Origin: a virus
Lineage: Duplodnaviria > Heunggongvirae > Uroviricota > Caudoviricetes
Length of the DNA: 64,000 nt
Strand: one strand, 5' to 3'
IMG/VR virus record: IMGVR_UViG_3300036876_000145
Span: 19,489 to 83,488 of that record
Shown here piece after piece: positions 1 to 64,000 of the stretch. Below the pieces are notes generated by a model. The model worked only from the letters and a program-made list of their open reading frames with translations, searched no databases and had not been told where the DNA came from. Positions within the stretch are counted from its first letter, which is position 1; the number at the start of each line of letters is the position of its first letter. The position numbers and the translations under genes were made by a program.

Positions 1-28
1 TTTCTTATCTATTTGCATCCAACTTTAT

Positions 29-874
29 ATGAGCAAATCTAAAGCCGATTCCCTGGGTGATCGGATGAAACGGCATGAAAATGTGTACCGTTTTCTTCTG
101 CCGAAGCGTACTTACACCATTCTTCGCGTTGGCAGAGCTTTCCATACATGGACTAAAGGACTGGCAAAGCCCTACGACAAGCAATTTATGGACTGCATGA
201 ATGCCGCAGCAAGGGCACTTTGTGAGCAAATCAGCGGGGCTCAATTCGCCTACATTCAATCCGATGAAATCAGTTTATTGGCTGTGGATTTTCTCGATAT
301 CAAAACTGAGCCCTGGTTTGATGGTGTGATACAGAAATGGGTGAGCGTGGGGGCTTCCATCGCTACAACGGCATTTAACCTTCAAGTCGGCTACTACCAG
401 AAGCTGGCGCTCCGCGACTCCTTCGGAGAAGGCTGGCTGGTAACGTCTGCCCGTGATACATCTTTGCTTGGCGGTAAAAAACTCATGAACGCTATGTTTG
501 ACGCTAGGGTATTCACGATTCCTGATCTGGTTGAAGTCGAAAATTACTATGTTTGGCGACAACAGGACGCTGAACGAAATAGCGTAACCATGCTGGCACA
601 AGCATACGCCAGTCACAAACAACTTCACGGAAAAAATCGTGCAGCGCAACACGAAATTATTCAAGCCGCAGGCGACAATTGGGCAAAGCACCCAGCTTCT
701 TTTAAGCACGGACGCATAATTCGGAAAATTGACTCAGTAACCATCGGAAATACCAACTGGGTAATTGACGAAAATACGCCGGTGTTTACTCGAAATCGGA
801 ATTATTTGAGAGATTTAATTCCATATGCTTGGGAAAATGATATACTGGTGAGAAAGGCGGCAACGAGTGAGTAA
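29..874 (+). CDS. Thg1-like protein (tRNA-His guanylyltransferase / tRNA 5'-end repair family)
   Basis: 281-aa ORF. AYIQSDEISLLAV resembles the Thg1 catalytic QSDEYSFVF motif. Size fits Thg1-like proteins. tRNA-rich context. Confidence 0.65.
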   Translation: MSKSKADSLGDRMKRHENVYRFLLPKRTYTILRVGRAFHTWTKGLAKPYDKQFMDCMNAAARALCEQISGAQFAYIQSDEISLLAVDFLDIKTEPWFDGVIQKWVSVGASIATTAFNLQVGYYQKLALRDSFGEGWLVTSARDTSLLGGKKLMNAMFDARVFTIPDLVEVENYYVWRQQDAERNSVTMLAQAYASHKQLHGKNRAAQHEIIQAAGDNWAKHPASFKHGRIIRKIDSVTIGNTNWVIDENTPVFTRNRNYLRDLIPYAWENDILVRKAATSE

Positions 875-1190
875 ATCTCTGGGCTATCGAGCCATTACAG
901 TATTCGATTCTCAAGTGCGATTTTGTGTTCGACAGTTGGAGACAGAAATTTACATATTTGATCATGTCATCAAGGTGCCGAATTGGGATATAAAAGGAGT
1001 CAGAGAGCCTTTCTACAGGGAAGAATATGTGTCCGTTCCAGTAGAAGAATACCTTCGCTCCGTCGTGGCACAAGAAGAGCTAGTAGAGTACGGTATCAAA
1101 GCCTCGGATGTTAAAAGATACATTTTGGAAAGACGCAAATATTTTTCTGAATTGATCGAAGATAATTTTGCTAATATTCCCTTGGAGTGA
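867..1190 (+). CDS. hypothetical protein
   Basis: 107-aa ORF packed between + strand neighbours; no recognisable motif. Confidence 0.4.
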   Translation: MSKSLGYRAITVFDSQVRFCVRQLETEIYIFDHVIKVPNWDIKGVREPFYREEYVSVPVEEYLRSVVAQEELVEYGIKASDVKRYILERRKYFSELIEDNFANIPLE

Positions 1191-1193
1191 TTT

Positions 1194-1628
1194 ATGTGTT
1201 TAAGTTCAGTTGAAAAAATATTCGACATCGCTACCAGAAGCTCAAAAAAAGCTTGGAAAATAGTTCGCTTTAATAAACCCATCCCACCAGCACCGAAAGG
1301 GAGTTATGAAACTTGTTGTTACCCTGCTTTTATTACTTCTTCTTGGCAAGTAGCCGAGGGAACGACGATAGAAAGTGTGGGGCAAGACCTCATTAACTTT
1401 TCATATAGTGCAGGATTCCATACCTTTGCCCGCAAAAAAGACGCCCAGAAAGAACTTTCCAAATGGAATGCAGAATATCCATATTATCAACTCATTCCAG
1501 TTGAAATTGATGAAATCCACACACAGGGACTTGATATGGGTATAAAACCTATGTCAGCAATAAAATTCGTCTGTATCCCACAAAGAGGAAATAGCCATGT
1601 GTTTATACACAATCACTCAAACACTTAA
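1194..1628 (+). CDS. MCL-family small protein (paralog 1 of 4)
   Basis: Starts Met-Cys-Leu. Shares AWKIV, GFHT(F/Y) and IPVEIDEI..G.D motifs with the ORFs at 23117 and 23543 and the fragment at 2532. Confidence 0.55.
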   Translation: MCLSSVEKIFDIATRSSKKAWKIVRFNKPIPPAPKGSYETCCYPAFITSSWQVAEGTTIESVGQDLINFSYSAGFHTFARKKDAQKELSKWNAEYPYYQLIPVEIDEIHTQGLDMGIKPMSAIKFVCIPQRGNSHVFIHNHSNT

Positions 1629-1817
1629 TCCCCCAGATCATAAAGTTCGCAAAGCTTGGAAGATCGTTACTGGTCGTAACTCATCCCCATTTTATCATAT
1701 TATACTAACTTCTAAGTGGAGCATCGGATGGTGTGGGGCTCTAAAGAAGCACTCCTCGTCGCCCTCGTAGACGGTGTAAGCTCCAGCTTGCTTCATACTA
1801 ATGAATACTGAAGTTTC

Positions 1818-1894
1818 GGCGCGTGTTGTTTAACGGTTAGCATATCTCCCTCTTAAGGAGCAAGGTGCAGGTTCGAATCCTGCCGCGCCGACCA
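1818..1894 (+). tRNA. tRNA, probable Lys (anticodon CTT), CCA encoded
   Basis: Acceptor cggcgcg/cgcgccg, T-arm gcaggttcgaatcctgc, anticodon loop ctCTTaa. Manual fold; D-arm imperfect. Confidence 0.5.
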
Positions 1895-2092
1895 AAATTT
1901 GAGTTTTGTGGTATTGTAGTGTATGGAACTAAAAATTGGACCGTACACAGCAACGGGGTCACAAGCATGGGTTGAGTTTTGCCGCTTCGTGATCGAGGAT
2001 TTGCAAGACGGGGAAATTTTTCATTGGCCTCCGTATAGCTCGGTTGGATTTGCAGCGAAGTATCCCGAGCACGTCGGTAGACTACAAGCTTT

Positions 2093-2434
2093 ATGAGTAT
2101 AGACGGAAACGGGCATATCAACGTTGACGATCTCGCGGATGCTTTCGCGGCGATATTTCGTCACGACATGGAGCCGCCTGAACTGATGATTTGGGCTGAT
2201 CCACCGGGAAGAGAATCGGGCACTTGGGTGTTCCGCAGGGGTCACGAACCCAGTTGTCTCGGCGATGACGCGGCAAAGCGCGAAGGTCGGAACTTTGACC
2301 CGCTCTACGGCACCGTCGAAATCTACTGCACGTACTGTGGGTCCTTCGTGGACATGCTCTGGCGCTGGCAGACGAGCGACAGCGTGTGGCAGAAGTTCAG
2401 GGATCAAGCAAAGTTCGGGTTAGCTCAAGGTTAG
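2093..2434 (+). CDS. hypothetical protein inside a GC-rich island
   Basis: 113-aa ORF in a ~55% GC segment (about 1900-2500) flanked by tRNA and tRNA-like elements. No homology recognised. Confidence 0.3.
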   Translation: MSIDGNGHINVDDLADAFAAIFRHDMEPPELMIWADPPGRESGTWVFRRGHEPSCLGDDAAKREGRNFDPLYGTVEIYCTYCGSFVDMLWRWQTSDSVWQKFRDQAKFGLAQG

Positions 2435-2487
2435 GCAGAGCAGCCGCGCAAGCGGAAGACCGGCGGGTTCGACTCCCGCCCCCTAAG
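2412..2487 (+). ncRNA. tRNA-like element with a GNRA tetraloop in place of the anticodon loop
   Basis: D-arm-like tagctcaaggttaggcagagc and T-arm cggcgggttcgactcccgcc. The anticodon position is the hairpin ccgc-GCAA-gcgg. No clean acceptor pairing found. Confidence 0.3.
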
Positions 2488-2531
2488 TAACAGGGTTTCA
2501 CTCTTATTTTTCAAAAAAAGATGCTGATGCT

Positions 2532-2732
2532 ATGGTACAAGCCATTACTCCTTACCATGTTGATGGCCAATATTCAGTTGTACCTGTTGAGATCAAAGAT
2601 ATAACTTACATAGGTACAGACGGTACTATGTGGTACACCACTCCAGAGACGCGTAGTATAAGAAATTATGTATCAAATAAAATAAGACTTCTTCCAATCA
2701 AGAAAAAGAAAAATAAAAAGAAAGGAAAATAA
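2532..2732 (+). CDS. MCL-family C-terminal fragment (truncated paralog)
   Basis: 66 aa matching only the C-terminal motif of the family (VPVEIKDITYIGTDG...NYVSNKIRLLP plus a lysine tail). Lies just downstream of the GC island. Confidence 0.4.
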   Translation: MVQAITPYHVDGQYSVVPVEIKDITYIGTDGTMWYTTPETRSIRNYVSNKIRLLPIKKKKNKKKGK

Positions 2733-2733
2733 A

Positions 2734-3138
2734 GTGAAAATTGGGATCAGAGGGTGGCTCTTGGTGTTCGTCATCTGGATGTACTGTAATGCTCTGGTTT
2801 ATTTTCTAGCGTCTTTTGACTCTTCCGACCCTTGGCTTGGGAATGGAGGGATTAAAAACTTTCATTCTTTCATACCCATATTTTTAACTCTCTTGGCGAG
2901 TGCTTCAGCCATACTATTAACAAAAAAAAGAGTAGAAGGCATACTTCTCGCTGTGGGTTTTTTAGTCTTGAGTGTGGTTGTGACGACAGTCTTGGTATTT
3001 TGGAGTATATCCGCTAAGAGTTTGTTTGTACCCTTATATTTTTTATCTTTGGTACGAACTTCTATCGCTGCGTGTATTTGGATACCGTATCTTAACTACT
3101 CTCAAAGAGTAAGGAACACTTTCGGGACAAATCTATGA
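2734..3138 (+). CDS. small membrane protein
   Basis: 134 aa with multiple hydrophobic helices. Confidence 0.5.
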   Translation: MKIGIRGWLLVFVIWMYCNALVYFLASFDSSDPWLGNGGIKNFHSFIPIFLTLLASASAILLTKKRVEGILLAVGFLVLSVVVTTVLVFWSISAKSLFVPLYFLSLVRTSIAACIWIPYLNYSQRVRNTFGTNL

Positions 3139-3169
3139 CCCTTTCATCTAACTTAGTCACAAAGTCCAC

Positions 3170-3496
3170 ATGGGGCAGTATATTTTGTATAATATCGGCT
3201 TGATTCTACTGATATTGTTGGGTATGTTTGGGTACCAGTGGGCCTATGTCCTGTACGGTCTGTTGATGCTTATGTCTTGTATCGGATGTCGATTGGTTTT
3301 ATTCTATGGGCAGACAGAGGATAACAAAAAATTTCAAGCCATAATGAACCAATCAGTATCCCCTGTCTTTAGCGTCGGGGTTGACATGTTCCAGGTATTT
3401 TTGCTAGGCTTTGGCTGGCACTTGTTTTTAGCTGCACTGGTTGTCGTGTCCCAATGGGATGAGATGGAAATCCGAAAACGCAGACTGGGAAGATGA
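3170..3496 (+). CDS. small membrane protein
   Basis: 108 aa, hydrophobic. Confidence 0.45.
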   Translation: MGQYILYNIGLILLILLGMFGYQWAYVLYGLLMLMSCIGCRLVLFYGQTEDNKKFQAIMNQSVSPVFSVGVDMFQVFLLGFGWHLFLAALVVVSQWDEMEIRKRRLGR

Positions 3497-4023
3497 TTAG
3501 ATTTTGGACAAAACGCGCAGGGGACGCGATATTCGCCATAAGGTGGGTGCTTTTTCCCATTAACTTGGCCTTGATCGTAGCGCTTTCTTTGTATGTGGTC
3601 GCTTTCTTAGTCAATGATTACATGTTTGTTGTCCATCAATTTACATGGGATATGGAATCCCTAATGGTGATGTTATTGGGATTCGTTGATGCCAGCATGG
3701 TAGCAAATTTAATTGTCATGGTGGTACAAGGCGGGCACCAAATTTTTATCCATAAATTTGATTTAGAAGAGAAGGATGAACGCCCCCAATGGCTGGATCA
3801 TATTGACTCCGGTATTTTGAAAGTAAAAATTTCCTTGTCTATCGCCGGAATCACATTGATTCAAATTCTAAAAGACTTTGTACACATTGAGCGCACTGAT
3901 TGGGGGCTTACGGAACACCGAATCATCATTCATGTGGTAGCATTAATATCAGCCCTAATGATGGCGTTAATTTGGCGAGTGACGCATCCTCAATGGGCAC
4001 ATGAGCATAAGGAACCTGTATGA
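3493..4023 (+). CDS. membrane protein
   Basis: 176 aa, several transmembrane segments; start overlaps the previous stop. Confidence 0.5.
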   Translation: MIRFWTKRAGDAIFAIRWVLFPINLALIVALSLYVVAFLVNDYMFVVHQFTWDMESLMVMLLGFVDASMVANLIVMVVQGGHQIFIHKFDLEEKDERPQWLDHIDSGILKVKISLSIAGITLIQILKDFVHIERTDWGLTEHRIIIHVVALISALMMALIWRVTHPQWAHEHKEPV

Positions 4024-4436
4024 GCAATGTATCATCGGATACCCAAAATCCGCTTGTTTTAATCATCATCGCTATAATCACGCTCACCTTTGCATCTTGT
4101 AATGGGTGTGATACCAGGCACAAAGCAAAAATCTATAAAATAAAAAACCATCACATTGTAATGCAAGATGACCAAGGCAAATGGTGGGAGTATGTACTAA
4201 AAAATATGGATATTGATGTAGATATCCCCTTTACCGGCGGAGAATTGAAATTACCCAGCGGGGGCAGCTGGCGTGCAGCAACAAAAGCAGAGGAAGAAGA
4301 AATAGACAAAGCTACCAACGAAGAAGAAACCACTGTAGATGAGTCTACGAATGACGCTGGCGCGTCTCCCGATGGTAGCGGAGATGTAGGGGGCGATTCA
4401 GGCGGGGGTGATGGAGGAGGAGGAGGCGATGACTAG
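4020..4436 (+). CDS. hypothetical protein with an acidic Gly/Asp-rich C-terminal tail
   Basis: 138 aa; N-terminal hydrophobic helix; tail ...GGDSGGGDGGGGGDD. Confidence 0.45.
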   Translation: MSNVSSDTQNPLVLIIIAIITLTFASCNGCDTRHKAKIYKIKNHHIVMQDDQGKWWEYVLKNMDIDVDIPFTGGELKLPSGGSWRAATKAEEEEIDKATNEEETTVDESTNDAGASPDGSGDVGGDSGGGDGGGGGDD

Positions 4437-4595
4437 TATATTTCATACAATTGTTTACCCTGGCGAAGATATGTTCAACGCTATTTGTCGTGCTGGGCAG
4501 GATGCCGCACATAACGGGTTTTCCGGTTATTCAATAGATTGCGAGCGATGCGGTCAAGCAGTTGATAGCCATGAAGTTCCGTCAGACTGTATCGT

Positions 4596-5012
4596 ATGGG
4601 CGGGATTGACGGCATGAAAAATCTCCAGCAAGAGAAATACGAGGATGATAATGGGCACGAGATAGGCGCATCAGAAGTGCAGATGCTCGCCTCGTATGTT
4701 CACCACGCCGACGGGTTCTACGACTGGACTTGTGGCTCGTGCGGTGCGGAGCACGCTGACCGCTGGTGGGATATTTCTGGCAGGGTAATTGCCTGCCCCG
4801 ATTGCAAGAAAATGAACTTGCTTGTTCGCACTAACTGCGCCGAAATAACCGAACTTGTGCGGCGCAAGTTCGAGTCTGAGGAGCGTGACCTCGAACTGAA
4901 GCGACTCCAGGGAATAGAGAAGTACAACGACGATCAGCTTCTCAAGATCAAGCGCGAAATTATGGGACTCGTGGAAGATGCGATTCGCTCCCAACTGCCG
5001 AAAAGAGGTTAG
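4596..5012 (+). CDS. zinc-ribbon protein
   Basis: 138 aa; CxxC...CPDC pair (CGSCGAEH ... ACPDCKK); GC-richer segment. Confidence 0.45.
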   Translation: MGGIDGMKNLQQEKYEDDNGHEIGASEVQMLASYVHHADGFYDWTCGSCGAEHADRWWDISGRVIACPDCKKMNLLVRTNCAEITELVRRKFESEERDLELKRLQGIEKYNDDQLLKIKREIMGLVEDAIRSQLPKRG

Positions 5013-5017
5013 CCAAA

Positions 5018-5343
5018 TGAACAGTCAACAAAGAATCGAGACCAGCGCAGAGCTTAAAGCTGCCCGCGAACGAGGGCGCTTTACGCCAACGCAGATCAAC
5101 AAACTCAAGGCCGTGAGTCAGAGTCTCAACGACTCGCGGTTTGATGTGAGGGCAATTGAATATAGCCTCACGCGGCAGCTTCACGAGCTTCAAGTGATTT
5201 GTCCGCATCCCTTCCGCTTCGTTAGCTGGACAGAACGAATCCCAGCTGGACAGGTCAAGGGTATCTGCGAACTCTGCGGCGACAATAACATTTGGTTTCA
5301 CACGTACCCGAAGAAAATGCGGGACACAGTGAAGTTCGTGTGA
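5018..5343 (+). CDS. hypothetical protein
   Basis: ORF 4978-5343 trimmed to the internal Met at MNSQQRIE. Confidence 0.4.
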
Positions 5344-5849
5344 TATGATAGAAAAGCTGAAAGCCCACCCGAGGCCCAAAAGTGGATCTCGTGGGTCGGA
5401 AAGAAGACATTCTGATGCCCAAGAAAATGACCAAAGAGCGGCTGCTTCGTTTGGCCGTGGCGAAGGTGAATCGTCTCACTGATGATGAGTTGCACAATTT
5501 CGTTTTCAATATCAATTGCTGCCCGCACAAGAAGACACATCCAGTCGGCATGGACTCGTCCTGCGACGATTGCGGAGCGTGGGTCTAATGCCAAGGCTTA
5601 AGATAGGAACTGGATCATGGCCGTACAAACGGAGATGGCGGGACGGCCCTACTTGGGATTGGCTTTGCCGGGTATTCGGGCATCAAAAAGAATGGTATCA
5701 CTGGTATGCCAGTGCAGGGGACAAGTTGGGTACGGAAATTGCCCGTGCATTGGGCTGGGGAAGTGGCCGAATAAAACCGCATTGGCACCGACATGGGACT
5801 GATTCCGCGAACGGTTTCATTTGTGGCAGGTGCGGAAAGGCTGGTATAT

Positions 5850-6369
5850 GAATATCACACAGAAGCAGGCACGAGCCAATGAGGATGCGGTCTGGGCTGT
5901 CTACCCCAAAGCGACCTACTTTGGCGTTGATGCTAAGAAGAACTTTTCCCATCCCGAAAACTGTGTCTGTGAGGTATACAGATCAGACGCTCTCGACGCC
6001 CCCGTGATCGGCTCGGGCGACACTTACGAAGAAGCGTGGGCCGACGCCGTAGCAAAGTTACCCAACCCGAACCGTCACATTCCTCAACGGAGTAAATCAA
6101 ATGGGTCAACCGGACGAAAACGAAATCCAAGCACTGGTAAGCGGAGCAAACGGCTATCAGAAGTTGAAGATCTTGAAGATCTTCTTGTACTGTCTTATAT
6201 CACAATCGTATATCTCCAGGAATGGCTCAGAGATCTTGATTCAACTCAGTTTGATAAAGAAGGACTAACTCAACTAAAAGAAGCCGATGAAATTAAAGAA
6301 AGATTAAAAACAGTTCTAGAACAGCTTCAGGGTGATGCGCCGATGAATCCGCCGCAGGCTCGTGGTTGA
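5850..6369 (+). CDS. hypothetical protein
   Basis: ORF 5821-6369, start moved to MNITQKQ; basic central region. Confidence 0.4.
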
Positions 6370-6397
6370 CAAATTTTAGGTATCTTGTATCCTATTT

Positions 6398-6838
6398 ATG
6401 AAAACAAAAAAGAAAGCTAAAGCAAAAACTCAAAAAAAGGTGGTTATGGAAAAACATTTTGTAACATTTTTCAGCCCGGGTACATTTGTAGCAGAAACAA
6501 GCTGCTTATCTATTGATTCTTGGGATGTTGAAGAAGCCAAGAAAAAAGCTCGCGGGATCAAAGAACGTCATGACGCTGTACCTTATGGATTTAGGTTTTC
6601 TACTCGCAGCAGGGGAGTGGATGATTTGGACTCCAAAGAAACCAAAACAAGCGGGATGTATTACTTGGGCGGTAAGGTCGAGACTTTGAAACAAGTGAAA
6701 GCTCGCGCAACTAAAGACGATGCAATACTCGTCTCCAACATGGAATGTAACAACTGGAAGCGTATTGTTACTACCACGAATGGGTATCGATGGACTCAGC
6801 CTCTAAAAGATGAAGATAAAGTGGTGGATTGGTCTTAA
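6398..6838 (+). CDS. hypothetical protein
   Basis: 146-aa ORF with a lysine-rich N-terminus. Confidence 0.45.
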   Translation: MKTKKKAKAKTQKKVVMEKHFVTFFSPGTFVAETSCLSIDSWDVEEAKKKARGIKERHDAVPYGFRFSTRSRGVDDLDSKETKTSGMYYLGGKVETLKQVKARATKDDAILVSNMECNNWKRIVTTTNGYRWTQPLKDEDKVVDWS

Positions 6839-6886
6839 TACCATTTTTTTCTTATCTATAAACCGCTAGGTTCAGTATTAGGAGAC

Positions 6887-7372
6887 ATGGAAGAGTTTAA
6901 AAAAACAGGTGAGGAACGTGTATTTAAGGGCGGTGCGAGTAGAGACGCAGCGATAGGGAAAGGGGCACCACACTGGATGCCTTCTATTGCTCTTTTCCTT
7001 GTTTCTCGCATTTACGAGAACGGTAACATCCAAAGGGATAAACTCAACGGCGGCATCGGCAATGGGGATACTCGTAATTGGGAAAATGGAATGCCAATTA
7101 ATGAGTTGCTTGGTTCCGCCGAACGCCACATTCAGCGTTATCGAGAAGGAGATCGCAATGAACCCCACCTCCCCCAAGCCGCTTGGAATATTCTTAACGC
7201 CATAATGATGTCTGTTTGGATTTGGCTTGGTTACAGAGATGTTAGTTTCAATAATCTTCCCGATCACATCCACAATTGGAAACCTGGAGATCCTTCACCC
7301 TGCCCCTTAAGTCCCCAAGAAATAGAATGGTTGAAAGTACGTGGAATAGAAAAAAATAACACAACTCAGTAA
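6887..7372 (+). CDS. hypothetical protein
   Basis: 161-aa ORF. Confidence 0.45.
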   Translation: MEEFKKTGEERVFKGGASRDAAIGKGAPHWMPSIALFLVSRIYENGNIQRDKLNGGIGNGDTRNWENGMPINELLGSAERHIQRYREGDRNEPHLPQAAWNILNAIMMSVWIWLGYRDVSFNNLPDHIHNWKPGDPSPCPLSPQEIEWLKVRGIEKNNTTQ

Positions 7373-7416
7373 ATCCATAAAAACAGTGACTTTCTACTTC
7401 TTCTGTAGAAACCGTC

Positions 7417-10008
7417 ATGCCTAATCTTTTACAAAAACTTACTTATTTCGACCCGGAAACCAGTAGACAATTTGTCATTGGGGATAAGGGATTCGCCTGG
7501 AAACAAGCGGTAAAATCTCCCGAAGACTCAAAAGTAACTCGTCTGGTAGCTCAATACGGCTGGGAATTGAAGTACGGTACGGATACATTTTTGCTTTTTA
7601 AGCGCCCCAAGCAAAAAGGGGAATTAAATGTACTGCGAGGTACCAAACAATGGTTTTTGGACATGGGCGGGCCGGTTTATGAAGATACCCCCGGGGGAAC
7701 GGGATTAAAGAGCCTACAGAGGGCTCTAGAGGATAACCAGATGAATATATCAAAAGCGGCTAACCCCGCTGCTACAGCTGTTAATAACGCCGCAAAAGGC
7801 ACTCCAGGATTAAATAGACGCCCAGATTACGCAGAAGCTGATTCCATTGTTGCTTTGGATGGTGGGGTTAAAACAGGAAGTACGGGTTTGCCAGCTACTT
7901 TATATGTTACGAGCGCCGATTACAAAGGCATTACTCTAGAGAAATTTTCTTTTAGCCCAAATATCGAAAAAGCTAGGATATTTCCTCCTCTTATGGCTAA
8001 AAGTTTAAGCAATCAAATCAAAGGTAGATTTGGTGTCACTTCCCACATCATTTTAGCCTATAATTATGAGGAAATGTTTAAGTCTATACTTGCTTTAAAC
8101 CCTGAATCCAAGTTTTTGATAGATAAAGAAATTACATGGGCTAAGCGGAGTCTCAAAAAACAGGATCGAGTTATTTGGTTTTTGCGCTGGATCCGCTTGG
8201 CTATCATGCAAGAACTTTATCATGCCGCTGGAGCCGCTGGATCTGGTAGACCTGCTGAACCAACATCCCCAGGCGAGAAATCCAGAGAACAGATTTATAA
8301 AGAGCGAGTAAAGAATGTTCTAGATCAATACAAAAAAGACATGTCAGCAAAAGGGGGAAATCCAGATGCTGATAGTATGAGTATAGGAGATTTATCGACT
8401 ATACATGCAAATTTAGATCACTTTTATGGTTTGAATGTACCGGAGATCAATAATTATAGTCCGACAGTAGAAACTTGGACTGATTTACGACAACGATTTT
8501 CTAGCATTGAGCAGGCTTGGGCAGAAGCAGCAAAACGAGGACTTAAACCTAAAACAGAAGATAAAGTTTTTATTAAGTTTCCCGATGGTTGGGCTTGGTG
8601 GTTTTTACCTCGCTCTTCCTGTGACCAAGAAGCTAAAGCCATGGGTCACTGCGGAAATTCCCCTTTCGCCGGTAGAGAAGGTATCGGCATACTCAGTTTA
8701 CGCAGACCAGTTAAACACGGAAAAGATTTTTTGTGGGAACCTCATCTTACATTCATTCTTCATGAAGACCCACCAGGTGCTGACAGTGGAACTTTAGGGG
8801 AAATGAAGGGTAAAGGTAATGCAAAACCTACTCCTCAATACCATCCATATATTATGAAATTATTGGAAGATCATAGAATACAAGGCGTTGGCGGCGGTGG
8901 AATCTTAGCGTCTCACAATTTTTCTTTTTCTGATCTTACCCCTGAACAACAAGCCATCGTCAATAAAATTAATCCAGGCGTAGGAATGACCATCGCAGGA
9001 TATTATAAAGAACATGGAATGGATGGAAAGCTGTTGAAAAAAATCAAAGCTATTTTGGGTTTAGAAAGTGCTACATACGACCCAAAATACGGAGTAGCGG
9101 TTGCCTCTTGGCCTAATGAAGAAGAGTTCATTAAGAAAACAGGTGACAGTGAAGCTAAGAAAGCGTGGATGTTTGTTCAGACTGGTGAACACAACTATGA
9201 CAGCCCGGATATCGATGAACTCACGGACTTGCTTAACGGAATCAATGATCCGCAAATCCATAATATTGGTTTATCCCTCACTTATGATTTTCCAGTAGAA
9301 ATGCAATCATGGTATTCAAATTTCAACCCTAATGATAAAGTTGCGGTGAAATTGGCGCTTACAGATTTATATAATGCTTACATCGCTAAAGGGCAAAAAG
9401 TTTTTGACCAGGAAGTTGACAAACTCAAAAAATATTTAACTACTCAGGAAAATGAGATGAATGAAACGGGAGGATTCGCAAATCCTGAAGTTATACAAGA
9501 GATAAAAGAAAAATTAAAGGGTTACGATCAAAATAAAGTGTGGGATGCTGTGCCTGTACTACAAAAATTGCATGCTGCATATGTGGCTGGGGGACCAAAC
9601 CAAGCAGAGGTAAGGGCAAATATTAAAAAGAAAGTCCAAGAAGGCTTAAAAGATAAAGATAGGATCAAAATCACAACAACCACCGATGGTCGTTATTTGC
9701 AACTCATGGATGAAAAGAAACTGGTAAAAGATGCCCAAGGCCACCAAGACGCTGAAGGCACGGGAGGGTATTACGATACTCCCGAATTTCGCTGGTCATT
9801 CCCCTATGATTGGGATGAGTGGAACCCCGAAAGAACAAATAAGGCTGTAGCTAAACTTTTTGGCGAACCTTCTAAAAAACCATCAAGGAATGTGAAGCAA
9901 AAAAGACTGTTTCCTGAGCCAAAAACTAATGAAGATGCCGTGCGCAAAGGCATTGCAGTGTCAAGTTTTAGGAATCCCTTATTACAAAAAAGACTCATTT
10001 TTGAGTAG
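7417..10008 (+). CDS. large hypothetical protein (863 aa)
   Basis: Long uninterrupted ORF. A GHCGNS motif but no fold recognised. Lies upstream of the alarmone hydrolase / AAA / Pup-like genes. Confidence 0.7.
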   Translation: MPNLLQKLTYFDPETSRQFVIGDKGFAWKQAVKSPEDSKVTRLVAQYGWELKYGTDTFLLFKRPKQKGELNVLRGTKQWFLDMGGPVYEDTPGGTGLKSLQRALEDNQMNISKAANPAATAVNNAAKGTPGLNRRPDYAEADSIVALDGGVKTGSTGLPATLYVTSADYKGITLEKFSFSPNIEKARIFPPLMAKSLSNQIKGRFGVTSHIILAYNYEEMFKSILALNPESKFLIDKEITWAKRSLKKQDRVIWFLRWIRLAIMQELYHAAGAAGSGRPAEPTSPGEKSREQIYKERVKNVLDQYKKDMSAKGGNPDADSMSIGDLSTIHANLDHFYGLNVPEINNYSPTVETWTDLRQRFSSIEQAWAEAAKRGLKPKTEDKVFIKFPDGWAWWFLPRSSCDQEAKAMGHCGNSPFAGREGIGILSLRRPVKHGKDFLWEPHLTFILHEDPPGADSGTLGEMKGKGNAKPTPQYHPYIMKLLEDHRIQGVGGGGILASHNFSFSDLTPEQQAIVNKINPGVGMTIAGYYKEHGMDGKLLKKIKAILGLESATYDPKYGVAVASWPNEEEFIKKTGDSEAKKAWMFVQTGEHNYDSPDIDELTDLLNGINDPQIHNIGLSLTYDFPVEMQSWYSNFNPNDKVAVKLALTDLYNAYIAKGQKVFDQEVDKLKKYLTTQENEMNETGGFANPEVIQEIKEKLKGYDQNKVWDAVPVLQKLHAAYVAGGPNQAEVRANIKKKVQEGLKDKDRIKITTTTDGRYLQLMDEKKLVKDAQGHQDAEGTGGYYDTPEFRWSFPYDWDEWNPERTNKAVAKLFGEPSKKPSRNVKQKRLFPEPKTNEDAVRKGIAVSSFRNPLLQKRLIFE

Positions 10009-10040
10009 ACAAACCCCTGCTTCAACTGTATAATAATAGC

Positions 10041-10811
10041 ATGAGTAGTTTACTCGAAATAGCTATTGAGCTGGCGCTGAAAGCACACCATGGGCAAATA
10101 GACTCGGATGGTGACCCTCACATTCTTCACAGCTTAGAGGTCATGTTTGCTGTAAAAAAAGAACTGGAATGTGCCCCCAATGAAACTCCAGATTGTTGCC
10201 TTCCCGTTTTATATGGAGCTACAAAAGAGCAACTTTTAGTAGCGGCTGTACTTCACGATGTGGTTGAAGACACTGATTTTTCTCTTGATCAGGTTCGTAA
10301 AGAATTCGGAGATGTGGTTGCAGATATCGTAGATTCCGTTACCCGACGTGAATCCGATGGAATAAAAGAATTTTATCGTGATTTTATTTATCGAGCCCGC
10401 GCGTCGAAAGGCGGAAGACTAGTTAAAATCGCAGACCTCCTCACAAATCTTAAACGCCTTCCAAATATTAAAATCGCTCACCCAAAATGGCATGACAAAC
10501 TTCAATATAAATATCACTTAGCAAAACGGGTGTTGCAGACTGAAGATGATGCTGCTTACAAGGTGGGTCAGTATACGCAGTTCGGAGGCTACGTGGTGCA
10601 GACTGAAGATGATGCTGCTTACAAGGTGGGCCAGCAGTTCGGAGGCTACGAAAAAGTGCGGCAGGTAAAGCTTTGGGAGAAGCTTTCTGGGGAGATTAGG
10701 GGTTATGACCCAAAGCAGTATTTTATTGCTGATCCCGATGGTAAACGCAAAGAAATTTCATCTGCTGAGTTTACATTCTTATTTCCTACCAAGCTACCCG
10801 AACCGAACTAG
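10041..10811 (+). CDS. small alarmone hydrolase, SpoT/Mesh1-type HD-domain (p)ppGpp hydrolase
   Basis: ALKAHHGQ...DPHILHSLEV, LHDVVEDT (HD motif) and KIADLLTNL match the RelA/SpoT hydrolase domain. Contains the internal tandem repeat VLQTEDDAAYKVGQ x2. Confidence 0.8.
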   Translation: MSSLLEIAIELALKAHHGQIDSDGDPHILHSLEVMFAVKKELECAPNETPDCCLPVLYGATKEQLLVAAVLHDVVEDTDFSLDQVRKEFGDVVADIVDSVTRRESDGIKEFYRDFIYRARASKGGRLVKIADLLTNLKRLPNIKIAHPKWHDKLQYKYHLAKRVLQTEDDAAYKVGQYTQFGGYVVQTEDDAAYKVGQQFGGYEKVRQVKLWEKLSGEIRGYDPKQYFIADPDGKRKEISSAEFTFLFPTKLPEPN

Positions 10812-10879
10812 CAGCTTGTGACCTAGAAAAGTATTATTCTTTTATGGTAAACTCAGCATCTAAGATTTGAGGAACAAAA

Positions 10880-12391
10880 ATGTCGATGACTGACAAGGAA
10901 ATCGCTGTTGTCAATAATGCTCGTGAAAAGATTACGGAGCAGCAAAATCTTTTAAAACGCCTCACCGCCGCCGCTTATCATGTGGGAGTCGTTACCGCTG
11001 TTTTGGATAAATCGGTGATTGTAGTTACGGCAAATCAAGTTTTTGAGTTAGATCAAGTTGAAAGTTCTATCCCAGTAAAAGTAGGAATGTCAGTAGACGT
11101 TCATCCCGAAACGGGACAAATTGTTCGGGTAAGCGACTACACTACTTACGGGGTATCTGGAACTGTCGTCCAAATAGACGATAAAACAATCCAACTTAAT
11201 ACCCCATCTGGTATATTGGCTACTGATTACGCTACCGTCCCCGTGGAAATTGGGGATCATGTGATCATGGACAGTACAAACCATGTCATCATCAAAAAAA
11301 TAAATCAGACTTCTAAATTTGCCTTTAAAACGAATGCAGTTTTAACCTGGGATGATATTGGCGCATGCGAAGATGCTAAAAAGGCAATTATTGCAGCGCT
11401 GGAAACTCCTTATGTTAAAAAAGATATTTTTAAGTATTTCCACAAAAAAGAAGTTAAAGGGGCTCTTTTGTGGGGTCGCGCAGGGAACGGTAAAACGCTC
11501 ATCGGAAGAGCGGCCGCAGGTTCCTTGGCTCGTATGCACAGCAAAGAATCAGTGGAATCCGGATTTGTTTACATTAAAGGGCCGGAGATTTTAGATAAAT
11601 ATGTAGGTGAGTCAGAAAGTCAAATTCGTTTGGCATTTGATTTTTGTAAACGCCACTACAAAAAATACGGGTACCCTGCTATTTTATTCATTGATGAAGC
11701 AGATGCTATTTTAATGCGCCGGGGAAGCCGCACATCCGCTGGCATGGAGCAAACCATTGTTCCCCAATTTCTCTCTGAAATGGATGGAATTGAAGATAGC
11801 GGGACTTTTGTGCTTTTGGCAACCAATCGGGCTGATACGCTGGATCCCGCTGTAATTCGTCCTGGGCGTATAGATCGACCAGTTTATGTAGCGCCCCCAA
11901 CGAAGGAAAATGCGCCATCCATTTGGAATATTCATATGCGGAATGTTCCTTTATCCAAGGGGGTCAGCTCTGAGGAATTGATTAAAACTACCAATGAAAG
12001 ACTTTTTAGCGAACAATATCCATTGTATAAATTGGAAACAACTATAGGAACTAGGGTTTTCAGTTTAGGTAGTCTGGTCAGTGGAGCGCTCATCGCTGGT
12101 ATTGTAGAGCGAGCTTCGGCGGTTGCTATTGATCGTAATAATGACGCTAAAAATATTGATGGGTTGTGTCAAAAAGATTTCGACATTGCTTTAACAGCTA
12201 TGCATAAAGAGCAGTATGGTATGAATCACATGGATGAGCTACGAGAGTTCGTTGAGAATCAAAAATTGCAAGTAACAGCTATGGAGCAGTACCATAACGG
12301 GGTGAAGATCGATGTTCGTTCTCCATCTTCACCTACGGCACAACTGGTAGCTGTTCCAATTCCAAGTTCAAAACAGAGGTATGATTCCTAA
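10880..12391 (+). CDS. AAA+ ATPase of the proteasome-activating PAN/Mpa/ARC type
   Basis: N-terminal coiled coil plus OB-like segment, Walker A GRAGNGKT, Walker B ILFIDEADAI, second region of homology LLATNRADTLDPAVIRPGRIDR. Confidence 0.85.
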   Translation: MSMTDKEIAVVNNAREKITEQQNLLKRLTAAAYHVGVVTAVLDKSVIVVTANQVFELDQVESSIPVKVGMSVDVHPETGQIVRVSDYTTYGVSGTVVQIDDKTIQLNTPSGILATDYATVPVEIGDHVIMDSTNHVIIKKINQTSKFAFKTNAVLTWDDIGACEDAKKAIIAALETPYVKKDIFKYFHKKEVKGALLWGRAGNGKTLIGRAAAGSLARMHSKESVESGFVYIKGPEILDKYVGESESQIRLAFDFCKRHYKKYGYPAILFIDEADAILMRRGSRTSAGMEQTIVPQFLSEMDGIEDSGTFVLLATNRADTLDPAVIRPGRIDRPVYVAPPTKENAPSIWNIHMRNVPLSKGVSSEELIKTTNERLFSEQYPLYKLETTIGTRVFSLGSLVSGALIAGIVERASAVAIDRNNDAKNIDGLCQKDFDIALTAMHKEQYGMNHMDELREFVENQKLQVTAMEQYHNGVKIDVRSPSSPTAQLVAVPIPSSKQRYDS

Positions 12392-12601
12392 ATGTCTCAA
12401 GTACAAAAAGAAAGACCACAAGAAAAGAAACCTCGCCCTCAAGAAAATCATGGTCCAACTCTCGATGCAAATATTGACATAGGGGATGCGGATGATATTT
12501 TGAAGGAGCTTGAAGAAATTGAACACCCGAACCAGAATATACCAGAATATTTTAGAGCACCCTGTTGTGTAGCAATAGCTAAAAAGAAATCGGTTCGCTA
12601 A
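12392..12601 (+). CDS. Pup-like small acidic protein (candidate ligand of the adjacent unfoldase)
   Basis: 69 aa. N-terminus MSQVQKER resembles Pup MAQEQTKR. Acidic helix DADDILKELEEIE resembles TDDLLDEIDDVLEE. Gene order right after an Mpa-like ATPase. Lacks the terminal GGQ/GGE. Confidence 0.4.
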   Translation: MSQVQKERPQEKKPRPQENHGPTLDANIDIGDADDILKELEEIEHPNQNIPEYFRAPCCVAIAKKKSVR

Positions 12602-12909
12602 TGCAGGAAAAGAAAACAAAACCGGCAATTCCTGTAAAGAAAGGAAAAGGTATTTCTCCGATCAATATCCATCTTGACCCTGTAGGCGACATTGTGGGTG
12701 AATTGTATGAGATCTCAAATCCCCGTCAGCGATTCGAAATTCAGTACACTGAAATTGATATACGTTCCACAAGGGGTGTTTGCCCTAACACTGGGCAGTA
12801 CACCGATTTATCATTTAGCGCTGAAAAACCTCGTATTCAAGCTTGTAGAGTGGGTTGTTCTTGCCACGCCTGTCTTTACAATAATTGTATCGGACACATA
12901 GAGCCATGA
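12601..12909 (+). CDS. hypothetical protein
   Basis: 102-aa ORF with a Cys-rich C-terminus. Confidence 0.4.
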   Translation: MQEKKTKPAIPVKKGKGISPINIHLDPVGDIVGELYEISNPRQRFEIQYTEIDIRSTRGVCPNTGQYTDLSFSAEKPRIQACRVGCSCHACLYNNCIGHIEP

Positions 12910-13220
12910 ATTTATCCGCTTTATTCCAACTGGTATACCTTAGCATCCCGTGTGGTGCTCTGAGTGCATTGATCACCCAAGGGGCGATATTTAACCCTCT
13001 ACATGCTGCGTTACGTTTACGTAGCCCTTGGCTGGACGAATTGCTTTCCTGCCCATGGTGTACAAGTCAGTGGATTGCGGCTATTTTGGTGTGTATTTAT
13101 CACCCAATCGTGATCTCTTGTTGGGCTCCAATTGACTATTTTGTATCAATTTTAGTGATGGCTGCACTTGCGTCTGTCACCGTTAAGCTGGTATACTCAA
13201 TATACAAGTCTATGGACTAA
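12885..13220 (+). CDS. small membrane protein
   Basis: 111 aa, hydrophobic, Cys/Trp-rich. Confidence 0.4.
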   Translation: MYRTHRAMNLSALFQLVYLSIPCGALSALITQGAIFNPLHAALRLRSPWLDELLSCPWCTSQWIAAILVCIYHPIVISCWAPIDYFVSILVMAALASVTVKLVYSIYKSMD

Positions 13221-13225
13221 TAATT

Positions 13226-15322
13226 ATGGGTCTTCAAGAATACACCACAGCGCTAAACGCGAAACTAGAAAAAGCACGGGACGCTTATTACAAGAAGGGC
13301 GAACCCGTGATGTCCGATGCTGAATATGACGCTCAGGAAAAAGAGTTGGCGGATATAATATCGGCTAATCCTCAATTGAAGGTGTTCGCCCCTGTACTCC
13401 ATACAGTGGGTTCCGATGTAACGGCCTCTGGAAGAGTGAAGCACAGCCGTCCCATGCTCAGCATTGAGAACAAATACACTGTTGATGACTTTGTGGAATG
13501 GGCTAAGAAAATATGGGCAGGATATCCCGACGCCAAATTCTGCTTAGAGCCAAAATTTGATGGTGTGAGCGTAGAATTAAGGTATAGGCATGGAAAATTG
13601 CATCAAGCCGTTTCCCGCGGTACGGGCAGTGAAGGAGAAGATTGCACTTTACAGGTAATGGCGATCAAATCCATTCCAAAAACAGTACCTAATAGTTTTC
13701 CAAATGTGTTTGACATTCGGGGAGAAATGGTCATGCGGAATGACACCCTTGAACGTCTCAACGCTGAGGCCCAAAAATATGGGGGTAAAATTTATCAGTC
13801 CACCCGTAATCTAACAGCGGGTACCATGAAAAAGCAAGACGCTAAAATTGTAGCTAGTCGTGACCTTGAATATAGACCTTGGGAAGTGACAGGTTCAGAT
13901 TTAAATGATAGTGGGTTTGCCCGCTTGGATATGCTTGTTGATGCGGGGTTTGTCGCTCCCTTGGGAGAACTGGTAGAAGATGAAGCTTCACTACGAGCTG
14001 TTTTAGCGAAGAAACTTAAGGAGCGCACAACTAAACTTCGTGATATTCTTTCCTTGGAAACTGATGGCGTAGTCATTAAAGTAGATTCGAATGCTTTACG
14101 CACACAGTTAGGAGTTGCTTCTAAATATACCAACTGGCAAACCTGCTTCAAACCCCAATCTGCCTCTGGTACTACGTATCTACGCAGCATCGAATGGCAG
14201 GTAGGACGAACAGGAAAATTGTCTCCTGTTGCGGAATGTGACCCCGTGATACTGGCTTCCGCGAAGGTCGAACACGCCAGTCTTAACAACATCTCCTGGA
14301 TTAAAGAAAAAGGTTTGAAACTGGGGGCAAAGGTAGAAATGCTGCGATCCGGGGATGTGATCCCTCAAATCGTTCGTGTGATTGACGAAGGGGATGATGA
14401 AATCATTCCACCAACAAAATGTCCGGAATGCGCTGGAAAAGTTGTGGAGATGGATGAGGGCGGAGTAGGCATCATTCAACATTTTTGTACCAATCAAGCA
14501 TGCCCCGGTATTCTACGGGGGTATTTGGCTTTTATTGGTAGTAGGGATGTACTAGAAATCGATGGGTTGGGTCCAGAAGCAGCAAGAACACTAGTGAAAG
14601 AGGAAGGGATCCATGATCTGGCTGGGCTTTTTAATTTTTATAATAGATGCCAAGATAAAAGACTCTCCATGGATACAAATAAAGAATTTATCGCCTATGC
14701 TCGAATGATAGGATTTGATGCCACTCTTCCCAAAATGTTGGATTCCTTAGAGAAGGCTAAAACCGCTCCTTGGGAGCGTTGGATCAAAGCTTTGGGGATT
14801 CCTATGATTGGGGAAACTCATGGTAAAGCTTTGGTGACATTTTTTAAGCTCACCCCAGAGAGCTTCAAAGATTTATGGCAAATTACCCAAAACTTGGAAG
14901 AGAACAAAATTGAGGGTATAGGGCCGCAGAAAATAAAAGCTTTATCTGAATGGGGGGCGAACCCTGACAACAAAGTTTTGTGTTTGTCATTATTCAATTT
15001 AGGTGTGCGTCCTACTCCTCCGGAAACGCCTAAAATAGTAGCTGGGGCACCTCTAAGTGGTATTATTTTCTGCATTACAGGGGAGTTTGACGAAGATAGA
15101 AACTCTCTTATCAAGAAACTTGTTAGCTTAGGGGCCGAATCTAAAACTGGTGTAACCAAAAAAATAAATCTTTTGATCGTTGGTGATGACGCGGGAAAAA
15201 CTAAGTTGACTAAAGCCGCAGAATTAGGTATAAAACAAGTAGGGAAAGATTGGCTCGTTAAAACTTTGTCCGATAGCGGCATTAAAATGTCGCAAAATAA
15301 CTTTGTTCCAGAGCAGGCGTAA
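13226..15322 (+). CDS. ligA: NAD-dependent DNA ligase
   Basis: Ia domain YYKKGEPVMSDAEYD, adenylation KxDG (EPKFDGVSVEL), OB domain, Cys4 zinc finger CPECAGKV...CTNQACPG, HhH region, C-terminal BRCT. Confidence 0.9.
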   Translation: MGLQEYTTALNAKLEKARDAYYKKGEPVMSDAEYDAQEKELADIISANPQLKVFAPVLHTVGSDVTASGRVKHSRPMLSIENKYTVDDFVEWAKKIWAGYPDAKFCLEPKFDGVSVELRYRHGKLHQAVSRGTGSEGEDCTLQVMAIKSIPKTVPNSFPNVFDIRGEMVMRNDTLERLNAEAQKYGGKIYQSTRNLTAGTMKKQDAKIVASRDLEYRPWEVTGSDLNDSGFARLDMLVDAGFVAPLGELVEDEASLRAVLAKKLKERTTKLRDILSLETDGVVIKVDSNALRTQLGVASKYTNWQTCFKPQSASGTTYLRSIEWQVGRTGKLSPVAECDPVILASAKVEHASLNNISWIKEKGLKLGAKVEMLRSGDVIPQIVRVIDEGDDEIIPPTKCPECAGKVVEMDEGGVGIIQHFCTNQACPGILRGYLAFIGSRDVLEIDGLGPEAARTLVKEEGIHDLAGLFNFYNRCQDKRLSMDTNKEFIAYARMIGFDATLPKMLDSLEKAKTAPWERWIKALGIPMIGETHGKALVTFFKLTPESFKDLWQITQNLEENKIEGIGPQKIKALSEWGANPDNKVLCLSLFNLGVRPTPPETPKIVAGAPLSGIIFCITGEFDEDRNSLIKKLVSLGAESKTGVTKKINLLIVGDDAGKTKLTKAAELGIKQVGKDWLVKTLSDSGIKMSQNNFVPEQA

Positions 15323-15333
15323 GGAGTGAAAAT

Positions 15334-15702
15334 ATGAAAATGAAAATCGTTACTATGTTTATCGCACTTTTCTTCGTTTTGGGAGTTAATTCCCAAGCAC
15401 AGGGTGTTTCTTATCCGTATTCTGTAGTTTTGACTTGGACTCCCCCATCTGGGGCTACAGGTATTAATGTCTACAGAACAACTTATTCGTCTGGAGCTTG
15501 TGGAACTTTCGCACTCCTGACAACCACATCACTCACCGGTACAGCAAAGACTTATACGGATACAACGGTAGCCTCTTTGGGGGATTATTGCTACGGAGTT
15601 ACAGCTCTGGTTGGTGCAGCTGAATCAGGAATGTCGAATATTCCTCCCCCGTCACAGATTCCGCCTACGCCACCTACAGCCTTGGCTACACAAGAACAAT
15701 AA
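15334..15702 (+). CDS. secreted protein with FN3/Ig-like fold
   Basis: Signal peptide MKMKIVTMFIALFFVLGVNSQAQG; SVVLTWTPPSGATGINVYRTTY is FN3-like. Confidence 0.55.
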   Translation: MKMKIVTMFIALFFVLGVNSQAQGVSYPYSVVLTWTPPSGATGINVYRTTYSSGACGTFALLTTTSLTGTAKTYTDTTVASLGDYCYGVTALVGAAESGMSNIPPPSQIPPTPPTALATQEQ

Positions 15703-15706
15703 ACTT

Positions 15707-15812
15707 TTAGGTGCGGCGTTAACGCGGAACGATTTAGGTCGCTCCGGATGAAGGGGTAAGGTTTAGGTTACGAATCCTTACGCTAATCGGTTCCAATCCG
15801 GCCCGCACAAGA
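15707..15812 (+). ncRNA. candidate structured RNA
   Basis: Terminal stem gtgcgg...ccgcac encloses internal hairpins (gtaagg...ccttac) and a T-loop-like ggttacgaatcc. Lies between convergent ORF ends. Confidence 0.25.
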
Positions 15813-16121
15813 GTTTTAGCGGAGGGGAGAGCATGACGCAGAAGATTGAGTCGATTCAGGATTGGTTGCTGAGGCACGGCCACCATGCCGAAGATACGGT
15901 TAATGGAGAGCCGCTGCTCGACCTGCTGTGGAAATTCTGGGTGGACTCCGTAAAGGAGCGGACGAAAATTGGAGGGTCAGGGAGATGAGCGCTGAATCCA
16001 CAATGACGCCTCAACAGAAAATCTTGGCGGCGAAATTAGCGAAAGAATCGCTGGAACAACACTCAAAAAATATTTTGTTCAATACGGCAAAAACCCACAT
16101 CATACACAATGGAGATGATTT

Positions 16122-16775
16122 ATGTCAATTAAAGAAATGTTGGAAAGTGCGGCACATGCGGTATGGGTACCCGGAGATGAAAAACTTTCAACTGCTGCCC
16201 CAGCTAAAGGTGCAACTCCAAGTTTTACTTTTCCGGGTTTAGGTAATTCAGGTACTGCACCTACAGCAGCACCATCTCCATTTTTGGTACCTGGTTCCGT
16301 GGCTCTAGACGAGGGCGTATACCAGAAAGTACTCGCTAAAACAAACTTTGAAACCACACCGGCTTGTATCTCCATTCATAAGTATTATGACGCTATGGAA
16401 GGTATGCCGATGGACATTAAAACTAAGTTCAAGATGGCAATAGCGCAAGCCGCCAAGCTTGACGGTCTGACGGCAGATAAAATCCTCGCCACATTTGATG
16501 GCTTGAAAACCGCTCTGGCAGCAGATGCGAATAATTTCGCTAAGTTTGCCGAGGAACGAGAAAAAACTCAAATTACATCCCGGCAGACAAAAATACAGCA
16601 AATCACTGATCAAATTACCGCCCTGGAAACTCAACATACCCAGCTCGCCGCTGAGTTAGCGGATGAACAGAATAAACACGTTGCTGGTACAACGCAATAC
16701 GCCTTGGCACAACAACGCCGAGCGACAGAAATTGATCAACAGAAGGCGGAATTTGCGGCCCTGCTATCGCACTAG
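16122..16775 (+). CDS. hypothetical protein with Pro/Ala-rich N-terminus and coiled-coil C-terminus
   Basis: 217-aa ORF. Overlaps the out-of-frame ORF 15928-16242, so the start is ambiguous. Confidence 0.5.
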   Translation: MSIKEMLESAAHAVWVPGDEKLSTAAPAKGATPSFTFPGLGNSGTAPTAAPSPFLVPGSVALDEGVYQKVLAKTNFETTPACISIHKYYDAMEGMPMDIKTKFKMAIAQAAKLDGLTADKILATFDGLKTALAADANNFAKFAEEREKTQITSRQTKIQQITDQITALETQHTQLAAELADEQNKHVAGTTQYALAQQRRATEIDQQKAEFAALLSH

Positions 16776-16811
16776 ATCAGGAATAAAATCCAACCACGGA
16801 GCGAAACATAT

Positions 16812-17906
16812 ATGAGCACAACACCTTTGAATCTAAGCAATTTCTCCCCGAAGTCTTTCTTCAGTCGGCCAGAGGGTAAATGGTTTGGAATACCCGTTTT
16901 ACTCGCTCTAGCCGCGGTTGGTATTTACGGGTTTTTTCAAGCTCTCCCTTTCCTGCTAATCGCCTTTACAAACATGATATATCTGGGTGTACTCGGTGCG
17001 GTTTTGATCGGGATGATAATGCTCGCTCTGAACCCTACAGTTCAGTGTGTTGTCAAGAACATGTTCCAATCTTTTTGTCGTGGGGTAGCCGGTATCCTGG
17101 TAACAATTGACCCCATCGGAATTTTAAAAAATAATCTCGATGATATGAAAAAGGGCAAAGAAAAATTAAGTGCCACAATTCGCCGGATGGCTGGCAGTGA
17201 TAGCAAACTACTTAGAAAGATATCCGACCGCAAAGAGGCAATTAAGCAGTTGATGGCAGAAGCCCAATCTGCTGAGCGTATGGCAGCAGCAGCTAAAACT
17301 CAACTAGATGCTGATCGCTTCAAAATGAAGACGACTACTAATCAGCAGAAAGCCGGATTCCTAATGTCTGGAGTTGACCAGTTGTCCCAATTGGAAGTGC
17401 AAACTAAAAGTCTCTTGGATAAATTTCGACGCTGGGAAGTGGCAACTGATGCTAAGATTGAGCGAACAGATTTCCAAGTAAGTTACTGGTCTGATCAACG
17501 AGAAACTATTCTGGATGCTCAGAAAGCGCTCAAATTTGCCGACCGAATTCTTAAGGGAGACCCAGAACAGTTGAAGCTGGTAAACAGTGCAATTGAATTT
17601 ATGGCCGATGATGCTGCACGAACTGTAGGCGAAATTGAAGATTTTAACCGTTTCTCTGAAAAAATGCTTACAGATTTCGATGTTGAAAATGATGCCAATG
17701 CTACTAGGGCTAAGGAGAAATTTACAGAATTTGGCGCAAAGTTGGATGCAGACGCGAGTCGCCCCACGGCGGCGGATGCTTTACAGGCGGCTATTAATGC
17801 AGCACCATCACCCACACTCCCAAATTCTCCGATCCTTGGTCGCGGTGTTGGGGTAGGAGCTAACGGAACAACGGGCTCTGATTACAACGATTTGTTTAAC
17901 AAATAA
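16812..17906 (+). CDS. membrane-anchored coiled-coil protein
   Basis: Two to three N-terminal transmembrane helices followed by a long coiled coil. Confidence 0.55.
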   Translation: MSTTPLNLSNFSPKSFFSRPEGKWFGIPVLLALAAVGIYGFFQALPFLLIAFTNMIYLGVLGAVLIGMIMLALNPTVQCVVKNMFQSFCRGVAGILVTIDPIGILKNNLDDMKKGKEKLSATIRRMAGSDSKLLRKISDRKEAIKQLMAEAQSAERMAAAAKTQLDADRFKMKTTTNQQKAGFLMSGVDQLSQLEVQTKSLLDKFRRWEVATDAKIERTDFQVSYWSDQRETILDAQKALKFADRILKGDPEQLKLVNSAIEFMADDAARTVGEIEDFNRFSEKMLTDFDVENDANATRAKEKFTEFGAKLDADASRPTAADALQAAINAAPSPTLPNSPILGRGVGVGANGTTGSDYNDLFNK

Positions 17907-17955
17907 AATTTAATTTGTTAAATGTTTGCATCTTAATTTACGAGGAGAAAAATTT

Positions 17956-19857
17956 ATGGCTGGACATGTTACCCCACAAGCGAAGGTTCTTTTGGTTATT
18001 GTTGGAGTTGTAGGACTCTGTTTCTTAGGTAAGACAGCGATGGAACGGGGCTGGATGCCAACTCCCAACATCATGAAGGCGATTGTCCCATCCCACATTT
18101 CACTTCCAGAAGTGAAAGATGCACAGGTTGCGAATGTTGTACCGGCACCCCTACCACAAAGCACACCGGCAACCGTTTCTAATACGCCTATCATCGGAGA
18201 AGTTTGGGAATGGAATGCTATGTTAGGTCATCTATTGGCAAACGGCGGTAAACATACAACCGCTGGTTCCCTGATGGCAAAGCGTAATGTTAATCTGACA
18301 CTTAAGAGGCAAGATCTCACCGATCAAATGCAATTGGATTTGATCGCTTGTGCCAGCCAGCTAGCGGGGGGGTCTACGGATTGTTCCACCGGAGCGAACT
18401 ATGTTATTATCATGGGCGACGGTGCGGGGCAATTTGCAGCTGCTACCAATCCAAAGCTTTATGACTTGGACTGCAAGGGAAAGCCAAAGGGCTGCGTTTC
18501 GAAGTATACGCTCAAGGTTATCGCCGCAACTGGATATAGCCGCGGAGAAGATGCCTTTTTGGCCCCTCCGAATGTAAAGAAAGATTCCAAGTCTTTCAAT
18601 CAATCCCCTATGCCTGGGTCGCAAGATTCCAAGGGTCAGGAAATTACTGGCCTATTGGTTGAAGGCGTTCTTCGTGATGGTGATTGGAACATCGCCTTAA
18701 AGTGGGCTGGTGATAACGCCATCCCCAATAACCCGGACGAAAAGACTTTCGATCCAGATGCAGTTAACTGGATCAATGCTCCGGATTACAACACCGCCGC
18801 TACAGATTATGTCGCCGGTAAGTGCGAAGATCGTAAACTCGTGCATGCGGGGCGTCCTACAGGGGATATGGTGCATGTCTGTGTAAACTCCCTTGTGACT
18901 TGGACACCCGGAGATGTTGTAGCCGTGACGAAGAAGGGCGGCGTAGTGAAGGTTGTTTCTTCCAAACAAAATCGCAGTCAGATGCCCGCTGTGATTATTG
19001 GTCCGGCAAAGTTTTTCCAAGACAATCGGGAAGAAATCACTAACATGCTCGCTGCTACTTTCGAAGGTGGCGACCAAGTGAAGGCGTTTGACTTGGCTCT
19101 GCACAAGGCGGCAGCTATTTCATCCGATGTTTATGACGATAAGGGTGATGCTCCAAACGAAAACGGAGACTACTGGTACCGTTATTACAAGGGTGTTCCG
19201 TACAAGGATCCCACCACGGGGCAGATAGTCGAACTAGGCGGTTCGTCTGTGAACAACTTGGATGATAACCTTATCTTGTTTGGTATGAAGGATAAGGGGA
19301 ATGACAACTTCCGCTCAACTTATACGCTCTTTGCGAACATTGATGTACAGCAATACCCAACTTTGTTCAAAGAGACTCCAATTCCTGATGTGAAGCTTGT
19401 GGAAGATAAGTCTTTCATCCAGGGAGCGAAGGATATACTCAGCGGGGATAACAACACCGGCTCCGAAGCAGCGGAACCAGCGTATGAACAGCAAGCTACG
19501 GGAAGTGTCATTGGTCAGCGTGCCTATGATATCAACTTCAAGACGAATGAAGCGAAACTTACCGAGGCTGGTGAGGCACAGTTGAAGCAATTGAAGGATG
19601 GCTGGGCAATCACCGGAGCGTTTATTCAGGTCGATGGCTATACAGACAGCACAGGCAATGAAGATCACAACCTTGAACTATCAAAGGGACGTGCGGCCGC
19701 TGTGGTTACATACCTGCACACAAACTGGCCGACAAACTTCCCGGCAAAGCGTTTCAAAGCCACGGGTCACGGTTCTCAAGACCCCGTAGCTTCTAACGCT
19801 ACAGCCGAAGGGAAGGCTCAAAATCGTAGGGTTACGATTACCCTGCTAGGCAAGTAA
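17956..19857 (+). CDS. OmpA-family protein (N-terminal TM anchor, C-terminal OmpA/MotB peptidoglycan-binding domain)
   Basis: Start set at MAGHV, which has an aggag Shine-Dalgarno. C-terminus ...GYTDSTGNEDHNLELSKGRAAAVVTYL is an OmpA C-like domain. Confidence 0.75.
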   Translation: MAGHVTPQAKVLLVIVGVVGLCFLGKTAMERGWMPTPNIMKAIVPSHISLPEVKDAQVANVVPAPLPQSTPATVSNTPIIGEVWEWNAMLGHLLANGGKHTTAGSLMAKRNVNLTLKRQDLTDQMQLDLIACASQLAGGSTDCSTGANYVIIMGDGAGQFAAATNPKLYDLDCKGKPKGCVSKYTLKVIAATGYSRGEDAFLAPPNVKKDSKSFNQSPMPGSQDSKGQEITGLLVEGVLRDGDWNIALKWAGDNAIPNNPDEKTFDPDAVNWINAPDYNTAATDYVAGKCEDRKLVHAGRPTGDMVHVCVNSLVTWTPGDVVAVTKKGGVVKVVSSKQNRSQMPAVIIGPAKFFQDNREEITNMLAATFEGGDQVKAFDLALHKAAAISSDVYDDKGDAPNENGDYWYRYYKGVPYKDPTTGQIVELGGSSVNNLDDNLILFGMKDKGNDNFRSTYTLFANIDVQQYPTLFKETPIPDVKLVEDKSFIQGAKDILSGDNNTGSEAAEPAYEQQATGSVIGQRAYDINFKTNEAKLTEAGEAQLKQLKDGWAITGAFIQVDGYTDSTGNEDHNLELSKGRAAAVVTYLHTNWPTNFPAKRFKATGHGSQDPVASNATAEGKAQNRRVTITLLGK

Positions 19858-19962
19858 AACAGTCCCACAACTGAAAATATGTGGGTGGTGGGAGTGGGAG
19901 TAGACCTACTTAGGGTCAGAAGAAATTCTGACCCTAATTCTTTTTATTCGCATCTTAAATAT

Positions 19963-20751
19963 ATGAACGAGATTCTATCAGCGTTTATCCCCAATCGGGC
20001 AATTAGCAAAACCACGGTTACCTATCTGGTGACGGGTTATGTTATTATGTTCTTCTTACTTTGGGCGTTCTCTCCGTTTGTCCTATTGCCTACCATTGGC
20101 GCTACTTGGGAGGCATTTAAAGAGCAATGGGGGCAGGGGTTGATGGGCGAATTGTGTATAAGCCTCTTCGCCAACTTAGAAGCGTTGACAATCGCCACGC
20201 TCATTTCCCTGGGGTTGGCGTACCTCACAGTCTTGGAAGGGCTGCGTCCTATAGTAGGGGTGTTGAGCAAATTCCGCTATATGTCTATGGTAGGGTTGAG
20301 TTTCTTTTTTACAGTTGCCGCCCACAATCAGCATCAATTGAAAATCTCCCTGCTAGTTTTTAGCGTTAGTGTTTTTTATGTCACAGGTATGGCAGATGTT
20401 GTAGCATCTATCCCTAAAGAGCAGTATGATCTAGCTCGTACGCTGCGTATGGGCTCTTGGCGTACGATGTGGGAAGTTGTCGTACTGGGGCAGATAGATA
20501 AAGCCTTTGATGTACTGCGTCAGAACGCCGCTATTGGCTGGATGATGCTCAGTATGATAGAATCCATGGTGAGGTCAGAGGGAGGCATCGGAGCCATGTT
20601 AGCCACTGCGAATAAGCATTTCTATTTGGACGCTGTTCTTGCAATTCAAATAACAATTTTGCTGACGGGGTTGGGGCAGGATTACCTCATCGGTGTGGCT
20701 AAAAATATGTTCTGCCCGTATGCTAAAATTGGATCGGAGAGAAAGTCATAG
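19963..20751 (+). CDS. ABC transporter permease (BPD-type inner-membrane component)
   Basis: Six TM pattern and an EAA-like loop EQYDLARTLRMGSWRTMWEVVV. Start set at MNEILSAF. Confidence 0.75.
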   Translation: MNEILSAFIPNRAISKTTVTYLVTGYVIMFFLLWAFSPFVLLPTIGATWEAFKEQWGQGLMGELCISLFANLEALTIATLISLGLAYLTVLEGLRPIVGVLSKFRYMSMVGLSFFFTVAAHNQHQLKISLLVFSVSVFYVTGMADVVASIPKEQYDLARTLRMGSWRTMWEVVVLGQIDKAFDVLRQNAAIGWMMLSMIESMVRSEGGIGAMLATANKHFYLDAVLAIQITILLTGLGQDYLIGVAKNMFCPYAKIGSERKS

Positions 20752-20752
20752 A

Positions 20753-20770
20753 CCCAGACTAAAGTCTGGG
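20753..20770 (+). terminator. hairpin after the permease gene
   Basis: cccagact-aa-agtctggg perfect 8-bp stem right after the stop; no U tract. Confidence 0.3.
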
Positions 20771-21044
20771 CTTGGGGAAGCCTGACCAACAGGTGGAAGC
20801 AAGTTAAACCTATGTACTAGACAAGTAGGGCTTGTATAGCCGCAAAGTTAGCCTGCTGAGGGTGGTTCCTCAGAGCATGTTTGGGATGCTTCTCTAGTCT
20901 CAAGCCTCTGTGCAGGCAACCGTCGAAGAGGCAAGAGATGGGGACAAAGTTTCAAGCCAGACGATTGCACATTTCTGAGTTTCAACACATGGAGGACGGC
21001 GCTCCTCCCAGCATAACTGCTGGGTTTCCGCGCCTAAAATCACG

Positions 21045-21380
21045 ATGAATACACTCAGGTTATTTTGTGAATTATTCGTAATTATTGCTGGGGGTTTCTG
21101 TTTGATGTATTTTATCAAAATCGCATCGAAATGGCACCCACATGAGTGGGAGATTGTGGGCGCGTTTTGCGTGGGTAAAGATCAAGTTGATACCGAAGTT
21201 CTTCATCGGTGTAAGATTTGTGGCGCTGTGAAGATTGTCGAGTTAAAGGGCGACTGGGCCATGGATCAACTCGTAGAATCAAAATCACCATATGACGACG
21301 CATGGCTTAAATCTAAGAAAGGAGAGAAAGAGCAAATTAGAAGGAGAACAGATGACAATAAAGACATACAAGAACGGTAA
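21045..21380 (+). CDS. hypothetical small membrane / zinc-ribbon protein
   Basis: 111-aa ORF with an N-terminal hydrophobic helix and CKICGAV. Confidence 0.35.
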   Translation: MNTLRLFCELFVIIAGGFCLMYFIKIASKWHPHEWEIVGAFCVGKDQVDTEVLHRCKICGAVKIVELKGDWAMDQLVESKSPYDDAWLKSKKGEKEQIRRRTDDNKDIQER

Positions 21381-21690
21381 GGTTGTTCTCAAAGAAGATG
21401 GAATCAAAATTTGGATAAGTCCCAAAGATCATCCGCAGGTTCATCTATGGGATGATCTTAACAGATATGGCTACTATGTTTATCGGGGCATCTCTCTTGG
21501 TGATAACCCAACAATAGAGATAAGGACTGAACTAGTAAAGGAGATTTTGATTCAATACAAAACAGTTCGCGGACAAAGAACAAGCTGGACTGTTGACGAC
21601 GCATGGCTTAAGAAATGGAAAGCAAGAAATGGAAAGGAAATAGATCCTCCGGTTCCTGTTAAGCCGGATGTAAAAGGAAAAAATAAATGA
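21352..21690 (+). CDS. hypothetical protein
   Basis: ORF 21292-21690 trimmed to MTIKTYKNGK, which has an aggag Shine-Dalgarno. Confidence 0.4.
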   Translation: MTIKTYKNGKVVLKEDGIKIWISPKDHPQVHLWDDLNRYGYYVYRGISLGDNPTIEIRTELVKEILIQYKTVRGQRTSWTVDDAWLKKWKARNGKEIDPPVPVKPDVKGKNK

Positions 21691-22553
21691 GCGCACTTTA
21701 TCCATACAGTTACGGTGATACTCTCCTAAAGATTGATCATGTGTACCTAAGCGCGTCCGCGGATGGGAATTCCCTGCTAACGAAGCCTATGCCTGGAAGC
21801 CGCGCTATTTTGACGGATGTCTGTGCAGAAATCAAGAAGATCAAACGCCCTAATCAAATTCAAGGGCAGATGGTAGGGTTATTGGGGCCTTCCGGACGGG
21901 GAAAAACACAGCTATTTCGTATTATTTCAGGTCTTAATAAACCCACATCCGGACAAGTTTTGATAAACGGGAAAGCGGTTCCCGTGGTCGCCGGAGAGGT
22001 AGGAGTAGTAGCACAAGATTATCCGTTGTTTGCGCATCGCACAGTTATGGGTAATTTAACGTTGGCGGCAGAGAAAAAAGAAAAAGATGCAAAAACCGCT
22101 CATGAAAAAATCATGACCTTTCTTAATGAATTCGGCATTGCAGATAAAATAAATTTGTACCCTGCTCAATTATCAGGGGGGCAAAAACAAAGAGTAGCAA
22201 TAATCCAGCAAATTTTATCATCATCATATTTCTTACTTATGGACGAACCTTTTTCAGGTCTCGATATTATCATGGAAGATAAGATGTTACAACTGATCAT
22301 GAAGATAGCCAATATGGATGATTTAAACTGTGTGATAGTTGTAACCCACGATGTAACAGCAGCGGCATCAGTGTGTGACCATATTTGGGCTTTGGGGTGG
22401 ACCCCAGGTGGGGATAAATCTTCTAGCATAGTAAAGACATATGATTTGATTGAACGGGGATTGTGCTGGGAACAATGGCAAAATATGGCGGCATTGCGCC
22501 CCGCTTTGACAGATTTTATTAAAGAGGTAAAAAACGATTTCTACACACTGTGA
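21687..22553 (+). CDS. ABC transporter ATP-binding protein
   Basis: Walker A GPSGRGKTQ, ABC signature LSGGQKQRVAI, Walker B LLMDEP, H-loop VVTHD. Confidence 0.8.
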   Translation: MSALYPYSYGDTLLKIDHVYLSASADGNSLLTKPMPGSRAILTDVCAEIKKIKRPNQIQGQMVGLLGPSGRGKTQLFRIISGLNKPTSGQVLINGKAVPVVAGEVGVVAQDYPLFAHRTVMGNLTLAAEKKEKDAKTAHEKIMTFLNEFGIADKINLYPAQLSGGQKQRVAIIQQILSSSYFLLMDEPFSGLDIIMEDKMLQLIMKIANMDDLNCVIVVTHDVTAAASVCDHIWALGWTPGGDKSSSIVKTYDLIERGLCWEQWQNMAALRPALTDFIKEVKNDFYTL

Positions 22554-22632
22554 AATTTTTGTGGTATACTAAAACAGGAGTAAATAAAATGGCATCTAAA
22601 AAGTCAGTAAAACCCAAGAGGAGAAGTAAGTC

Positions 22633-22896
22633 ATGGCATATGTAATTGCTGAGCCATGCATAGGGGTAAAGGATACCGCATGCGTGGACTCTTGCCCTGT
22701 AGACTGCATACACCCCAAGAAGGGGACTCCTGAGTTTGATCAGAATCCCCAACTTTACATTGATCCTGTGGAGTGTATTGACTGCGGAGCGTGTGTTCCT
22801 GTGTGTCCTGTATCCGCTATCTTTCCAGTAGATGATTTACCCGAACAATGGAAGCATTTTACCGCTATCAACGCAAAGTATTTTGGGAGAGAATAA
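22633..22896 (+). CDS. ferredoxin, 7Fe (3Fe-4S plus 4Fe-4S) FdxA type
   Basis: CIGVKDTACVDSCPVDCI and CIDCGACVPVCP cluster motifs. Confidence 0.8.
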   Translation: MAYVIAEPCIGVKDTACVDSCPVDCIHPKKGTPEFDQNPQLYIDPVECIDCGACVPVCPVSAIFPVDDLPEQWKHFTAINAKYFGRE

Positions 22897-22897
22897 C

Positions 22898-23107
22898 ATG
22901 AGTTTGGAAATCATCGCCAGGAATCGTTGGCATGAGCCTTTAGCTACCTGGCCGATTCATGATGAAAACCACAAAACAACGATATTTGGAAGTAAAGTGT
23001 TCGATTTAGACTGCCTACGCTGTTGGGTAGAAAAAGTAGCTACTGAAGAGTATGAAAAAGCAATTAACCAGATGCAATCTGACAACGGAGACTCAAGTCA
23101 CGAATAA
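22898..23107 (+). CDS. hypothetical protein
   Basis: ORF trimmed to MSLEIIARN, which has a ggagag Shine-Dalgarno. Confidence 0.4.
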   Translation: MSLEIIARNRWHEPLATWPIHDENHKTTIFGSKVFDLDCLRCWVEKVATEEYEKAINQMQSDNGDSSHE

Positions 23108-23116
23108 GGAAAATTT

Positions 23117-23539
23117 ATGTGTTTACTAAGCGTTACAAAAAATCATCGTAACCCAATCAAGGGACCTATTATCGCTTGGAAGATAGTTGAAGTAATATCG
23201 GGTAAAGTTTTTACCCCGTTTCAACAGTTCCGCATAACTAAAAAATGGAAGTCTGCTTGGAAAGGCTACCTGGCCGCAAATGATAGTTGCTGCACTCGCT
23301 ACAAAAGTGGGTTTCACTGTTATACTACACAACAAGATGCTGCAAAGGCGCGTGTATTGTATATGTATATGAAAACAAAAAAAGTGATCCCAGTTCAAAT
23401 CGATGAAATTACAACTACCGGCATTGATGGCACAACTTACGAAATTAAGCAAGCGATGCTAAAAAACTATGTTGCTCAAAAAATTCGATTGATGCCCCAA
23501 CCAGCAAAGAAAAAGAAAAATAAACTGAAGAGAGGATAA
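23117..23539 (+). CDS. MCL-family small protein (paralog 2)
   Basis: MCLLSV..., AWKIV, GFHCY, IPVQIDEITTTGIDG, NYVAQKIRLMP plus a basic tail. Confidence 0.55.
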   Translation: MCLLSVTKNHRNPIKGPIIAWKIVEVISGKVFTPFQQFRITKKWKSAWKGYLAANDSCCTRYKSGFHCYTTQQDAAKARVLYMYMKTKKVIPVQIDEITTTGIDGTTYEIKQAMLKNYVAQKIRLMPQPAKKKKNKLKRG

Positions 23540-23542
23540 GTT

Positions 23543-24049
23543 ATGTGTCTCGCTCGCATACTTGAAAATCATGAAGATCAGCCAATCCCAGGTCCTATAA
23601 AAGCTTGGAAGATTGTCTTACGGGGTAAGAAAGCACTCTCCTGTTTTAAGAACAATTCTATAACGATCACCTGGCAAACAGATACGCCAGGTGATAGAAT
23701 CGCTTCTTGGGAGTGGGATGAAAAAGGCTTGACCGTCGTCCTCGAAATTCGCGCCGGAACCGGCGGCGACGAGGCTACGCTCTTCGTAGGTGGTTGGAAA
23801 ACTTATAAAACAGGATTCCATACTTACTTCACTAAGGAAGCAGCTCAAGAAGCTTTGAATTCTTGGAACAAGAATTCGGATGATGCATATGGTACATGTA
23901 AAATTATTCCCGTGGAGATAATGGATATCACAACTATTGGAACTGATGGTAGTGTGTCAGACTCTTGCGATCTTAAAAATTATGTCTCGCAAAAGATCAG
24001 ACTATATCCGATAAAAATGAAAGCGAAGCCCAAAACCAAGCGAAAATAG
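23543..24049 (+). CDS. MCL-family small protein (paralog 3)
   Basis: MCLARI..., AWKIV, GFHTYF, IPVEIMDITTIGTDG, NYVSQKIRLYP plus a basic tail; has a ~50-aa insertion. Confidence 0.55.
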   Translation: MCLARILENHEDQPIPGPIKAWKIVLRGKKALSCFKNNSITITWQTDTPGDRIASWEWDEKGLTVVLEIRAGTGGDEATLFVGGWKTYKTGFHTYFTKEAAQEALNSWNKNSDDAYGTCKIIPVEIMDITTIGTDGSVSDSCDLKNYVSQKIRLYPIKMKAKPKTKRK

Positions 24050-24133
24050 TTGCAATATGTTGATTTTAAAAGGTTTAAAAATACACAAAATAGGTGTTCT
24101 CAATGTATACTATAGGTGGAGGGGACACCGCTA

Positions 24134-24844
24134 ATGGAACTCAGCGTAGCAGAAGTGCTTGCCAAGAAACTGATGCACGAATTCAATCTCTTCCCGCGCT
24201 GCTGGAGATTCGAGTTTGATAATTCTAAAAGTCGCTTCGGATGCTGTCATACTAGAAAAAAATTGATTACTCTCAGCCGTCATATTGTTCAACTCAACTC
24301 CCAAATAGATGTTGAAGATACCATCCGTCACGAAATCGCCCATGCTCTGGTAACAGAAGATAAATTAACTTTCCACGCAAAAAACCCTTTTTCCAGTGAT
24401 TTCGGGCGCAGAAGCATATCGCGTAGAGACATCCACGGGGCGGATTGGAAAGCAAAGTGCCTTATTACCGGTGCTAAACCGGAGCGCTGCTACGATGGCG
24501 CTGTTGTTGTAGCACCCAAAGGCAACTGGACAGCTACTTGCCCGAATTGTGGTAAGGTGGTTCATTATCATCGTCGTTCCACTAAAAGTAGCCCCACCGC
24601 ATGCTATGAATGCTGCAAAAATTTCAATCACGGCAGATGGTCAGAAAAGTTCATTTTTATCTATCGACACAGAGATTCGATTGGAGAGCACATCCCCGCT
24701 AATGCACCCAAACCAGCACCACAGACTCAAACGCCTGACCACAGGGCTGCAATTGAGCGGATGAAGGAGCAGATACGACTAGCTGAAAAACAGGAGATTT
24801 TAGACCGTATCATAGCATTAGAAACCCAATTGACCAGGAATTAA
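24134..24844 (+). CDS. SprT-like zinc metalloprotease-domain protein
   Basis: HEIAHALV zincin motif; Cys pairs CPNCGK...CYECCKNF; start placed at MELSV after a ggtggagggg Shine-Dalgarno. Confidence 0.65.
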   Translation: MELSVAEVLAKKLMHEFNLFPRCWRFEFDNSKSRFGCCHTRKKLITLSRHIVQLNSQIDVEDTIRHEIAHALVTEDKLTFHAKNPFSSDFGRRSISRRDIHGADWKAKCLITGAKPERCYDGAVVVAPKGNWTATCPNCGKVVHYHRRSTKSSPTACYECCKNFNHGRWSEKFIFIYRHRDSIGEHIPANAPKPAPQTQTPDHRAAIERMKEQIRLAEKQEILDRIIALETQLTRN

Positions 24845-24853
24845 GGAGGAATT

Positions 24854-25156
24854 ATGGGTGGTTGCGATTTTATGTTTAAAGTGAACGGGAACGATTTAAA
24901 CAAAGCGTTCAGTGAAGCAGTAGATCAAGCCGCTTGGGAACATGGACACGGCGGGTACAGCGGGACTATCGCTGAAAAACCCAGTGTTGAACTTCGGAAG
25001 AAGGAGCCTATGTTGATGGGTGACGCTGAGGTTTTCGCGGAAGAAGACATCGAAAATAACGATAAATGGGGTTCTGCTTTCGCCATTCCCCTTTGCGCCA
25101 GCTTGGAAGACAAAACCATAATTGGATTTTTGTTGTATGGAATTGTGTCCAGTTAA
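24854..25156 (+). CDS. hypothetical protein
   Basis: 100-aa ORF preceded by aggagg. Confidence 0.4.
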   Translation: MGGCDFMFKVNGNDLNKAFSEAVDQAAWEHGHGGYSGTIAEKPSVELRKKEPMLMGDAEVFAEEDIENNDKWGSAFAIPLCASLEDKTIIGFLLYGIVSS

Positions 25157-25162
25157 AATAAG

Positions 25163-25309
25163 TCTTGACAAATTTTCCAACTATCAGTATTATATAAAGA
25201 GTAGTTGGTTCGGAACGAGCCATCAGGCGTTAACGTAGAAGTATTAAATTCAAGCGTAGCCTGAGAATCTTTATGTGGGGGAGAACCCGCATTTAAAAAA
25301 GAAGTTCAA
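25163..25309 (+). repeat. ~145-bp direct repeat copy 1 (promoter plus conserved leader)
   Basis: Near-identical to 35663-35808. Confidence 0.8.
25166..25194 (+). promoter_or_regulatory. sigma70-type promoter (TTGACA-17-TATTAT) heading tRNA cluster 1; part of the 145-bp repeat
   Basis: cTTGACAaattttccaactatcagTATTATat, near-consensus. Confidence 0.55.
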
Positions 25310-25362
25310 CTAGTAGCTCCAACGGGGTGTGTTTGCGTAAAGCAATTAAAGAAACACTGATA

Positions 25363-25388
25363 GCCGCCGATTAAGGCGGCTTTTTTAT
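25363..25388 (+). terminator. rho-independent terminator
   Basis: gccgccgattaaggcggc followed by tttttt. Confidence 0.6.
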
Positions 25389-25392
25389 TTTA

Positions 25393-25481
25393 AGGAAGTG
25401 TGGGTGAATGGTTAAACCAGCGGTTTGCTAAGCCGCCGAAGCCTGAAAGGGCTATCCGAGTTCGAGCCTCGGCACTTCCGC
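25393..25481 (+). tRNA. tRNA-Ser (GCT), type II
   Basis: Acceptor ggaagtg/cacttcc, anticodon loop ttGCTaa, long variable arm, T-arm tccgagttcgagcctcgga, CCA encoded. Confidence 0.8.
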
Positions 25482-25515
25482 CATAACATCAAAACAAACT
25501 TTCTGTGTTCTTAGC

Positions 25516-25965
25516 ATGGACACTAAAATAGTTTGTAGGGAAAAACGGCATCGTTGGGCTAAAAGGCGTAGGCAAGATCCTAAATTTTTACCTAGCATTA
25601 TTTGGCGAGATTCTCGTAGCTCAGATAAAAAATTGCTTCGGGAAAATGATCTTGACAAAGACTTTATTAAGGATAAAATTAGCAATGGATGTTTTTACTG
25701 CGGAGAGACAAAAATAAGGATGACCTTGGATAGAATAGATAATAGCTTAGGTCATTTAAAGACGAATGTCAATCCAGCATGTATGCGATGCAACTATCTA
25801 CGCAGGGACATGCCATACGATGCCTGGTTGTTTTTAGTTGAAGGTATTCGTAAAGCCACAGAGCAGGGAGCTTTTAACGGATGGCTAGGCGGTAACACTA
25901 GTAAATATGCTGGTGGGGAAGATTTAATGGACTTCATCGAAGTCGGTGAAGGTCCAGAAGAGTAA
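25516..25965 (+). CDS. HNH endonuclease
   Basis: CFYCG...LDRIDNSLGHLKTNVNPACMRCN HNH motif; inside the tRNA cluster. Confidence 0.7.
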   Translation: MDTKIVCREKRHRWAKRRRQDPKFLPSIIWRDSRSSDKKLLRENDLDKDFIKDKISNGCFYCGETKIRMTLDRIDNSLGHLKTNVNPACMRCNYLRRDMPYDAWLFLVEGIRKATEQGAFNGWLGGNTSKYAGGEDLMDFIEVGEGPEE

Positions 25966-26064
25966 AAATTCGCAGCGGTGTTGCGTACAGTTACTTCGAT
26001 ACCCACTGGGGGAAACCCGGCAGTGGAGTTGTACCAACTGTATGTTTTATGTTCCCTGCGATTT

Positions 26065-26153
26065 GATGACATGGGGGAGATGGATTAACCCAGTAGCTTG
26101 GAAAGCTACCATACCGCAAGGTATCGATCGTTCGAATCGGTCTGTCATCGCCA
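26065..26153 (+). tRNA. tRNA-Ser (GGA), type II
   Basis: Acceptor gatgaca/tgtcatc, anticodon loop ttGGAaa, long variable arm, T-arm gatcgttcgaatcggtc, CCA encoded. Confidence 0.7.
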
Positions 26154-26158
26154 AGTTT

Positions 26159-26245
26159 AGAGAGTAACCAGTGGGCATGGTAGGTCGCCTCGAAAGCGAC
26201 TGCTTCTAGAAATAGGGCACACCGGTTCGAGTCCGGTACTCTCTG
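26159..26245 (+). tRNA. tRNA-Ser (CGA), type II
   Basis: Acceptor agagagt/actctct, anticodon loop ctCGAaa, long variable arm, T-arm accggttcgagtccggt, no encoded CCA. Confidence 0.65.
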
Positions 26246-26252
26246 CCTTTAC

Positions 26253-26351
26253 CGAGAGATGGGCGAGATGGATTATGCCGCCAGTCTTGAAAACTGGTAT
26301 ACCGTAAGGTATCAAGGGTTCGAATCCCTTTCTCTCGGCCAACTTTATGGT
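26253..26351 (+). tRNA. tRNA-Ser (TGA), type II
   Basis: Acceptor cgagaga/tctctcg, anticodon loop ctTGAaa, long variable arm, T-arm aagggttcgaatccctt, CCA encoded. Confidence 0.7.
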
Positions 26352-26370
26352 ATTATCGTAAGGAGTTACG

Positions 26371-26691
26371 ATGAAGAGAAAAAATAAACCACTGTTGTCC
26401 ATTGAGAACGCACGAGAATTTAACGCCAAAATAGAGTGGGAAGGAAGTTTGGATTATGTTTTGCAGAACTGGGATTTTAAAGAATTCAAAGATAAAAAAT
26501 TCAATAGTTTGCGAAAAGCGTACATTAAGGCCCACCAGGATATGATGGATTATTGCTATCTGGATAGAGTTCTAGAAGATACCACCGAACCATCAGATCT
26601 CGATGAATCTGACCGCTGCCCTTCTTGTGGAGATGCGCTGGAATTAAACGGTACATGTTATACATGTACGGGTGAGCAAAATGAGAATTAA
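26371..26691 (+). CDS. hypothetical protein with C-terminal zinc ribbon
   Basis: 106 aa; CPSCGD...CYTC. Confidence 0.45.
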   Translation: MKRKNKPLLSIENAREFNAKIEWEGSLDYVLQNWDFKEFKDKKFNSLRKAYIKAHQDMMDYCYLDRVLEDTTEPSDLDESDRCPSCGDALELNGTCYTCTGEQNEN

Positions 26692-26947
26692 GCTCATCGT
26701 TAGAAAAAATTTGCACATGAGTGAAAATAAGCAATCCGCTCAATGTGTACATGCAGCTCTAGGGCTTTACAAAAAAAATCCGCAGGATCATTGGTCATGC
26801 GTGGTGCTGGATGCTAGCGATAAAAAATTCGAGGAAGCAAAAGAAGCGCATCCAGAGGGATATGTAGTGACCGATGCGGGCTACACGGAAATTCCAGCGG
26901 GCAGTGAAACTGTTTTGGCTTTCTATGAGGATGACCCCAGAGAATAA
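26681..26947 (+). CDS. peptidyl-tRNA hydrolase, PTH2 family
   Basis: MRIKLIVRKNLHMSENKQSAQCVHAALG resembles the PTH2 N-terminal signature (KMVLVVRTDL...GKIAAQCSHA). Sits inside the tRNA cluster. Confidence 0.65.
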   Translation: MRIKLIVRKNLHMSENKQSAQCVHAALGLYKKNPQDHWSCVVLDASDKKFEEAKEAHPEGYVVTDAGYTEIPAGSETVLAFYEDDPRE

Positions 26948-27135
26948 TGCTGATTCATTGTGATCGATGTAAGCGAAAAGTTGAAGGCGATTTTCACGAA
27001 AGGTTTACCTGCGGATTTTACGATGTAAGCTTGGGTTGTTGGAGAAAATACGCCAGGAATTACGAGACCATTATTTGCGATGAATGTATGCATGCAGACC
27101 CGCAGTATATACAAAATTATGGAGTTACAAGATAG
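26947..27135 (+). CDS. zinc-ribbon mini-protein
   Basis: 62 aa; CDRCKRK ... CDEC. Confidence 0.4.
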   Translation: MLIHCDRCKRKVEGDFHERFTCGFYDVSLGCWRKYARNYETIICDECMHADPQYIQNYGVTR

Positions 27136-27218
27136 GCCCGGATGGCGAAATTGGAAGACGCGCTCGGCTTAAGATCGAGTCCGAAAGGGTGGGGGTTCGA
27201 GTCCCCCTCTGGGTACCA
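27136..27218 (+). tRNA. tRNA-Leu (TAA), type II
   Basis: Acceptor gcccgga/tctgggt with two G-U pairs, anticodon loop ctTAAga, variable arm, T-arm gggggttcgagtccccc, CCA encoded. Confidence 0.65.
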
Positions 27219-27230
27219 AAATTTGGATGT

Positions 27231-27325
27231 GGTGGGCAGCACTGGTGTGCGGCTGAGCCTTATAAACTCGGGAAAGCTCCAGATTAGAGCGACGGCGTGG
27301 GTTCAACTCCCCGGCCCACTACCAA
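27231..27325 (+). tRNA. tRNA-like gene with a non-canonical anticodon loop (9-nt loop containing TTATAAA)
   Basis: Acceptor ggtgggc/gcccact plus ACCA. Imperfect T-arm gtgggttcaactcccc. Anticodon stem ctgag/ctcgg encloses ccttataaa. Confidence 0.3.
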
Positions 27326-27521
27326 AATAAAATTTTCCATTTCATTTTTAATCTGTTAGCATCTAAAGAGTTGAGAGGTAAAACTCTATGGATCGCACTG
27401 AATTCAATTACTTATTGGGGTTTATTCTTTTCATACTCGTACTGATAGCAGTCCCCAGTAAATGCCAAGAACTCATCATGAATCAGCCTTCTGCTGATAA
27501 ATTTTTCTTCCAGGTGAAAAA

Positions 27522-27839
27522 ATGACAAAAGCGAAGTTTAAGGCGAAGAATGCAGCAAAAAAATGTGTACTTCGTAAGCGTCTGATTGTTCAGACTCCGG
27601 TGATTCCTACGCATGAAGCCAGAGTGAAGGACCCGCTCATGGAACTTCTGGCTGTACTTAGGATGAATCCCAGTGAAAGCGGAATCCAAAACATTGTCCA
27701 ATATGTGGAAGATGAGCGGAAAGCGGATTTCATTAATTTAGGAAAAGCGGTTCGTGATATTATGGGACGAACCCTAACAGAACAAGAAGAAATCCTGGTA
27801 AAAAAATTAGGGTCTAACACTGGGAGACAATATGTTTGA
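27522..27839 (+). CDS. hypothetical protein
   Basis: 105-aa ORF. Confidence 0.45.
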   Translation: MTKAKFKAKNAAKKCVLRKRLIVQTPVIPTHEARVKDPLMELLAVLRMNPSESGIQNIVQYVEDERKADFINLGKAVRDIMGRTLTEQEEILVKKLGSNTGRQYV

Positions 27840-28161
27840 AAAATACGAAAAACCCAAACCAATTGAAGCGTTAGCAGATGAATTAGAAAAAATAACCAGA
27901 TCACTTTCTCCTTCATCTTCCATGCAACTGGGCGAGGAAGCCTTGAACTCAGATGCGGTAGTGACGCTAGTACATCAAATAGGGGATATTTGCCTGAACG
28001 AAAAAGTACATCCAGCTGTGGCGATGACAGCTTTTCAAATTCTTTTCAGAGCATCGATTGCGCTTCTAGGGGAAGAAGAAAAACACCTCCTTGATACACA
28101 CTTGGCTGAGTTTGGCATTGAGTTATTGTCAATAAGTGTGCTAAAAATGGTACTAGGCTAA
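27832..28161 (+). CDS. hypothetical protein
   Basis: 109-aa ORF; overlapping start/stop ATGA with the previous gene. Confidence 0.45.
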   Translation: MFEKYEKPKPIEALADELEKITRSLSPSSSMQLGEEALNSDAVVTLVHQIGDICLNEKVHPAVAMTAFQILFRASIALLGEEEKHLLDTHLAEFGIELLSISVLKMVLG

Positions 28162-37672: not shown

Positions 37673-37748
37673 TCCTGCGTAGCTCAGGGGCAGAGCGAAC
37701 GGCTGTTAACCGTTTGGTCGGTGGTTCGAATCCATCCGCAGGAGCCAA
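37673..37748 (+). tRNA. tRNA-Asn (GTT)
   Basis: Acceptor tcctgcg/cgcagga, D-arm gctcaggggcagagc, anticodon loop ctGTTaa, T-arm ggtggttcgaatccatc, CCA encoded. Confidence 0.8.
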
Positions 37749-37822
37749 ATTTGGGTCAGGAGGTCGGCGGTCTCGTACCCGATCTTCCCGTATACTGTAC
37801 GCCTTCGGGCTACAGGCAGATG

Positions 37823-37860
37823 ACGGGTGTAGCTCAGTAGTAGAGCACCTGATCTAATTT
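37823..37860 (+). ncRNA. 5' tRNA-like half (acceptor, D-arm and anticodon stem, loop containing CTA) with no matching 3' half
   Basis: acgggtg-ta-gctcagtagtagagc-a-cctga-tctaatt; followed by a hairpin ttgagcgag...ctcgctcaa instead of a 3' stem. Confidence 0.25.
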
Positions 37861-37952
37861 ACTTTGAGCGAGTTACGTGGAAGGCAACTTTGTTCATGGA
37901 GGGCAACGACCAAAGCGACTCGCTCAATAAGTTTTGAAGTTTGAAGTCATGA

Positions 37953-38030
37953 TACACGTAGCTCAATTGGTAGAGCAGCGCCATTAACGGCGCTGATGTG
38001 GGTTCGATCCCCACCGTGAGGAAGGCTTCT
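37953..38030 (+). tRNA. tRNA-like gene with a non-canonical anticodon loop (attaac) and a poorly paired acceptor end
   Basis: D-arm tagctcaattggtagagc, anticodon hairpin gcgcc-attaac-ggcgc, T-arm gtgggttcgatccccac. Only about 4 acceptor base pairs. Confidence 0.3.
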
Positions 38031-38102
38031 TGGGAGAAGATAGACACTTGATCAGTGGACCGTTTCGTGAAATCCTTCAATCCCACCGGTTTTAGAAAGT
38101 TT

Positions 38103-38178
38103 GCGTTGGTAGCTCAATTGGCGGAGCACTCGACTCTTAATCGATAGGCTGTGGGATCGTTGCCCACCCAGCGCACCA
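38103..38178 (+). tRNA. tRNA-Lys (CTT)
   Basis: Acceptor gcgttgg/ccagcgc, D-arm gctcaattggcggagc, anticodon loop ctCTTaa, unusual T-loop atcgttg, CCA encoded. Confidence 0.6.
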
Positions 38179-38536
38179 AGATTTAGGAATTGATTATAAG
38201 CCAGTAAGCGTGTATTATTATGATTGACCCAAATCATCTCTACACTTTGCATCAGACATACACAGGAACTGATTGTGCTTTGTGCGGGAAGCCAGCGACA
38301 GAGCATCCATTAGAGTATTGGATGATTAACGGTAAACAACAAGAATTAGTTAGAATTCATATTGGGGAATGAGCTAGTAGGGTTATAGCGTTCCGCTGAA
38401 GACGGAAAGAATCCAGTTCAACTCTGGGATTCCCCACCAAATTTAAAAAGGAGAAGTAAAATGAACTACATGAATTTAAAACAGGAGGTACAAAATATGC
38501 ATACTCATTAAGATACTGCAAAGGAGCGGTAGAACT

Positions 38537-39352
38537 ATGCGCCCAGACATGGCCAAACTCCTCACTGAAGCTGAGAGGTACGGTTCAAAAAACCGATCTC
38601 AGAAGTGGGGTAAGCGGTTCAAATATAACCCTGATTCGGACTACGATGATCAACCATATCGTGCTTCGATGTCCCGACATCGGCAAGATGACTGCGGGAA
38701 AAACCTTAGCGATGTACTCAACCCATTAAAGGGTTATCTCCACAAAAGCGTGGGACGCCATTGGGATGATGTCTACAGTGAAATTTGTCAAAACCTTGAT
38801 CGTCGTAGTGTAACTGGATTACATGTATTCACTCATCTTTGGCAATTCGTAGCCAAAAATACTGTGATGTGCATTGACGGAAAGGTACGAGAATGGGCCG
38901 GTGGTGGCGGCTATTTGACTGAGCCCTATAATTATTATATCCACCCATATACCGGGATTTTGTGCGACAGTGGGTACAGCGGATGGCGCGAATGGCGGCG
39001 CAGCAATCGCACCAGGAAAGAAAAGCCCGTCACCGAGATTCGACTTTCGGACATCGGGCGTTACGAGAAGTTCGACGGCATCTGGTACTACTGCGAGAAC
39101 TACGCTATCAAGCACGAGGGCAAGACGCTGATTCGTCCGGGCTATTTCCGGGTCAATGACGCCATCAAGATCGATGGCGAAGTCAACGAGGAAGGCGAGC
39201 CCTTGGTTTTTTACTTAATCAAATGGACTGAGCACATCAGCACGAAACGCCAGCTTAACCGGAAAGAACTGAAAAAAGCAGGATTGAAAAATGACCCTCC
39301 GAATCCTAAAGCTTTCAGCAGACGGGAACGAAAGGCTTTGGAGAGAAAGTAA
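38537..39352 (+). CDS. hypothetical protein (GC-rich segment)
   Basis: 271-aa ORF; no motif recognised. Confidence 0.55.
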   Translation: MRPDMAKLLTEAERYGSKNRSQKWGKRFKYNPDSDYDDQPYRASMSRHRQDDCGKNLSDVLNPLKGYLHKSVGRHWDDVYSEICQNLDRRSVTGLHVFTHLWQFVAKNTVMCIDGKVREWAGGGGYLTEPYNYYIHPYTGILCDSGYSGWREWRRSNRTRKEKPVTEIRLSDIGRYEKFDGIWYYCENYAIKHEGKTLIRPGYFRVNDAIKIDGEVNEEGEPLVFYLIKWTEHISTKRQLNRKELKKAGLKNDPPNPKAFSRRERKALERK

Positions 39353-39421
39353 GTATTAGGGGGTATGAGCAGAATGCAAAATGTTTTAGGCTTTTAGACT
39401 CCTTAGAAAGGAAGGTAAATT

Positions 39422-39967
39422 ATGGCAGACACTTTAATTCTTGACCAAAACTGGCAACCACAGTCTTTTTGTAACTGGCAGAACGCTGTGAAATTGATAT
39501 ATGAAGGGCGTGCTCAAGTTATCAAAGAAGACGAGGGTGGGCGCATTTTACGGTCTCCTTCTCTGGAATGGAAGATGCCAAGGGTTATTGTTGTCAAAAA
39601 CGCTTGGGTTCGTAGGAAGCGTTTGTCCGTTCCTTTCTCCAGACGCAACATCGCGGTTAGGGATAATAGCGGGTGTCAGTACTGCGGTAGGGTATTGAAG
39701 ACTCAGGAATATACTCTTGACCACGTAATGCCTCGTTCTCAAGGTGGTGTATCTTCATGGACCAATTTGGTGCTCGCCTGTGTGCGCTGCAACAAGCGTA
39801 AGGCCGGTCAGACACCTAAGGAAGCTGGCATGCACTTACTTAAGCAGCCCGTGGAGCCGAAGAAGGACGATCCGAAGTACAACTTCAAGCTTCACATTAA
39901 CAAGCTACGGCCAGAATGGAAAGAGTGGGAAACCTGGCTATATTGGAATGTGGAACTAGAAGCGTAG
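39422..39967 (+). CDS. HNH endonuclease
   Basis: CQYCG...LDHVMPRSQGG...NLVLACVRCNKRK canonical HNHc motif; followed by the hairpin tgacacg...cgtgtca. Confidence 0.75.
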   Translation: MADTLILDQNWQPQSFCNWQNAVKLIYEGRAQVIKEDEGGRILRSPSLEWKMPRVIVVKNAWVRRKRLSVPFSRRNIAVRDNSGCQYCGRVLKTQEYTLDHVMPRSQGGVSSWTNLVLACVRCNKRKAGQTPKEAGMHLLKQPVEPKKDDPKYNFKLHINKLRPEWKEWETWLYWNVELEA

Positions 39968-40065
39968 AAGCTTTGACACGATCCTTTACGTGTCACATCT
40001 GGTCCCGGATGTGCTGACCCAGCTTAAAGGGTAGGGACTACCAATTTATGAACGGAAGTTGAGCC

Positions 40066-40142
40066 ATCCTCGTACCGGCCTCGTTTCCTAAACGAGTAAC
40101 CGTAAAGGAGCAATGTGGGTTCGAGTCCCACCGAGGATACCA
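40066..40142 (+). tRNA. tRNA-Arg (CCT)-like with a reduced D-arm and enlarged variable region
   Basis: Perfect acceptor atcctcg/cgaggat plus A and CCA; T-arm gtgggttcgagtcccac; anticodon hairpin ctcgt-ttCCTaa-acgag. Only 7 nt between acceptor and anticodon stem. 18-nt variable region. Confidence 0.45.
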
Positions 40143-40295
40143 GGTTTTTATGTACATCAAATGCAGCATATTCGATGTGGATTTGGATCATGTATTTGAT
40201 GAGTTTCTTTTTCAGTTGACAGATATAACACTTCCTGATACACTGGAACTTGATGATCAAAAGATAGATAATCAAGAAGATTATAAACTACGAGA

Positions 40296-40341
40296 GTATT
40301 TATTGAAGGCTACAAAATAAGCATTGAAGGTCTTGCGAAAA
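40296..40341 (+). repeat. 46-bp direct repeat copy 1
   Basis: gaaggctacaaaataagcattgaaggtcttgcgaaaaccaagctgg, identical to 63955-64000 at the window end. Confidence 0.7.
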
Positions 40342-40612
40342 CCAAGCTGGCTAAATCAATGCTGGATGTTGCATTCGGGAAATAAGAATTAAGAATTCTC
40401 GACGCCTTGGGATACATGGAGTCGTTAAACGACTGCGGACAGTGTGTAAGTCTGGCGAAAGCCAGCAGCGCTGGTTGAAACAGTTAAGGGCGGCGTTAGC
40501 CGCCTAGAATCTCCCGCCTTTAGGCGTGGGAGTATCAATATGATGGTAATTCTTAACAACACGCTCACCACGCTTCACCTCAGACCTAAACGCTAAATTT
40601 CCGCGTTCAAAA
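40342..40612 (+). ncRNA. non-coding structured region with multiple GNRA-capped hairpins
   Basis: No ORF. Hairpins agtcgtt-aa-acgact, ctggc-GAAA-gccag, gggcggc-gtta-gccgcc, ctcccgcc...ggcgtgggag. Lies between the 46-bp repeat and tRNA-Arg(TCT). Confidence 0.3.
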
Positions 40613-40686
40613 ATCTCTAAATGCCTCTATCGTCCAACTGGAAGGGCACCGGCCTTCTAAGCCGTGGATCCGGGTTCAAGTCCTGG
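40613..40686 (+). tRNA. tRNA-Arg (TCT)
   Basis: Acceptor gcctcta/tggaggt, anticodon loop ctTCTaa, T-arm ccgggttcaagtcctgg, CCA encoded. Confidence 0.65.
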
Positions 40687-40698
40687 TGGAGGTACCAA

Positions 40699-40774
40699 AA
40701 ATTTTAATGCCCCCGTAGCTCAGTTGGTAGAGCCACCGCCTTTTAAGCGGAGGGTCGCTGGATCGTTCCCGGCC
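40699..40774 (+). tRNA. tRNA-Lys (TTT)
   Basis: Acceptor gcccccg/cgggggt, D-arm gctcagttggtagagc, anticodon loop ctTTTaa, T-loop atcgttc, CCA encoded. Confidence 0.65.
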
Positions 40775-40780
40775 GGGGGT

Positions 40781-40856
40781 ACCAAACTTTGGGTGTATCG
40801 TCTAATGGCTAAGACCCCGATCTTTTAAATCGGCCGATTTCGGTTCGAGTCCGAAT
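40781..40856 (+). tRNA. tRNA-Lys (TTT), second copy with a different body
   Basis: Acceptor gggtgta/tgcaccc, anticodon stem ccgat/atcgg with loop ctTTTaa, T-arm ttcggttcgagtccgaa, CCA encoded. Confidence 0.65.
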
Positions 40857-40952
40857 GCACCCACCAAATATTCTACTTGACAAATTCCCCCTAAAACTCT
40901 TAAAGTAAAAATAGGTAACCGAAACCTCGTCAGACCAACCGGAGATGTTTTA

Positions 40953-41303
40953 ATGCCCAAATACGATTACTACAAGGTGCTCGAATCGCTCGAACAGGAA
41001 TTGCGCGTACTTCCAGCCGAGGTTCAGGCGCTCGCTTACGAGTTCAAAGAATTGATTGTCAAACACTACGCGCTGACTCCGCAGTACAAAAAGAAGTTAT
41101 CAATCCGTTTTCCGTTCAAAGCGGGCAAGAGTCGCTTTGGTGGTGACAACATCAACGTTAAGTACACCATCGAAGTATGTTCGAGAACCGAGCCCTGTCT
41201 CGATCAACCTCTTAAGATCCAGACTCTTAAGATTTATGTTAAGAGTCGCTTCGTTGAGAAGGATCAGTGGGAACCAATCAACTTGCCTTGGGATAAGGCG
41301 TGA
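40953..41303 (+). CDS. hypothetical protein
   Basis: 116-aa ORF. Confidence 0.45.
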   Translation: MPKYDYYKVLESLEQELRVLPAEVQALAYEFKELIVKHYALTPQYKKKLSIRFPFKAGKSRFGGDNINVKYTIEVCSRTEPCLDQPLKIQTLKIYVKSRFVEKDQWEPINLPWDKA

Positions 41304-41461
41304 AGTGCGGAACCACAGTATTAGTACAGCACCAAAATACGACACTATCATAGAACCTTTCCTTCCCCTGAAAATAATTATCGATAATCTATTGATTTTT
41401 TTCTCTACGTAGTGCATCATATGCAGTATTAAGAATTTGCGCAACTGCGCTACAAAGGCTA

Positions 41462-42778
41462 ATGATGAAAAAAGAAATGACCCTTTTGGGTCTAGTCGCC
41501 GCTACGTATTTTATGGTAAGCGGAGGCCCGTACGGTCTAGAAGACCTAATTGCTCAAACTGGTTACGGATGGGGAATACTCATTCTTTGCTTAGTGCCCT
41601 TCCTGTGGGCACTGCCAACCGCTATGATGGTTGGTGAACTCGCCTCTGCGATACCGAATCGCGGGGGTTTTTATATTTGGGTGCAACGTGCCCTTGGAAA
41701 ATTTTGGGGATTCCAGGAAGCTTGGCTTTCATTAGCGGCTTCCATATTTGATATGGGAATCTACCCGCTACTTTTTATTTCTTACCTGGGTGTATTGGCT
41801 CCAAGTTTCACCGCAGGGTGGCACGGCTCGCTTATAGCAACGGCTCTAATCGCTGTTTGCGTATTGTGGAACCTTCGGGGTGCCAAAGCTGTAGGAAACG
41901 GCTCTGTGGCGTTAGGAGCCCTTATGGTGAGCCCTTTTGTGATTATCACCCTAGCAGCTCTCCGACACGCCCATCTGACCCATGTTACGGGTCATCCTCA
42001 CGCCGTCAGTCTTATGGGCGGTATTATGGTCGCTATGTGGAACTTCATGGGTTGGGATAACGCCAGCACCATAGCCACAGAAGTCAAAAAACCTCAACGA
42101 ACCTACCCCATCGCCATGATGGTGACTATGCTGTTGATTGTTGGAAGCTATATTCTCCCCGTAGCAGCGTCTTGGTATCTGGGAGTACCCCTGTCTGCCT
42201 GGTCAACAGGGAGTTGGGCGACTATTGGTGAAATCATCGCGGGTTCTTGGGTACGAGACGCCATTGTACTGGGTGGAATGATCAGTGCAGCGGGGATGTT
42301 GAACTCCCTCATGATGAGCTATTCTCGTATTCCCCCAGCGCTGGCTGAAGATCATTATCTGCCTCGCATATTCACAAAAATAAATGCAGTGTCAGTTCCC
42401 ATGATAGCTTTATTTGCCTTGGCGACAGTTTGGGCAACAGCGTTCGGTTTGAATTTTGACCGTCTGGTGATGCTGGATATTTTACTTTATGGAACGAGTC
42501 TTATTCTGGAGTTTATCGCTTTAGTGGTATTGCGTTGGAAAGAACCAGATTTGCCTCGACCTTTTCGTGTGCCTGGGGGAAAATTGGGCGCTATCTTGGT
42601 AGGAGTTTGCCCAACGATACTTCTCTTCGCGGCCGGTATTTTTGGGGATCATAACGGACTATTGCTAGGCTTAGGCATGATTCTATCCGGGGTGGGTGCT
42701 TGGTGTGGAATTCATGGATTTCGTGCCGCTAAATATGAAAAAATCGCTCCCACTTTCTCAACTACCACGATCCCCTAA
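41462..42778 (+). CDS. APC-superfamily amino acid/polyamine permease
   Basis: 12-TM pattern; N-terminal GGPYGLEDLI...GELASAIPNRGGFYIWVQRALG typical of amino acid permeases. Confidence 0.85.
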   Translation: MMKKEMTLLGLVAATYFMVSGGPYGLEDLIAQTGYGWGILILCLVPFLWALPTAMMVGELASAIPNRGGFYIWVQRALGKFWGFQEAWLSLAASIFDMGIYPLLFISYLGVLAPSFTAGWHGSLIATALIAVCVLWNLRGAKAVGNGSVALGALMVSPFVIITLAALRHAHLTHVTGHPHAVSLMGGIMVAMWNFMGWDNASTIATEVKKPQRTYPIAMMVTMLLIVGSYILPVAASWYLGVPLSAWSTGSWATIGEIIAGSWVRDAIVLGGMISAAGMLNSLMMSYSRIPPALAEDHYLPRIFTKINAVSVPMIALFALATVWATAFGLNFDRLVMLDILLYGTSLILEFIALVVLRWKEPDLPRPFRVPGGKLGAILVGVCPTILLFAAGIFGDHNGLLLGLGMILSGVGAWCGIHGFRAAKYEKIAPTFSTTTIP

Positions 42779-42795
42779 TAGAGGTGTTTTTTATG

Positions 42796-43095
42796 GGATC
42801 TAATTTTTCACTCGCGGTTATTGTTAACAATCTAACCACTATTTTCGGTATTCTAGCAGGATTGCCAGTTCTAGTAATTGCATCCTGTCAAACTGCCGGA
42901 GTTGTTTTGGATCCAACTTTAACGCATGTACTTGCACTCGTTGGAGCAATCGGTTTAATTGGTCTTGGTGTTGTAGCTAAAGCATTTAATGTCCACTCTA
43001 CTGTGGCGCAGACACAAGCTTCGACAGCTGTAGTCACAAATAATCCACAAGCCCCTGAAATGGTTGCTGCGGCAAACAAACAAGCCAGTAGGTAA
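42796..43095 (+). CDS. small membrane protein
   Basis: Hydrophobic ~100 aa. Confidence 0.4.
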   Translation, partial: GSNFSLAVIVNNLTTIFGILAGLPVLVIASCQTAGVVLDPTLTHVLALVGAIGLIGLGVVAKAFNVHSTVAQTQASTAVVTNNPQAPEMVAAANKQASR

Positions 43096-43153
43096 ATAGC
43101 AACTTTTTTGCTGCTTGGGTGTTATAATAGTGTTAAAGAGTAAGGAGACAATT

Positions 43154-43531
43154 ATGCGTAAATCATTGTTTTGGCTGTTTTCAACCTTCCTATTTTTCAC
43201 TCTCCCTGTGTATGCTCAGCATTCCACTGGCGGTTCTCATGGTGGCGGTGGGACTCATGGTGGCTCACAGCATGGCGGTAATGTGCATGCAGGGGGTGCT
43301 GTACACCAAGGAGTGCAACAACGCTCTGCTCATTCTAGGATTTCCCGCGGGCATTTCCATAACGGAAGATTTGATCATGGTTACTTCGCGGGTCATTGGG
43401 GAGCTGGCAATCCCTTTTTCTGGGGTGAATGCCGTTGGTGGGGTCCACGATTCGGCATAGGTAGCTGGTTCTGGTACAATGATGCCTACCTTTGTGATTT
43501 TGGAGCCTATTCCATCCGACTGGTACGATGA
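43154..43531 (+). CDS. secreted Gly/His-rich protein
   Basis: Signal peptide MRKSLFWLFSTFLFFTLPVYA followed by GGSHGGGGTHGGSQHGG; aggag Shine-Dalgarno. Confidence 0.5.
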   Translation: MRKSLFWLFSTFLFFTLPVYAQHSTGGSHGGGGTHGGSQHGGNVHAGGAVHQGVQQRSAHSRISRGHFHNGRFDHGYFAGHWGAGNPFFWGECRWWGPRFGIGSWFWYNDAYLCDFGAYSIRLVR

Positions 43532-43683
43532 TGAAGTGTATGTAGATGAATACGATGGCGGATATGTTCTAGTAAATCCAATGTACCCCGGAGTACATTT
43601 CGGTGTTAGAGTAAGATTATAACTCTAATTTAACAAACTTTTGCGTATTTATTTGAGGGGCTATATCTTAGCCCCTTTATTTT

Positions 43684-44037
43684 ATGCTTACTGAAGAAAT
43701 TCGAGTTTTCAATTCCGATATTCAAACTTACTATTATCTTCACATTCGTAAAGATAGAGTACAGGCTTTTTATAGCCTTATAGCACAAGAACGACACCCA
43801 GCACGGGTTTCCTCCATGCCAGGGTTAAGCTGGGCTGCTATCTCTGGTTTGGATGCTATTTTTGAACGCCGACCTTTAAAATTTCCCGTCTACGATATCT
43901 TACATTGGTTTTGTGATAACGCCCTTACTTACGCCCCACAATTTGATCCTCCACTTACCCAAGCGGAAATAGAACATGCTTTAGAGCGATTCGCAACTCT
44001 ATATCCCCCTGATGTTTTAACTGAGAATAGAGTATGA
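43684..44037 (+). CDS. hypothetical protein
   Basis: 117-aa ORF. Confidence 0.4.
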   Translation: MLTEEIRVFNSDIQTYYYLHIRKDRVQAFYSLIAQERHPARVSSMPGLSWAAISGLDAIFERRPLKFPVYDILHWFCDNALTYAPQFDPPLTQAEIEHALERFATLYPPDVLTENRV

Positions 44038-44543
44038 ACTATCAAAATAAACTTCAAAAAATACAAAAAGAGTTTGTGCTGGGAATAAAAGATAAATTCA
44101 CCTGTATGACTAAATTTGAGCAAGTTTTATGGGAATACGGTCTTCTACCAAAACAAGAAGAGTTAGATAGGGAAATGTCTAATGAACATTTTTCTCGCTT
44201 GATACAAATGGCTATGGAACATACAGATACTCATTCAGATCGAGATCCTGAAAATAGTGAAGAATTGGATAATGAATACGCAGCGGCTTTTTATTCTGTA
44301 AGAGTTTGCCCAATTTGTCATATTACGCAATCCCGTCCATTAGTTGGTAGCGTGAGTGATTTAGCTCGAAAAATAACTGCATTAAACCCTCCTCGTTGTG
44401 AACGCTGCGCCATTGATTGGATGAAAAAACATCTAGAGAATTCCCCAAAAGGTGAAAATGTAGATTTGATAAAACCACTTAGCAAAGAAGAGAAAAAATT
44501 TTTTGATGAGTATGAGAAGGAAATGGAAGACTTTGAGGTTTAG
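44034..44543 (+). CDS. hypothetical zinc-binding protein
   Basis: 169 aa; CPICH...CERCA. Confidence 0.45.
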   Translation: MNYQNKLQKIQKEFVLGIKDKFTCMTKFEQVLWEYGLLPKQEELDREMSNEHFSRLIQMAMEHTDTHSDRDPENSEELDNEYAAAFYSVRVCPICHITQSRPLVGSVSDLARKITALNPPRCERCAIDWMKKHLENSPKGENVDLIKPLSKEEKKFFDEYEKEMEDFEV

Positions 44544-45232
44544 TGGTATTATTATGGTATATGAATATGAACGGCTCGACGAGCGCAATCCCGCCGCTTT
44601 GCGGTGGGTTAGCGAGTGCCTTGGTTCTCGACGTCGCAGTTATGGCGGACCCACAGAATGGTACCGTTCAACATCTCGGATTCAACCCAGCGGCAACCAA
44701 GTACAACTGGAGACGCAGGAGAGCCAACCTCAAGAGTGCAGGCAAGCGTCGTACACTGCGCCAACTGAGCCGTAAGCAATCACGACGTACAACACATGAG
44801 AATCACATCGTGTCTAAGCAAATAGTTTCCTATGCCGTAAAGCATCACCGCGCAATTGCCGTAGAAAACCTTGAGACAGTTCGTAAGCCGAACAGCAAGA
44901 TTCGGAAGTACGTCGAGAAGTCTCAATGGTCTTTCTATCAGTTGTTGTCGTTCCTCAAGTACAAAGCGGCTTTGCACGGCGTTATCATCGCGGAAGTCAA
45001 TCCTGCATACACCTCGCAGAATTGCTCTCGCTGTGGACAGCGGAACACTCCAAACGGCAAGAAGTACGTTTGCGAGCATTGCGGACACACCGACCATAGA
45101 GATGCTAACGCGGCATTCAACATCGCCAAGCGCGGTATTGAGTTCCTATCTATGGGCGGCACTCACGACTCAGAGCGCGTGAGCGGGGCTGTATTGGTGA
45201 CGCCCTATTCTGGAGGACCAGCATATGCTTAG
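44543..45232 (+). pseudogene. IS200/IS605-family TnpB (OrfB) remnant: C-terminal RuvC-II/III plus zinc finger only
   Basis: IAVENLE (RuvC-II), CSRCGQ...CEHCGHTDHRDANAAFNIAKRG (zinc finger plus RuvC-III). The N-terminal ~170 aa and the RuvC-I GIDLG Asp are absent (HLGFNP). GC-rich. Confidence 0.55.
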
Positions 45233-45305
45233 CATAATGTCACGGTTCGAAAGAATCCCAGAGTTCTACTCTGGGAGCATCAAATCGAATTTTAAGGAGA
45301 TAATT

Positions 45306-46028
45306 ATGATCAGCCCACTTCCGGAAATGCTTGAAACTTTAGGGAAAATGCTAGCACCTGGGATGACAGGAAAATTTCTTGACAGCTTTGCCGCCAATCT
45401 CTGCAAACTTCACGATGTAAAGCCAGCTTTCTTGGGGTATAAACCCCCCAATTTTAGCGGCAAAGAAGGGTTCCCCAATACAATTTGTGTCTCCATAAAT
45501 GATGAAGTAATTCATGGTATCCCATCGGATAGGAAATTTGAGGAAGGAGATGTTATAAAACTTGATATGGGAATCGAGAAAGACGGGGAGTTTGACGATG
45601 GAGCGATTACCGTACTTTGTGGTACAGTAGATGATGAAGGGCGCATACAAGGGTGCTCTGCGACCGCTAGGAAGCTTGTAGCAGCGACTAAGGAAGCTCT
45701 TGCCGCTGGGGTGCAGCAAGCCAAGGCAGGGAACACAACCCACGATATCGCCAAGGCTGTGGAGACGGTAGCTAAAAATCATGATCTTCATGTAGTTCAT
45801 GGTTATGGAGGACACGGTATTGGAAATCAACTACACATGGAACCTCATATCCCGAATGAAGAAGATGGGTCAATCGCAAAAAAATTGGAGTCCGGAACCA
45901 GGGTAGCGATCGAACCCATGCTGGCTACAAATCATGGATTTACTTATGTAGCAGCTGATGGTTGGACGGTAAAGCTTCGTAACGGAGGACTGGCCGCTCA
46001 TTTTGAGCAGACGGTAGAGATAAAATAA
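45306..46028 (+). CDS. map: methionine aminopeptidase, type I
   Basis: FLGYK...FP, metal ligands in GDVIKLDMG / DDGAITV / HGYGGHGIGNQLHMEP / IEPM; start set at MISPL after aaggag. Confidence 0.85.
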   Translation: MISPLPEMLETLGKMLAPGMTGKFLDSFAANLCKLHDVKPAFLGYKPPNFSGKEGFPNTICVSINDEVIHGIPSDRKFEEGDVIKLDMGIEKDGEFDDGAITVLCGTVDDEGRIQGCSATARKLVAATKEALAAGVQQAKAGNTTHDIAKAVETVAKNHDLHVVHGYGGHGIGNQLHMEPHIPNEEDGSIAKKLESGTRVAIEPMLATNHGFTYVAADGWTVKLRNGGLAAHFEQTVEIK

Positions 46029-46029
46029 G

Positions 46030-46242
46030 ATGCGTAGTTGTCAATTTGTGGGCTGTGAGAAGGATGCCAAGCACTGGTTTCCTCCTAGTGAGAGTAAGAG
46101 ATGGGTAAAAGGAATGTGGGTATGTTCATCTTGTTACGACAAAATAGCCAGTCATTTTAAAGAGTGTTTTAATGGTATAGGTACTGATGGTCAAATAAGT
46201 AGAGTAAGAAAATACATTAACAAATACGGACTGAGGCTTTGA
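46030..46242 (+). CDS. zinc-ribbon mini-protein
   Basis: 70 aa; CQFVGC...CSSC. Confidence 0.4.
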   Translation: MRSCQFVGCEKDAKHWFPPSESKRWVKGMWVCSSCYDKIASHFKECFNGIGTDGQISRVRKYINKYGLRL

Positions 46243-46281
46243 TGCTTACCTGCCCGCCAAGTAATAATACTGGATTTTTGG

Positions 46282-46536
46282 ATGAATAACGACGGTGAGA
46301 AGCCGCACAAGTGTGATTTCTGGGGCGAGTATTCCGTCATGGTCTGCAACGAACCAGCACCGTACAAGATGACCTACGTCGATGCTGATATCCAAGTCTG
46401 GAAAGCTGACTGGTACTGTAAGCACCATTACGAAATCATGGCGGATGTCATTATGAAAGATCGCGACAACAACTCCCGCCAACGCCGTCGAATTGACAGG
46501 ATGTTGGAGATTAACAATTGGTTTCAGCATGAATGA
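46282..46536 (+). CDS. hypothetical protein
   Basis: 84-aa ORF. Confidence 0.4.
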   Translation: MNNDGEKPHKCDFWGEYSVMVCNEPAPYKMTYVDADIQVWKADWYCKHHYEIMADVIMKDRDNNSRQRRRIDRMLEINNWFQHE

Positions 46537-46567
46537 AATGACAAGTTAGTGGAAGAAGAAGGCGCAA

Positions 46568-47053
46568 ATGAAGAGAATTAGCGACGAGAGCGGCGAATCG
46601 GCGGGTTGGCGCAATTGGGGACGGTTGATGTTGTCGCTGATTCCCGCTGCGCTCGGCGGTGCAGCAGTGCTATGGATAATTGCTGGGTTAGGATGGATCG
46701 ACTTAACCAAAGAGCTACGCATGGAACGGCGGACTATGCAAAGCGTTGGAATCAGTGTCCTCCCAAAAACACCAATTCAGCTACTTGCGCATGACGGAAC
46801 ATGCCTCAAGATTCAATCATCCTACATGGATGGTGACCGTCTTCAATTTTATGCTTTCAACTCTTGCCGCCACTGGCTTTTCAACCCGGCTTTCTACTAT
46901 CGCGTTAAGGCGCACGATGGCACGGTTGTGGACAGCCACGAGTGGGCTTTCGATGGGGACAGGGATTTAGGGCCACAGGAACGTAGAGAACAAGTCATTA
47001 ATCTGGAAAATGATGACAGAGCAGAACAGGTGGAATTGTGGATGCGAAGGTAG
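46568..47053 (+). CDS. hypothetical membrane-anchored protein
   Basis: 161 aa with an N-terminal TM helix. Confidence 0.45.
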   Translation: MKRISDESGESAGWRNWGRLMLSLIPAALGGAAVLWIIAGLGWIDLTKELRMERRTMQSVGISVLPKTPIQLLAHDGTCLKIQSSYMDGDRLQFYAFNSCRHWLFNPAFYYRVKAHDGTVVDSHEWAFDGDRDLGPQERREQVINLENDDRAEQVELWMRR

Positions 47054-47093
47054 CCACAAGGTAAATAATAGTAAAAAAAAATACACGCTCTAT

Positions 47094-47516
47094 ATGAGTA
47101 CGGATGGGAAATTGATGGATAAACCAAAGCAAGTAACAGAACAAACTTTACGTGCCCAAGCTGCGGAACTTAGAAAATTTTTTATAAAATTGGATGCTTG
47201 GGAGAAAGGTCTTCGACAAAGAGAACTTCTGTTGAAAAAACAAAAAAGCGAGCATACAGAGCGTAAAAGTGAAAAAGATCAAATGTCCTTTGATTTTGAT
47301 GTTAGTAAAAAAGGTATACTCAAAATGCAAAAAATGTTGGAACCCGGACATTTTAAAGAAGGGGATATGTATGACGGGCTGAAAGAAGAAATATTTAAAA
47401 GAGCAAAAGAAAAATACTATAGTCGCTCAAAACCACCCGTTGGTGATGAGATAGATTTTTTGGAGAAGTTGTTTGATTTAGAAGACCCTCGTAAAGACAC
47501 AAAGACCCCTACGTAA
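47094..47516 (+). CDS. hypothetical Lys/Glu-rich protein
   Basis: ORF trimmed to MSTDGKLMD. Confidence 0.4.
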   Translation: MSTDGKLMDKPKQVTEQTLRAQAAELRKFFIKLDAWEKGLRQRELLLKKQKSEHTERKSEKDQMSFDFDVSKKGILKMQKMLEPGHFKEGDMYDGLKEEIFKRAKEKYYSRSKPPVGDEIDFLEKLFDLEDPRKDTKTPT

Positions 47517-47760
47517 GAAAACAGTTTTCCCCACGCCGGGATCCTGTGCGAAATTAGGATCACCCCCTTTTAATCTAATATAATTCTGAAACGTGCTCTC
47601 CCGTAGGGACAGATGTAAGTTTGGGTTATGGTTGGTAACTGAAGAAGGGTCATAGGCAAAATCTCCTCTGGACTCAGTATTTGATAAAGTGGGCAAATAA
47701 ATTGCCCTTACTATCTAAAGGGGTGTATAGATAGAAAAATAAGGATAATTGATTATTATT

Positions 47761-49284
47761 ATGGCAAGCGAAAATGATGGTAATGTTGTACTCAAACGTA
47801 TATTTGGAATGCTGGCTGACAAGGTTCGCATCTATCAAATTTTAGAAGAAACTGAAGTGCAACGAGACGAATTTGTTTACTGTCAAATTATGCATCAAAT
47901 TGTTTTTGGTGAAAACGGTTTTACAAAAACATTAGGGCATGTTTGGGGTATGGTACATGACCCCCGTTTCCAGGAAATAGAAAATTTAATGATTGTAGAT
48001 CGCCACGCTATTTTCGGTGGTGATGCTCGATTAGGTAAGCAATACATAAATGACGATGGAACTTTTACTTCTCCTATATCTGATCTGGAGAAGTATTCTG
48101 AGATTGTTGGTGAAGGAAGGAATTTTCATAATGTTCTTACTCACCCCGATGAAAAATGTCCTCAACGGTTGTGGTTAGAACGAATTCATCGCGGCTTTAC
48201 AAACATTAAACCTCACTCCACTCTTCAATGTATTTGTGCTACCGGTAAAGAAAATCCCACTACATTTAAAGATATGCCCGATGAAATTATATGGGCATTG
48301 ATTAAGCAAGAATGCCCCAATCGTGGGTTCAATGCTGACAAAACTCCCAATGCCTACGGTCAATTGATGTATGATCTTATTCGAGCGGATATTATCGGAC
48401 TTATTCATGATTATGCGGAGACTCCTTTGATTGACAGTTATGTTTATTTAAGAGATAACGGCATTATTAAGTACACAGAAACAGAATCCGTAGCTTCAAT
48501 AGACCCGTTTGGTTTAGAAAATCCCAGAGTTCTTCAAGAACTAGATATATTGGAACAGGCCCTTACTCACCGTGCTACTTTGCGAATGACGGCCTTAAAA
48601 ATTCTCAAAAAAGCAGGGCTACAAAATGAAATCCGTGAGGCTGATTTAACGGATATAGAACGGGATGAATTGTTATGTTTAATATACAGTCATGATTACC
48701 CTGATGTTGAAAATACAGATAGTACGATGTACAGAGCTGCAATAGATGCTTGGGAAAAACAAATTAAAGAAATTGTTAAAGACTATATTTTATCGGTAAT
48801 TACAAAAGATTTGAAGGAACGTGAAACCGTTCAATTGAATCAATTACAATTAGAGTCTAACGAAGCTGTAGATGGTCTGATGAAAGGAACAATTCAACCT
48901 ATTAATTCTTACACCGAACCTACGGTAGAAATTCCTACTGAGCAAGAAGAATCGGAAGTTGTTAAATATGCTCGTATGCTGGAAGCTATTATGGGGAACG
49001 AGTTCAAATCCGAACTTTATCTTTTGTTGATTGAAGCAGAAAGACAAAAAAATACGGCTATTGTAGATTTGTTAACTCCAATATTTCTTACTCCAGATTA
49101 CCCTTTAGATGAAAAGATTTTTTATAATTTCATTGAAAGTATTAGAATAGGTAGTAGAAGTCTGCGAGCGGATCGTCTGGAGGCGATTCGAGGTACGAAG
49201 CAAACCGGAATGAACTTAGATCCTGCTAAGACTACGCAAATCGATGAAGAGTTTCACAGCAAGGATTCACCATTTAGAGGTTAA
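47761..49284 (+). CDS. hypothetical protein (~507 aa)
   Basis: Long ORF; start at MASENDG; no motif recognised. Confidence 0.6.
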   Translation: MASENDGNVVLKRIFGMLADKVRIYQILEETEVQRDEFVYCQIMHQIVFGENGFTKTLGHVWGMVHDPRFQEIENLMIVDRHAIFGGDARLGKQYINDDGTFTSPISDLEKYSEIVGEGRNFHNVLTHPDEKCPQRLWLERIHRGFTNIKPHSTLQCICATGKENPTTFKDMPDEIIWALIKQECPNRGFNADKTPNAYGQLMYDLIRADIIGLIHDYAETPLIDSYVYLRDNGIIKYTETESVASIDPFGLENPRVLQELDILEQALTHRATLRMTALKILKKAGLQNEIREADLTDIERDELLCLIYSHDYPDVENTDSTMYRAAIDAWEKQIKEIVKDYILSVITKDLKERETVQLNQLQLESNEAVDGLMKGTIQPINSYTEPTVEIPTEQEESEVVKYARMLEAIMGNEFKSELYLLLIEAERQKNTAIVDLLTPIFLTPDYPLDEKIFYNFIESIRIGSRSLRADRLEAIRGTKQTGMNLDPAKTTQIDEEFHSKDSPFRG

Positions 49285-49318
49285 ATGACTACAGACACCC
49301 TCTCTTAGAGGGCAATCT

Positions 49319-49660
49319 ATGGCAAACTGTTTGCACCTGGAAGTGGATGACGGCTCTGGTTGCGGTGTGAATGTGACAGAGATTAAAGAACCAGCACCAA
49401 ATGTCGGCAACATCGGTGGAATCGTCAAATTGATTAATGCGACGGTGAAAACTTATACCCAACTTGTAAGAGAAAATACAGACCCTAAAAACCCCTCACT
49501 CCCTCGCCTCCGTCTTATTGGAGGTCAGTTCGTCCGTATCCCACACAAAAATATCTATAATGATTTGATCGGCCCTTCATATATTGCAGCCAGGGCCTTG
49601 GGGTATAGGGGTGGAATCGGCCGCTGGGCTGACTTGGTTCGAGAAAATATTTCTCTTTAG
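49319..49660 (+). CDS. hypothetical protein
   Basis: 113-aa ORF. Confidence 0.4.
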   Translation: MANCLHLEVDDGSGCGVNVTEIKEPAPNVGNIGGIVKLINATVKTYTQLVRENTDPKNPSLPRLRLIGGQFVRIPHKNIYNDLIGPSYIAARALGYRGGIGRWADLVRENISL

Positions 49661-49802
49661 CCGAATCCAGTCAACACCCACTAATTCACATGCCACCTTG
49701 TAGGGCCCCGTACATACGACCTAAGCACAAGTTTACTCTGAGCATCAAAACTTTCCCGGTTATAAGTTGTTGATTTTAAATACTTTAAAAATATCCATTT
49801 TC

Positions 49803-49835
49803 AGTGTTTCCGATGTATACTAGGGATGGAGGCGA
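49803..49835 (+). promoter_or_regulatory. TGTATACTAGGG-type promoter-like element (copy A of a 40-bp duplicated block)
   Basis: atccattttcagtgtttccgatgtatactaggga is identical to 51907-51939. Extended -10-like TGTATACT sits about 10 nt before the ATG. Confidence 0.4.
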
Positions 49836-49836
49836 T

Positions 49837-50742
49837 ATGACAAAGAAAAGTAGCTCTGATGTGGCGGCTGATTTGAAAAGTGCAATGGGTTCCGCTGCCG
49901 ATGCAAAGACTATTCTCGATACACCAGATAAGAAAACCGCCAGCCGTTCCACATGGAAGGGTTATATTTCCGCTTTTGGCGTTATGCTGATTCCCGCCGC
50001 AACCCTGAAAGCCACTGATGTTGATGCTATCGAAACCCACATGTACCATAGCGCTGCTTGTCCGAATCGTTTGGTGCAGAAATACACCTGCTCTTGCTGC
50101 GACACCGAAGTCCCCAACGCTCGTACAAACGCCCTTAAGGGTGTAGAAGTGGGGGACAAAGTCATTACTCTCACTCAAGCGGAATTAGACGCTCAGAAGC
50201 CCACTAGTGACAAAATTCTCAAAGTCACCGAGTTTGTTCCCGCTGATGCGATTGATGTTACCTACTACGAATCCAGCGAATACATCGCCGCTGATAAGGG
50301 TGGGGAAAAAGCCTTCGCCACATTCCAGCAAGCCTTGGCGCAAACGGGGCGTATCGCTATCGGCACCTTCGTAAGCCGCGGTCACCAATACACTGTTGCA
50401 CTTCGCCCCAAGGGTCAGTATGGTATCGTCATGTCTTATTTGTTCGCGGAATATGAAGTTCGCAACTGCGGCAAGTGGACGCCTGTTGTTGTCAATCCGG
50501 CAGAAGTTGATTTGGTCAAGCAGCTTATGACTGAAACCGAACTGGCAAAAGAAGTATTCACCCCCGCCGCCTATGACCCCTATCTCTCTGGCGTGCGCAA
50601 GATGATTGCTGCTAAGGCAAATGGTACGGAAGTTTGCACCCCGGCTGCGGACGAAGTTCCCAAGGCTACGGATGATTTGTTGGCGGCGTTGAAAGCTACC
50701 CTGGAGCAGCAAAAGGCAAAGGCTGCAAAGGCTGGTGTATAA
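49837..50742 (+). CDS. ku: Ku protein (non-homologous end-joining DNA end-binding)
   Basis: WKGYISAFGVMLIPAATL, YYESSEYIAADKGGEKAFATFQQALAQTGRIAIGTFVSRGHQYTVALRP, YLFAEYEVR match bacterial Ku (WSGAISFGLVNVPVKLY, YYLAPDKGGEKAYALLREAL...AIARFV...LAALRP, YADEVR). A Cys-rich insert HMYHSAACPNRLVQKYTCSCCD. Confidence 0.85.
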   Translation: MTKKSSSDVAADLKSAMGSAADAKTILDTPDKKTASRSTWKGYISAFGVMLIPAATLKATDVDAIETHMYHSAACPNRLVQKYTCSCCDTEVPNARTNALKGVEVGDKVITLTQAELDAQKPTSDKILKVTEFVPADAIDVTYYESSEYIAADKGGEKAFATFQQALAQTGRIAIGTFVSRGHQYTVALRPKGQYGIVMSYLFAEYEVRNCGKWTPVVVNPAEVDLVKQLMTETELAKEVFTPAAYDPYLSGVRKMIAAKANGTEVCTPAADEVPKATDDLLAALKATLEQQKAKAAKAGV

Positions 50743-50765
50743 GGCTGCAAAGGCTGGTGTATAAA
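50718..50765 (+). repeat. 23-bp tandem duplication spanning the Ku stop codon
   Basis: aaggctgcaaaggctggtgtataa occurs twice in tandem. Confidence 0.7.
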
Positions 50766-50978
50766 TGGATCAGGTCAATACCCCAACCCCAACGCCTAAA
50801 GGCGGATTTAGTATGCCGCATACCCATGCGACTCGCTGACTAGCAAGGATCATCAGCTACGAGAAGAGGAGTACCAAATCGTAGATTTGATTCTGGGAAT
50901 CAATAGGAAAATTGGCGCTTTGGGAGTATTTAATCCCGCCGCACTCACATCTGAAATGGCGAAGCAGGAACTTGGGCA

Positions 50979-51332
50979 ATGAAGATCACTAGATCACTCA
51001 CTAAAGCACAACAGCAAGTGTTATTCAATATATCGATAGGATTTCCTTTCTGTGAATATCTAACACCGGAAAGAACGAGCAGGTTTTTTCGTACTTTGGG
51101 AGAGAATATTCCGGCTCGATTGAATTACATTATTACCCTTGACACGGCTGGTAAACGAGTTTCATATAAGACATTTTTAGCTTTATTCAAGAGAAACCTT
51201 ATTGCTCCCAGTAAGTACAAAGAAAGTCCATCCCCACAGGATGGCATCACCCAATTTTATTTAACGGAATTGGGGAGGCAGGAAGTTAACCGAAAAGTGA
51301 ATTTCAAAATCCCTATTAGGAGAACCGAGTAA
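50979..51332 (+). CDS. hypothetical protein
   Basis: 117-aa ORF. Confidence 0.45.
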   Translation: MKITRSLTKAQQQVLFNISIGFPFCEYLTPERTSRFFRTLGENIPARLNYIITLDTAGKRVSYKTFLALFKRNLIAPSKYKESPSPQDGITQFYLTELGRQEVNRKVNFKIPIRRTE

Positions 51333-51516
51333 TGCCCCAACAATGGGAGAGATTACCCCCAGATGAAGAAGCAGGAACCCCTGCTTTGTTTCCCCCAGAA
51401 TCAGACCTTTGCAGAGAATGTGACGGCACCGGAGTGCTGTATGGACAGCTCTGTAAAAAATGTGGCGGCAAAGGGGAAATTTAGCCAAAACCCGTGTTTT
51501 GGATGTATACTAAGGT

Positions 51517-51888
51517 ATGAGCCCATCTCAGGAACGAGTCTATTTGGACGCTGAGCGAGAAGAAGGCATCGCTGAACTTCGTAACGACCCCGCGTACAAT
51601 TTTGCGGAGCCAGAGTGCATAGTTCCCTCAAAATATCATCAATACTTCGTTGACTACGGGCGCTGCTTGTATGACAAGCTCCCGCTTCGCCAAGAAATGC
51701 ACGCGTTCAATCACTACAAAAAATTTCACTGGCACAAGTACCCTCGATACCTTGCGTACCAGGGCGGTACTTGGCATGAAGTTTCTATAGGTGCTTATTT
51801 GGCTGCGAAGTTTGGTCATTTAATTCCCGTCGCTATCGTCCACGATCCTAAAAAACCGAAAAATAAACGTGCAAAGGCTGTAAAATAA
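51517..51888 (+). CDS. hypothetical protein
   Basis: 123-aa ORF preceded by a tgtatactaagg motif. Confidence 0.45.
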   Translation: MSPSQERVYLDAEREEGIAELRNDPAYNFAEPECIVPSKYHQYFVDYGRCLYDKLPLRQEMHAFNHYKKFHWHKYPRYLAYQGGTWHEVSIGAYLAAKFGHLIPVAIVHDPKKPKNKRAKAVK

Positions 51889-51937
51889 AAGGGTTAGAAA
51901 ATATCCATTTTCAGTGTTTCCGATGTATACTAGGGAT

Positions 51938-52138
51938 ATGGCAAAGAAAAAAAAGAAAAAAAGTAGCTCTGACATGGCGGCTGATTTGAAAAGCGCATTG
52001 CAGTCGTTAAACAAGATGATTGGCTATGCAAAATACGTCGAAGAAATGGATTGGTGGTATTTCAGGGAAGAAGTGCAACCGGGTTGGAAAAATGATTTAG
52101 CGGAAGCCGAAGCTATTGCGGCAAAGTTACACACTTAA
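51938..52138 (+). CDS. small protein carrying a duplicated Ku N-terminus
   Basis: MAKKKKKKSSSDMAADLKSALQS parallels the Ku start MTKKSSSDVAADLKSAMGS. The upstream 40 bp are identical to the Ku promoter region. The rest is unrelated. Confidence 0.45.
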   Translation: MAKKKKKKSSSDMAADLKSALQSLNKMIGYAKYVEEMDWWYFREEVQPGWKNDLAEAEAIAAKLHT

Positions 52139-52341
52139 GGATTCTATGATGACAGACACATTTACATTTTGTAACCCGGCAGCACGTACAGAGTGGCGCA
52201 ATGATCACGGGGTGGAGAAATGTGGTGTGGAGTTTGCCTTCACAGAGACAGATGAAGTCTTTCATGGATTTCCTTTGTTCTACCTGCACATGGAGCGTAT
52301 CTCCCCGACCAATAAAGCGCTCTTGACAAGGGCGGCAGCAA

Positions 52342-52581
52342 ATGAGTAATTTATTTGTTATAGGGGAAGATGAAAAGCCACAATGCTCCGCTTGCTACAA
52401 ATTCTTTGAACCGGTGGGGGAATATTTTGAACGGTGTAAAAGCCGAACAAAATTTTCCCCTGATTTTCCGAAGTTCGCTGAATCAGATCCTTTTGCATTT
52501 TGTTCCGAGAGGTGTGAACAGGCGACAATCGATCAAATGCGAATAACTCGAATTGAGGATGTCAAACAGTCCGATTTCTAA
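52342..52581 (+). CDS. zinc-ribbon mini-protein
   Basis: 79 aa; CSACYKF...CSERCEQ. Confidence 0.4.
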   Translation: MSNLFVIGEDEKPQCSACYKFFEPVGEYFERCKSRTKFSPDFPKFAESDPFAFCSERCEQATIDQMRITRIEDVKQSDF

Positions 52582-52787
52582 AAAATTATCAATCTACCAA
52601 GGTCCTTAAAAGAGGTATCCCTTATGTACGATGAAGATGAAGATTTGGATCGTGTAGACCACGATTCAGATGATGAAGAAGAATTCGTTGAAGATGATGA
52701 AGACGAACTACAGGAACTGGATGTAGACGAACGCGGGCATGTTCGACCACGCCGCCGAAAGTCCGAAGATCGGGAAGAAGAGGATGT

Positions 52788-53075
52788 GTGAAAATTTTAT
52801 TTGTCTTCGCACTGCTGGCATTTTCAGGATTATCAATCTGGAGAATAAAAAACTCAGTTGTTAGTTATCCGCATACGGGGACTGCTCATACGGGGGCTGC
52901 TCATACGGGGGCTGCTCTAATTGCACCCCCGAGTTTACCACCATGTCTAGGCAATTGTGAGTTTTGGGGAGATTTTTCAGCTATTCCGACCCCAGAAATT
53001 CGTTCCTCTCCGCTATTTGATTCCATCTGCGTAACAGGAAATCCCTGCAATCAGCGAAAATTGAACTTTATATAA
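52788..53075 (+). CDS. hypothetical secreted/membrane protein with the peptide repeat TGAAH x3
   Basis: Signal-like N-terminus; the DNA carries a 15-bp tandem repeat x3 at 52873-52917. Confidence 0.35.
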   Translation: MKILFVFALLAFSGLSIWRIKNSVVSYPHTGTAHTGAAHTGAALIAPPSLPPCLGNCEFWGDFSAIPTPEIRSSPLFDSICVTGNPCNQRKLNFI

Positions 53076-53270
53076 ACCCAAAAATGTGGTATTATATTGA
53101 GTATCAGGATTCAAATGATAAAATTATGGAAGCGGTTTCGAAAATGGTATCGATGGAAGTTATTCGGTATTATAGAATGTGTAAAGCCAACAGGCACCAC
53201 CAGCTTGCTAGCAAAAATCTCTAGCGGTATTCATCCAACCTTCAGCAGAACATACATCAGGAGGTACTAG

Positions 53271-53564
53271 ATGCCAGCAGAAAGTAAGTCTCATTGTGAT
53301 AAGAAGAAGGTGTGGAGCATCGGTGAAGAATCAGAGCTGTTCGCGGCTCGTTCTGAGAAAGAGGTACGGGAGTTTTATGTTGAACTAGTCGGGCAAGATG
53401 ATGCAGCAGAAGCGTTTGAAAGTGACTTCACAGAACGAGATTTGGCAGAGGAGTGGGAGTTTGATTTTGACGGCGTGAGAAAGACAATGACGCTGGCAGA
53501 ACTGTTGCGCGATATTCACGCGCATACTGCCATGCCAAATCAGGTTAGCACGTCTTACAACTAA
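53271..53564 (+). CDS. hypothetical acidic protein
   Basis: 97-aa ORF with an aggagg Shine-Dalgarno. Confidence 0.45.
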   Translation: MPAESKSHCDKKKVWSIGEESELFAARSEKEVREFYVELVGQDDAAEAFESDFTERDLAEEWEFDFDGVRKTMTLAELLRDIHAHTAMPNQVSTSYN

Positions 53565-53573
53565 GGGGTAAAT

Positions 53574-53981
53574 ATGAGTCATAAAAATGATCCAGATTAT
53601 CATGATATAAAAGCTAAAATTCTACTTGAAACCGCAACCCATCTCAAAACTCTAGTTAAAAACAACTCCAAAGGCAATTTATGTCACGGTGATCAACCAG
53701 GTCTCCTAGAAGCCGCCGCAGAGCTGCGTAGGATGGCTTCTAATGCACGCCGAGCCCATAAGAAGGTACAAGATGACCGCCGACAGAAGTCGCGCAAGGA
53801 AAGCCTGGATAAAAGAGAAAATACGTTGAGCAAGTATCGCAATAAAGAAGCGGTTGCTTTGGATATCGACACGACAGTATTTGGTGATATTCTCCCGTCT
53901 TGTGACGAAGAAGAAAGCTCGCGGGATCTAAGAACGTTAAAGCGCCTTTGGAACAACATCCCAAGACTCAATAGAAATTAG
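53574..53981 (+). CDS. hypothetical protein
   Basis: 135-aa ORF. Confidence 0.45.
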   Translation: MSHKNDPDYHDIKAKILLETATHLKTLVKNNSKGNLCHGDQPGLLEAAAELRRMASNARRAHKKVQDDRRQKSRKESLDKRENTLSKYRNKEAVALDIDTTVFGDILPSCDEEESSRDLRTLKRLWNNIPRLNRN

Positions 53982-54059
53982 GGGGCATAAGCAGCTTGTT
54001 TCTGCTACAAGCGACCCATGGCAGCCGCCGCAAATTCAAAAAAAGGATGACGACAATCA

Positions 54060-54362
54060 ATGAGATTTTCTTATGACGAAGACGCAGATGTGATGTATAT
54101 CCGCTTCTCAGAGTCGTCCTCTACCACATCATACTTAGAGAATGACAATGGAGACATCCTCCGCTTCGACGAAGCAACTGAGAAACTTGTAGGCGTTACT
54201 ATCCCTTGGTTCAAGGAAAGAATTCTTAAGGGAGACATTTTAGATATTCCAGAAATCGAGGCAATTCCATTTGGTTCGGACATGAGAAAGTTGATAAACT
54301 CTAGAACGGTACGATCAAAAAATTCGGCCCTACTAAAGCCGGAGAATGAGATTGATTTATGA
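54060..54362 (+). CDS. hypothetical protein
   Basis: 100-aa ORF. Confidence 0.45.
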   Translation: MRFSYDEDADVMYIRFSESSSTTSYLENDNGDILRFDEATEKLVGVTIPWFKERILKGDILDIPEIEAIPFGSDMRKLINSRTVRSKNSALLKPENEIDL

Positions 54363-54556
54363 CATTTGAAATCGATCCACCGGAACCATGCCCTGATTGC
54401 GGCAGCACACACCATCGCAGCTGCACAATGAGTGGTGTTGGCCCTGAATTAGACATAATTCTTGACCCAGATCCTAAATGTGAGTTTTGTCACGGAACAG
54501 GGCGGATTTACGCCCTGATCAATGTGCGGTGTTCTTGCACCTATGGAAATGAATGA
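54359..54556 (+). CDS. zinc-ribbon mini-protein
   Basis: 65 aa; CPDCGS...CEFCHG. Confidence 0.4.
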   Translation: MTFEIDPPEPCPDCGSTHHRSCTMSGVGPELDIILDPDPKCEFCHGTGRIYALINVRCSCTYGNE

Positions 54557-54643
54557 ATTCGCCGCGCAAAGCAATTCTAGACCCCCTTTTTATACCCATC
54601 ATCAATACCTGTGGCGCTGCTTTGAAAGGCAGTATTACAGCTT

Positions 54644-55459
54644 ATGTCCAACTACTACAACGAATACGAACCGCATGCAGCCGCTTGGTTGCGAAATTTA
54701 ATCAGCGCGGGTCTGTTGCCAAAAGGGGATGTTGATGAACGAAGCATTACAGATGTTACAACTAGCGACCTCGCAGGATACACCCAATGTCACTTCTTCG
54801 CCGGGATCGGCGGATGGTCCGTCGCCCTCCAGATCGCAGGAGTGCCAGACGACTACCCAATCTGGACAGGGAGCTGCCCCTGTCAACCCTTCAGCGCCGC
54901 ACCTGGAGAACGAAAAGGTACTGCCGATAAACGTCACCTCTGGCCTGTCTGGTCAGGGCTCATCCGCGAGTGTCGCCCTGCAATTTGCTTTGGAGAACAA
55001 GTTGAGGCAGCTATTAGGTACGGATGGCTCGATATTGTATCGGCAGACTTGGAAGATCAAGGCTACGCCGTCGGGGCGGCGATACTTGGCGCTTGTAGCG
55101 TCGGCGCTCCCCACAAGCGACAACGGCTATATTGGGTGGCCGACTCCCAACGCGTCCCAGCACAATTACTACGAGAACCCGGACGGATGGTTAGCGAGAC
55201 AGGAACAGCGGAAAAAGGACGGCAAGCAGACGTTCGCGATCAACTTGGGAATAGCGGCGAAGTTCACTTCTGGGACAGCCCTGAGTGGCTCGCCTGTAGA
55301 GACGGGCGACAAAGACCATGTGAACCCGGAGTTAGCCCGCTGGCTAATGGGATTCCCAACCGGGTGGACAAATTACGCGCCTACGGGAACTCGATCTGCC
55401 CTCCGCTCGCCTCGAAATTCATTCAAGCGGTCCTTGAAGCGAAAGAAGAAATCCAATGA
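54644..55459 (+). CDS. DNA (cytosine-5)-methyltransferase
   Basis: Motif I FFAGIGG, motif IV GSCPCQPFS, motif VIII GAPHKRQRLYWVA, C-terminal RAYGNSICPPLA. An overlapping second frame (54729-55472) also encodes a canonical motif X: NPELARWLMGFPTGW. Confidence 0.7.
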   Translation: MSNYYNEYEPHAAAWLRNLISAGLLPKGDVDERSITDVTTSDLAGYTQCHFFAGIGGWSVALQIAGVPDDYPIWTGSCPCQPFSAAPGERKGTADKRHLWPVWSGLIRECRPAICFGEQVEAAIRYGWLDIVSADLEDQGYAVGAAILGACSVGAPHKRQRLYWVADSQRVPAQLLREPGRMVSETGTAEKGRQADVRDQLGNSGEVHFWDSPEWLACRDGRQRPCEPGVSPLANGIPNRVDKLRAYGNSICPPLASKFIQAVLEAKEEIQ

Positions 55460-55911
55460 CGACACCGCTTAACCGATCAGTCAATTGCCGTGTATGCGGT
55501 GTGCTCATTCCAAAACCACGCTCATCCAACAGGAAGTATTGCAGCGATGCACACGCCCAGAAAGGGTTCCGCCTAGACCATCCCGACCATGAAAAGGAAA
55601 GGTACCAGAAGGACAAACAGGGATGCAGGGCACGTCATTTGATTCGTAAGTATAAAGGGTTCACCCAAGCCGACTATGACAAAATGCTTGCCGAACAAAA
55701 CGGGGCGTGCAAGATATGCGAATGCAGGCAGGAGAAGTGCCTTGACATTGACCACGACCACAAGACTGGACGAGTTCGTGGCCTGCTTTGTCACAACTGC
55801 AATTTGATGCTAGGAAACGCCCACGACGATCCAGAAACACTCGCCAAGGCGATTAAATACTTGGCAAGTCGCGGCGGCATCGTGAAGGCAATTATTGACG
55901 AGGTGCGGTAA
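55456..55911 (+). CDS. recombination endonuclease VII-family (T4 gp49-like Holliday-junction resolvase)
   Basis: CKICE...CLDIDHDHKTGRVRGLLCHNCNLMLG matches the Endo VII zinc-binding / catalytic signature. Confidence 0.8.
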   Translation: MTTPLNRSVNCRVCGVLIPKPRSSNRKYCSDAHAQKGFRLDHPDHEKERYQKDKQGCRARHLIRKYKGFTQADYDKMLAEQNGACKICECRQEKCLDIDHDHKTGRVRGLLCHNCNLMLGNAHDDPETLAKAIKYLASRGGIVKAIIDEVR

Positions 55912-55925
55912 TCAAAGGATAAAAA

Positions 55926-56285
55926 ATGATGATCCGAGAATGGAAGCAAACCAAGGCCGAACGCCTGATGATCCTCTTCGAGTCCGCCGGTCCCTCAGGG
56001 CTTACGCTGAACGACCTCGTTGAGTTGTTTGATGGCATAAAGCGCAACGGCATCTACCCGCTCATCCACAAGCTCATCCAAAGAGGGTGGGCTGAAGAGG
56101 CGGGCAAAGTCACTAACGCCGCTCGTGTGGCTTGTCCTACGTGCGGGAAATATCCGAATGCGAATCCCCTCGTCATCGCATGGCGGCTCACCGAGGCTGG
56201 TCGCATCGCCATAGCCCTCATTCAAACCAACTTGCCCCCAAGTCGCGGCGATGTTCGTGAAGTGCGTCTTATAGAAAAGCGTTAG
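55926..56285 (+). CDS. hypothetical winged-helix-like protein
   Basis: 119-aa ORF. Confidence 0.4.
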   Translation: MMIREWKQTKAERLMILFESAGPSGLTLNDLVELFDGIKRNGIYPLIHKLIQRGWAEEAGKVTNAARVACPTCGKYPNANPLVIAWRLTEAGRIAIALIQTNLPPSRGDVREVRLIEKR

Positions 56286-56627
56286 CCCTGCGAGAGCAGC
56301 ATTCAAAGCGAACGCTACGCAAGGCAGCACGCACTGGATGCTTAGCCGCTATGTCAAGGAGTTGTTTCGTGTACCTACCCGGAGTTTGGCGTTCTGATGT
56401 TTTGGGGCATTTGCTAATCTTGAAAATTGATCCTGTCTCCGTTACATGTATCGTCTGCATAGAAACCTGCTCCCGGCTGGAGTACAAAACAACAAAAAAT
56501 TTTAAAGAAGCCGCTGAAAAATTTGTTAGTAAGCATGGCGCTCTGCATCAAAGAATCTCCAATTCTATTGCAGATTTAGTCCCTCCTACTGCAATCACCT
56601 AATACAGACCCCTCTTGTGAGGGGTAT

Positions 56628-64000: not shown

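Follow-up and report, generated by a model that had tools for sequence, protein, structure and literature searches.

The open reading frame (ORF) at the beginning of the window, the stretch of 64,000 nucleotides analysed here, encodes a Thg1-like protein (TLP) of the bacterial BtTLP type from which the codon for the first of the three catalytic carboxylates has been deleted. The gene is best explained as a young loss-of-function allele and not as a working repair enzyme, a reading to which we give a probability of about one half. The ORF is a true orthologue of a Thg1-like 3'-5' RNA polymerase that is conserved and syntenic in a clade of environmental megaphages of roughly 450 kb. In its intact form such an enzyme would restore 5' nucleotides that tRNAs have lost, among them the G-1 of a tRNA-His with C73, with the 3' strand of the acceptor as template. 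A deletion of 3 nt has excised the first metal-binding Asp (D30 in BtTLP, D29 in hTHG1), which together with the following carboxylate (D75/D76) holds the two Mg2+ ions used in 5' activation, nucleotidyl transfer and removal of pyrophosphate. With this Mg2+-binding residue lost, catalysis has most probably been abolished or severely impaired. The Asp-less allele would then have swept an almost clonal phage population, the loss being tolerated because G-1 is encoded in the genome and the acceptor stems of the tRNAs are intact. That the ORF is still open would be due to the recent origin of the lesion and possibly to translational coupling of its 3' end to the overlapping downstream gene. The family, and its interpretation as a tRNA-repair enzyme in jumbo phages, have already been published; what is new here is a defective member. 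The positions of the features are given in Table 1.

Table 1. Features of the TLP locus and of the tRNA genes that bear on its function (positions in the window)
Feature	Position	Strand	Description
Thg1-like protein (TLP) ORF	29..874	+	281 aa, bacterial/BtTLP type; ATG to TAA
Deletion junction, codons V34 (GTT) and G35 (GGC)	128..133	+	Asp codon absent between 130 and 131
W41 codon (TGG)	149..151	+	W41R variant (T149A) in about one third of the Asp-less population
S78-D79-E80 motif	260..268	+	second and third family carboxylates and activation-step Ser; intact
In-frame lineage-specific insertion of 45 nt (KLALRDSFGEGWLVT)	400..444	+	hypervariable loop before the FDAR strand
Downstream ORF, 107 aa	867..1190	+	overlap of 8 nt between its GTG start and the TLP stop; retained next to the TLP gene in related megaphages
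tRNA-His(GTG)	36110..36190	+	body 36111-36190; G-1 at 36110, C73 at 36187, CCA encoded
Degenerate tRNA-like gene	37952..38022	+	mismatches 1:72 and 3:70, anticodon loop of 6 nt, no CCA

The product of ORF 29-874 is an unambiguous member of the Thg1/TLP family. The preliminary description had recognized it as such and had proposed a search with the Thg1 Pfam model; PF04446 aligned over profile positions 2-130 of 130 with 82.7 bits (E 2.8e-23), the curated cut-off of the model being 29.2 bits. PHROG 4717 ('tRNA-His guanylyltransferase') matched the ORF with E 1.1e-70, and no NCBIfam model was found for it. The best match by sequence among the solved structures in the PDB was 4kgk (BtTLP), with E 9.9e-47 and approximately 37% identity in the HMMER alignment; the eukaryotic Thg1 and archaeal TLP structures gave much weaker matches. 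An AlphaFold2 (AF2) model built on 44 homologues had a pLDDT of 82.8 and a pTM of 0.82, and reproduces the palm-plus-fingers fold of the solved Thg1/TLP structures. When the model was compared with the PDB using Foldseek, the top 32 matches were all Thg1/TLP structures, the best being 4kgm_B (E 9.3e-21) followed by 4kgk. No second intact TLP copy was found in the window with tblastn.

The catalytic motif containing SDE, also pointed out in the preliminary description, is present at 260-268, aligns with 'QSDEIS' of BtTLP and is invariant in the family. The residues E17, R33, H39, K47, S78, D79, E80, R160 and N172 are all intact, and those involved in activation and nucleotidyl transfer (E17, R33, H39, R160, K47 and S78) are invariant or K/R across the family. 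K47 and S78 are the counterparts of K44 and S75 in ScThg1. The mapping to E12, R28, H35 and R131 of BtTLP is from the HMMER alignment and PMC3701042.

The part of the sequence that should carry the first carboxylate is changed. In the HMMER alignment ILRV-GRAFHTW of the window TLP is opposite VRIDGAHFHTY of BtTLP, the deleted residue being the equivalent of BtTLP D30 and hTHG1 D29. The DNA alignment to the closest relative (L011) gives GTTGATGGC -> GTTGGC, an in-frame deletion of 3 nt flanked by TG microhomology. The Asp column is D in 119/119 close homologues, the top database matches, where the motif reads R-[VI]-D-G, and in all 144 of the distant homologues that cover the region (150 representatives at 50% identity). 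The Asp is accordingly present in 263/263 other homologues, with the window protein as the sole gap; this count comprises aligned metagenomic and genomic sequences, and the 162 records from isolate phages are outside it. A shift of the alignment cannot rescue the missing Asp, because TYTILRVGRAFHTWTKG is entirely free of D and E. The second and third of the family carboxylates (hTHG1 D29, D76 and E77; BtTLP D30, D75 and E76) are represented by D79 and E80, and the first has no counterpart.

In BtTLP the two catalytic Mg2+ ions are held by D30 and D75, of which D30, equivalent to hTHG1 D29, contacts both, and the D75A mutant is nearly inactive (PMC3701042). Reaction steps are abolished when the metal-binding carboxylates are changed to Ala (PMC6471195). 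Because the first metal-binding Asp is deleted, the window copy is unlikely to be an active repair polymerase, and its 3'-5' nucleotide addition is predicted to be lost. The preliminary description had counted absence of the catalytic carboxylates on alignment as evidence against its own proposal, and this is what was found for one of the three, the D30/D29 equivalent. The loss of the first Asp, which is the main point, does not appear in that description.

The Asp-less form is widespread in metagenomic assemblies. The exact protein of 281 aa (P0001) was found in 37 contigs and 101 index blocks and a derivative with W41R (P0121) in 21 contigs and 46 index blocks, the Asp-less alleles together making up about 150 index blocks from JGI, ENA and Logan assemblies produced with different assemblers. 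The source metagenome series includes the JGI samples Ga0182012/Ga0182031, Ga0311345 and Ga0395694 and the ERZ2725xxxx assemblies. A junction search of IMG/VR gave no match. A normal, active TLP that repairs 5'-damaged tRNAs of the phage or the host, with the missing Asp being an artefact, would agree with the family assignment, the predicted fold and the remaining motifs, and with the presence of RlaP and 21 tRNA genes in the same window. It is nevertheless highly improbable, since an identical gene of 846 nt without the Asp codon was present in 10/10 fetched contigs, which come from various JGI and ENA samples and were built with different assembly programs, the Asp-less form was found in 9 further loci with W41R (9/9), and the JGI metagenome contigs matching the junction were Asp-less in 4/4 cases. 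Sequencing or assembly error as the source of the missing codon is rejected on these grounds. An in-frame loss of 3 nt is, moreover, atypical for an Illumina assembly error.

Three contigs with deviating sequences (L030, L022 and L024) were set aside, and none of them was used for the best explanation. The long-read contig L030 (P0184, 'RVAGRAFH') might have represented a separate loss of the Asp or an intermediate that still contains it, but it is too rich in errors to be interpreted, its genes being fragmented and each 1.3 kb having about 32 mismatches and about 20 indels; its deletion site reads GCC (Ala), three extra bases that do not form an Asp codon. L022 and L024 were considered as frameshifted decay alleles, but their scattered deletions of 1 nt extend beyond the gene, as in low-quality assemblies. 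No frameshift or stop was found in the TLP ORF in any reliable assembly.

The closest relative of the window TLP is encoded on L011, a Logan contig of 2.9 kb (protein P0002; sister allele from SRR12736056), which keeps GTT-GAT-GGC. The pairwise dN/dS is 0.089 with a dS of 0.14, and most of the divergence between the two has therefore accumulated under constraint. A very recent deletion would give a dN/dS of this size, but so would a protein that is still useful. The two proteins have seven amino acid differences, five of which are derived on the window branch; H212Q is derived on this branch, with H found in 108/119 close relatives. In addition, the insertion KLALRDSFGEGWLVT is absent from P0002 as well as from P0004, P0005, P0019, P0022, P0027 and P0030, which all share an uninterrupted 'YYxSARDT'; since this also holds for the more distant relatives, the 45-nt segment is an insertion on the window lineage. 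It was considered as a repeated mobile element, but it is unique in the window. The pLDDT of the AF2 model is low at residues 137-142, and the inserted loop, with values below 50 to 60, is predicted to be disordered. The window allele and P0002/L011 form a natural matched pair that differs by the Asp codon, the loop of 15 aa and the seven substitutions, and that could show whether the megaphage needs catalysis by its TLP or whether a TLP that only binds has a role.

The loss of the Asp and the gain of an acidic loop co-occur in this lineage, and the loop adjoins the strand carrying R160 (R131 in BtTLP). The insertion could also predate the deletion, as the noisy L030 contig has the insertion together with the three extra bases at the deletion site. 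It is thus conceivable that D130 and E134 of KLALRDSFGEGWLVT, or a contact mediated by water or by the backbone, replace the Asp in a rewired and still active 3'-5' polymerase. This we find unlikely, because the equivalent Asp is invariant both in the 263 homologues and in all palm-domain polymerases cited (PMC6471195), because the loop with its predicted disorder belongs to a hypervariable region without a conserved acidic residue in the relatives, and because L030 is riddled with indel errors and has Ala at the site. The Arg of the FDAR strand binds the incoming NTP, and the inserted acidic loop is located just upstream of it.

Variation within the Asp-less population was compared over 19 loci, which are almost clonal. 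The three flanking genes had no SNPs, one locus having an indel in orf144, and the TLP gene had two SNPs that are both non-synonymous, one causing W41R in 9/19 loci and the other G70V in a single locus. N172T was found in one fragment of the Asp-less population. Position 41, wherever it is occupied in the 263 homologues, is always W, F, Y or L and never R, the position of G70 is G in 91% and that of N172 is N in 98% of the family. W41R is the only allele of intermediate frequency in about 5 kb, the neighbouring genes each having one dominant allele. An excess of TLP protein variants over the neighbouring genes was considered and rejected, as rare variants are no more frequent per residue in the TLP than in its neighbours and only the frequency of W41R stands out. 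In an MK-like test the polymorphisms (3 non-synonymous, 0 synonymous) were compared with fixed differences at a ratio of about 8:21 (Fisher p = 0.03), a comparison that is biased by ascertainment at the protein level. W41R, G70V and N172T, together with the derived substitutions, would fit relaxed constraint after the deletion, although the evidence is thin.

These observations bear on the possibility that the Asp-less TLP has been kept as a pseudoenzyme for the non-catalytic binding of tRNA 5' ends, acceptor ends or nucleotides. Such a protein might protect the 5' ends of phage or host tRNAs, divert a nuclease or sensor of the host as a decoy, or poison the tetramer of a host TLP by mixed assembly. 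The lesion is a clean loss of one codon exactly at the catalytic Asp, and a random deletion of a single codon strikes one of the three carboxylates with a probability of about 1% (3/281). This low chance hints that a folded protein free of catalysis was selected, in preference to plain decay. The other residues in contact with NTP and tRNA are preserved, as is the fold; the ORF is intact throughout the index blocks; and the dN/dS relative to the sister allele is low. However, an intact ORF proves little in a population that is near-clonal, and the publications consulted contain no earlier example of a TLP without catalysis. The radical change W41R, beside the nucleotide-binding Thr, has reached about one third, and G70V and N172T exist as well, for which relaxed constraint is a better fit than a maintained binding site. 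A pseudoenzyme therefore appears rather doubtful, and a natural TLP that is either non-catalytic, as a tRNA 5'-end pseudoenzyme, or rewired through a carboxylate supplied by the loop is, when the two are taken together, a tentative possibility. Variants of the pseudoenzyme include a shield or decoy against host nucleases or sensors of acceptor ends, and evasion of a defence that responds to active TLP. A full-length ORF and the intact state of all other functional residues checked are observations that go against decay.

No need for a TLP is visible in the window, which supports the reading as a loss-of-function allele that the phage would tolerate. The 21 tRNA genes identified with ARAGORN include a tRNA-His with the bacterial arrangement, in which RNase P would retain G-1, with an encoded G-1 opposite C73 and an acceptor helix of 8 bp; the Rfam model for tRNA-Sec, which has an acceptor stem of 8 bp, aligns over 36110-36187. 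The preliminary description had reported this G-1, although one nucleotide upstream (36109) of its actual position. Its conclusion that a role in G-1 addition is unnecessary follows the right logic, as the gene already supplies a G-1 paired with C73.

The acceptor stems are paired in 7/7 positions in 20 of the 21 ARAGORN tRNAs, most of which encode CCA. It had also been suggested that several tRNA-like genes have poorly paired acceptor ends, but only the one at 37952-38022 is mismatched. This gene scores 44.5 bits with the Rfam tRNA model and looks like a decayed tRNA. The second example, 27229-27322 after its boundaries had been reset, has a fully paired acceptor stem of 7 bp with a G.U at 1:72. 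Multiple tRNAs with mismatches at 1:72 to 3:70, as in tRNA 5' editing, were not found in the window, where the supposed substrates are essentially missing. Of the earlier proposal that the TLP repairs or matures tRNAs, the family and the published logic of 5' repair remain; it is unlikely to apply to this copy, which is without the catalytic Asp and essentially without substrates.

The reading as a 5'-end repair enzyme is an already published hypothesis. Thg1 was placed by Iyer et al. 2021 among the RNA-repair enzymes of jumbo phages that restore 5' nucleotides of tRNAs (PMC7824862). According to Rao et al., bacterial and archaeal TLPs repair 5'-truncated tRNAs where G-1 is encoded, and templated repair of such tRNAs is the reaction preferred by BtTLP (PMC3061083). 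B. thuringiensis, like the window phage, encodes G-1 in tRNA-His yet has a TLP (PMC3061083). BtTLP (PDB 4KGK/4KGM) has the length class and the motifs E12, R28, H35, SDE, FDxR and NYxxWRQQDA in common with the window TLP. It is, however, a cellular protein that has D30 and is without the loop of 15 aa, whereas the window TLP is encoded by a phage, has the extra loop and has the Asp deleted.

Eukaryotic Thg1 (yeast, human and C. albicans; 3OTB, 3WBZ and 5XOX) shares the palm fold and the triad positions with the window TLP, but the sequence similarity is weak (E 2e-9 to 1e-4). The window TLP has the TLP-type NYYVWRQQDAERNS where C. albicans Thg1 has NYFSWRQVDCHINN, and its 'QQDAERNS' aligns with 'QQDASKNS' in BtTLP and 'QVDCHINN' in C. 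albicans. The HINNLYN-type motif is specific for eukaryotic Thg1; the window TLP is without such a segment and is nearer to BtTLP than to eukaryotic Thg1. With C73 and an encoded G-1 in its tRNA-His, the phage does not require the non-templated addition of G-1 opposite A73 that the eukaryotic enzymes perform. The idea of mismatched acceptors in the preliminary description corresponds to the 5' editing of mitochondrial tRNAs, where TLPs of Dictyostelium (DdiTLP3) and Acanthamoeba rebuild mismatched 5' ends of the acceptor. Many tRNA genes are mismatched in the first three acceptor pairs in these systems, unlike in the window, where all are perfectly paired except one that looks like a pseudogene.

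The Thg1/TLPs of phages (PHROG 4717; Xanthomonas phage XacN1, Bacillus phage G and the Bcp1-like Bacillus phages) belong to the same family. A homologue with 36-41% identity, annotated as tRNA-His guanylyltransferase, was found in 162 phage records. No close isolate phage was found with megablast, the protein identity to isolates being 41% or lower. Thg1-like enzymes of phages are routinely given this annotation, on the assumption that they belong to a set of tRNA-repair tools with which phages counter host nucleases; we know of no phage-encoded Thg1-like enzyme that has been characterised. As the locus in the window demonstrates, a copy without an essential catalytic residue can go unnoticed under this annotation. 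Even if the gene is merely dying, there is a practical lesson, namely that the carboxylate triad should be checked before a function is assigned.

The window is a one-strand, phage-like gene array that also contains genes of cellular type, i.e. those for LigA, Ku, an SNF2 helicase, an amino-acid permease, an ABC ATPase, a Met aminopeptidase, an MVP-like protein and an RlaP nucleotidyltransferase. RlaP was the only member of a tRNA-repair toolkit present among the approximately 60 ORFs scanned, the partners RNA ligase, Pnkp and CCA-adding enzyme not being found there. The ORF at 867-1190 belongs to no Pfam family, and the arrangement of a TLP gene overlapping a downstream ORF of about 110 aa is also found in L011, L025, L027 and L029. 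There are no tRNA genes within 10 kb on either side of the TLP gene in L025, L027 and L029. Beyond L011 the TLP is most similar, with 60-67% protein identity, to those encoded on metagenomic contigs of 450-465 kb from uncultured phages; the longest contig of the window phage is 178 kb. The TLP gene is syntenic in these contigs and is therefore a conserved core gene of the megaphage clade, of which the window lineage carries a damaged copy. In these relatives it is located within a block of nucleotide metabolism and replication genes comprising dCMP deaminase, ThyX, MazG, UPF0114, a MazZ-like diphosphohydrolase, an HD protein, an AAA ATPase and DNA ligase.

The synonymous divergence from the closest relative, the 2.9-kb Logan contig L011 with an Asp-containing sister allele, is 0.18 upstream of the Thg1-like protein (TLP) gene, 0.14 in the TLP gene itself and 0.78 in the overlapping downstream ORF. 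The ORF that comes next, 1194-1628, has a dN/dS of 0.91 against the same contig (the two ORFs together cover window 867-1628). The jump from 0.14 to 0.78, along with this dN/dS, suggests that the 3' end of the TLP gene marks either a breakpoint of recombination or the edge of a mosaic segment.

Among the contigs of the near-clonal Asp-less population (L001-L019), two genes that lie upstream of TLP, encoding MazG and a full-length TnpB (OrfB_IS605/Cas12f-like), are polymorphic for presence and absence, and contigs differing in these genes are identical otherwise. A truncated TnpB is found in the window. The number of tRNA copies is also variable within the population, since some contigs contain two tRNA-Lys(CTT) genes (4789-4866 and 5317-5392 in L002, one of these contigs) in the interval downstream of TLP where the window has the gene listed in the table.

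Two tRNA-like genes are atypical. The one with a long variable arm has an aberrant anticodon loop, of either 9 nt or 7 nt (CUUAUAA) with a C.A closing pair; ARAGORN does not report it, and its match to the tRNA-Sec model is weak, at 27.4 bits. The other has an anticodon loop of 6 nt and a D-arm identical to those of nearby tRNA-Lys genes, and so is likely to be a paralogue that has decayed. The tRNA-Trp/His cluster lies 1.7 kb downstream of the gene for an RlaP-family RNA-repair nucleotidyltransferase. A scan of about 60 ORFs turned up no RNA ligase, Pnkp or CCA-adding enzyme.

Features of the window, with positions, strand and supporting details.
Feature	Position	Strand	Details
tRNA-Lys(CTT)	1817-1894		~1 kb downstream of TLP gene
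MazZ-like dATP/dGTP diphosphohydrolase N-domain protein	6887-7372	+	
HD-domain protein	10041-10811	+	
NAD-dependent DNA ligase	13226-15322		cellular-type
OmpA-domain protein	17926-19857		cellular-type
ABC ATPase	21687-22553		cellular-type
tRNA-like gene, long variable arm	27229-27322	+	acceptor stem fully paired; CCA encoded
Major-vault-protein-like ORF, 826 aa	30675-33155	+	MVP_shoulder E 3.6e-26; Vault_3 E 1.8e-8
RlaP-family RNA-repair Pol-beta nucleotidyltransferase	33432-34265	+	Pfam E 2.4e-18; PHROG 388 E 4.7e-46
tRNA-like gene, anticodon loop AUUAAC	37952-38022	+	1:72 and 3:70 mismatched; no CCA
tRNA call	40066-40139	+	Rfam 36.6 bits; absent from ARAGORN output
Amino-acid permease	41462-42778		cellular-type
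Truncated TnpB	44543-45232		TNB domain only
Met aminopeptidase (M24)	45225-46028		cellular-type
Ku	49804-50742		cellular-type

The MazZ-like and HD-domain proteins are kept near TLP in the related 450-kb megaphage contigs L025, L027 and L029, where they are accompanied by dCMP deaminase, ThyX and MazG. This set of genes suggests editing of the dNTP pool or modified DNA. In L030, a long-read contig, the basecall errors are clustered, which could fit with base modification. The phage genome also carries a major-vault-protein-like gene, as well as several genes of cellular type.

Follow-up and report, generated by a model that had tools for sequence, protein, structure and literature searches.

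To our knowledge, no bacterial tag-and-unfold system other than Pup-Mpa is well understood, and this one is considered to depend on a ligase and to be confined essentially to Actinobacteria. The coiled coil of its unfoldase, Mpa, is the receptor for Pup, and two OB domains in front of the AAA module are part of the definition of Mpa/ARC (PMC8755798). The window examined here, by which we mean the whole 64-kb stretch of viral DNA that was analyzed, carries an ATPase gene followed by a small gene that had been predicted to encode a Pup-like protein. When the literature on Pup or Mpa in phages and CPR bacteria and on the function of DUF1360 was searched, nothing relevant was found, and the module described below appears to be undescribed.

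An ATPase resembling Mpa

Both open reading frames of the original prediction exist as it described them, on the plus strand at positions 10880–12391 (503 aa) and 12392–12601 (69 aa). For the ATPase (10880–12391), TIGR03689 (pup_AAA) is the best NCBIfam match, covering residues 6–446 at 246.3 bits. This score falls below the curated equivalog cut-off of 504.75 for TIGR03689, though it is the best family and is matched over the full length, and the NCBIfam PAN models reach 115–153 bits compared with the 246 of pup_AAA. The AF2 model (pLDDT 88) places a helix at residues 5–29, a first OB domain at 34–84, a second at 90–141 and an AAA module at 155–445. The best 30 Foldseek matches of this model in the PDB were all M. 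tuberculosis Mpa (TM ~0.7, 470–500 aligned columns), with 5KWA, 5KZF and 7PX9 among the full-length alignments, and the next-best structural matches were Rpt subunits.

The N-terminal helix (aa 5–29; 10892–10966, plus strand; pLDDT 85–95) is presumed to be a coiled-coil arm, and by AF2 secondary structure its roughly 25 residues make it about half as long as the one in Mpa. An arm of this length is a point against the adaptor model proposed below. Behind the helix lie two consecutive OB domains (aa 34–84 and 90–141; 10979–11302, plus strand), recognized from the AF2 strands and from the full-length structural alignment to Mpa, and since there are two of them the ATPase is best described as Mpa/ARC-like and not PAN-like. 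The AAA module (aa 155–445; 11342–12214, plus strand) matches Pfam PF00004 (E=3e-29) as well as sequences in the PDB, and its motor motifs are invariant or nearly so over 99 homologues: Walker A (GxxGxGKT), the pore loop (K-[YFW]-V-G), Walker B (F-x-DE), sensor 1 (N316) and the Arg fingers (R327 and R330). Sequence and model together indicate that the ATPase is Mpa/ARC-like over its full length and has an intact AAA motor. The predicted arrangement of a coiled coil and OB N-terminal domain followed by an AAA module is upheld by TIGR03689, AF2 and Foldseek. It had been called PAN/Mpa-like, and of this label the Mpa part is supported by the best family and the best 30 structures, while the two OB domains and the lower scores of the PAN models speak against the PAN part.

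At the C-terminus, where Mpa has a beta-grasp domain, the models have a short helix and hairpin (451–472) and then a disordered tail. The ATPase ends in ...SSKQRYDS with Tyr at position −3, and the GQYL/HbYX tail is absent. Close relatives end in K[YF]DA or SK[LIV]N, and distant relatives have no common tail.

A coupled small gene within a conserved module

The stop codon of the ATPase gene (TAA, 12389–12391) directly abuts the ATG of the 69-aa ORF at 12392, and a Shine-Dalgarno-like site, AGAGG (12375–12379, plus strand), can be read 12 nt before this ATG. Judged from this arrangement, the small ORF is translationally coupled to the ATPase. Its product (12392–12601, plus strand) reads MSQVQKER...DADDILKELEEIEH...FRAPCCVAIAKKKSVR. 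Comparison with its relatives showed that synonymous sites are saturated (pS 0.88–1.1) while pN is 0.20–0.22 over codons 1–46, a pattern that indicates purifying selection, and the alignment of its homologues (n=6) has 33 invariant columns.

It is scarcely credible that the small ORF arose by chance, or that its resemblance to Pup is a coincidence without functional meaning. The ORF is short, low in complexity and disordered, and the pairwise phmmer scores of its product to Mtb Pup are merely 2–7 bits, all of which would suit such a reading. However, the purifying selection and the invariant columns argue against it, as do the position of the small ORF, kept in 25 loci, and the fact that 210 blocks of the assembly collection index a protein identical to the 69-aa product. 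From selection, invariant columns and conserved position, the small ORF is evidently more than a chance ORF, and with regard to coding status we consider that reading already refuted.

In the 25 loci, which include IMG/VR huge phages and CPR (Patescibacteria)-binned contigs, the gene order is ATPase, small Cys-tailed ORF(s) and DUF1360, at ATPase identities of 35–100%, and in one of them (L038) the flanking genes are cellular. Wherever a related locus has DUF1360 as well, an equivalent small ORF is found behind the ATPase. A search of IMG/VR with the single ATPase sequence returned no match, and an alignment query was needed to find the relatives. As seen in these sequences, the three or four genes are translationally coupled and make up a conserved module that is found in huge-phage-like and CPR genomes. 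Lack of conservation beside the ATPase had been named as a possible refutation of the pairing, and it fails, given that the small ORF is kept in the relatives.

The original prediction had also suggested that the upstream 863-aa protein and the HD (alarmone) hydrolase may be functionally linked to the pair. This is unsupported, as both are syntenic only in the close clade L001–L007. The 863-aa, HD_4, dGTP-diphosphohydrolase and ligase genes were ruled out as members of the module, being syntenic in close relatives only. As a possible cultured example we looked at a Brevundimonas phage protein annotated as a proteasome-associated ATPase and rejected it, since its N-terminus is different and it comes without a Cys-tailed ORF and without DUF1360.

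From its N-terminus, the small protein has a basic, Pro-rich stretch (aa 1–24), an acidic helix (aa 30–45), the Cys pair C58–C59 and a basic tail. The N-terminal 20 residues are K/R-rich throughout the family, and the family shares the element order of Pup: the N-terminus contains Gln and is rich in K/R, a stretch of Gly often comes next, and a D-D-[ILV]-L-x-x-[IL]-D/E helix comes after that. The N-terminal likeness that had been pointed out, MSQVQKER in the window protein and MAQEQTKR in Pup, is correct on both sides, with the Mtb Pup sequence matched to PDB Pup chains at 125 bits.

The segment that aligns to Pup residues 33–51 by hhalign is the acidic amphipathic helix IGDADDILKELEEIEH (aa 30–45; 12479–12526, plus strand). 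With the whole small family as query, hhalign matched Pup at 88% (P=3.2e-6) over 19 columns on Pup residues 33–51, which fall within the Mpa-binding helix (Pup 21–51), with a score of 32.6 compared with controls of at most 16.8 (reversed about 16.7; best of 100 shuffles 15.1), and matched a Pup+UBact profile at 76.7%. The window clade alone gave a weak match to Pup (P=0.004). When the Pup HMM was run on 4841 small ORFs, 13 family members were placed in the top 40, directly after the true Pups and mixed in among UBact-like proteins, and with the local Pup HMM the window protein ranked 53 of 4841 with an insignificant score.

The HMMER searches gave a different picture. PF05639 (Pfam Pup) had no match to the window protein at E<=0.1, nor to 18 family members at E<=10. 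Small-family profiles run against PDB sequences found no Pup and generic helices only (designed TIM barrels, S100, HIV matrix), and the window-clade profile run against 1.84 billion representatives gave four matches, none of them Pup and all from the window clade. For the small protein itself there was no match in Pfam, PHROG, NCBIfam or PADLOC, nor by tblastn against GenBank phages. In the family-profile HMMER search, HIV matrix and designed helices score about as well as the Pup-type helix, and since unrelated helices match at similar scores, the helix motif is partly generic. The profile check suggested in the original prediction therefore came out divided, negative by HMMER in Pfam, the PDB and the 1.84 billion representatives and positive by hhalign when the whole family is taken together. 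The same is true of its claim that the acidic helix is comparable to Pup's Mpa-binding helix, for which the alignment is good with the family, weak with the window clade and matched in part by unrelated helices. The similarity spans 16–19 columns of this one helix.

We also modeled the ATPase and the small protein as a fusion. The 69-aa protein is mostly disordered in this model, being helical at residues 33–41 only, with the rest at pLDDT 30–42, and the single-chain model, which had neither a dimeric coiled coil nor paired alignments, gave no confident docking of the small protein on the ATPase.

Cysteine motifs and a possible membrane partner

A terminal Cys pair is present in 29/29 small-family members, which have almost no other Cys, compared with 2.2% of background small ORFs. 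In the window protein it takes the form CC (C58–C59; 12563–12568, plus strand); across the family it is most often CxC, otherwise CC or CCCC, and lies at the C-terminus or close to it. By this count the pair is an invariant feature of the small family, and one that the original prediction missed. The C-terminus past the pair is highly variable. Rab-like prenylation (CXC) or acylation of this end was considered, and no supporting enzyme was seen.

The absence of a Gly-Gly-Gln/Glu end had been predicted correctly: the window protein ends in ...PCCVAIAKKKSVR, and none of the 29 family members has GGQ or GGE. This bears on whether the locus encodes a divergent but true pupylation-like conjugation system, in which the small protein would be joined covalently to targets by its C-terminal region and brought to the unfoldase, perhaps with a protease taking part. 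An Mpa-like ATPase with an adjacent small protein of Pup format would fit conjugation, and part of the window's wider clade ends in ...GGFR, which is vaguely like a diglycine end. However, the ...GGQ and ...TGE ends are intact in the genuine Pup and UBact loci that came up in the same search, while here that end is missing throughout, the C-terminus is variable and the ATPase is without a proteasome-docking tail. Furthermore, the proposed search for Dop/PafA-like or 20S genes found none: there was no match to 20S (PF00227) or Dop/PafA (PF03136) among ORFs of at least 85 aa in the window and none in the precomputed Pfam annotation of the L001–L007 flanks, and no canonical Pup gene is present in the window. 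Since the window and annotated flanks hold neither Dop/PafA nor 20S, engagement of the unfoldase independent of ligation is the better option, and we consider a true pupylation module very unlikely. The original prediction had allowed for either a ligation-free tag, adaptor or inhibitor or a divergent pupylation-like module, and it is the first of these that is favored.

Two further genes that the original prediction missed follow the small ORF. The first (12601–12909, plus strand) overlaps the small ORF's stop with its start (TAATG) and encodes a 102-aa protein with a basic N-terminus, a DPVGDIVGELYEI helix and the cluster C-x3-C-x-C-x2-C-x4-C-x-G-H. It matches the small family by hhalign at 81.5% (P=1.1e-5) over the N-terminus and helix and has phmmer matches in L001, L002, L008 and L009, indicating that it is a paralogue of the 69-aa protein. 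The second (12906–13220, plus strand) overlaps the 102-aa gene by ATGA and encodes a three-TM DUF1360 membrane protein of 104 aa; its start is taken as ATG 12906, and the longest ORF begins at TTG 12885. The protein matches PF07098 at 27.2 bits, compared with a gathering cut-off of 21, and PHROG 781. It carries the motif C-x-x-C-x-S-x-W (CPWCTSQW in the window), of which the two C and the W are invariant in 24/24 sequences, and because the CxxC comes just after a K/R-rich loop it is predicted to be cytoplasmic by the positive-inside rule. In the gene orders recovered, a DUF1360 protein with this invariant CxxC always follows the ATPase and small ORF. The small proteins and DUF1360 could act together independently of the ATPase, which counts against an adaptor model.

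It is possible, though somewhat unlikely, that the small Cys-tailed proteins and DUF1360 are a unit of their own, acting in metal handling or redox or as a membrane-anchored or processed peptide, with a generic helix and with co-regulation as the only meaning of the adjacent ATPase. The cysteines are the most conserved features of both the small proteins and DUF1360, the helix motif is generic in the PDB searches, HMMER gave no Pup signal and the fusion model shows no docking, all of which agree with a separate unit. Against it, the strict order of ATPase, small ORF and DUF1360 is kept with start/stop coupling across very divergent genomes, the hhalign result and the rank in the Pup-HMM search clearly exceed their controls, and a conserved N-terminus and helix would be superfluous for a simple Cys peptide.

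Our preferred reading, to which we give a little less than an even chance, is that the small protein is a Pup-like adaptor that needs no ligase and uses cysteines to tie a stand-alone unfoldase to a partner in the membrane. The components of this system would be a hexameric unfoldase of the Mpa/ARC type, stand-alone and built of an intact motor, a double-OB ring and a coiled-coil arm, together with one or two small, mostly disordered proteins of Pup format and the small DUF1360 protein of the inner membrane. The acidic amphipathic helix of the small protein would dock on the N-terminal coiled coil of the ATPase, as Pup's helix does on that of Mpa, and its basic disordered N-terminus would be directed into the pore as the threading end. 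In place of the ligatable Gly-Gly-Gln/Glu, the Cys pair (with the basic tail in the window clade) may be held by the CxxC of DUF1360 at the cytoplasmic membrane face, by a disulfide or, more plausibly, in a Zn(Cys)4 site to which both contribute. The unfoldase would thus be brought to the membrane protein or its cargo, the presumed biological target, and could pull without a ligase or proteasome. Precedents are the way in which Pup's helix and N-terminal threader work (PMC8755798) and the proteasome-free function of Pup-ARC in C. glutamicum (PMC12288473).

Without a ligatable end, a small protein of Pup format would also be naturally suited to compete for coiled-coil receptors, and it could be a decoy or inhibitor of host Mpa/ARC or proteasome, or else regulate or plug the ATPase that the phage itself encodes. 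We regard this as quite improbable because the small protein is always encoded with its cognate ATPase, also where the surroundings are cellular (CPR), there is no indication of a Pup system in the host, and simple inhibition leaves the invariant Cys pair and the linkage to DUF1360 unexplained.

A bolder form of the adaptor reading, and in our estimate a rather unlikely one, is that huge phages and CPR bacteria have a ligase-free, cysteine-anchored analogue of pupylation, in which a Pup-derived peptide would be fixed by its Cys pair to DUF1360 or to clients, through a shared metal site or disulfide, and handed to the stand-alone Mpa-type unfoldase. If so, a tag for unfolding or degradation would be joined to its target by a new kind of chemistry, and the Pup/Mpa lineage would extend far outside Actinobacteria and into viruses. 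In the adaptor model itself, the module would keep an Mpa-type receptor motor and a Pup-format partner, with a Cys pair matched to a CxxC membrane protein replacing the ligatable end. If that mechanism is true, recruitment to a proteasome-type unfoldase is possible without conjugation enzymes, DUF1360 gains its first functional context, and the origin of Pup becomes testable as to whether a non-covalent adaptor or a ligated tag came first. As a compact system of three proteins, it is open to reconstitution in vitro.

Comparison with known systems

PAN and Rpt share the design of coiled coil, OB and AAA with the window ATPase, but the window ATPase, with its two OB domains and RYDS end, differs from PAN, in which there is a single OB domain and the tail is HbYX. 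For the cysteines, the nearest likeness is with intermolecular zinc clasps and hooks, such as the CxC tail of CD4/CD8 with the CxxC of Lck, and the Rad50 zinc hook. As in the CD4/CD8-Lck clasp, a CxC chain end and a partner CxxC would bring together four cysteines in the small protein and DUF1360, by analogy only, as there is no sequence relationship, the partner here is a polytopic membrane protein and metal binding is purely what we infer.

UBact, a tag akin to Pup that occurs in some Gram-negative phyla, also pairs a small disordered protein with a nearby Mpa-type ATPase, and UBact-like N-termini such as MSQEQIRRE... (planctomycete) and MEQERTQRE... (Chloroflexi) resemble MSQVQKERPQ of the window protein and MEQERKKKK of its relative in L036. 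The UBact-like proteins recovered from Chloroflexi and a planctomycete end in ...RQETGE/Q or ...RQQGGE, however, which the window protein does not, and their genes lie ~2 kb downstream of ATPases of 750–870 aa, none with a Cys tail or a DUF1360 neighbor.

Compared with Pup-Mpa/ARC, the module sits in huge phages and the ultra-small CPR bacteria, the ATPase is below the TIGR03689 cut-off and the small protein has no PF05639 match. The arm is about half as long as in Mpa, the GQYL tail is missing and a short helix-hairpin takes the place of the beta-grasp domain. A Cys-pair end stands where Pup has GGQ/GGE, and Dop/PafA and 20S are absent from the window and annotated flanks. In the actinobacterial loci recovered, the Pup ORF is ~1.5–2.7 kb downstream of the ATPase, whereas here the small gene abuts it. 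Features in common are the N-terminal helix, presumed to form a coiled coil, the pair of OB domains, and the AAA motor and its aromatic-hydrophobic-Gly pore loop. The partner, too, is mostly disordered and of 60–90 aa, its N-terminus is rich in K/R and contains Gln, and its central acidic amphipathic helix aligns to Pup 33–51. The module is perhaps most alike to the proteasome-free Pup-ARC of Corynebacterium glutamicum (PMC12288473), in that the window ATPase, too, may act without 20S.

Gene order, conservation and genome setting

Four co-directional genes, abutting or overlapping, fill positions 10880–13220 of the window. The ATG of the 69-aa small protein (12392–12601, with an AGAGG 12 nt upstream) directly follows the TAA of the 503-aa ATPase (10880–12391) with no gap, a Cys-rich ORF of 102 aa (12601–12909) overlaps the 69-aa ORF by TAATG, and a DUF1360 membrane protein (12906–13220) overlaps the 102-aa ORF by ATGA. 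To survey linkage, downstream ORFs were taken at every fetchable locus of ATPase relatives. A small ORF of the same build (56–89 aa) lies downstream of the ATPase in about 25 loci, across ATPase identities of 35–100%, and the DUF1360 protein is found downstream in 25 of 25 module loci. They include IMG/VR contigs of huge phages as well as contigs from Saccharibacteria, Parcubacteria, Peribacteria, Woesebacteria, Taylorbacteria and Uhrbacteria bins, and at one Parcubacteria locus ordinary cellular genes flank the module. From the parts list and linkage we conclude with high confidence that the unfoldase, the proposed Cys-tailed adaptor and the DUF1360 protein are a conserved module of huge phages and CPR bacteria, of which our literature searches found no description.

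The original prediction also proposed that an 863-aa protein and an alarmone hydrolase might be functionally linked to these genes, but this did not hold up: the 863-aa and HD_4 (SpoT-like) genes are syntenic in the close clade only, as are a dGTP diphosphohydrolase-like gene and a ligase, and no module-level linkage of any of the four was seen across the compared loci. The HD_4 hydrolase (10041–10811) carries an internal tandem duplication, VLQTEDDAAYKVGQYTQFGGYVVQTEDDAAYKVGQQFGGY, at about aa 165–205; its relatives are shorter (199–227 aa). At DPANN loci (L044–L047, L049, L050 and L052; Woesearchaeota, Nanoarchaeota and Pacearchaeota) the gene after a related ATPase encodes a conserved protein of ~140 aa with the motif LPIVASARTGLAGKDDA, in place of the Cys-tailed ORF and DUF1360, and a 450–630-aa protein usually comes next; here the same motor seems to have other partners.

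The 64 kb around the module resemble a piece of a very large phage genome. They hold 21 tRNA genes, have almost all genes on one strand, and encode HNH, endonuclease VII, SNF2, Ku, NAD-ligase, Thg1, PTH2 and RlaP functions. Indexed copies of the identical 69-aa protein occur in 210 blocks of the assembly collection (longest contig 178 kb), and relatives were found on 450-kb contigs and in IMG/VR. The tRNA genes (1817–1894, 25394–27218, 36008–38439 and 40623–40866), most of them in three clusters, include four tRNA-Ser and five tRNA-Arg, and ARAGORN also calls a tRNA at 37952–38022 that is odd in having a two-base anticodon; with the Thg1, PTH2 and RlaP-like genes nearby, they suggest a large investment in translation and tRNA repair, typical of huge phages. 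A Ku homologue (PF02735; 49804–50742), whose N-terminal ~30 residues (MFPMYTRDGGDMTKKSSSDVAADLKSA) recur as the opening residues of another ORF, of 74 aa (51914–52138), and the NAD-dependent ligase (13226–15322) hint at end-joining capacity. An 826-aa protein at 30675–33155 has a major-vault-protein shoulder (E=4e-26) and vault repeat domains, a fold that is unusual for a phage-like genome. Also present are a TnpB/Cas12f-like TNB-domain ORF (44543–45232), a full amino-acid permease (41462–42778) and four paralogous ORFs with no Pfam match (1194–1628, 1597–1770, 23117–23539 and 23543–24049), which start MCLSSVEKI, MCLYTITQT, MCLLSVTKNH and MCLARILENH, several sharing an AWKIV motif.

The ATPase

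Pfam finds only the AAA domain in the ATPase, and in NCBIfam it matches TIGR03689 (pup_AAA), a model of proteasome ATPases, best (residues 6–446), at 246 bits against an equivalog cut-off of 505. In an AF2 model built on 99 homologues (pLDDT 88), the N-terminal helix is 25 residues long and is followed by two OB barrels and then the AAA module, after which come a short helix-hairpin and a disordered tail. All 30 best Foldseek PDB matches are M. tuberculosis Mpa (470–500 aligned columns), followed by Rpt subunits. Across the family there is no variation in Walker A/B, the K-[YFW]-V-G pore loop, sensor 1 or the arginine fingers, and the ATPase should therefore be an active translocase. Its C-terminus has neither Mpa's GQYL nor any HbYX motif; the window ATPase ends RYDS and distant relatives have no common tail. 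In the close family the disordered tail (window 12310–12391) keeps [VI]-A-[IV]-P-[IM]-P and finishes with either K[YF]DA or SK[LIV]N; this conservation suggests a docking partner. No 20S, Dop/PafA or Pup families were found among window ORFs of at least 85 aa, and we class the protein as a stand-alone Mpa/ARC-like unfoldase rather than as an Mpa orthologue.

The small protein and its likeness to Pup

The 69-aa ORF is genuinely coding. Across six homologues, 33 columns within the first 46 residues do not vary, and against relatives whose ATPases are ~60% identical pS is saturated (0.88–1.1) and pN is 0.20–0.22. The N-terminus of family members is rich in K/R and Gln, and a Gly run often comes after it (the small protein of locus L029 starts MSAQEQIKKRSHKGGGGGG; Mtb Pup starts MAQEQTKRGGGGG); next is an acidic amphipathic helix of the D-D-[ILV]-L-x-x-[IL]-D/E type. 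A Cys pair (CGC, CTCW, CCCC, CEC or CRC) at or near the C-terminus is present in 29 of 29 members and is their only conserved C-terminal feature, other cysteines being almost absent; C.?C occurs within the last eight residues in only 2.2% of 3414 background small ORFs. In the window clade the pair (CC in the window protein, CxC in relatives) precedes a tail of 3–22 residues, in most members ~10 and basic.

Similarity to Pup depended on the method. By HMMER, no small-family member matched PF05639, Pup was absent from the PDB matches of the family profiles, and a search of 1.84 billion representatives returned no Pup; pairwise scores to Mtb Pup were 2–7 bits. A profile-profile comparison of the 24-member family alignment with 101 Pups gave 88% probability (P=3.2e-6, score 32.6; reversed profiles 16.7–16.8, 100 column shuffles at most 15.1), and a broader Pup+UBact profile gave 76.7%. 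This alignment pairs window residues 30–48 (IGDADDILKELEEIEHPNQ) with Pup 33–51 (TEETDDLLDEIDDVLEENA), the central part of the helix by which Pup engages the Mpa coiled coil (PMC8755798). Distant members supply most of the signal (P=3.6e-6); the window clade alone gives P=0.004, and comparing the two clades with each other gives P=5.9e-6. A scan of the 4841 small ORFs from every locus with a Pup HMM placed seven true Pups from Actinomycetaceae and Bifidobacterium loci first, followed from ranks 8 and 9 by UBact-like proteins interleaved with family members. Thirteen family members are in the top 40, and the window protein comes at rank 53. The UBact-like proteins, which served as an internal positive control, come from planctomycete and Chloroflexi loci (L066 and L070–L079), lie ~2 kb downstream of 750–870-aa ATPases and end ...FRQETGE/Q or ...FRQQGGE. 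In our reading, the small family would share Pup's format of threader, receptor-binding helix and attachment end, with a Pup-like helix motif. Common descent is plausible, but is not established because the aligned segment is short and partly generic.

A possible membrane link and comparison with Pup/Mpa

The Pup helix joins Mpa's coiled coil antiparallel, so that the disordered N-terminus enters the pore and the C-terminal cargo is pulled in (PMC8755798), and a Pup/ARC pair works without a proteasome in C. glutamicum (PMC12288473). We give similar docking of the small protein on the ATPase arm an even chance; a single-chain fusion model, which is not decisive as it has no dimeric arm and no paired alignment, gave the small part pLDDT 30–42, a helix at residues 33–41 and no sign of docking.

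The only invariant residues of DUF1360 are two cysteines and one tryptophan, in a C-x-x-C-x-S-(H)-W motif located where the second membrane helix begins. As a K/R-rich loop comes right before it, the positive-inside rule predicts that the motif is at the cytoplasmic face. Two plus two cysteines, one pair the sole conserved C-terminal feature of the adaptor and the other the invariant CxxC of the always-linked membrane protein, suggest an intermolecular Zn(Cys)4 clasp or disulfide, a link we consider possible but somewhat less probable than the docking. It could anchor the adaptor to DUF1360 at the membrane and bring the unfoldase there with it, and the basic tail of the window clade would fit a membrane-proximal location; alternatively, DUF1360 or its cargo could become the client. 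Over the N-terminus and helix the 102-aa ORF is a paralogue of the small protein (hhalign 81.5%, P=1.1e-5); it has a longer Cys cluster (C-x3-C-x-C-x2-C-x4-C-x-G-H) and has homologues in the same neighbourhood at loci L008 and L009. On the 178-kb contig with the identical small protein (L088, 1710–1811) its equivalent is called as 33 aa only, so it may be disrupted or dispensable in some variants.

The predicted Mpa-like ATPase beside a Pup-like small protein was confirmed as an observation, and its interpretation is partly supported, by the conserved pair and by the lack of a ligase or 20S in window ORFs of at least 85 aa, with the 863-aa/HD link falling away. Compared with Mpa, the window ATPase lacks the GQYL tail, and compared with the Pup/Mpa system the ligation end and ligase are absent here, while the receptor arm, motor, threader-like N-terminus and helix are present. 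The module is a previously undescribed variation on the Pup-Mpa theme as far as our literature searches reached, outside the Pup family and the Mpa equivalog.

Follow-up and report, generated by a model that had tools for sequence, protein, structure and literature searches.

A recurrent promoter cassette of probable sigma-70 type, placed just ahead of start codons in a large soil phage and its relatives

Late promoters of phage T4 consist of a lone TATAAATA box served by gp55, T7-type promoters extend over about 20 contiguous conserved bases, and UP elements are read by host alpha subunits. T4 early promoters are read by the host sigma-70 and combine an UP element, a -35 box, a TGn and a -10 box with extra phage-specific consensus positions; in the middle promoters the -35 box is replaced by an activator box, which is centred at -30 and separated from the -10 box by 12 +/- 1 nt, and rII expression is prereplicative, with PrIIB2 counted among the middle promoters (PMC2988021). 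T4-like phages also harbor PeSLs (promoter-early stem-loops), which are composites of a terminator and an early promoter (PMC2839356, PMC4122927). Outside the T4 group, leaderless (TA-led) genes show a TANNNT hexamer about 12 bp before the start codon and are predicted to account for 9.7-19.4% of the genes in Acidobacteria (PMC3160421), and the extended -10 consensus of the E. coli sigma-S type reads TCTATACTTAA (PMC3367168). The literature on jumbo-phage promoter motifs and on the raw motif presented here gave nothing specific to this sequence; the closest match among described systems is the T4-type early promoter cassette. Based on counts, geometry and conservation, we consider it probable that TGTATACTA, a motif that recurs in the 64-kb stretch of phage DNA analyzed here (referred to as the window), is the -10 element of a two-block promoter of the sigma-70 family, most likely read by the host primary sigma factor, with transcription starting at the Shine-Dalgarno (SD) sequence or at the ATG. 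The kind of promoter is in itself sound but fairly ordinary, and it reveals no new kind of mechanism.

Essentially all genes of the window lie on the + strand, 21 tRNA genes are present and the GC content is about 44%. Pfam hits comprise Thg1, PTH2, an HD domain, an AAA ATPase, an NAD-dependent ligase, an OmpA-domain protein, an ABC ATPase, ferredoxin, a SprT-like protein, a vault-shoulder protein, RlaP, HNH, an amino-acid permease, a TnpB-like protein, MetAP, Ku, endonuclease VII, a C5-methylase and SNF2; Rfam returned tRNAs only. No near-identical match turned up when phage and plasmid collections were searched with 12-24 kb of the window, a protein search with Ku against phages gave only matches of 26-27%, from mycobacteriophages, and no relatives of the SprT-like protein were found in IMG/VR. 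Proteins identical to those of the window are nevertheless encoded on more than 100 metagenome contigs of up to 153-178 kb. Since the contigs of relatives reach 458 kb, the phage behind the window would be large or huge. Acidobacteriota are probably the host phylum: the permease encoded at 41462-42778 is 48-57% identical to proteins from metagenome-assembled genomes of Acidobacteriota (Terriglobia), which make up nearly the whole hit list, and this points to a host-derived auxiliary gene. Several of the Acidobacteriota permease orthologues carry TGnTATATT 13-16 nt before an ATG devoid of SD, which suggests that very short leaders occur in the host phylum. Two further genes of the window deserve mention. 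One (30702-33155) encodes a protein of about 820 residues with the shoulder domain and the repeat domains of the major vault protein. The other, a TnpB-like ORF (44543-45232) with a Cas12f1-like TNB domain, apparently misses its N-terminal part, and a full-length OrfB_IS605/TNB gene lies outside the window, about 2.5 kb 5' of its first position (L015, 7526-8575).

Exact TGTATACTA was found five times in the window, at 24104, 33242, 49814, 51504 and 51924, always on the + strand; 0.20 occurrences were expected, and 100 shuffles all gave fewer than five. A sixth site, at 22563, reads GGTATACTA. The shorter GTATACT was counted 10 times on the + strand (2.1 expected) and 3 times on the - strand (2.3 expected). 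All six sites are intergenic and on the coding strand, just 5' of start codons (TATACT lies 5-22 nt from them), although the gaps, as delimited by gene calls from our own heuristic, make up only about 12% of the window. The first-pass annotation of this DNA had described such a motif ahead of at least seven ORFs, and its recurrence is borne out by these counts. Six of the sites are in register; the partial match announced at 30395 corresponds to a GTATAC (30403-30408) lying out of register between SD and ATG, in a gap that does contain a promoter with the same architecture (TTGCAG, 16 nt, TG-TAGAAT, 6 nt, GGAG). Of the positions proposed at that time, 24091-24120 does contain the motif (24104-24112) and the others were displaced by 1-12 nt (49826 for 49814, 51930 for 51924). 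The motif had also been written with a terminal (G/A)GG; the corresponding 12-mer, TGTATACTARGG, fits three sites and not the remaining ones. The six sites should not be read as six independent events. A single duplication of about 100 nt (49788-49887 and 51898-52000, 84% identity) accounts for the pair 49814 and 51924; it includes the first ~17 Ku codons and has fused the Ku N-terminus to an unrelated ORF. In addition, 24104 and 49814 have a 77-nt cassette in common (73% identity). The putative promoters of the window are the following:

22542..22591, + strand: promoter P1, with TACACA (22542-22547), a 17-nt spacer, G-TATACT (22564-22570), 6 nt, GGAG (22577-22580) and ATG at 22589
24049..24136, + strand: promoter cassette P2, 5' of the SprT-like gene (Pfam), with the upstream block GTTGATTTTAAA and an A-tract; core (+ strand) of TACACA (24082-24087), an 18-nt spacer, TG-TATACT (24104-24111), 6 nt, GGAGG (24118-24122) and ATG at 24134
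33181..33259, + strand: terminator hairpin with a T-tract (33181-33209), then promoter P3; core (+ strand) of TAGCCA (33222-33227), a 16-nt spacer, TG-TATACT (33242-33249), 7 nt and ATG at 33257
49759..49839, + strand: promoter cassette P4, 5' of Ku, with GTTGATTTTAAA, an A-tract and TATCCA (49792-49797); core (+ strand) continuing with an 18-nt spacer, TG-TATACT (49814-49821), 6 nt, GGAGG (49828-49832) and ATG at 49837
51482..51519, + strand: promoter P5, with TAGCCA (51482-51487), an 18-nt spacer, TG-TATACT (51504-51511), 5 nt and ATG at 51517
51898..52000, + strand: promoter P6, a duplicate of P4 together with the first ~17 Ku codons, with TATCCA (51902-51907) and an 18-nt spacer; core (+ strand) continuing with TG-TATACT (51924-51931), 6 nt and ATG at 51938
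30366..30413, + strand: promoter of the same layout with another -10, with TTGCAG (30366-30371), a 16-nt spacer and TG-TAGAAT (30386-30393); distal part (+ strand) of 6 nt, GGAG (30400-30403) and ATG at 30411
10006..10043, + strand: same architecture, at the HD-domain gene, with TAGACA (10006-10011), a 17-nt spacer, TG-TATAAT (10027-10034), 6 nt and ATG at 10041
6366..6400, + strand: site of the same layout, with TTGACA (6366-6371), a 16-nt spacer, TG-TATCCT (6386-6393), 4 nt and ATG at 6398

A -35-like hexamer preceded by an A-tract is found 16-18 nt 5' of TATACT at all six window sites: TACACA at 22542 and 24082, TAGCCA at 33222 and 51482, and TATCCA at 49792 and 51902. The spacing is 18 nt at four of these sites and 16 and 17 nt at the other two. 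A block further upstream, G(C/T)TGAT(T), and the A-tract accompany the hexamer. The claim that no -35 is conserved was therefore wrong. The reading of the motif as an extended -10 (TGnTATACT) fails as well: the canonical TGn form was rejected, as the TG adjoins the hexamer directly (-14/-13) and relatives have TG, CG or GG there, leaving the G at -13 as the one constant base. What is found is thus a TAnnnT -10 box with a TTGACA-related -35 box at 16-19 nt, in intergenic DNA on the coding strand, as in sigma-70 promoters. The same frame accommodates other -10 boxes (TATAAT, TATATT, TATCAT and TATCCT) in the window and its relatives.

Downstream of the -10 box, two arrangements are observed. At 22565, 24106 and 49816, TATACT is followed after 6 nt by GGAG, a distance kept in most relatives too, and the 6-nt sequences differ; at 51506, 51926 and 33244, it is followed after 5-7 nt by ATG. 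In the model that we propose, transcription would start about 7 nt past the -10 box, on the first G of the SD or, for leaderless transcripts, on the A of the ATG, a placement deduced from the usual distance between -10 and +1. The predicted leaders are 0-16 nt long (12 nt at 22589, 16 nt at 24134, 9 nt at 49837, leaderless elsewhere), in support of the very short leaders that had been anticipated, and are consistent with an Acidobacteriota host. At the ORFs starting at 33257, 51517, 10041 and 6398, an SD is lacking and the first possible ATG comes only 4-7 nt after the -10 box; for the ORF of P5, a single open codon precedes ATG 51517. Because they have neither an SD nor an earlier usable start codon, the ORFs at 33257, 51517 and 10041 are candidates for leaderless translation. 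All four resemble TA-led genes in having a -10 hexamer 4-7 nt before an SD-less first ATG. The resemblance does not extend to the whole set, since half of the TGTATACTA sites would put the start on GGAG, with the SD at the very 5' end of the mRNA. P1 presents a peculiarity of its own: ATG 22589 opens an 18-codon upstream ORF (MASKKSVKPKRRSKSWHM, 22589-22645) with its own SD, which overlaps the ferredoxin start (22633) in a different reading frame.

The layout is conserved beyond the window. Relatives were recruited through Ku homologues (41-77% Ku identity) on contigs of GC 0.54-0.65 and up to 458 kb; many of their instances therefore share descent and are not independent. The consensus was built from 26 distinct instances, TATACT being present at the six window sites and at 20 distinct sites in relatives, where the layout reads T(G/A)G(A/C)C(A/G), 18 nt, G-TATACT, 6 nt, GGAGG. 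The upstream regions of Ku in relatives diverge at most positions, including the spacer, and five features are kept: [T/C/G]G-TATACT, in which only the G at -13 is constant; TGGAC(A/G), TAGCC(A/G) or CGGCCA exactly 18 nt upstream in nearly all relatives; TTTT directly behind this hexamer; an ATAAAG-like tract; and, at about -63, a block A-A-G-n-T-G-y-T-G-A-T-T. Instances gathered with GTATACT have the G at -13 by construction, and sites located by the -35 box alone carry it too. The 197 kb examined from relatives contain 21 copies of GTATACT on the + strand and two on the - strand, where a first-order Markov model predicts 1.8 and 2.2, respectively. The cassette is not restricted to Ku: it also precedes rIIA in five relatives, a gene for a Zn-finger-like protein of about 85 residues in four, and other genes, and in the rIIA-carrying relatives rIIA is part of an rIIA-rIIB-Ku block. 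None of the window ORFs is homologous to an ORF 3' of the additional cassettes in relatives. Scanning IMG/VR with a composite pattern gave 18 matches, about 12 of them cassette-like, with GGAGGGAAC followed by ATG, on phage contigs of 20-332 kb and GC 0.54-0.62; some 5 matches inside coding sequence on contigs of GC 0.36-0.38 were left out as likely due to chance. Strain-level copies of the window (L001-L005, L012-L017) are uninformative on conservation, and their extra 20-kb flanks contained no further clear cassette. Being enriched, biased towards the coding strand and conserved 5' of orthologous genes, the element is characteristic of this phage and its relatives, as had been proposed. In two relatives, annotated starts may also need correction: L020 has TATACT, 6 nt and ATG within a called 172-aa gene (10989), and in L018 the called PTH2 start (9179) adjoins the -10 box, with a second ATG 6 nt past it.

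Proximity to start codons, together with the fixed 6-nt distance to GGAG, could also suggest an action at the RNA level, the motif being a translational operator, a processing site or a structured leader beside the ribosome-binding site. We regard this as highly improbable. In L008 and L010, a leader of about 50 nt with a hairpin places the motif about 60 nt from the start codon and the -35/-10 geometry is intact; the cassette is thus tied to a promoter frame and not to the start codon, and would act at the DNA level. If transcription starts where predicted, the motif lies outside the mRNA altogether. The six sites, moreover, have no common fold (z-scores from -2.0 to +1.1, with differing structures), and RNA structure was rejected on that ground.

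Two DNA-level alternatives are very unlikely: an operator for a regulator recognizing the GTATAC palindrome, and a promoter for a T7-like single-subunit RNA polymerase. GTATAC is indeed a 6-bp palindrome, with an imperfect extension into the flanks at 49814 (TCC...GGA). At the other sites the flanks are asymmetric, with 0-1 of 5 positions keeping the palindromy, and a palindromic operator was rejected. Similarly, ACTATAGG at 24108 (site 24104) resembles the T7 promoter core, a likeness that has to be set against the variable sequence of the 17-18-nt spacer and the lack of any RNA polymerase gene in the window, for which reasons the T7-like promoter was rejected too.

The first-pass annotation had itself favored a -10-only promoter of the T4 late type, read by a gp55-like phage sigma factor and devoid of a -35. 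The cassette does have an AT-rich, phage-specific conserved box in the -10 region near start codons, and within the window alone its -35 hexamers match TTGACA weakly, at 3-4 of 6 positions. Nonetheless, this model retains very little probability: the window and all relatives keep the hexamer at a fixed spacing, G-TATACT differs from TATAAATA, and no gp55-like gene was found in the DNA read. The gene classes served also differ, the nameable ones being rIIA, Ku, the SprT-like gene and ferredoxin and none being structural (several downstream ORFs are without annotation). The T4 late promoter was rejected on the sequence of the box and the presence of a -35.

The comparison with T4 early promoters is far closer. 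Both are multi-part elements with an upstream A-rich element, a -35 and a -10, and with a consensus tighter and more idiosyncratic than that of host promoters; in a large phage, both are repeated many times along the coding strand, and both serve non-structural genes. Relatives of the window phage even carry T4-type rIIA and rIIB, with the cassette directly 5' of rIIA. Differences are nevertheless apparent: the cassette has an 18-nt spacer and, in place of TGn, a G at -13 next to the hexamer; its -10 is TATACT instead of TATAAT, its -35 is TGGACA or TAGCCA, and the start is predicted at the SD or the ATG. In its full form, the element would be an expression cassette of 70-90 bp. Its -35 hexamer, T(G/A)G(A/C)C(A/G), often has TTTT directly behind it and adjoins an A-rich tract (ATAAAG or TTAAAAA) on the 5' side, with the block A-A-G-n-T-G-y-T-G-A-T-T further upstream, at about -63; on the 3' side come the spacer of 18 nt, G-TATACT (G at -13, TATACT from -12 to -7) and, 6 nt further, GGAGG(GAAC). 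A bacterial RNA polymerase holoenzyme would bind it, most likely with the host primary sigma factor, as is the case for strong early promoters in other large phages.

Which sigma factor reads the cassette is a separate question, in which we favor the host primary sigma. This choice is supported by the near-consensus geometry, the UP-like A-tract, the non-structural nature of the genes and the T4 early precedent. The same promoter could conceivably define a phage-specific middle class, read by a phage-encoded sigma or by a host sigma remodelled by the phage (sigma appropriation), with the canonical TTGACA-17-TATTAT and TGGTATTAT promoters as the true host-read early class; we hold this to be possible but rather unlikely. 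In its favor, the G at -13 and the C at -8 are invariant and non-consensus, T is never found at position 2 of the -35 and the 18-nt spacer is strict, all of which is tighter than in a generic housekeeping promoter, and the cassette is conserved across phages with GC from 0.44 to 0.65. The relatives' coding strand is enriched for TATACT and not for TATAAT, TATATT or TATTAT. In 397 kb of DNA from the likely host phylum (L021-L100, Acidobacteriota), GTATACT occurs twice on both strands together against 5.6 expected, and the visible -10 boxes there are TGnTATATT. The window, finally, also holds TTGACA-17-TATTAT (5' of tRNA arrays) and TGGTATTAT sites. Against a phage reader, the relatives' consensus TGGACA-18-TATACT matches sigma-70 at 10 of 12 positions (TGGACA alone at 5 of 6) and an ordinary holoenzyme should bind it, and the A-tract resembles an UP element. 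The 18-nt distance from hexamer to -10 departs from the 12 +/- 1 nt of the MotA box, on which basis a MotA/AsiA middle promoter was rejected (PMC2988021). Genes for sigma factors, anti-sigma factors or RNA polymerase were not found in the 64 kb of the window, nor do any appear in the precomputed Pfam results that cover the called genes of most fetched loci; Pfam scans of all ~109 window ORFs gave no sigma factor, no gp55-like gene and no RNA polymerase gene, in a phage of which about 84 kb were read and for which the longest contigs listed with window proteins measure 153 and 178 kb. A broader proposal, that TGGAC(A/G), 18 nt, G-TATACT, 6 nt, GGAGG constitutes the dedicated transcription programme of a clade of large-to-huge soil phages (up to 458 kb) probably infecting Acidobacteriota, with an undescribed phage sigma or sigma-remodelling factor as reader and with mRNAs starting at the SD or the start codon, appears doubtful to us.

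The sigma-S-type consensus TCTATACTTAA has the same core hexamer, TATACT. It differs from the cassette by a C at -13 in place of G, and the cassette conserves a -35. To our knowledge RpoS is confined to Proteobacteria, which are probably not the host phylum of the window phage.

Besides the cassette, a further promoter-like motif, different from TGTATACTA, recurs in the window. It is TGGTATTAT, a canonical TGn extended -10 present on the + strand at 15058, 26348, 44544, 53087 and 63049 (5 against 0.49 expected), these being true TGnTATTAT sites; TATTAT itself is found 39 times on the + strand, with 18.6 expected. A direct repeat of 124 nt (25158-25281 and 35669-35792, 97% identity) contains a consensus TTGACA-17-TATTAT promoter, and each copy is located 5' of a tRNA gene cluster.

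Some copies of the cassette follow terminators and one marks a duplication and fusion, and this is reminiscent of the PeSLs, where a repeated composite of terminator and promoter is linked to the duplication or swap of adjacent ORFs. In the window, the hairpin at 33181-33209 precedes a promoter and, separately, a copy of the Ku promoter is fused to a 66-aa ORF (51898-52138); terminator tails are also found 5' of the Ku cassettes of relatives. Unlike in PeSLs, the stem-loop accompanies some copies only, there is no sequence similarity between the two elements, and recombination is deduced here from a single duplication. In the 66-aa ORF, the first ~23 residues come from the Ku N-terminus, with a match to Ku over residues 7-23 only (82% identity over 17 aa), the rest being unrelated, and P6 lacks the 9-nt GGAGGCGAT present in P4. 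From the sequence, this ORF arose by duplication of the Ku promoter and the 5' coding end.

For an uncultivated clade of large soil phages, these data provide a usable promoter model (a -35, an 18-nt spacer, G-TATACT and a start at the SD or ATG), which may help to annotate transcription units and to correct start codons, as for the leaderless candidates and L020 10989. The cassette can serve to recognize members of the clade in metagenomes, its copies can be flagged as possible recombination points, and for Acidobacteriota, where genetic tools are few, it provides compact expression cassettes. Two other elements of the window were recorded. An exact direct repeat of 46 nt (40305-40350 and 63955-64000) may be longer, because its second copy reaches the window end. 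At about 37828-37853, GGGTGTAGCTCAGTAGTAGAGCACCT resembles the 5' half of a tRNA, although neither ARAGORN nor Rfam made a call, and a GTATACT is located at 37790, 38 nt 5' of it.

Follow-up and report, generated by a model that had tools for sequence, protein, structure and literature searches.

Introduction

TnpB omega RNAs (also called reRNAs), gene-less PATEs and the guide RNAs of domesticated TldR proteins are known, and the locus analyzed here is best read against them. In the omega RNA of ISDra2, the functional scaffold is made up of the 3' 116 nt, and positions -5 to -3 form a pseudoknot with positions -105 to -103 (PMC10097598). PATEs, which are IS200/IS605 derivatives without genes, encode omega RNAs that function in trans (Meers et al. 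preprint, PMC10055086), and TldR proteins are domesticated, nuclease-dead TnpB-like repressors that act with a gRNA (PMC10705468). In our literature searches, we found no account of a promoter-fused omega-RNA scaffold with neither a left end nor tnpB that is shared between phages and leads into tRNA and tmRNA genes.

We analyzed a 64-kb stretch of DNA from a virus of the Caudoviricetes (64,000 nucleotides, hereafter the window), in which two copies of a promoter-plus-leader repeat stand directly in front of tRNA genes. Based on covariance-model matches, covariation and shared architecture, these repeats are almost certainly right-end cassettes derived from the omega RNA (reRNA) of an IS200/IS605-family TnpB. 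Like the omega RNAs of ISDra2 and other IS200/IS605 elements, the cassettes have a homologous 3' scaffold with the same helices, and the nucleotides that immediately precede the guide pair with a site ~100 nt upstream to form a pseudoknot. The scaffold stops at the right end ...TCAA, the guide is taken from the flanking DNA, and its length is comparable (~110 nt here; 116 nt in ISDra2, PMC10097598). Unlike IS200/IS605 omega RNAs, the cassettes neither overlap nor adjoin tnpB, are without a left end and carry their own consensus promoter at the 5' edge of the scaffold, and their tail is GTTCAA rather than the TGTCAA of TnpB-linked omega RNAs.

The cassettes resemble PATEs in that they are protein-less transposon derivatives that keep an omega RNA and would need TnpB in trans; PATEs, however, retain left-end and right-end hairpins and are TnpA-mobile, whereas the cassettes have no left-end hairpin within 700 nt upstream. 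Only if the cassettes are functional would they also be like the TldR-gRNA systems, as a TnpB-type guide RNA of a (pro)phage that is put to a use other than transposon maintenance, but TldR guides adjoin tldR and match host promoters, while we found neither an adjacent protein gene nor a target for the cassettes. In T4-type phages, PeSL (promoter-early stem-loop) cassettes are repeats of an early-type promoter and a stem-loop that occur in plastic regions with varied cargo. The window copies likewise form a repeated promoter and stem-loop module before varied cargo in a large phage, although the resemblance is functional only, since PeSLs are not transposon guide RNAs.

Results

Two promoter-plus-leader repeats in front of tRNA genes

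In a self-alignment of the window, copy A (25163-25309) and copy B (35674-35819), each ~145 nt long, are ~97% identical, and a core 29-mer occurs exactly twice in the window, compared to 0 expected from 100 shuffles. The two near-identical promoter-plus-leader repeats described in a first-pass annotation of this DNA are therefore real; its coordinates were correct for copy A, but those for copy B (35663-35808) were ~11 nt too low. Both copies also bear the consensus sigma70 promoter that had been proposed, TTGACA-17-TATTAT, with matches at 11 of 12 positions, and the promoter of copy A is identical to those of copy B and of a copy in a related phage. Transcription is predicted to start at ~25200 in copy A and ~35711 in copy B (Table 1).

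The distance from the repeat end to an intrinsic terminator is 52 nt in copy A and 157 nt in copy B, and both the terminators and the spacers are unrelated in sequence. In both copies, the T-run of the terminator stops 1-3 nt short of the first tRNA gene, tRNA-Ser(GCT) or tRNA-Trp, as the first-pass annotation had noted, although its interval for the second terminator (35988-36010) misses the 5' half of the copy B terminator. Because the terminators abut the tRNAs, these tRNAs can be expressed only by read-through, either from the cassette promoter or from upstream. Copy B differs from copy A by a 1-nt and a 2-nt indel within hairpin 3, and, as read from the sequence, it is followed by a possible 40-aa ORF (35831-35953), with a Shine-Dalgarno sequence (AAGGA) that spans the transposon end. 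The conserved RNA folds more stably than shuffled controls (z = -3.7), and the whole copy B transcript gave a folding z of -4.8.

We considered and rejected a leader peptide, in agreement with the earlier remark that no peptide is conserved: the sole ATG is followed by the 1-nt and 2-nt indels between the copies, and these indels, together with a stop codon in the third copy, break the frame.

Table 1. Features at and around the two cassettes and the two further TnpB remnants (window coordinates)
Feature	Position	Strand	Description or evidence
Copy A promoter	25165..25193	+	-35 TTGACA 25165-25170, 17-nt spacer, -10 TATTAT 25188-25193
Copy A omega-RNA-like scaffold	25200..25309	+	R1 covariance-model match, covariation, shared architecture
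Copy A hairpin 1	25207-25221	+	Architecture comparison with TnpB-linked relatives
Copy A hairpin 2, three-tier	25223-25264	+	Architecture comparison with TnpB-linked relatives
Copy A GAAUC	25265-25269	+	Architecture comparison
Copy A hairpin 3	25268-25302	+	Architecture comparison
Copy A tail AGUUCAA	25303-25309	+	End is the transposon right end
Copy A pseudoknot	GAAC 25213-25216 with GUUC 25304-25307	+	Covariation
Copy A unique DNA past the end	25310..25361	+	A/B identity ceases at 25309/35819; guide position (first 16-20 nt past the transposon end) CTAGTAGCTCCAACGGGGTG
Copy A intrinsic terminator	25362..25391	+	Stem 25362-25381, 7-bp, G+C-rich, then T-run
tRNA-Ser(GCT)	25394-25483	+	Begins 2 nt past the copy A terminator
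Copy B promoter	35676..35704	+	TTGACA-17-TATTAT
Copy B omega-RNA-like scaffold	35711..35819	+	Hairpins and pseudoknot as in copy A; ends ...GAAGTTCAA at 35819
Copy B unique DNA past the end	35820..35976	+	Guide position GGAATACGAGAATGACCTTT
Copy B intrinsic terminator	35977..36007	+	Stem 35977-35998, 9-bp, then T-run
tRNA-Trp	36008-36083	+	Abutted by the copy B terminator
Second TnpB-derived remnant	40292..40538	+	Short tnpB coding relic, then omega-RNA-like 3' end; moderate evidence
Third TnpB remnant, other TnpB family	44543..45283	+	5'-truncated tnpB and right end

The leader is homologous to the omega RNA of a TnpB group

A degenerate scan in which only the two arms of hairpin 2 were fixed led to a locus, L017, where the homologous core overlaps the 3' end of a gene for a 384-aa protein. 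Since this protein has the Pfam domains OrfB_IS605, Cas12f1-like_TNB and HTH_OrfB_IS605, we consider it a bona fide TnpB. Ten further TnpB loci, with proteins 54-91% identical to the L017 TnpB, have the identical architecture and end in ...TGTCAA, and one TnpB relative in this group has a Y1 TnpA upstream. In this TnpB-linked set, a single unpaired base separates hairpin 1 (with a 5-nt loop) from the three-tier hairpin 2 (UCAGGC...GCCUGA), after which come GAAUC, a hairpin 3 that varies in sequence and a 7-nt tail, ...TGTCAA. Past this tail, the flanks are wholly different, even between elements with 91% identical proteins; thus, the right end of the transposon lies here, and the next bases are the omega-RNA guide.

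The window leader has its elements in the same order and ends in ...AAGTTCAA. Moreover, identity between copies A and B stops at ...GTTCAA (25309 and 35819), the same model position at which the relatives diverge, and the border of the repeat coincides with the transposon end in three contexts. A stretch that could be read as T-arm or tRNA-like, GGTTCGGAACGAGCC, is hairpin 1 of the omega RNA, and we discarded that reading.

We built a covariance model, R1, from the 11 TnpB-linked sequences, with no window sequence included; RNAalifold assigned 24 pairs to these sequences, 13 of them with compensatory changes. R1 matched copy A over the full model length (25204-25309; 57.3 bits, E = 2.8e-11) and copy B at 35715-35797 (51 bits, E = 7.4e-10), where the local alignment stops inside hairpin 3 and manual alignment extends to 35819; the copy in the related phage scored 56.9 bits (positions 1873-1962 of its contig, L001). 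Among 100 other TnpB loci, R1 gave 21 matches, and all 21 fell at the 3' end of tnpB on the gene strand.

The covariation that the first-pass annotation had thought worth pursuing is strong: once the window copies are added, the alignment of 23 sequences has 95.9% of its cells paired and double changes at 15 of 24 pairs, values that were reached in 0 of 500 shuffles, while slid controls had at most 51% of cells paired. A pseudoknot is formed by four bases of the hairpin 1 loop with tail positions -6 to -3, with 95.5% of cells paired (4-61% in slid controls) and double changes at three of the four pairs. Its sequence is GAAC/GUUC in the window and in L001 and GGCA/UGUC, GACA/UGUC or GGCA/UGCC in the relatives, such that the window and L001 carry their own compensated pairs, A-U and C-G in place of the relatives' C-G and A-U. 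Indeed, two tail positions that are invariant in the TnpB-linked relatives (TG) are GT in the window copies, and because the hairpin 1 loop deviates correspondingly, the deviant tail is compensated through the pseudoknot.

We conclude that homology to TnpB omega RNA fully accounts for the conserved structure. The predicted start at ~25200 lies ~8 nt 5' of hairpin 1, and thus the promoter would yield a complete minimal scaffold of ~110 nt and not an arbitrary fragment. Scans of both copies and of a TnpB-linked relative with Rfam 15, at the gathering threshold and at E ≤ 10, matched no family, and the only weak matches were driven by the terminators. The earlier proposal of a small RNA gene in two copies is essentially right, in that a promoter precedes a conserved and highly structured RNA.

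A third copy in a related phage precedes a tmRNA

By exact-pattern scans, we traced the same promoter and leader to a single related phage, represented by one contig in IMG/VR and four from metagenomes (L001, L002, L006, L009, L010), and in L006 a near-identical promoter module drives an unrelated RNA. The L001 copy is 93-94% identical to the window copies (blastn). It has 5 extra nt close to its 5' end, a single substitution and a hairpin 3 that is both different and shorter; its scaffold is ~100 nt long and ends ...GGTTCAA at L001 position 1962. Only 4 nt further on, with no terminator between, lies a permuted tmRNA (RF04321, 74 bits), followed by a terminator and then a CyVA-1 RNA. Since the cassette stands before different cargo, it is a portable module and not a sensor bound to a particular terminator.

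Between copies A and B and the L001 copy, a U-A pair at the base of hairpin 3 is replaced by C-G, and a hairpin is kept despite an indel of ~20 nt. The 62-nt cores of the window and the related phage are one substitution apart, while in 12-14 kb of the L001 phage outside the cassette, we found nothing in common with the window (blastn, tblastx). The sequence common to copies A, B and L001 extends only ~8 nt upstream of the -35 element. We also note that the three cassette sites share the same left border and a right border at exactly TCAA, without a left end.

Across all collections searched (IMG/VR, JGI metagenomes, INPHARED), three copies are known, all nearly identical. The remaining exact-pattern matches in IMG/VR and the JGI metagenomes were one read-end fragment and chance matches in G+C-rich coding sequence, and neither the repeat nor the window was matched among INPHARED phages by BLAST. 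Since there are only three near-identical copies, the case for selection after the loss of tnpB is built on one compensatory pair and low divergence.

No tnpB, left end or second-site target was found for the cassettes

Searches by tblastn of the 64-kb window and of ~30 kb of loci from related phages revealed no L017-type TnpB, the only match in the window being a distant one at 44732-45172, and a close-relative scan of IMG/VR revealed no cognate TnpB on the contig of the related phage. The promoter lies immediately upstream of each scaffold, which has no overlap with a tnpB ORF, and no TnpB-like ORF adjoins copy A or copy B. Likewise, no left-end hairpin resembling hairpin 3 was found within 700 nt upstream of copies A and B (the best candidates had 7-9 mismatches in 20); the left-end hairpins of complete L017-family relatives have 3-4 mismatches to the right-end hairpin.

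The DNA at the guide position is neighboring DNA in each case: spacer in copy A, the ribosome-binding site of the small ORF in copy B and the start of the tmRNA in L001. When we looked in the window and related loci for second-site guide matches, allowing as many as 4 mismatches in 16 nt, we recovered the native sites and otherwise just low-quality matches (2-4 mismatches) that we put down to chance, and a flank search of IMG/VR revealed no guide targets or empty sites.

In complete L017-family elements, a consensus TTGACA promoter lies immediately inside the left-end hairpin, and its AAATAAG..TTGACAA context resembles that of copy A. This resemblance hints at a possible origin of the cassette promoter in the insertion sequence itself, by an internal deletion that joined the promoter to the scaffold.

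Discussion

Leader-based explanations

The first-pass annotation had raised the possibility of a leader or attenuator that controls read-through into the tRNA operons, for example by sensing uncharged tRNA or a phage factor. In such a model, the conserved RNA would respond to one of these signals, or to a metabolite, by switching the terminator. The arrangement of both window copies, with a promoter-proximal structured RNA and then a terminator directly before a tRNA, would fit such a device. However, pairing between leader and terminator is at the level expected by chance (70% of shuffled leaders for copy A, and 55% for copy B, pair equally well or better), the terminators and spacers of the two copies differ in both sequence and length (52 compared to 157 nt), Rfam searches at E ≤ 10 yielded no match to a leader, T-box or riboswitch family, the third copy has no terminator before its tmRNA cargo, and the fold is inherited from the omega RNA. 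With no antiterminator pairing, no leader family and a tmRNA copy free of a terminator, the sensing model is not supported, and we regard it as very improbable. A cis-acting processive antiterminator, like the HK022 put RNA or the rrn nut-like elements, would instead have the nascent hairpins modify RNA polymerase such that it reads through the terminator and the tRNA genes. Here the adjacent hairpins just past the promoter, placed before unrelated terminators and present twice in the genome, are suggestive, in a hairpin and terminator layout that we take to resemble putL/putR, and TCTTTA and a G-rich stretch are faintly like boxA and boxC. The boxA-like match is only 6 nt, however, and the proposal has no support from sequence or models; since omega-RNA homology accounts for the hairpins, we dropped put-like and rrn boxA/boxC antitermination as a highly unlikely explanation.

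A stand-alone guide RNA or a portable promoter

Our best reading is that each copy is a stand-alone omega-RNA (reRNA) cassette that fires outward into the neighboring DNA. The sigma-70-type promoter would start the transcript ~8 nt before hairpin 1, where the minimal TnpB guide-RNA scaffold begins, and the RNA would then comprise hairpin 1, hairpin 2, GAAUC, hairpin 3, the 7-nt tail and the loop-tail pseudoknot (~110 nt). Transcription would cross the transposon end (...GUUCAA) into unique DNA, placing its first 16-20 nt at the guide position, and would end at, or partly pass, the intrinsic terminator that abuts the first tRNA, resulting in predicted RNAs of ~190 nt for copy A and ~300 nt for copy B. 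A cognate TnpB from another insertion sequence of the phage or host might load this RNA in trans and cleave DNA that has the same flank but not the cassette, for example a competing phage genome; the TAM-dependent cleavage targets would be CTAGTAGCTCCAACGG or GGAATACGAGAATGAC. In addition, the tRNA cluster would be transcribed by read-through, and the third copy must serve its tmRNA in this way.

Alternatively, the cassettes may be insertion-sequence debris that serves as a portable promoter and leader, providing a strong outward promoter and a stable 5' leader for downstream cargo, in which case the omega-RNA fold would persist only through the youth of the copies, and no TnpB would use the cassette. 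Several results count for a working guide RNA and against debris: all helices and the pseudoknot are intact, the predicted transcription start coincides with the 5' edge of a minimal but complete scaffold, hairpin 3 underwent a compensatory U-A to C-G change at its base and was retained across an indel after the cassette had formed, and the 62-nt core is nearly unchanged (one substitution) between two phages that are otherwise unlike at the compared loci. If the cassette did no more than donate a promoter, an intervening terminator ahead of the tRNAs would also be unexpected. Other results count against a guide, in that there is no cognate L017-type TnpB in the window and ~30 kb of related loci, the guides are mere neighboring sequence with no second-site target in the DNA searched, and the copies are few and near-identical, with other decaying insertion-sequence remnants nearby (two more TnpB remnants lie in the window); of these, the failure to find a cognate TnpB and the remnants also fit debris. 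Use as a promoter donor is also suggested by the related-phage cassette, which is the sole promoter before a permuted tmRNA that begins 4 nt past the transposon end, by the Shine-Dalgarno sequence and 40-aa ORF in the copy B flank, by the lack of room for tRNA-Ser and tRNA-Trp to have promoters of their own, by the promoter module that also precedes an unrelated RNA in L006, and by the consensus TTGACA promoter immediately inside the left-end hairpin of complete family elements in a similar AAATAAG..TTGACAA context. Judged from sequence, we give the cassette a chance somewhat short of even of still working as a guide RNA, and we consider it only slightly less likely that the cassettes are debris in use as portable promoters. 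The stronger proposal, that a large phage of peat bogs maintains several gene-less omega-RNA genes, each with its own promoter, as trans guides for a TnpB encoded elsewhere in the phage or its host, seems to us rather unlikely.

If that trans-guide proposal is true, the RNAs could direct the cutting of rival genomes that have a cassette-free tRNA or tmRNA island flank, in homing or exclusion, while the same transcripts also feed the tRNA and tmRNA genes, and they would be separate guide genes, midway between transposon-encoded omega RNAs and free-standing guide-RNA loci. More generally, if the cassettes are active, TnpB guide RNAs would exist as independent, strongly promoted genes that are uncoupled from both the nuclease gene and transposition. 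They would thus be a missing intermediate from the transposon omega RNA to dedicated guide-RNA loci, a possible weapon in phage-phage competition and a compact natural scaffold (~100-110 nt) for the L017-type TnpB group. If they are fossils, IS605-type right ends, which transcribe outward because they need to make their own guides, would have been put to new use in large phages, serving tRNA and tmRNA genes as portable promoters and leaders. In either case, when a promoter-plus-leader repeat lies near a phage tRNA island, a comparison with omega-RNA models should come before any assignment as a riboswitch or sRNA.

The phage lineage and its other TnpB remnants

All genes of the window lie on the + strand, and they include 21 tRNAs, an NAD-dependent ligase, a Ku protein, an SNF2 helicase, a major-vault-protein-like ORF and an amino-acid permease; we take the window to be part of a large phage. 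Its sequence is found in many peat and bog metagenome assemblies. A 153-kb metagenome contig with window sequence breaks at about window position 35860, just past copy B, a 178-kb contig likewise has genes of the window, and three other contigs of the window phage are identical to the window. Since one contig reaches ~117 kb beyond the window start, the genome is at least 180 kb.

Two other stretches of the window derive, the first of them probably, from TnpB elements. The likely remnant at 40292-40538 ends ...GAATC-TCCCGCCTTTAGGCGTGGGA-GTATCAA, 85 nt upstream of tRNA-Arg(tct). R1 matched it at 40458-40538 (18.8 bits, E = 0.017), blastx gave a weak match to TnpB residues 264-292 (E ~0.08), and its first 46 nt are repeated at the window end (63955-64000). 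The remnant at 44543-45283 begins with an ORF (44543-45232) for the RuvC and zinc-finger half of a TnpB (229 aa) that is 93% identical to full-length TnpBs of 363-373 aa, and its DNA is 88% identical to locus L192. Its right end, ...GGGAGCATCAA at 45283, lies 23 nt upstream of a Met-aminopeptidase gene, and R1 found no match in the omega RNA of this remnant.

In another phage, L218, with an SprT protein 79% identical to that of the window, a full-length TnpB of this 44.5-kb family sits between the SprT gene and the next ORF; the contig ends short of the site orthologous to that of copy A. This full-length insertion at another site implies that TnpB elements are active or polymorphic in the lineage. 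All TnpB remnants in the window retain the right end, and three of the four lie directly upstream of tRNA genes, with the related-phage copy upstream of a tmRNA.

TnpB remnants of other kinds in the window, with related features of other phages

Besides the cassette (promoter plus TnpB omega-RNA-like scaffold), the window carries two further TnpB-derived remnants, at 40292 and 44543, each of its own kind (see table). The gene for Met-aminopeptidase starts 23 nt past the right end of the 44543 remnant. A related phage (contig L218) has this element in full length at 1040-2206, where it separates the SprT gene from the ORF that follows; the insertion is thus polymorphic.

The 40292 remnant has a further tie to the end of the window, where the extreme 63955-64000 repeats the first 46 nt of this remnant identically; sigma-70-like promoters lie ahead of both 46-nt copies (40216-40244 and about 63911-63939). 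We also note that a tRNA-Arg(tct) lies 85 nt downstream of the remnant end at 40538. A motif of this remnant recurs in the related phage that carries the third cassette copy: GGCTACAAAATAAGC, common to both, opens a noncoding stretch of about 290 nt on contig L006. This stretch, which differs from that of the cassette and has a terminator at its end, is driven by a promoter module that is 88% identical to the cassette promoter by blastn; the locus is L006 1036-700 (minus strand). In the same phage, a terminator and then a CyVA-1 RNA follow the permuted tmRNA, and the tRNA at L006 2359-2433 has the amber-reading anticodon CUA.

The omega-RNA model, built from 11 TnpB-linked sequences, also gave a weak match (E = 0.047) at 4783-4868 of a 163-kb viral contig (L016), with no TnpB-sized ORF nearby among the ORFs listed there. 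A further large phage may thus carry an orphan element of the omega-RNA-like type.

Features of the window and of the related phage
Feature	Location	Remarks
TnpB-derived remnant, second kind	window 40292-40538	coding relic plus omega-RNA-like end ...GTATCAA at 40538
5'-truncated TnpB	window 44543-45283	another TnpB family; 93% identity to full-length proteins
Permuted (two-piece type) tmRNA	L001 1967-2346, also L006, L009	tag ...APKAFAAAA
Accessory genes of tRNA islands	window 25516-25965, 39422-39967, 26672-26947, 33432-34265, 41462-42778	
817-aa ORF	window 30675-33155	Major Vault Protein shoulder and Vault_3 repeat domains
Ku-domain protein and NAD-dependent DNA ligase	window 49804-50742 and 13226-15322	
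Repeat family centred on GTGTTTCCGATGTATACTA	window 24078, 49788, 51478, 51898	just 5' of ORFs
Putative 40-aa ORF, MTFRKSNTNVASKQGERQRKHNNRWFGAAGLFLVDSTDVV	window 35831-35953	between repeat copy B and copy B terminator
Direct repeat, 72 nt, 71% identity	window 36391-36462 / 36569-36640	between tRNA-His and tRNA-Arg cluster

Promoters, proteins and tRNA islands

The transposon-end boundary of copy B falls within the Shine-Dalgarno sequence of the putative 40-aa ORF. A third consensus TTGACA-17-TATTAT promoter stands directly upstream of the 817-aa ORF, whose Major-Vault-Protein-like product is unusual among phage proteins. The GTGTTTCCGATGTATACTA family may be a promoter motif specific to the phage, and it differs from the sigma-70-type motif. 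The Ku-domain protein and the ligase together suggest that the phage is capable of end-joining repair.

HNH endonuclease genes are located within the tRNA islands: the ORF at 39422 matched Pfam HNH families, and that at 25516, with no Pfam match, is assigned from a sequence motif alone. Since the islands also encode a PTH2 peptidyl-tRNA hydrolase, an RlaP-family nucleotidyltransferase and an amino-acid permease, translation-related accessory genes are densely packed there. Among the tRNAs themselves, ARAGORN called one with an abnormal 2-nt anticodon (37952-38022) and missed another that was called by Rfam (40066-40139).

What the first reader, a model, noticed from the sequence alone, without database searches (positions are those of the whole stretch)
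25393..27325. tRNA cluster 1: four serine isoacceptors, Leu(TAA), an aberrant tRNA, an HNH endonuclease and a PTH2 peptidyl-tRNA hydrolase
Ser GCT, GGA, CGA and TGA together read all six serine codons. An archaeal/eukaryotic-type PTH2 hydrolase (26681-26947) sits inside the cluster. This suggests the element manages peptidyl-tRNA drop-off for its own tRNAs. The HNH gene inside a tRNA array suggests a homing or mobile history for the cluster.
Basis: partly seen in the sequence, partly recalled or inferred. Interest (0 to 1): 0.55.

Follow-up and report, generated by a model that had tools for sequence, protein, structure and literature searches.

The report
Phage tRNA island with unusual AUA-tRNA
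The region is an ordinary tRNA, PTH2 hydrolase and nuclease island of a probable huge phage, but its "aberrant" tRNA is an intact member of a widespread, oddly shaped tRNA family that most likely reads the rare isoleucine codon AUA.

Summary
ARAGORN finds Ser-GCT, GGA, CGA, TGA and Leu-TAA at the stated coordinates. ORF 26681-26947 is a short PTH2 (Pfam 46 bits; model pLDDT 95; best PDB fold matches all Pth2). ORF 25516-25965 is HNH/EndoVII-like by PHROGs only.

The new result concerns the "aberrant tRNA" (27231-27324), which is not a pseudogene. It has a 7-bp acceptor stem, a 4-bp D stem with a UGGU tetraloop, and a 6-bp anticodon stem with loop CUUAUAA (anticodon UAU). It also has a long variable arm, a 5-bp T stem, A73 and an encoded CCA. 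A covariance model built without it scores it 86.6 bits.

Homologues occur in 25 IMG/VR contigs and 28 full-length (30 pattern-matching) bacterial MAG loci, mostly Terriglobia and Alphaproteobacteria. They always sit inside tRNA arrays and always carry UAU. Covariation is strong: 21 of 28 pairs have double changes.

ATA is frequent here (14 per 1000 codons). Across 129 conserved sites it aligns with Ile or Val, not Leu or Ser.

Most likely it is a TilS-independent AUA decoder, related to the published allo-tRNA(UAU) and analogous to nematode nev-tRNA(UAU). PTH2 and homing nucleases near phage tRNA arrays are already known. Charging identity is untested.

The parts
25165..25193 (+). sigma-70-like promoter (TTGACA-17-TATTAT)
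   Evidence: It matches 11 of 12 consensus positions. The hexamers are conserved in the aligned upstream regions of L002 and L003. Function is inferred.
25198..25391 (+). About 170-nt structured leader ending in an intrinsic-terminator-like hairpin (25362-25381 plus a T run), 2 nt before the first tRNA
   Evidence: Fold energy is -59 kcal/mol, z = -3.7 against shuffles. The terminator scan finds the hairpin. The same promoter-leader-hairpin-tRNA layout occurs in L002 and L003, with the shared motif CTAGTAGCYCCAACGGGG. There is no Rfam match. Its role is unknown.
25394..25483 (+). tRNA-Ser(GCU), G73, CCA encoded
   Evidence: ARAGORN; Rfam tRNA 54.4 bits; sequence.
25516..25965 (+). 149-aa HNH/EndoVII-like zinc-finger nuclease ORF, inserted into the Ser tRNA array
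   Evidence: PHROG 1035 endonuclease VII E 1e-14, plus HNH PHROGs. PDB 4h9d HNH E 0.034 with CxxC...N...CxxCN kept but DH changed to DR. No Pfam hit. Absent from L002 and L003.
26065..26153 (+). tRNA-Ser(GGA), G73, CCA encoded
   Evidence: ARAGORN; Rfam tRNA 45.4 bits.
26159..26247 (+). tRNA-Ser(CGA), G73, 3' end GCC-U (no full CCA)
   Evidence: ARAGORN. Rfam matches only the tRNA-Sec model, at 26.7 bits. Sequence.
26253..26341 (+). tRNA-Ser(UGA), G73, CCA encoded
   Evidence: ARAGORN; Rfam tRNA 52.6 bits.
26371..26691 (+). 106-aa ORF with a C-terminal CxxC...CxxC zinc ribbon; its end overlaps the PTH2 start
   Evidence: Weak Zn-ribbon Pfam hit. PHROG 17752, unknown function. Its N-terminal 65 residues are 38% identical to the ORF upstream of PTH2 in L002.
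26681..26947 (+). Mini PTH2-type peptidyl-tRNA hydrolase (88 aa)
   Evidence: Pfam PF01981 46.4 bits. AF2 pLDDT 95.4. Foldseek best PDB hits are Pth2/Bit1. Lys17, Asp65 and Thr69 are invariant in 31 relatives.
26947..27135 (+). 62-aa Cys-rich (zinc-ribbon-like) ORF; its ATG overlaps the PTH2 stop (TAATG)
   Evidence: Only sub-threshold zinc-ribbon hits. No homologue in L001-L004 at E 1e-3.
27136..27218 (+). tRNA-Leu(UAA), A73, CCA encoded
   Evidence: ARAGORN; Rfam tRNA 50.3 bits.
27231..27324 (+). Class-II-shaped tRNA with anticodon UAU. Parts: acceptor GGUGGGC/GCCCACU, D arm GCAC-UGGU-GUGC, anticodon arm CUGAGC-CUUAUAA-ACUCGG, V arm GCUC-CAGAUUA-GAGC, T arm CG(U)GGG-UUCAACU-CCCCG, A73, CCA
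   Evidence: Family model R1 86.6 bits, E 3e-21. Homologues and covariation.

Best explanation
The region is a translation-support island of a probable huge phage; relatives sit on 438-463 kb contigs.

Shown:
- It encodes a complete serine isoacceptor set, tRNA-Leu(UAA), and a sixth, intact tRNA of unusual shape with anticodon UAU.
- It also encodes a shortened PTH2 peptidyl-tRNA hydrolase flanked by two small zinc-ribbon ORFs.
- An HNH/EndoVII-like ORF has been inserted into the Ser array.

Inferred: the UAU tRNA decodes AUA as isoleucine.
- The anticodon is written in the gene, so the tRNA needs no lysidine modification by TilS.
- AUA is common in this 44% GC element (14 per 1000 codons). 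It would be rare in the presumed high-GC hosts (Terriglobia-like; their arrays are 57-60% GC).
- tRNA-Leu(UAA) serves TTA in the same way.

Inferred: the mini-PTH2 releases tRNAs trapped as peptidyl-tRNA. Such tRNAs could arise from drop-off, from ribosome stalling, or after host attack on tRNAs. This would keep the small phage tRNA pool usable.

Inferred: the HNH-like gene is a selfish insertion that may once have promoted spread of the array, as SegB does in T4.

Inferred: expression probably starts at a conserved promoter and passes a structured leader and hairpin just upstream of the first tRNA.
For: tRNAs and anticodons.

Family membership of the sixth tRNA:
- The D-arm plus anticodon-loop pattern finds 24 IMG/VR contigs and 30 bacterial MAG loci.
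- Each of these sits inside an array of up to 38 tRNA genes.
- RNAalifold finds 27 pairs, 17 of them with compensatory changes.
- On 38 sequences that exclude the window, 97.3% of cells are paired, against 28-45% for slid registers, and 21 of 28 pairs have double changes.
- The model built from those 38 sequences scores the window copy 86.6 bits.
- The window's C31.A39 mismatch and its T-stem bulge both recur in other members.

The body is dedicated to AUA:
- There is one copy per locus and no paralogue with another anticodon.
- Freeing the anticodon in the pattern adds only one more UAU member.

Meaning of ATA:
- ATA makes up 22% of Ile codons, 14.3 per 1000.
- In 49 ortholog pairs, 129 window ATA sites align with I 0.41, V 0.22, L 0.05 and essentially no S. 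The partner codons are ATC 41, ATT 8 and ATA 4. This is the same profile as ATT and ATC, and unlike Leu codons, which align with L at about 0.7.

Isoleucine-compatible features:
- A73 is invariant. The loop C32-U33-U34-A35-U36-A37-A38 equals the E. coli tRNA-Ile1 loop with G34 changed to U (own knowledge of that sequence).
- The L002 variant keeps a canonical class-I D arm with U12-A23.

PTH2. Adjacency to the tRNA cluster in the window, L002, L003 and L005.

HNH insertion.

Promoter, leader and hairpin.
Against: - No aminoacylation or expression data exist, so the charging identity is inferred.
- The conservation of CUUAUAA is partly forced by the search pattern.
- The body resembles tRNA-Sec and allo-tRNA, which are SerRS substrates. 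A73 plus a long V arm is the LeuRS signature used by nematode nev-tRNA(UAU) (PMC3333845).
- Mukai et al. found six allo-tRNA(UAU) species inactive as amber suppressors in E. coli, and proposed non-translational roles (PMC5389517).
- The acceptor stems show no consistent resemblance to co-resident tRNA-Ile(GAU).
- Many tRNAs in the Terriglobia arrays are irregular, for example C33, so those arrays may not be ordinary translation sets.
- The hairpin plus T run directly upstream of the first tRNA would, if it terminates efficiently, oppose transcription from the proposed promoter.
- The window contains no virion hallmark gene, so 'phage' rests on relatives.
- The host is not identified.
Confidence: 0.55

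Rival explanations
1. The UAU tRNA is charged by LeuRS or SerRS, not IleRS. It then inserts Leu or Ser at AUA, giving either deliberate ambiguous decoding or host-directed mistranslation. Nematode nev-tRNA(UAU) (Leu) and active allo-tRNAs (Ser) behave this way.
For: - The tRNA has a long variable arm and an invariant A73.
- nev-tRNA-Ile(UAU) has the same combination and is leucylated, not isoleucylated (PMC3333845).
- The compact D arm with a tetraloop and the 6-bp anticodon stem resemble tRNA-Sec and allo-tRNA, which SerRS accepts (PMC5389517).
- The Rfam tRNA-Sec model is the only Rfam hit.
Against: - Window ATA codons behave as Ile codons across 129 conserved sites (I 0.41, V 0.22, L 0.05, S about 0). 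They make up 1.4% of all codons, so systematic Leu or Ser insertion would damage the element's own proteome.
- All four Ser tRNAs here have G73, while this tRNA has A73.
- The D loop lacks the features of the co-resident tRNA-Leu.
- The body is never found with any other anticodon. This fits an anticodon-reading synthetase such as IleRS better than anticodon-blind LeuRS or SerRS.
Confidence: 0.15
2. The UAU tRNA is not a translation adaptor. It could be a decoy, regulator or target mimic linked to toxin-antitoxin or tRNA-targeting conflicts. It could also belong to a 'shadow' tRNA set whose odd shapes escape host or competitor tRNases.
For: - Mukai et al. found allo-tRNA(UAU) species inactive in E. 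coli and often near TA systems or transposons.
- Co-resident tRNAs in Terriglobia arrays are irregular.
- The window copy has a C31.A39 mismatch and a bulged T stem.
- The island also carries PTH2, and an RlaP-type nucleotidyltransferase lies nearby. Both have been linked to tRNA damage and repair conflicts (PMC7824862).
Against: - Every helix of a full cloverleaf is maintained by compensatory change, and A73-CCA is invariant. That is what selection for aminoacylation and ribosome use would give.
- The tRNA occupies a regular slot in near-complete polycistronic tRNA sets, where it is the only UAU anticodon.
- 'Escape from tRNases' is compatible with it still being a working AUA decoder, so this idea is only partly a rival.
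Confidence: 0.2
3. The window copy is a decaying pseudogene of that family, as the word 'aberrant' implies.
For: - ARAGORN does not call it in the window.
- Its folding energy is not better than shuffles (z = -0.9).
- It has a T-stem bulge and a C.A mismatch next to the anticodon loop.
Against: - It scores 86.6 bits full-length against the family model, the same as L003 and within the family range of 82-105 bits.
- All 7 acceptor pairs are intact, with A73-CCA.
- The same bulge occurs in L016, L021, L050 and L053, and the 31-39 position is unpaired in 12 of 38 members.
- The copy is identical in the independent contig L005.
Confidence: 0.05

Closest known systems
allo-tRNA(UAU) group (Mukai et al. 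2017, NAR; PMC5389517)
   Same: Both have a UAU anticodon, a long variable arm, a D arm with a tetraloop and a 6-bp anticodon stem. Both are found in Acidobacteria, Proteobacteria and soil or peat metagenomes, and in polycistrons of irregular tRNAs. This is probably the same or an overlapping set of genes.
   Different: allo-tRNAs are defined by an 8/4 or 9/3 acceptor branch and mostly G73 or U73. This family is 7/5, with covariation in all 12 pairs, and has an invariant A73. allo-tRNAs carry 35 different anticodons, whereas this body carries only UAU. They judged the group untranslated; the array context and ATA=Ile evidence here argue for decoding.
nev-tRNA-Ile(UAU) of nematodes (Hamashima et al. 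2012; PMC3333845)
   Same: Both are class II tRNAs (long V arm) with anticodon UAU and a conserved A73. Both coexist with ordinary Ile tRNAs and target a low-usage Ile codon.
   Different: nev-tRNA is eukaryotic, derived from tRNA-Leu(UAA), and shown to be leucylated. It is not homologous to this family, which has a tRNA-Sec-like compact D arm. In this element the ATA codons evolve as Ile codons.
Bacterial tRNA-Ile(UAU) AUA decoders that bypass TilS (Mycoplasma mobile, PMC3575796; B. subtilis tilS suppressor, PMC3919564)
   Same: The UAU anticodon is encoded in the gene, so AUA is read without lysidine (titles and abstracts). This is the proposed working principle here.
   Different: Those are ordinary class I tRNAs. 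This family has a long variable arm and a minimal D arm, and it is carried by phages and tRNA arrays.
PTH2 of jumbo phages (Iyer et al. 2021, PMC7824862; XacN1 ORF295, PMC5852040)
   Same: An archaeo-eukaryotic-type Pth2 is encoded by large phages that also carry many tRNAs. A role in recycling peptidyl-tRNA and in ribosome rescue has been proposed.
   Different: This clade is shortened to 87-103 aa, against about 115-120 aa. It falls below the NCBIfam equivalog cut-off (43.6 against 82 bits). It is often embedded in or next to one particular tRNA cluster.
Homing endonucleases beside tRNA arrays (T4 SegB; Anabaena all8564 HNH; PMC8421152)
   Same: A free-standing nuclease gene is lodged between tRNA genes and is absent from the same site in relatives.
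   Different: SegB is a GIY-YIG enzyme. The ORF here is only weakly HNH-like and lacks the canonical catalytic His, so it may be inactive. No cleavage site is known.

Membership tests
Canonical bacterial tRNA (Rfam RF00005), for the four Ser tRNAs and Leu | Cloverleaf reaching the family gathering score, with an anticodon called | tested here: met
   ARAGORN calls all five. RF00005 scores 45-54 bits against a gathering score of 29 for Ser GCT, GGA, TGA and Leu TAA. Ser CGA is the exception: it matches only the tRNA-Sec model, at 26.7 bits.
Class-II-shaped tRNA(UAU) family defined here (model R1) | Full-length match to a covariance model built from members other than the window | tested here: met
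   86.6 bits, E 3e-21, model positions 1-94 of 94. Other members score 82-105 bits.
Class-II-shaped tRNA(UAU) family defined here (model R1) | Helices supported by compensatory changes (7-bp acceptor, 6-bp anticodon stem, 6-bp V stem, 5-bp T stem) | tested here: met
   21 of 28 pairs have double changes. 97.3% of cells are paired, against 28-45% when slid. The D stem never varies, but that is forced by the search pattern.
Class-II-shaped tRNA(UAU) family defined here (model R1) | Anticodon UAU only; A73 and CCA encoded | tested here: met
   All 53 full-length copies have UAU and A73, and all but L034 (ACUG) encode CCA. Freeing the anticodon in the IMG/VR scan adds only L061, which is also UAU. 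The anticodon was not freed in the bacterial-genome scan.
allo-tRNA (Mukai 2017) | 12-bp acceptor branch arranged 8/4 or 9/3 | tested here: not met
   There are 7 covarying acceptor pairs and 5 covarying T-stem pairs. The nucleotide at -1 is variable in the MAG copies, so there is no conserved eighth pair with A73. The apparent 9-bp stem in the window is not conserved in L003.
allo-tRNA (Mukai 2017) | Long V arm, long anticodon stem, tRNA-Sec-like D arm with tetraloop | tested here: met
   V stem of 5-6 bp, anticodon stem of 6 bp, D loop UGGY. The D stem is 4 bp here, not 6.
allo-tRNA (Mukai 2017) | Discriminator G73 or U73 (Ser identity) in most members | tested here: not met
   A73 is invariant.
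allo-tRNA (Mukai 2017) | Sequence identity with the published allo-tRNA(UAU) genes (for example Edaphobacter C40) | not testable with these tools
tRNA-Sec (Rfam RF01852) | Gathering score, UCA anticodon, 8/5 branch | tested here: not met
   27.4 bits against 47. The anticodon is UAU and the branch is 7/5.
PTH2 peptidyl-tRNA hydrolase (Pfam PF01981) | Profile match above the Pfam gathering score | tested here: met
   46.4 bits against 23, profile positions 3-97 of 115.
PTH2 peptidyl-tRNA hydrolase (Pfam PF01981) | Pth2 fold | tested here: met
   AF2 pLDDT 95.4, pTM 0.86. Foldseek best 14 PDB hits are all Pth2/Bit1 (1q7s, 3erj, 2zv3, 1wn2, 1xty, 1rlk) with TMq 0.50-0.79.
PTH2 peptidyl-tRNA hydrolase (Pfam PF01981) | Residues equivalent to the catalytic Lys and Asp of S. 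solfataricus Pth2 (K18, D86; recalled from the literature) | tested here: met
   Lys17 in ...MSENK..., and Asp65 and Thr69 in ...DAGYTE..., align with GKGK and DAGxT of the solved Pth2s. They are invariant in 31 relatives.
PTH2 peptidyl-tRNA hydrolase (Pfam PF01981) | Equivalog of archaeal Pth2 (NCBIfam TIGR00283 cut-off); full length about 115 aa | tested here: not met
   43.6 bits against a cut-off of 82. The protein is 88 aa, with about 16-25 residues missing between the first helix and the second strand. Hydrolase activity is untested.
HNH endonuclease | Profile match (Pfam PF01844 or related) | tested here: not met
   No Pfam family at E<=1. NCBIfam gives nothing meaningful.
HNH endonuclease | Beta-beta-alpha-metal motif with CxxC...[D]H...N...CxxC | tested here: inconclusive
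   PHROG endonuclease VII/HNH E 1e-14 to 5e-3. Aligned to HNH 4h9d, both CxxC pairs and the Asn are kept, but DH reads DR. A His follows 7 residues later.

The most novel reading that the evidence does not exclude
The family is a genuine isoleucine tRNA with class II architecture, which would be the first of its kind. On this reading it is a TilS-independent AUA decoder shared by Terriglobia and Alphaproteobacteria tRNA arrays and their huge phages. It would also explain the abundant allo-tRNA(UAU) genes that were set aside as untranslated. Its invariant long arm (GA in the loop, ACGG junction) may be a handle for a dedicated partner, or a way to keep U34 from reading AUG.
Probability: 0.4. 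Interest if true: 0.7.

Novelty: new variant of a known kind. Interest (0 to 1): 0.55.

Why it matters
AUA is the one sense codon that nearly all bacteria can read only after an essential anticodon modification (lysidine, made by TilS). If a mobile, gene-encoded UAU tRNA with a distinctive body is a working decoder, phages and tRNA arrays have a way to supply AUA decoding independently of the host.

It would also give a function to the most abundant group of 'allo-tRNA'-like genes in soil metagenomes. And it would be a rare case of a class II body on a non-Leu/Ser/Tyr/Sec tRNA in bacteria.

Practically, standard tRNA finders miss or mislabel it. ARAGORN failed on the window copy, and Rfam gives only a sub-threshold tRNA-Sec hit. 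AUA-decoding capacity of such phages is therefore under-annotated.

The PTH2 and HNH parts are confirmatory and do not add to what is known for jumbo phages.

Tried and rejected
- 9/3 or 8/4 allo-tRNA reading of the window copy. The 9-bp acceptor seen by the tRNA-Sec model and by RNAfold depends on two upstream bases. These are not conserved in L003 or the MAG copies. The 7-bp stem plus A73-CCA is what covaries.
- tRNA-Sec. The score is below the gathering threshold and the anticodon is wrong.
- Ochre suppressor (UUA in a 9-nt loop). In most members the loop closes to 7 nt with a sixth pair. TAA ends 44 of 99 window ORFs.
- AUA recoded to Ser or Leu. LigA aligned to bacterial homologues gave too few sites, only 10. 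The 49-ortholog codon test shows an Ile-like profile.
- Relatives among cultured phages. There are none by blastn, for either the region or the family consensus.
- Acceptor-stem similarity to co-resident tRNA-Ile(GAU) as an identity clue. This was uninformative.
- The leader motif CTAGTAGCYCCAACGGGG in IMG/VR. No match.
- Virion or phage hallmark genes among large window ORFs. None found, so 'phage' stays an inference from relatives.
- Obligatory PTH2-tRNA linkage. L001 and L004 carry the PTH2 without nearby tRNAs.


Full report
**1. Observation**

ARAGORN on the window gives 21 tRNA genes.
- Ser(GCT) 25394-25483
- Ser(GGA) 26065-26153
- Ser(CGA) 26159-26247
- Ser(TGA) 26253-26341
- Leu(TAA) 27136-27218

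Rfam's tRNA model scores four of them 45-54 bits. Ser(CGA) matches only the tRNA-Sec model, weakly. From the sequence, all four Ser tRNAs have G73 and Leu has A73. All but Ser(CGA) encode CCA.

The ORFs between them are as described.
- ORF 26681-26947 matches Pfam PTH2 at 46.4 bits against a cut-off of 23.
- ORF 25516-25965 has no Pfam hit. It matches PHROG endonuclease VII/HNH families, best E 1e-14.
- The same ORF weakly matches a solved HNH enzyme, 4h9d at E 0.034. Both CxxC pairs and the Asn are kept, but the catalytic 'DH' reads 'DR'.

So the inventory is confirmed, with HNH the weakest item.

**2. The 'aberrant' tRNA**

ARAGORN does not call it. Rfam gives only tRNA-Sec at 27.4 bits against a gathering score of 47, drawn with a 9-bp acceptor.

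Reading the sequence alongside relatives gives a different and consistent cloverleaf:
- 7-bp acceptor GGUGGGC/GCCCACU, with G1.U72
- a single A, then D arm GCAC-UGGU-GUGC
- 6-position anticodon stem, with C31.A39 unpaired here, and loop CUUAUAA (anticodon UAU)
- long variable arm GCUC-CAGAUUA-GAGC
- T arm CG(U)GGG-UUCAACU-CCCCG
- discriminator A73 and an encoded CCA

**3. Relatives**

The PTH2 protein has about 69 database relatives of 52-152 aa (most 86-103). Several lie on contigs of 164-454 kb. I fetched their loci.
- L005 is near-identical to the window.
- L003 (438-kb contig) carries Ser x4, Leu(TAA), then a homologue of the odd tRNA, then PTH2.
- L002 (454-kb contig) carries a 95-nt 'tRNA-Ile(tat)' directly upstream of Ser x4, then PTH2.

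L003 differs from the window by compensatory changes in the acceptor and V stems.

A pattern made of the D arm plus the anticodon loop found 24 IMG/VR contigs and 30 bacterial MAG loci. No cultured phage has it.
- The MAGs are mainly Terriglobia/Acidobacteriota and Xanthobacteraceae/Alphaproteobacteria.
- There the gene sits inside arrays of up to 38 tRNA genes. Some are on Mb-size contigs next to housekeeping genes such as miaA and thrB.
- In the viral contigs it likewise sits in clusters of up to 28 tRNAs.

**4. Is it a real structured RNA?**

RNAalifold on 22 sequences predicts 27 pairs, 17 of them with compensatory changes.

I then took 38 sequences that exclude the window and its close relatives and tested the cloverleaf written above.
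- 97.3% of cells are paired, against 28-45% for registers slid by 1-3 columns.
- 21 of 28 pairs show double changes.
- The covariation score is 0.68, against 0.18 for shuffles.
- The D stem never varies, but the search pattern forced that.

A covariance model from these 38 sequences scores the window copy 86.6 bits (E 3e-21, full length), L003 85.6 bits and the L002 variant 42 bits. Family members score 82-105 bits.

The window's two 'defects' are family traits. The pair next to the loop is unpaired in 12 of 38 members, and the T-stem bulge recurs in L016, L021, L050 and L053. The gene is therefore not a pseudogene.

**5. What kind of tRNA is it?**

- There is one copy per locus, and no paralogue with another anticodon.
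- Freeing the anticodon in the IMG/VR scan added only one further member, again UAU. It also added one class I tRNA(CAU) that shares the D arm.
- The branch is 7/5. All 12 pairs covary, and the base at -1 varies in the MAG copies, so there is no eighth pair with A73.
- A73 is invariant.

This fails the defining 8/4 or 9/3 feature of allo-tRNAs (PMC5389517) and their usual G73/U73. It does share their long V arm, long anticodon stem, tetraloop D arm, UAU anticodon and taxonomic range. [quoted passage not shown] I consider it likely, but unverified, that their UAU group overlaps this family (no sequences held).

The nearest functional analogue is nematode nev-tRNA-Ile(UAU). It is class II with A73, and it is leucylated (PMC3333845).

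**6. What does AUA mean here?**

- In 99 window ORFs, ATA makes up 22% of Ile codons, 14.3 per 1000. All three stop codons are used.
- LigA alone gave too few sites, only 10.
- I therefore fetched four more syntenic loci and compared 49 ortholog pairs codon by codon.

Result of the codon comparison, over 129 window ATA sites in conserved context:

| Aligned with | Value |
|---|---|
| Ile (residue) | 0.41 |
| Val (residue) | 0.22 |
| Leu (residue) | 0.05 |
| Ser (residue) | essentially none |
| ATC (partner codon) | 41 sites |
| ATT (partner codon) | 8 sites |
| ATA (partner codon) | 4 sites |

This profile resembles ATT and ATC (Ile 0.57-0.62). It is unlike Leu codons, which align with Leu at 0.60-0.76.

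ATA is thus an isoleucine codon in these genomes. A tRNA that put Leu or Ser at 1.4% of codons would be costly. Four further points fit this reading:
- the tRNA's fixed place in near-complete tRNA sets
- the invariant A73
- an anticodon loop equal to that of E. coli tRNA-Ile1 except for G34 changed to U (my recollection of that sequence)
- the L002 variant's ordinary D arm with U12-A23

Together these make a TilS-independent isoleucine AUA decoder the best-supported reading. It remains an inference, because no charging data exist.

The element is 40-51% GC, while the Terriglobia arrays are 57-60% GC. The window and L003 copies resemble the Terriglobia subtype in their V arm. The nearest cellular LigA hits are Acidobacteriota, at about 33% identity. 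These give a tentative host assignment, and a codon-supply rationale for both tRNA(UAU) and tRNA-Leu(UAA).

**7. PTH2**

- The 88-aa protein aligns to solved Pth2s with the GKGK Lys and the DAGxT Asp and Thr conserved.
- These residues (K17, D65, T69) are invariant in 31 relatives.
- The AlphaFold model has pLDDT 95.4. Its best 14 PDB matches are all Pth2/Bit1, with TMq 0.50-0.79.
- It is about 25 residues shorter than canonical Pth2 and falls below the NCBIfam equivalog cut-off.
- It is flanked by two small Cys-rich ORFs with overlapping starts and stops. The upstream one has a homologue upstream of PTH2 in L002.

PTH2 in jumbo phages is already described. A role in releasing peptidyl-tRNA during ribosome rescue after tRNA cleavage has been proposed for it (PMC7824862), and XacN1 has one too (PMC5852040). 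Adjacency to this tRNA cluster holds in four loci but not in L001 or L004.

**8. HNH**

In the window and L005 the ORF fills a 581-nt gap between Ser(GCT) and Ser(GGA). In L002 and L003 the four Ser genes are 4-15 nt apart, and there is no homologue of this ORF. L003 has a different HNH gene elsewhere. This supports an insertion, as with known homing endonucleases beside tRNA arrays (PMC8421152). Whether this copy is still active is doubtful, because the canonical His is missing.

**9. Expression**

A near-consensus promoter lies at 25165-25193. It is followed by a leader of about 170 nt that folds better than shuffles (z = -3.7). A GC hairpin with a T run (25362-25391) ends 2 nt before the first tRNA. 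The layout is conserved in L002 and L003. No Rfam family matches it, and its motif is absent from IMG/VR. Whether it attenuates or stabilises the tRNA transcript is unknown.

**10. Verdict**

The cluster, PTH2 and HNH are ordinary for huge phages. The 'aberrant tRNA' is the finding. It is an intact member of a widespread, covariation-supported, class-II-shaped tRNA family dedicated to the UAU anticodon.

It is most likely an AUA/Ile decoder (about 0.55). The rivals are Leu or Ser mischarging (0.15), a non-translational or tRNase-evading role (0.2), and a pseudogene (0.05).

On novelty, it is a new variant of a known kind: allo-tRNA(UAU), nev-tRNA and tRNA-Ile(UAU).

Noticed in passing
window 25165-25391: A conserved promoter is followed by a structured leader of about 170 nt (z = -3.7) and a terminator-like hairpin that ends 2 nt before the first tRNA. 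The same layout, with the motif CTAGTAGCYCCAACGGGG, occurs in L002 and L003. There is no Rfam match, and the motif is absent from IMG/VR.
   Followed up: partly
window 37952-38022: ARAGORN reports 'tRNA-???' here. The anticodon loop is only 6 nt (AUUAAC) and the acceptor stem pairs poorly. It is probably a degenerate tRNA in the second cluster.
   Followed up: partly
window 36646-37130: The second tRNA cluster carries all four CGN-box arginine anticodons (CCG, GCG, ACG, TCG), and TCT lies further on. Like the full Ser set, this goes beyond simple compensation for codon bias.
   Followed up: no
window 30675-33155 (also L003 from 11790 and L005 10995-13448): An 826-aa protein has Major Vault Protein shoulder and repeat domains (Pfam E 4e-26). 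It is conserved in the related huge-phage contigs. Vault-like proteins are unexpected in a phage-like element.
   Followed up: no
window 33432-34265: An RlaP-type nucleotidyltransferase (PHROG 388 E 5e-46; PF10127 in L005) lies between the two tRNA clusters. The relative L066 also encodes Thg1. This suggests a wider tRNA-maintenance theme.
   Followed up: no
window 13226-15322, 41462-42778, 49804-50742: The same element carries an NAD-dependent DNA ligase, an amino-acid permease and a Ku homologue. No virion hallmark gene was found in the window, so 'phage' is inferred from relatives.
   Followed up: partly
L003 5075-5220: A stretch of about 150 nt lies between Ser(TGA) and Leu(TAA). Its ends pair like an acceptor stem (GGGGCUU.../...GAGCUCC-A-CCA) and it has a CUUGGAA loop. 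It may be a tRNA-like gene with a large insertion. Neither ARAGORN nor Rfam calls it.
   Followed up: no
L060 4315-4384 (-): A class I tRNA with anticodon CAU carries the same unusual D arm (CAGCACUGGCGUGC) as the UAU family. This hints at an evolutionary link to a Met or Ile2-type tRNA.
   Followed up: partly
L010 6546-6939 and L018 11020-11322: Permuted (two-piece) tmRNA genes are encoded on viral contigs that also carry the UAU tRNA. This is consistent with alphaproteobacterial-type hosts.
   Followed up: no
L033 5301-5374, L035 2288-2361, L055 2758-2831: The co-resident 'tRNA-Ile(GAU)' genes of the Terriglobia arrays have the irregular anticodon loop CCGAUUA, with C33 in place of U33. The arrays hold many non-canonical tRNAs.
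   Followed up: no

Follow-up and report, generated by a model that had tools for sequence, protein, structure and literature searches.

Probable gene-less derivatives of an IS608-like insertion sequence with a putative TnpB guide RNA scaffold in a tRNA-rich phage genome

The window, i.e. the whole 64-kb stretch of DNA analysed here, carries two copies of a repeat, both of which very probably arose by deletion from one IS608-like insertion sequence (IS200/IS605 family). Taken as a whole, we consider it quite probable that these copies are gene-less derivatives which retain the scaffold of a TnpB guide RNA (ωRNA, also called reRNA); we further propose that this RNA may be used in trans. The repeat is an already known kind of selfish element and not a new class of RNA. 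A miniature IS608-type element with a putative TnpB guide RNA scaffold takes the place of what might, from the first-pass annotation, have been a structured ncRNA of a new type beside tRNAs.

The window represents a phage-like genome, in which nearly all long ORFs are located on the plus strand. ARAGORN predicted 21 tRNA genes within it, and more tRNA arrays lie just past its end. Searches of GenBank phages (megablast, blastn) revealed no relative of the window, so there is no annotated relative from which its features could be read.

The repeat, its parent element and its two copies

Two exact copies of the 46-mer GAAGGCTACAAAATAAGCATTGAAGGTCTTGCGAAAACCAAGCTGG lie on the plus strand (40305-40350 and 63955-64000), with a spacing of 23,650 bp, and no such pair is expected by chance (100 dinucleotide-preserving shuffles). 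The 46-bp repeat of the first-pass annotation is real, non-random and in the same orientation, although its first copy starts at 40305 and the claimed position 40296 was 9 nt early. As had been observed, this copy overlaps the stop of a 56-codon ORF (40150-40320), which ends within it.

Copy 2 is cut by the window end. It was extended using five metagenome contigs (L001-L005), each reaching ~10 kb past the window, which were found through a 200-aa metallophosphatase-like protein (63095-63697) that is unchanged on many metagenome contigs. Beyond the window end copy 2 continues for another 167 nt (L001-L004) or 188 nt (L005), up to a right end (RE) terminating in ...GGGGAGTATCAA. This terminus (position 11073 of L002) aligns with position 40538 of the window. 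The full repeat unit measures ~234 nt in copy 1 and in L005 (long variant), and ~213 nt in L001-L004 (short variant), the latter bearing two extra small deletions relative to the former. It had been stated that the original proposal would fall if identity stopped at 46 bp; since the similarity extends far past this point in all five contigs, to ~234 or ~213 nt, it stands in this respect. The 270-nt RNA said to reach tRNA-Arg(TCT) is, on the other hand, shorter than supposed: the conserved structured unit stops at 40538, the tRNA starts at 40623, and the 84 nt from 40539 to this tRNA are absent from copy 2.

The exact 46-mer found no match in IMG/VR, but shorter cores from the structured part of the unit did match IMG/VR contigs. 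Those with full-length elements share the order TTAC, left end (LE) hairpin, promoter, tnpA (Y1), tnpB, an ωRNA overlapping the 3' end of tnpB, and an RE hairpin ending in ...TCAA. In five IMG/VR contigs (L011-L015) the 148-nt structured segment is located at the 3' end of a 396-aa ORF, overlapping TnpB codons 368-396 and ending at the RE. The ORF contains the Pfam domains HTH_OrfB_IS605, OrfB_IS605 and Cas12f1-like_TNB, and its product matches the ISDra2 TnpB structures in PDB over nearly its full length (E = 2e-65). The gene upstream of tnpB starts with ATGGCACTAGAAGGCTACAAA (MALEGYK) and encodes a Y1 transposase (Pfam Y1_Tnp, E = 1.1e-42). Both Y1_Tnp and TnpB are encoded by the full-length relatives L012, L014 and L015.

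A tblastn comparison with the 396-aa TnpB of L011 showed that the window keeps only residues 277-298 (the RuvC-II region, 82% identity) and 368-396 (86% identity), residues 299-367 being deleted. The window copies retain 4-7 codons of tnpA and ~50 codons of tnpB, and the Y1 transposase expected of an IS200/IS605 member is missing. With both genes reduced to fragments, they are derivatives and not autonomous members of this family. Alignment with L012, L014 and L015 identified the 46-mer as the region of a tnpA::tnpB deletion junction, in which tnpA codons 4-7 are fused to the tnpB fragment. Copy 2 reads ATGGCACTC-GAAGGCTACAAA-ATAAGCATTGAAGGT..., and its comparison with the start of full-length tnpA assigns the first 12 nt of the 46-mer to tnpA codons 4-7.

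The ends of the unit carry the signals of IS608, in which the cleavage sites and guides are CL = TTAC, GL = AAAG, GR = GAAT and CR = TCAA (PMC3201880, PMC5934647); all four tetranucleotides are identical here. The left boundary is defined by four independent left flanks (those of the window, L007, L017 and L014/L015) converging on a shared TTAC(C), while on the right all homologous elements diverge directly after ...GTATCAA. Insertion is therefore 3' of TTAC and cleavage after TCAA. The 4-nt guides are positioned 5' of the hairpin feet (AAAG at 63718-63721 and GAAT at 40507-40510), and the palindromes are subterminal, with no terminal inverted repeats; copy 2 has both the LE and the RE hairpin and copy 1 the RE hairpin only. 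The following features were recognised in copy 2 within the window.

63701-63704, plus strand: TTAC, serving as target, left cleavage site and expected TAM, 4 nt past the stop of the metallophosphatase gene 63095-63697
63705-63743, plus strand: LE of copy 2, 94-97% identical to the LE of L012, L014 and L015
63722-63741, plus strand: imperfect LE palindrome CCCCTGCC-TTCA-GGCATGGG, preceded by GL AAAG (63718-63721)
63745-63806, minus strand: truncated tRNA-Asn(GUU) gene within the element, flanked by the LE hairpin and the promoter (partial match to Rfam tRNA, 24.4 bits)
63910-63939, plus strand: putative tnpA promoter TTGACA-18-TATATT, TG-extended (pattern match in a consensus scan, 11/12)
63946-63966, plus strand: tnpA codons 1-7, ATGGCACTCGAAGGCTACAAA (comparison with full-length tnpA)
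63955-64000, plus strand: copy 2 of the 46-mer, cut by the window end (exact repeat)

Past the window end, the RE hairpin of copy 2 is found at about 11045-11066 of L002. Two earlier observations made ahead of copy 2 hold, namely the sigma70-like promoter (11 of 12 consensus positions) and the tRNA-like remnant on the minus strand (63741-63806). A homologous TTGACA...TATAGT is located upstream of tnpA in L014. The tRNA-Asn gene is intact in L019 (ARAGORN: tRNA-Asn(gtt)), a contig 100% identical to the window from 63745 on; neither L007 nor the full-length elements contain the remnant, which forms part of a ~160-nt foreign segment. Copy 2 has an LE and an RE, no intact gene, and appears to be mobilised in trans, the three properties of PATE-like elements. 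Judged by these traits, it is a predicted complete, gene-less PATE-like mini-element inserted 3' of TTAC. The 472-nt leader that follows it gave no sign of special structure (folding z = -0.65).

The same tnpA::tnpB junction was found after TTAC in two further contexts, L007/L016/L020 and L017/L018, by means of a junction-specific pattern, and the deleted form occupies at least three left flanks overall; L007 is a related phage, which bears the element at a different locus. The presence of the deleted form at several TTAC sites suggests that it was mobilised after gene loss, which would require TnpA in trans. Derivatives with other junctions are present in viral contigs L006, L009 and L010 and in a Terracidiphilus MAG (L035). 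We do not use the retention of the scaffold by all independent derivatives as an argument for selection. The patterns with which they were found were themselves taken from the scaffold, which makes up little of the element, and this introduces an ascertainment bias.

Copy 1 comprises the following features.

40216-40244, plus strand: sigma70-like promoter match TTGACA-17-TACACT, TG-extended, inside the 56-codon ORF and 60 nt upstream (consensus scan, 10/12; pattern match only)
40305-40350, plus strand: copy 1 of the 46-mer (exact repeat; origin from L012, L014 and L015)
40305-40316, plus strand: remnant of tnpA codons 4-7, GAAGGCTACAAA = E-G-Y-K (comparison with full-length tnpA)
40317-40382, plus strand: tnpB fragment, RuvC-II region, TnpB residues 277-298 (tblastn, Pfam, PDB)
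40391-40538, plus strand: putative ωRNA (reRNA) scaffold, its 5' part over former tnpB codons 368-396 (covariance model R1, 172 bits)
40507-40538, plus strand: RE of copy 1, with GR GAAT (40507-40510), imperfect palindrome (40511-40532) and cleavage site TCAA (40535-40538) (homolog divergence; IS608 match)
40539-40554, plus strand: guide-equivalent TATGATGGTAATTCTT, the flank just 3' of the RE (RE boundary; 16-nt length assumed from ISDra2)

This copy begins at tnpA codon 4 and has neither an ATG, nor the element promoter, nor an LE. All ten population variants retrieved share this truncated form. Among these, the 148-nt scaffold has no variable positions, compared with five in the 158 nt upstream, a weak contrast (roughly p = 0.06, an estimate); the coding remnant shows one SNP and one 5-nt deletion (L056). 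Copy 1 is best called a truncated relic that apparently keeps the ωRNA and the RE and lacks the LE of PATE-like elements. Without an LE it cannot transpose, and it may be a dead relic.

Other decayed IS605-type relics are present at 44543-45283 and at 18921-19110 of L002; this phage genome contains at least four relics of this type. A third relic was considered as a third copy of the unit and rejected as belonging to a different lineage, since only its terminal RE part aligned with the covariance model described below (6.9 bits).

Outside the IS, a tblastx comparison of the contigs with full-length elements against the window detected no real relatedness. Among chromosomal TnpBs, the nearest are those of Acidobacteriota MAGs, which gives only a hint that the host of this tRNA-rich phage might belong to this phylum.

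Structure of the putative ωRNA scaffold

The structure was analysed in an alignment (A2) of 12 distinct related homologs, including the deletion derivatives L006, L009, L010 and L035 and the diverged L021, an Acidobacteriota MAG in which the scaffold adjoins a TnpB of 59% identity. The helices supported by covariation and one candidate tertiary contact are as follows.

40400-40409 / 40415-40424, plus strand: helix H1
40440-40445 / 40468-40473, plus strand: helix H3
40452-40456 / 40461-40465, plus strand: helix H4, GAAA loop
40488-40494 / 40499-40505, plus strand: helix H5, GUUA loop
40510-40518 / 40523-40531, plus strand: helix H6, UUUA loop
40411-40414 with 40533-40536, plus strand: candidate pseudoknot of GAUA with UAUC (4 pairs, 100% paired, one compensatory change, U-A to C-G in L021)

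The GAAA- and GTTA-capped helices pointed out in the first-pass annotation (loops 40457-40460 and 40495-40498) are among them. RNAalifold indicated a compensatory change at 17 of 40 pairs. One helix of its model (columns 31-36 / 40-45) was rejected, as it is broken in L010 and L021 and shows no compensatory change; it was replaced by a hairpin at columns 11-20 / 26-35, which has three. In the revised structure, with this new first hairpin and the candidate pseudoknot, 96.2% of cells are paired, and both partners have changed in 20 of 40 pairs. Its covariation score was 0.292, compared with 0.046-0.057 when the partners were slid by 1-3 columns, and none of 500 shuffles reached the observed values. 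Half of the 20 covarying pairs are supported by at least two close-family sequences and the other ten by the divergent L021 alone. Covariation in H6 is not RNA-specific, as this helix doubles as the DNA hairpin read by TnpA.

The differences between the stems of the two copies are compensatory or preserve wobble pairs: U-A to C-G at 19/27, G-C to U-A or G.U at 65/74, and U.G to U-A at 79; one pair, at column 13, is broken between them. With a covariance model derived from A2, the two copies reach 172-180 bits, the match to copy 2 being located at 10926-11073 of L002 (180 bits). The model also produced weak full-length matches (E = 0.07-0.4) at four loci, all on the same strand and at the 3' end of the tnpB match, with TnpBs 33-38% identical. 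A scan with degenerate patterns for more diverged RNAs yielded nothing new.

Folding of single sequences recovered helices 3-5, with MFE z-values of -3.5 (copy 1) and -1.8. For the 327 nt singled out in the first-pass annotation, z was about -2.9 to -3.0 on both strands; as both fold equally well, this test does not tell the strands apart. Rfam, searched at gathering and permissive thresholds, identified tRNAs only, at E <= 10 over 39950-40900, which covers the candidate region, and at E <= 1 over 10600-13600 of L002; a group I intron, a GOLLD/ROOL-type RNA, a riboswitch and a ribozyme were rejected on this basis.

We assign positions 40391-40538, from sequence comparison, as the putative scaffold of a TnpB ωRNA: the segment overlaps the 3' end of tnpB in the parent elements, stops at the RE and has a conserved structure. 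It would represent a new pair of an ωRNA scaffold and a cognate, ISDra2-related TnpB, with TTAC as the expected TAM, and it is absent from Rfam.

Possible use of the guides and alternative explanations

In this phage, internal deletions have spared only 7 codons of tnpA and ~50 codons of tnpB, together with the left end, the putative tnpA promoter, the complete putative ωRNA scaffold (~148 nt) and the right end. In the mechanism that we propose, transcription starting at the element promoter in copy 2, and at an upstream phage promoter in copy 1, might proceed through the scaffold and across the RE. As the scaffold stops at the RE, such read-through would add the flanking DNA as a guide. The last ~16 nt of the ωRNA would be the right flank, i.e. 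TATGATGGTAATTCTT in copy 1 and GCTATGAAAACTGGGC in copy 2; the guide of ISDra2 is 16 nt long (PMC10097598). The TnpB could be supplied in trans by full-length copies in the host chromosome, by a co-infecting phage or by an unseen part of this genome. Once bound to the ωRNA, it would cut TTAC-flanked alleles devoid of the element, and recombinational repair would restore or spread the latter. At the site of copy 2, the expected empty allele would read ...AAAGCTTAC joined directly to GCTATGAAAACTGGGC. With TnpA provided in trans, copy 2 could still be mobile; copy 1 could not.

Neither an intact TnpB nor an intact TnpA was detected across the 64 kb of the window and the 9.7 kb beyond it, even when a panel of 14 diverse TnpBs was used. 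No target or empty site for either guide was detected in the sequences searched or in IMG/VR, and the guide of copy 1 had no second match with up to 2 mismatches in the sequences searched. We put the chance that the ωRNAs are currently used by a TnpB supplied in trans at nearly even.

A substantial possibility, if somewhat short of even, is that the two copies have the same IS608-like identity and are inert products of decay, whose ωRNA is no longer transcribed or used and whose intactness simply reflects a recent origin. The lack of TnpB and TnpA in 74 kb, the missing LE of copy 1, the further decayed relics in the same genome (see above) and the failure to find target sites would all fit inert relics, as would the erosion of the coding remnants, which is visible in the 5-nt deletion of L056 and in the extra deletions of the short variant. 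However, the deletions come close to the scaffold and never enter it, the differences between the stems of the two copies are mostly compensatory, and the near-consensus promoter of copy 2 (a pattern match) is aimed at the scaffold. Moreover, the deleted form still appears to have been mobilised to at least three TTAC sites, and cognate elements of full length are in circulation, occurring in similar metagenomes as well as Acidobacteriota MAGs. It seems unlikely that the phage keeps promoter-driven, TnpB-less ωRNA genes on purpose, recruiting the TnpB of the host or of a co-infecting element, or a nuclease-dead relative, to cut TTAC-flanked alleles in competing genomes. If true, this would be an RNA-guided analogue of the "intronless homing" of phages, dragging the adjacent tRNA cargo along. 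A second version, in which the ωRNAs have been domesticated as promoter-driven guides for a TnpB of host or phage origin, or for a nuclease-dead protein of the TldR type, so as to cut or repress a specific target (a competing phage, host DNA) or to drive the tRNA cargo into co-infecting relatives, is in our view decidedly unlikely. It could account for the fixation of copy 1 in one truncated form with an invariant scaffold in 10/10 population variants and for the promoter matches at both copies, and TnpB-derived guide systems are reported to have been exapted in prophages (PMC10705468). Nevertheless, no gene for a partner protein lies nearby, no target beyond the flank of the element itself was found for either guide in the sequences searched or in IMG/VR, and the guides are simply the DNA adjoining the RE, as in any IS605-family insertion. 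Unless the phage turns out to use such orphan guides, the repeat opens no new question.

The readings that do without a transposon are hardly tenable. According to one of them, the unit is a free-standing ncRNA (group-I-intron-like, tRNA-associated) or a pair of integrase att sites near tRNAs. The region is indeed rich in GNRA loops, adjoins tRNA genes and folds better than shuffled sequences (z about -2.9), but the reverse strand folds equally well and no Rfam family was matched even at E <= 10; exons to join are lacking and an integrase is not involved. In addition, the unit has 82-86% protein-level identity to tnpB fragments, and the att-like sites of the first-pass annotation turn out to be TTAC/TCAA sites of the IS608 type with subterminal hairpins. 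The tnpB/tnpA context in the full-length elements effectively refutes this reading. A duplicated module with the two copies as its ends is not supported either, since ordinary phage genes lie between them and each is a separate instance of one element. Among the three origins initially considered, a repeated ncRNA gene cut by the window came closest: copy 2 does continue into a structured RNA supported by covariation, although the 46-mer is a tnpA/tnpB fusion by origin, and the RNA is the putative ωRNA scaffold and not a new free-standing ncRNA. No more credible is a small protein encoded by the unit. An in-frame fusion ORF of 53 codons (MALEGYKISIEGLAKTKL...) exists in the short variant of copy 2, where a gene was called at 10852-11013 of L001. 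It is, however, interrupted by a stop at GGGAAATAAG both in copy 1, which also lacks a start codon, and in the long variant (L005, L017), and the substitutions follow base pairing, not codons.

Comparison with known elements

The gene-less IS608-like derivatives described above can be compared with four known systems. IS608 of Helicobacter pylori, the type element of the IS605 group, likewise inserts 3' of TTAC, is cleaved after TCAA, bears AAAG and GAAT guides just 5' of imperfect palindromes and has no terminal inverted repeats, and the tnpA (Y1)-tnpB gene order is that of the full-length relatives. Unlike IS608, the window copies lack both genes, and copy 2 contains the ~160-nt foreign segment with the truncated tRNA-Asn between the LE and the promoter. 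The spacing differs slightly as well: the distance from TTAC to the foot of the left hairpin is 17 nt (19 in IS608), and cleavage is expected ~6 nt past the right foot (10 in IS608).

The ωRNA of ISDra2 from Deinococcus radiodurans has a multi-stem scaffold of ~116 nt, whose positions -5 to -3, next to the guide, pair with its 5' part; its last stem is capped by UUUA at -20 to -17 (PMC10097598). In both systems (8H1J and 8EXA for ISDra2) the RNA overlaps the 3' end of tnpB, stops at the RE and has the flank as its guide, and the proteins are homologous (see above). In the present RNA, the GAUA loop of helix 1 could pair with UAUC (-6 to -3), a candidate contact analogous to the ISDra2 pseudoknot, though with its 4 pairs too short to be decisive; the UUUA loop of the last stem lies at -21 to -18. 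The two RNAs share no detectable sequence similarity or Rfam family, the expected TAM is TTAC instead of TTGAT, no TnpB is encoded in cis, and the present scaffold has an extra hairpin, H5, which is dispensable, as it is absent in L021.

The guide RNAs associated with TldRs, i.e. nuclease-dead TnpB repressors, also represent TnpB-type guides in (pro)phage contexts without transposition. They differ in that the window copies have no adjacent TldR or TnpB gene and that the guide is the local flank, with no promoter target identified.

A parallel in organisation is provided by the PATEs of Geobacillus stearothermophilus, which combine an LE and an RE with no intact gene, keep the ωRNA and are mobilised in trans; PATE-like elements "often encode ωRNAs" and need TnpB in trans (Meers et al., PMC10055086). 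The present elements might constitute a clean natural example of the shrinkage of an IS605-family element to an RNA-only form with its ωRNA intact, with deletion junctions that can be dated and mobility retained after the deletions. In contrast to PATEs, which reside in a bacterial chromosome, these IS605-type relics are carried by a tRNA-rich phage, probably of Acidobacteriota, and one of the two copies is without an LE. A further difference is the persistence of recognisable tnpA and tnpB fragments and of the putative tnpA promoter, which suggests that the element is evolutionarily young.

The tRNA-like sequences and genes around the two copies

The features flanking copy 1 are as follows:

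40066-40139 (+), tRNA-like sequence lacking a D-arm (Rfam tRNA, 36.6 bits)
40150-40320 (+), 56-codon ORF running into copy 1
41462-42778 (+), phage-encoded amino-acid permease (AA_permease_2, E = 8e-46)

An HNH endonuclease gene (39422-39967) immediately precedes the tRNA-like sequence, which has an anticodon loop UUCCUAA (CCU, Arg) and a long variable region; ARAGORN made no tRNA call at this site. The adjacent ORF is a gene call on several contigs. However, most of its differences between population variants, as read from the alignment, change the amino acid (F>L, F>L, D>E, Q>R), and a promoter-like site (40216-40244) is located inside it; it may therefore not be a real gene. The permease gene is placed directly 3' of the tRNA cluster; as an auxiliary gene, it seems unusual in a phage.

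Near copy 2, the tRNA-like remnant reported in the first-pass annotation was confirmed and could be identified as a tRNA-Asn(GUU) (63745-63806, -) that is truncated, has a long variable arm and now abuts the left-end (LE) hairpin of the mini-element. The same gene is intact (86 nt, positions 366-451) in L019, a contig 100% identical to the window from 63745 onward. As L019 lacks the LE and its left flank is unrelated, sequence comparison indicates that the tRNA-Asn/LE junction site underwent rearrangement.

Further IS605-type relics

Two other relics of this type were found, one in the window and one beyond its end, in contig L002, which extends ~10 kb further:

44543-45283 (+), third IS608-type relic, unlike the other copies, with a TnpB-like ORF and an end resembling the right end (RE)
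L002 18921-19110, ~8 kb past the window end, fourth relic, with a TnpB match and a hairpin

The ORF of the third relic is truncated at the N-terminus and retains only the TNB domain (Pfam, E = 1e-24), and diverse TnpBs match the window at 44522-45187. The RE-like end, AAGAATCCCAGAGTTCTACTCTGGGAGCATCAA, follows this ORF and stops at 45283, directly before a Peptidase_M24 gene. The sequence CCCGCCGCTTTGCGGTGGG near 44593 may be an LE-like hairpin. The covariance model built from twelve ωRNA homologs aligned to this relic only in the terminal RE part (6.9 bits).

The fourth relic contains a 51-codon ORF that matches residues 1-40 of a further TnpB, with 72% identity to the TnpB (347 aa) of viral contig L006, and the hairpin CCCAGACTTCAAGTCTGGG follows this ORF at L002 19089.

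A gene-less stretch and two sets of repeats

L002 11332-11803, past the window end, 472 nt with many GNRA-like loops and no gene call
25158-25281 and 35669-35792 (+), direct repeat of 124 nt, 97% identical
24078, 49788, 51478 and 51898 (+), four-member repeat family with the common GTGTT...GATGTATACTA

The gene-less stretch separates a promoter-like site from a gene for an N6/N4 DNA methyltransferase. It gave no match in Rfam and does not stand out in folding energy (z = -0.65).

Each copy of the 124-nt repeat precedes one of two tRNA arrays and comprises a strong promoter (CTTGACAAATTTTCCAACTATCAGTATTATAT) together with a leader of ~100 nt that is conserved. The members of the GTGTT...GATGTATACTA family are positioned upstream of ORF starts and probably represent a phage-specific promoter type. 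The related phage contig L007 carries, at 10350-10388, the same promoter type as the 124-nt repeat, and also has 40-nt exact matches to the four-member family.
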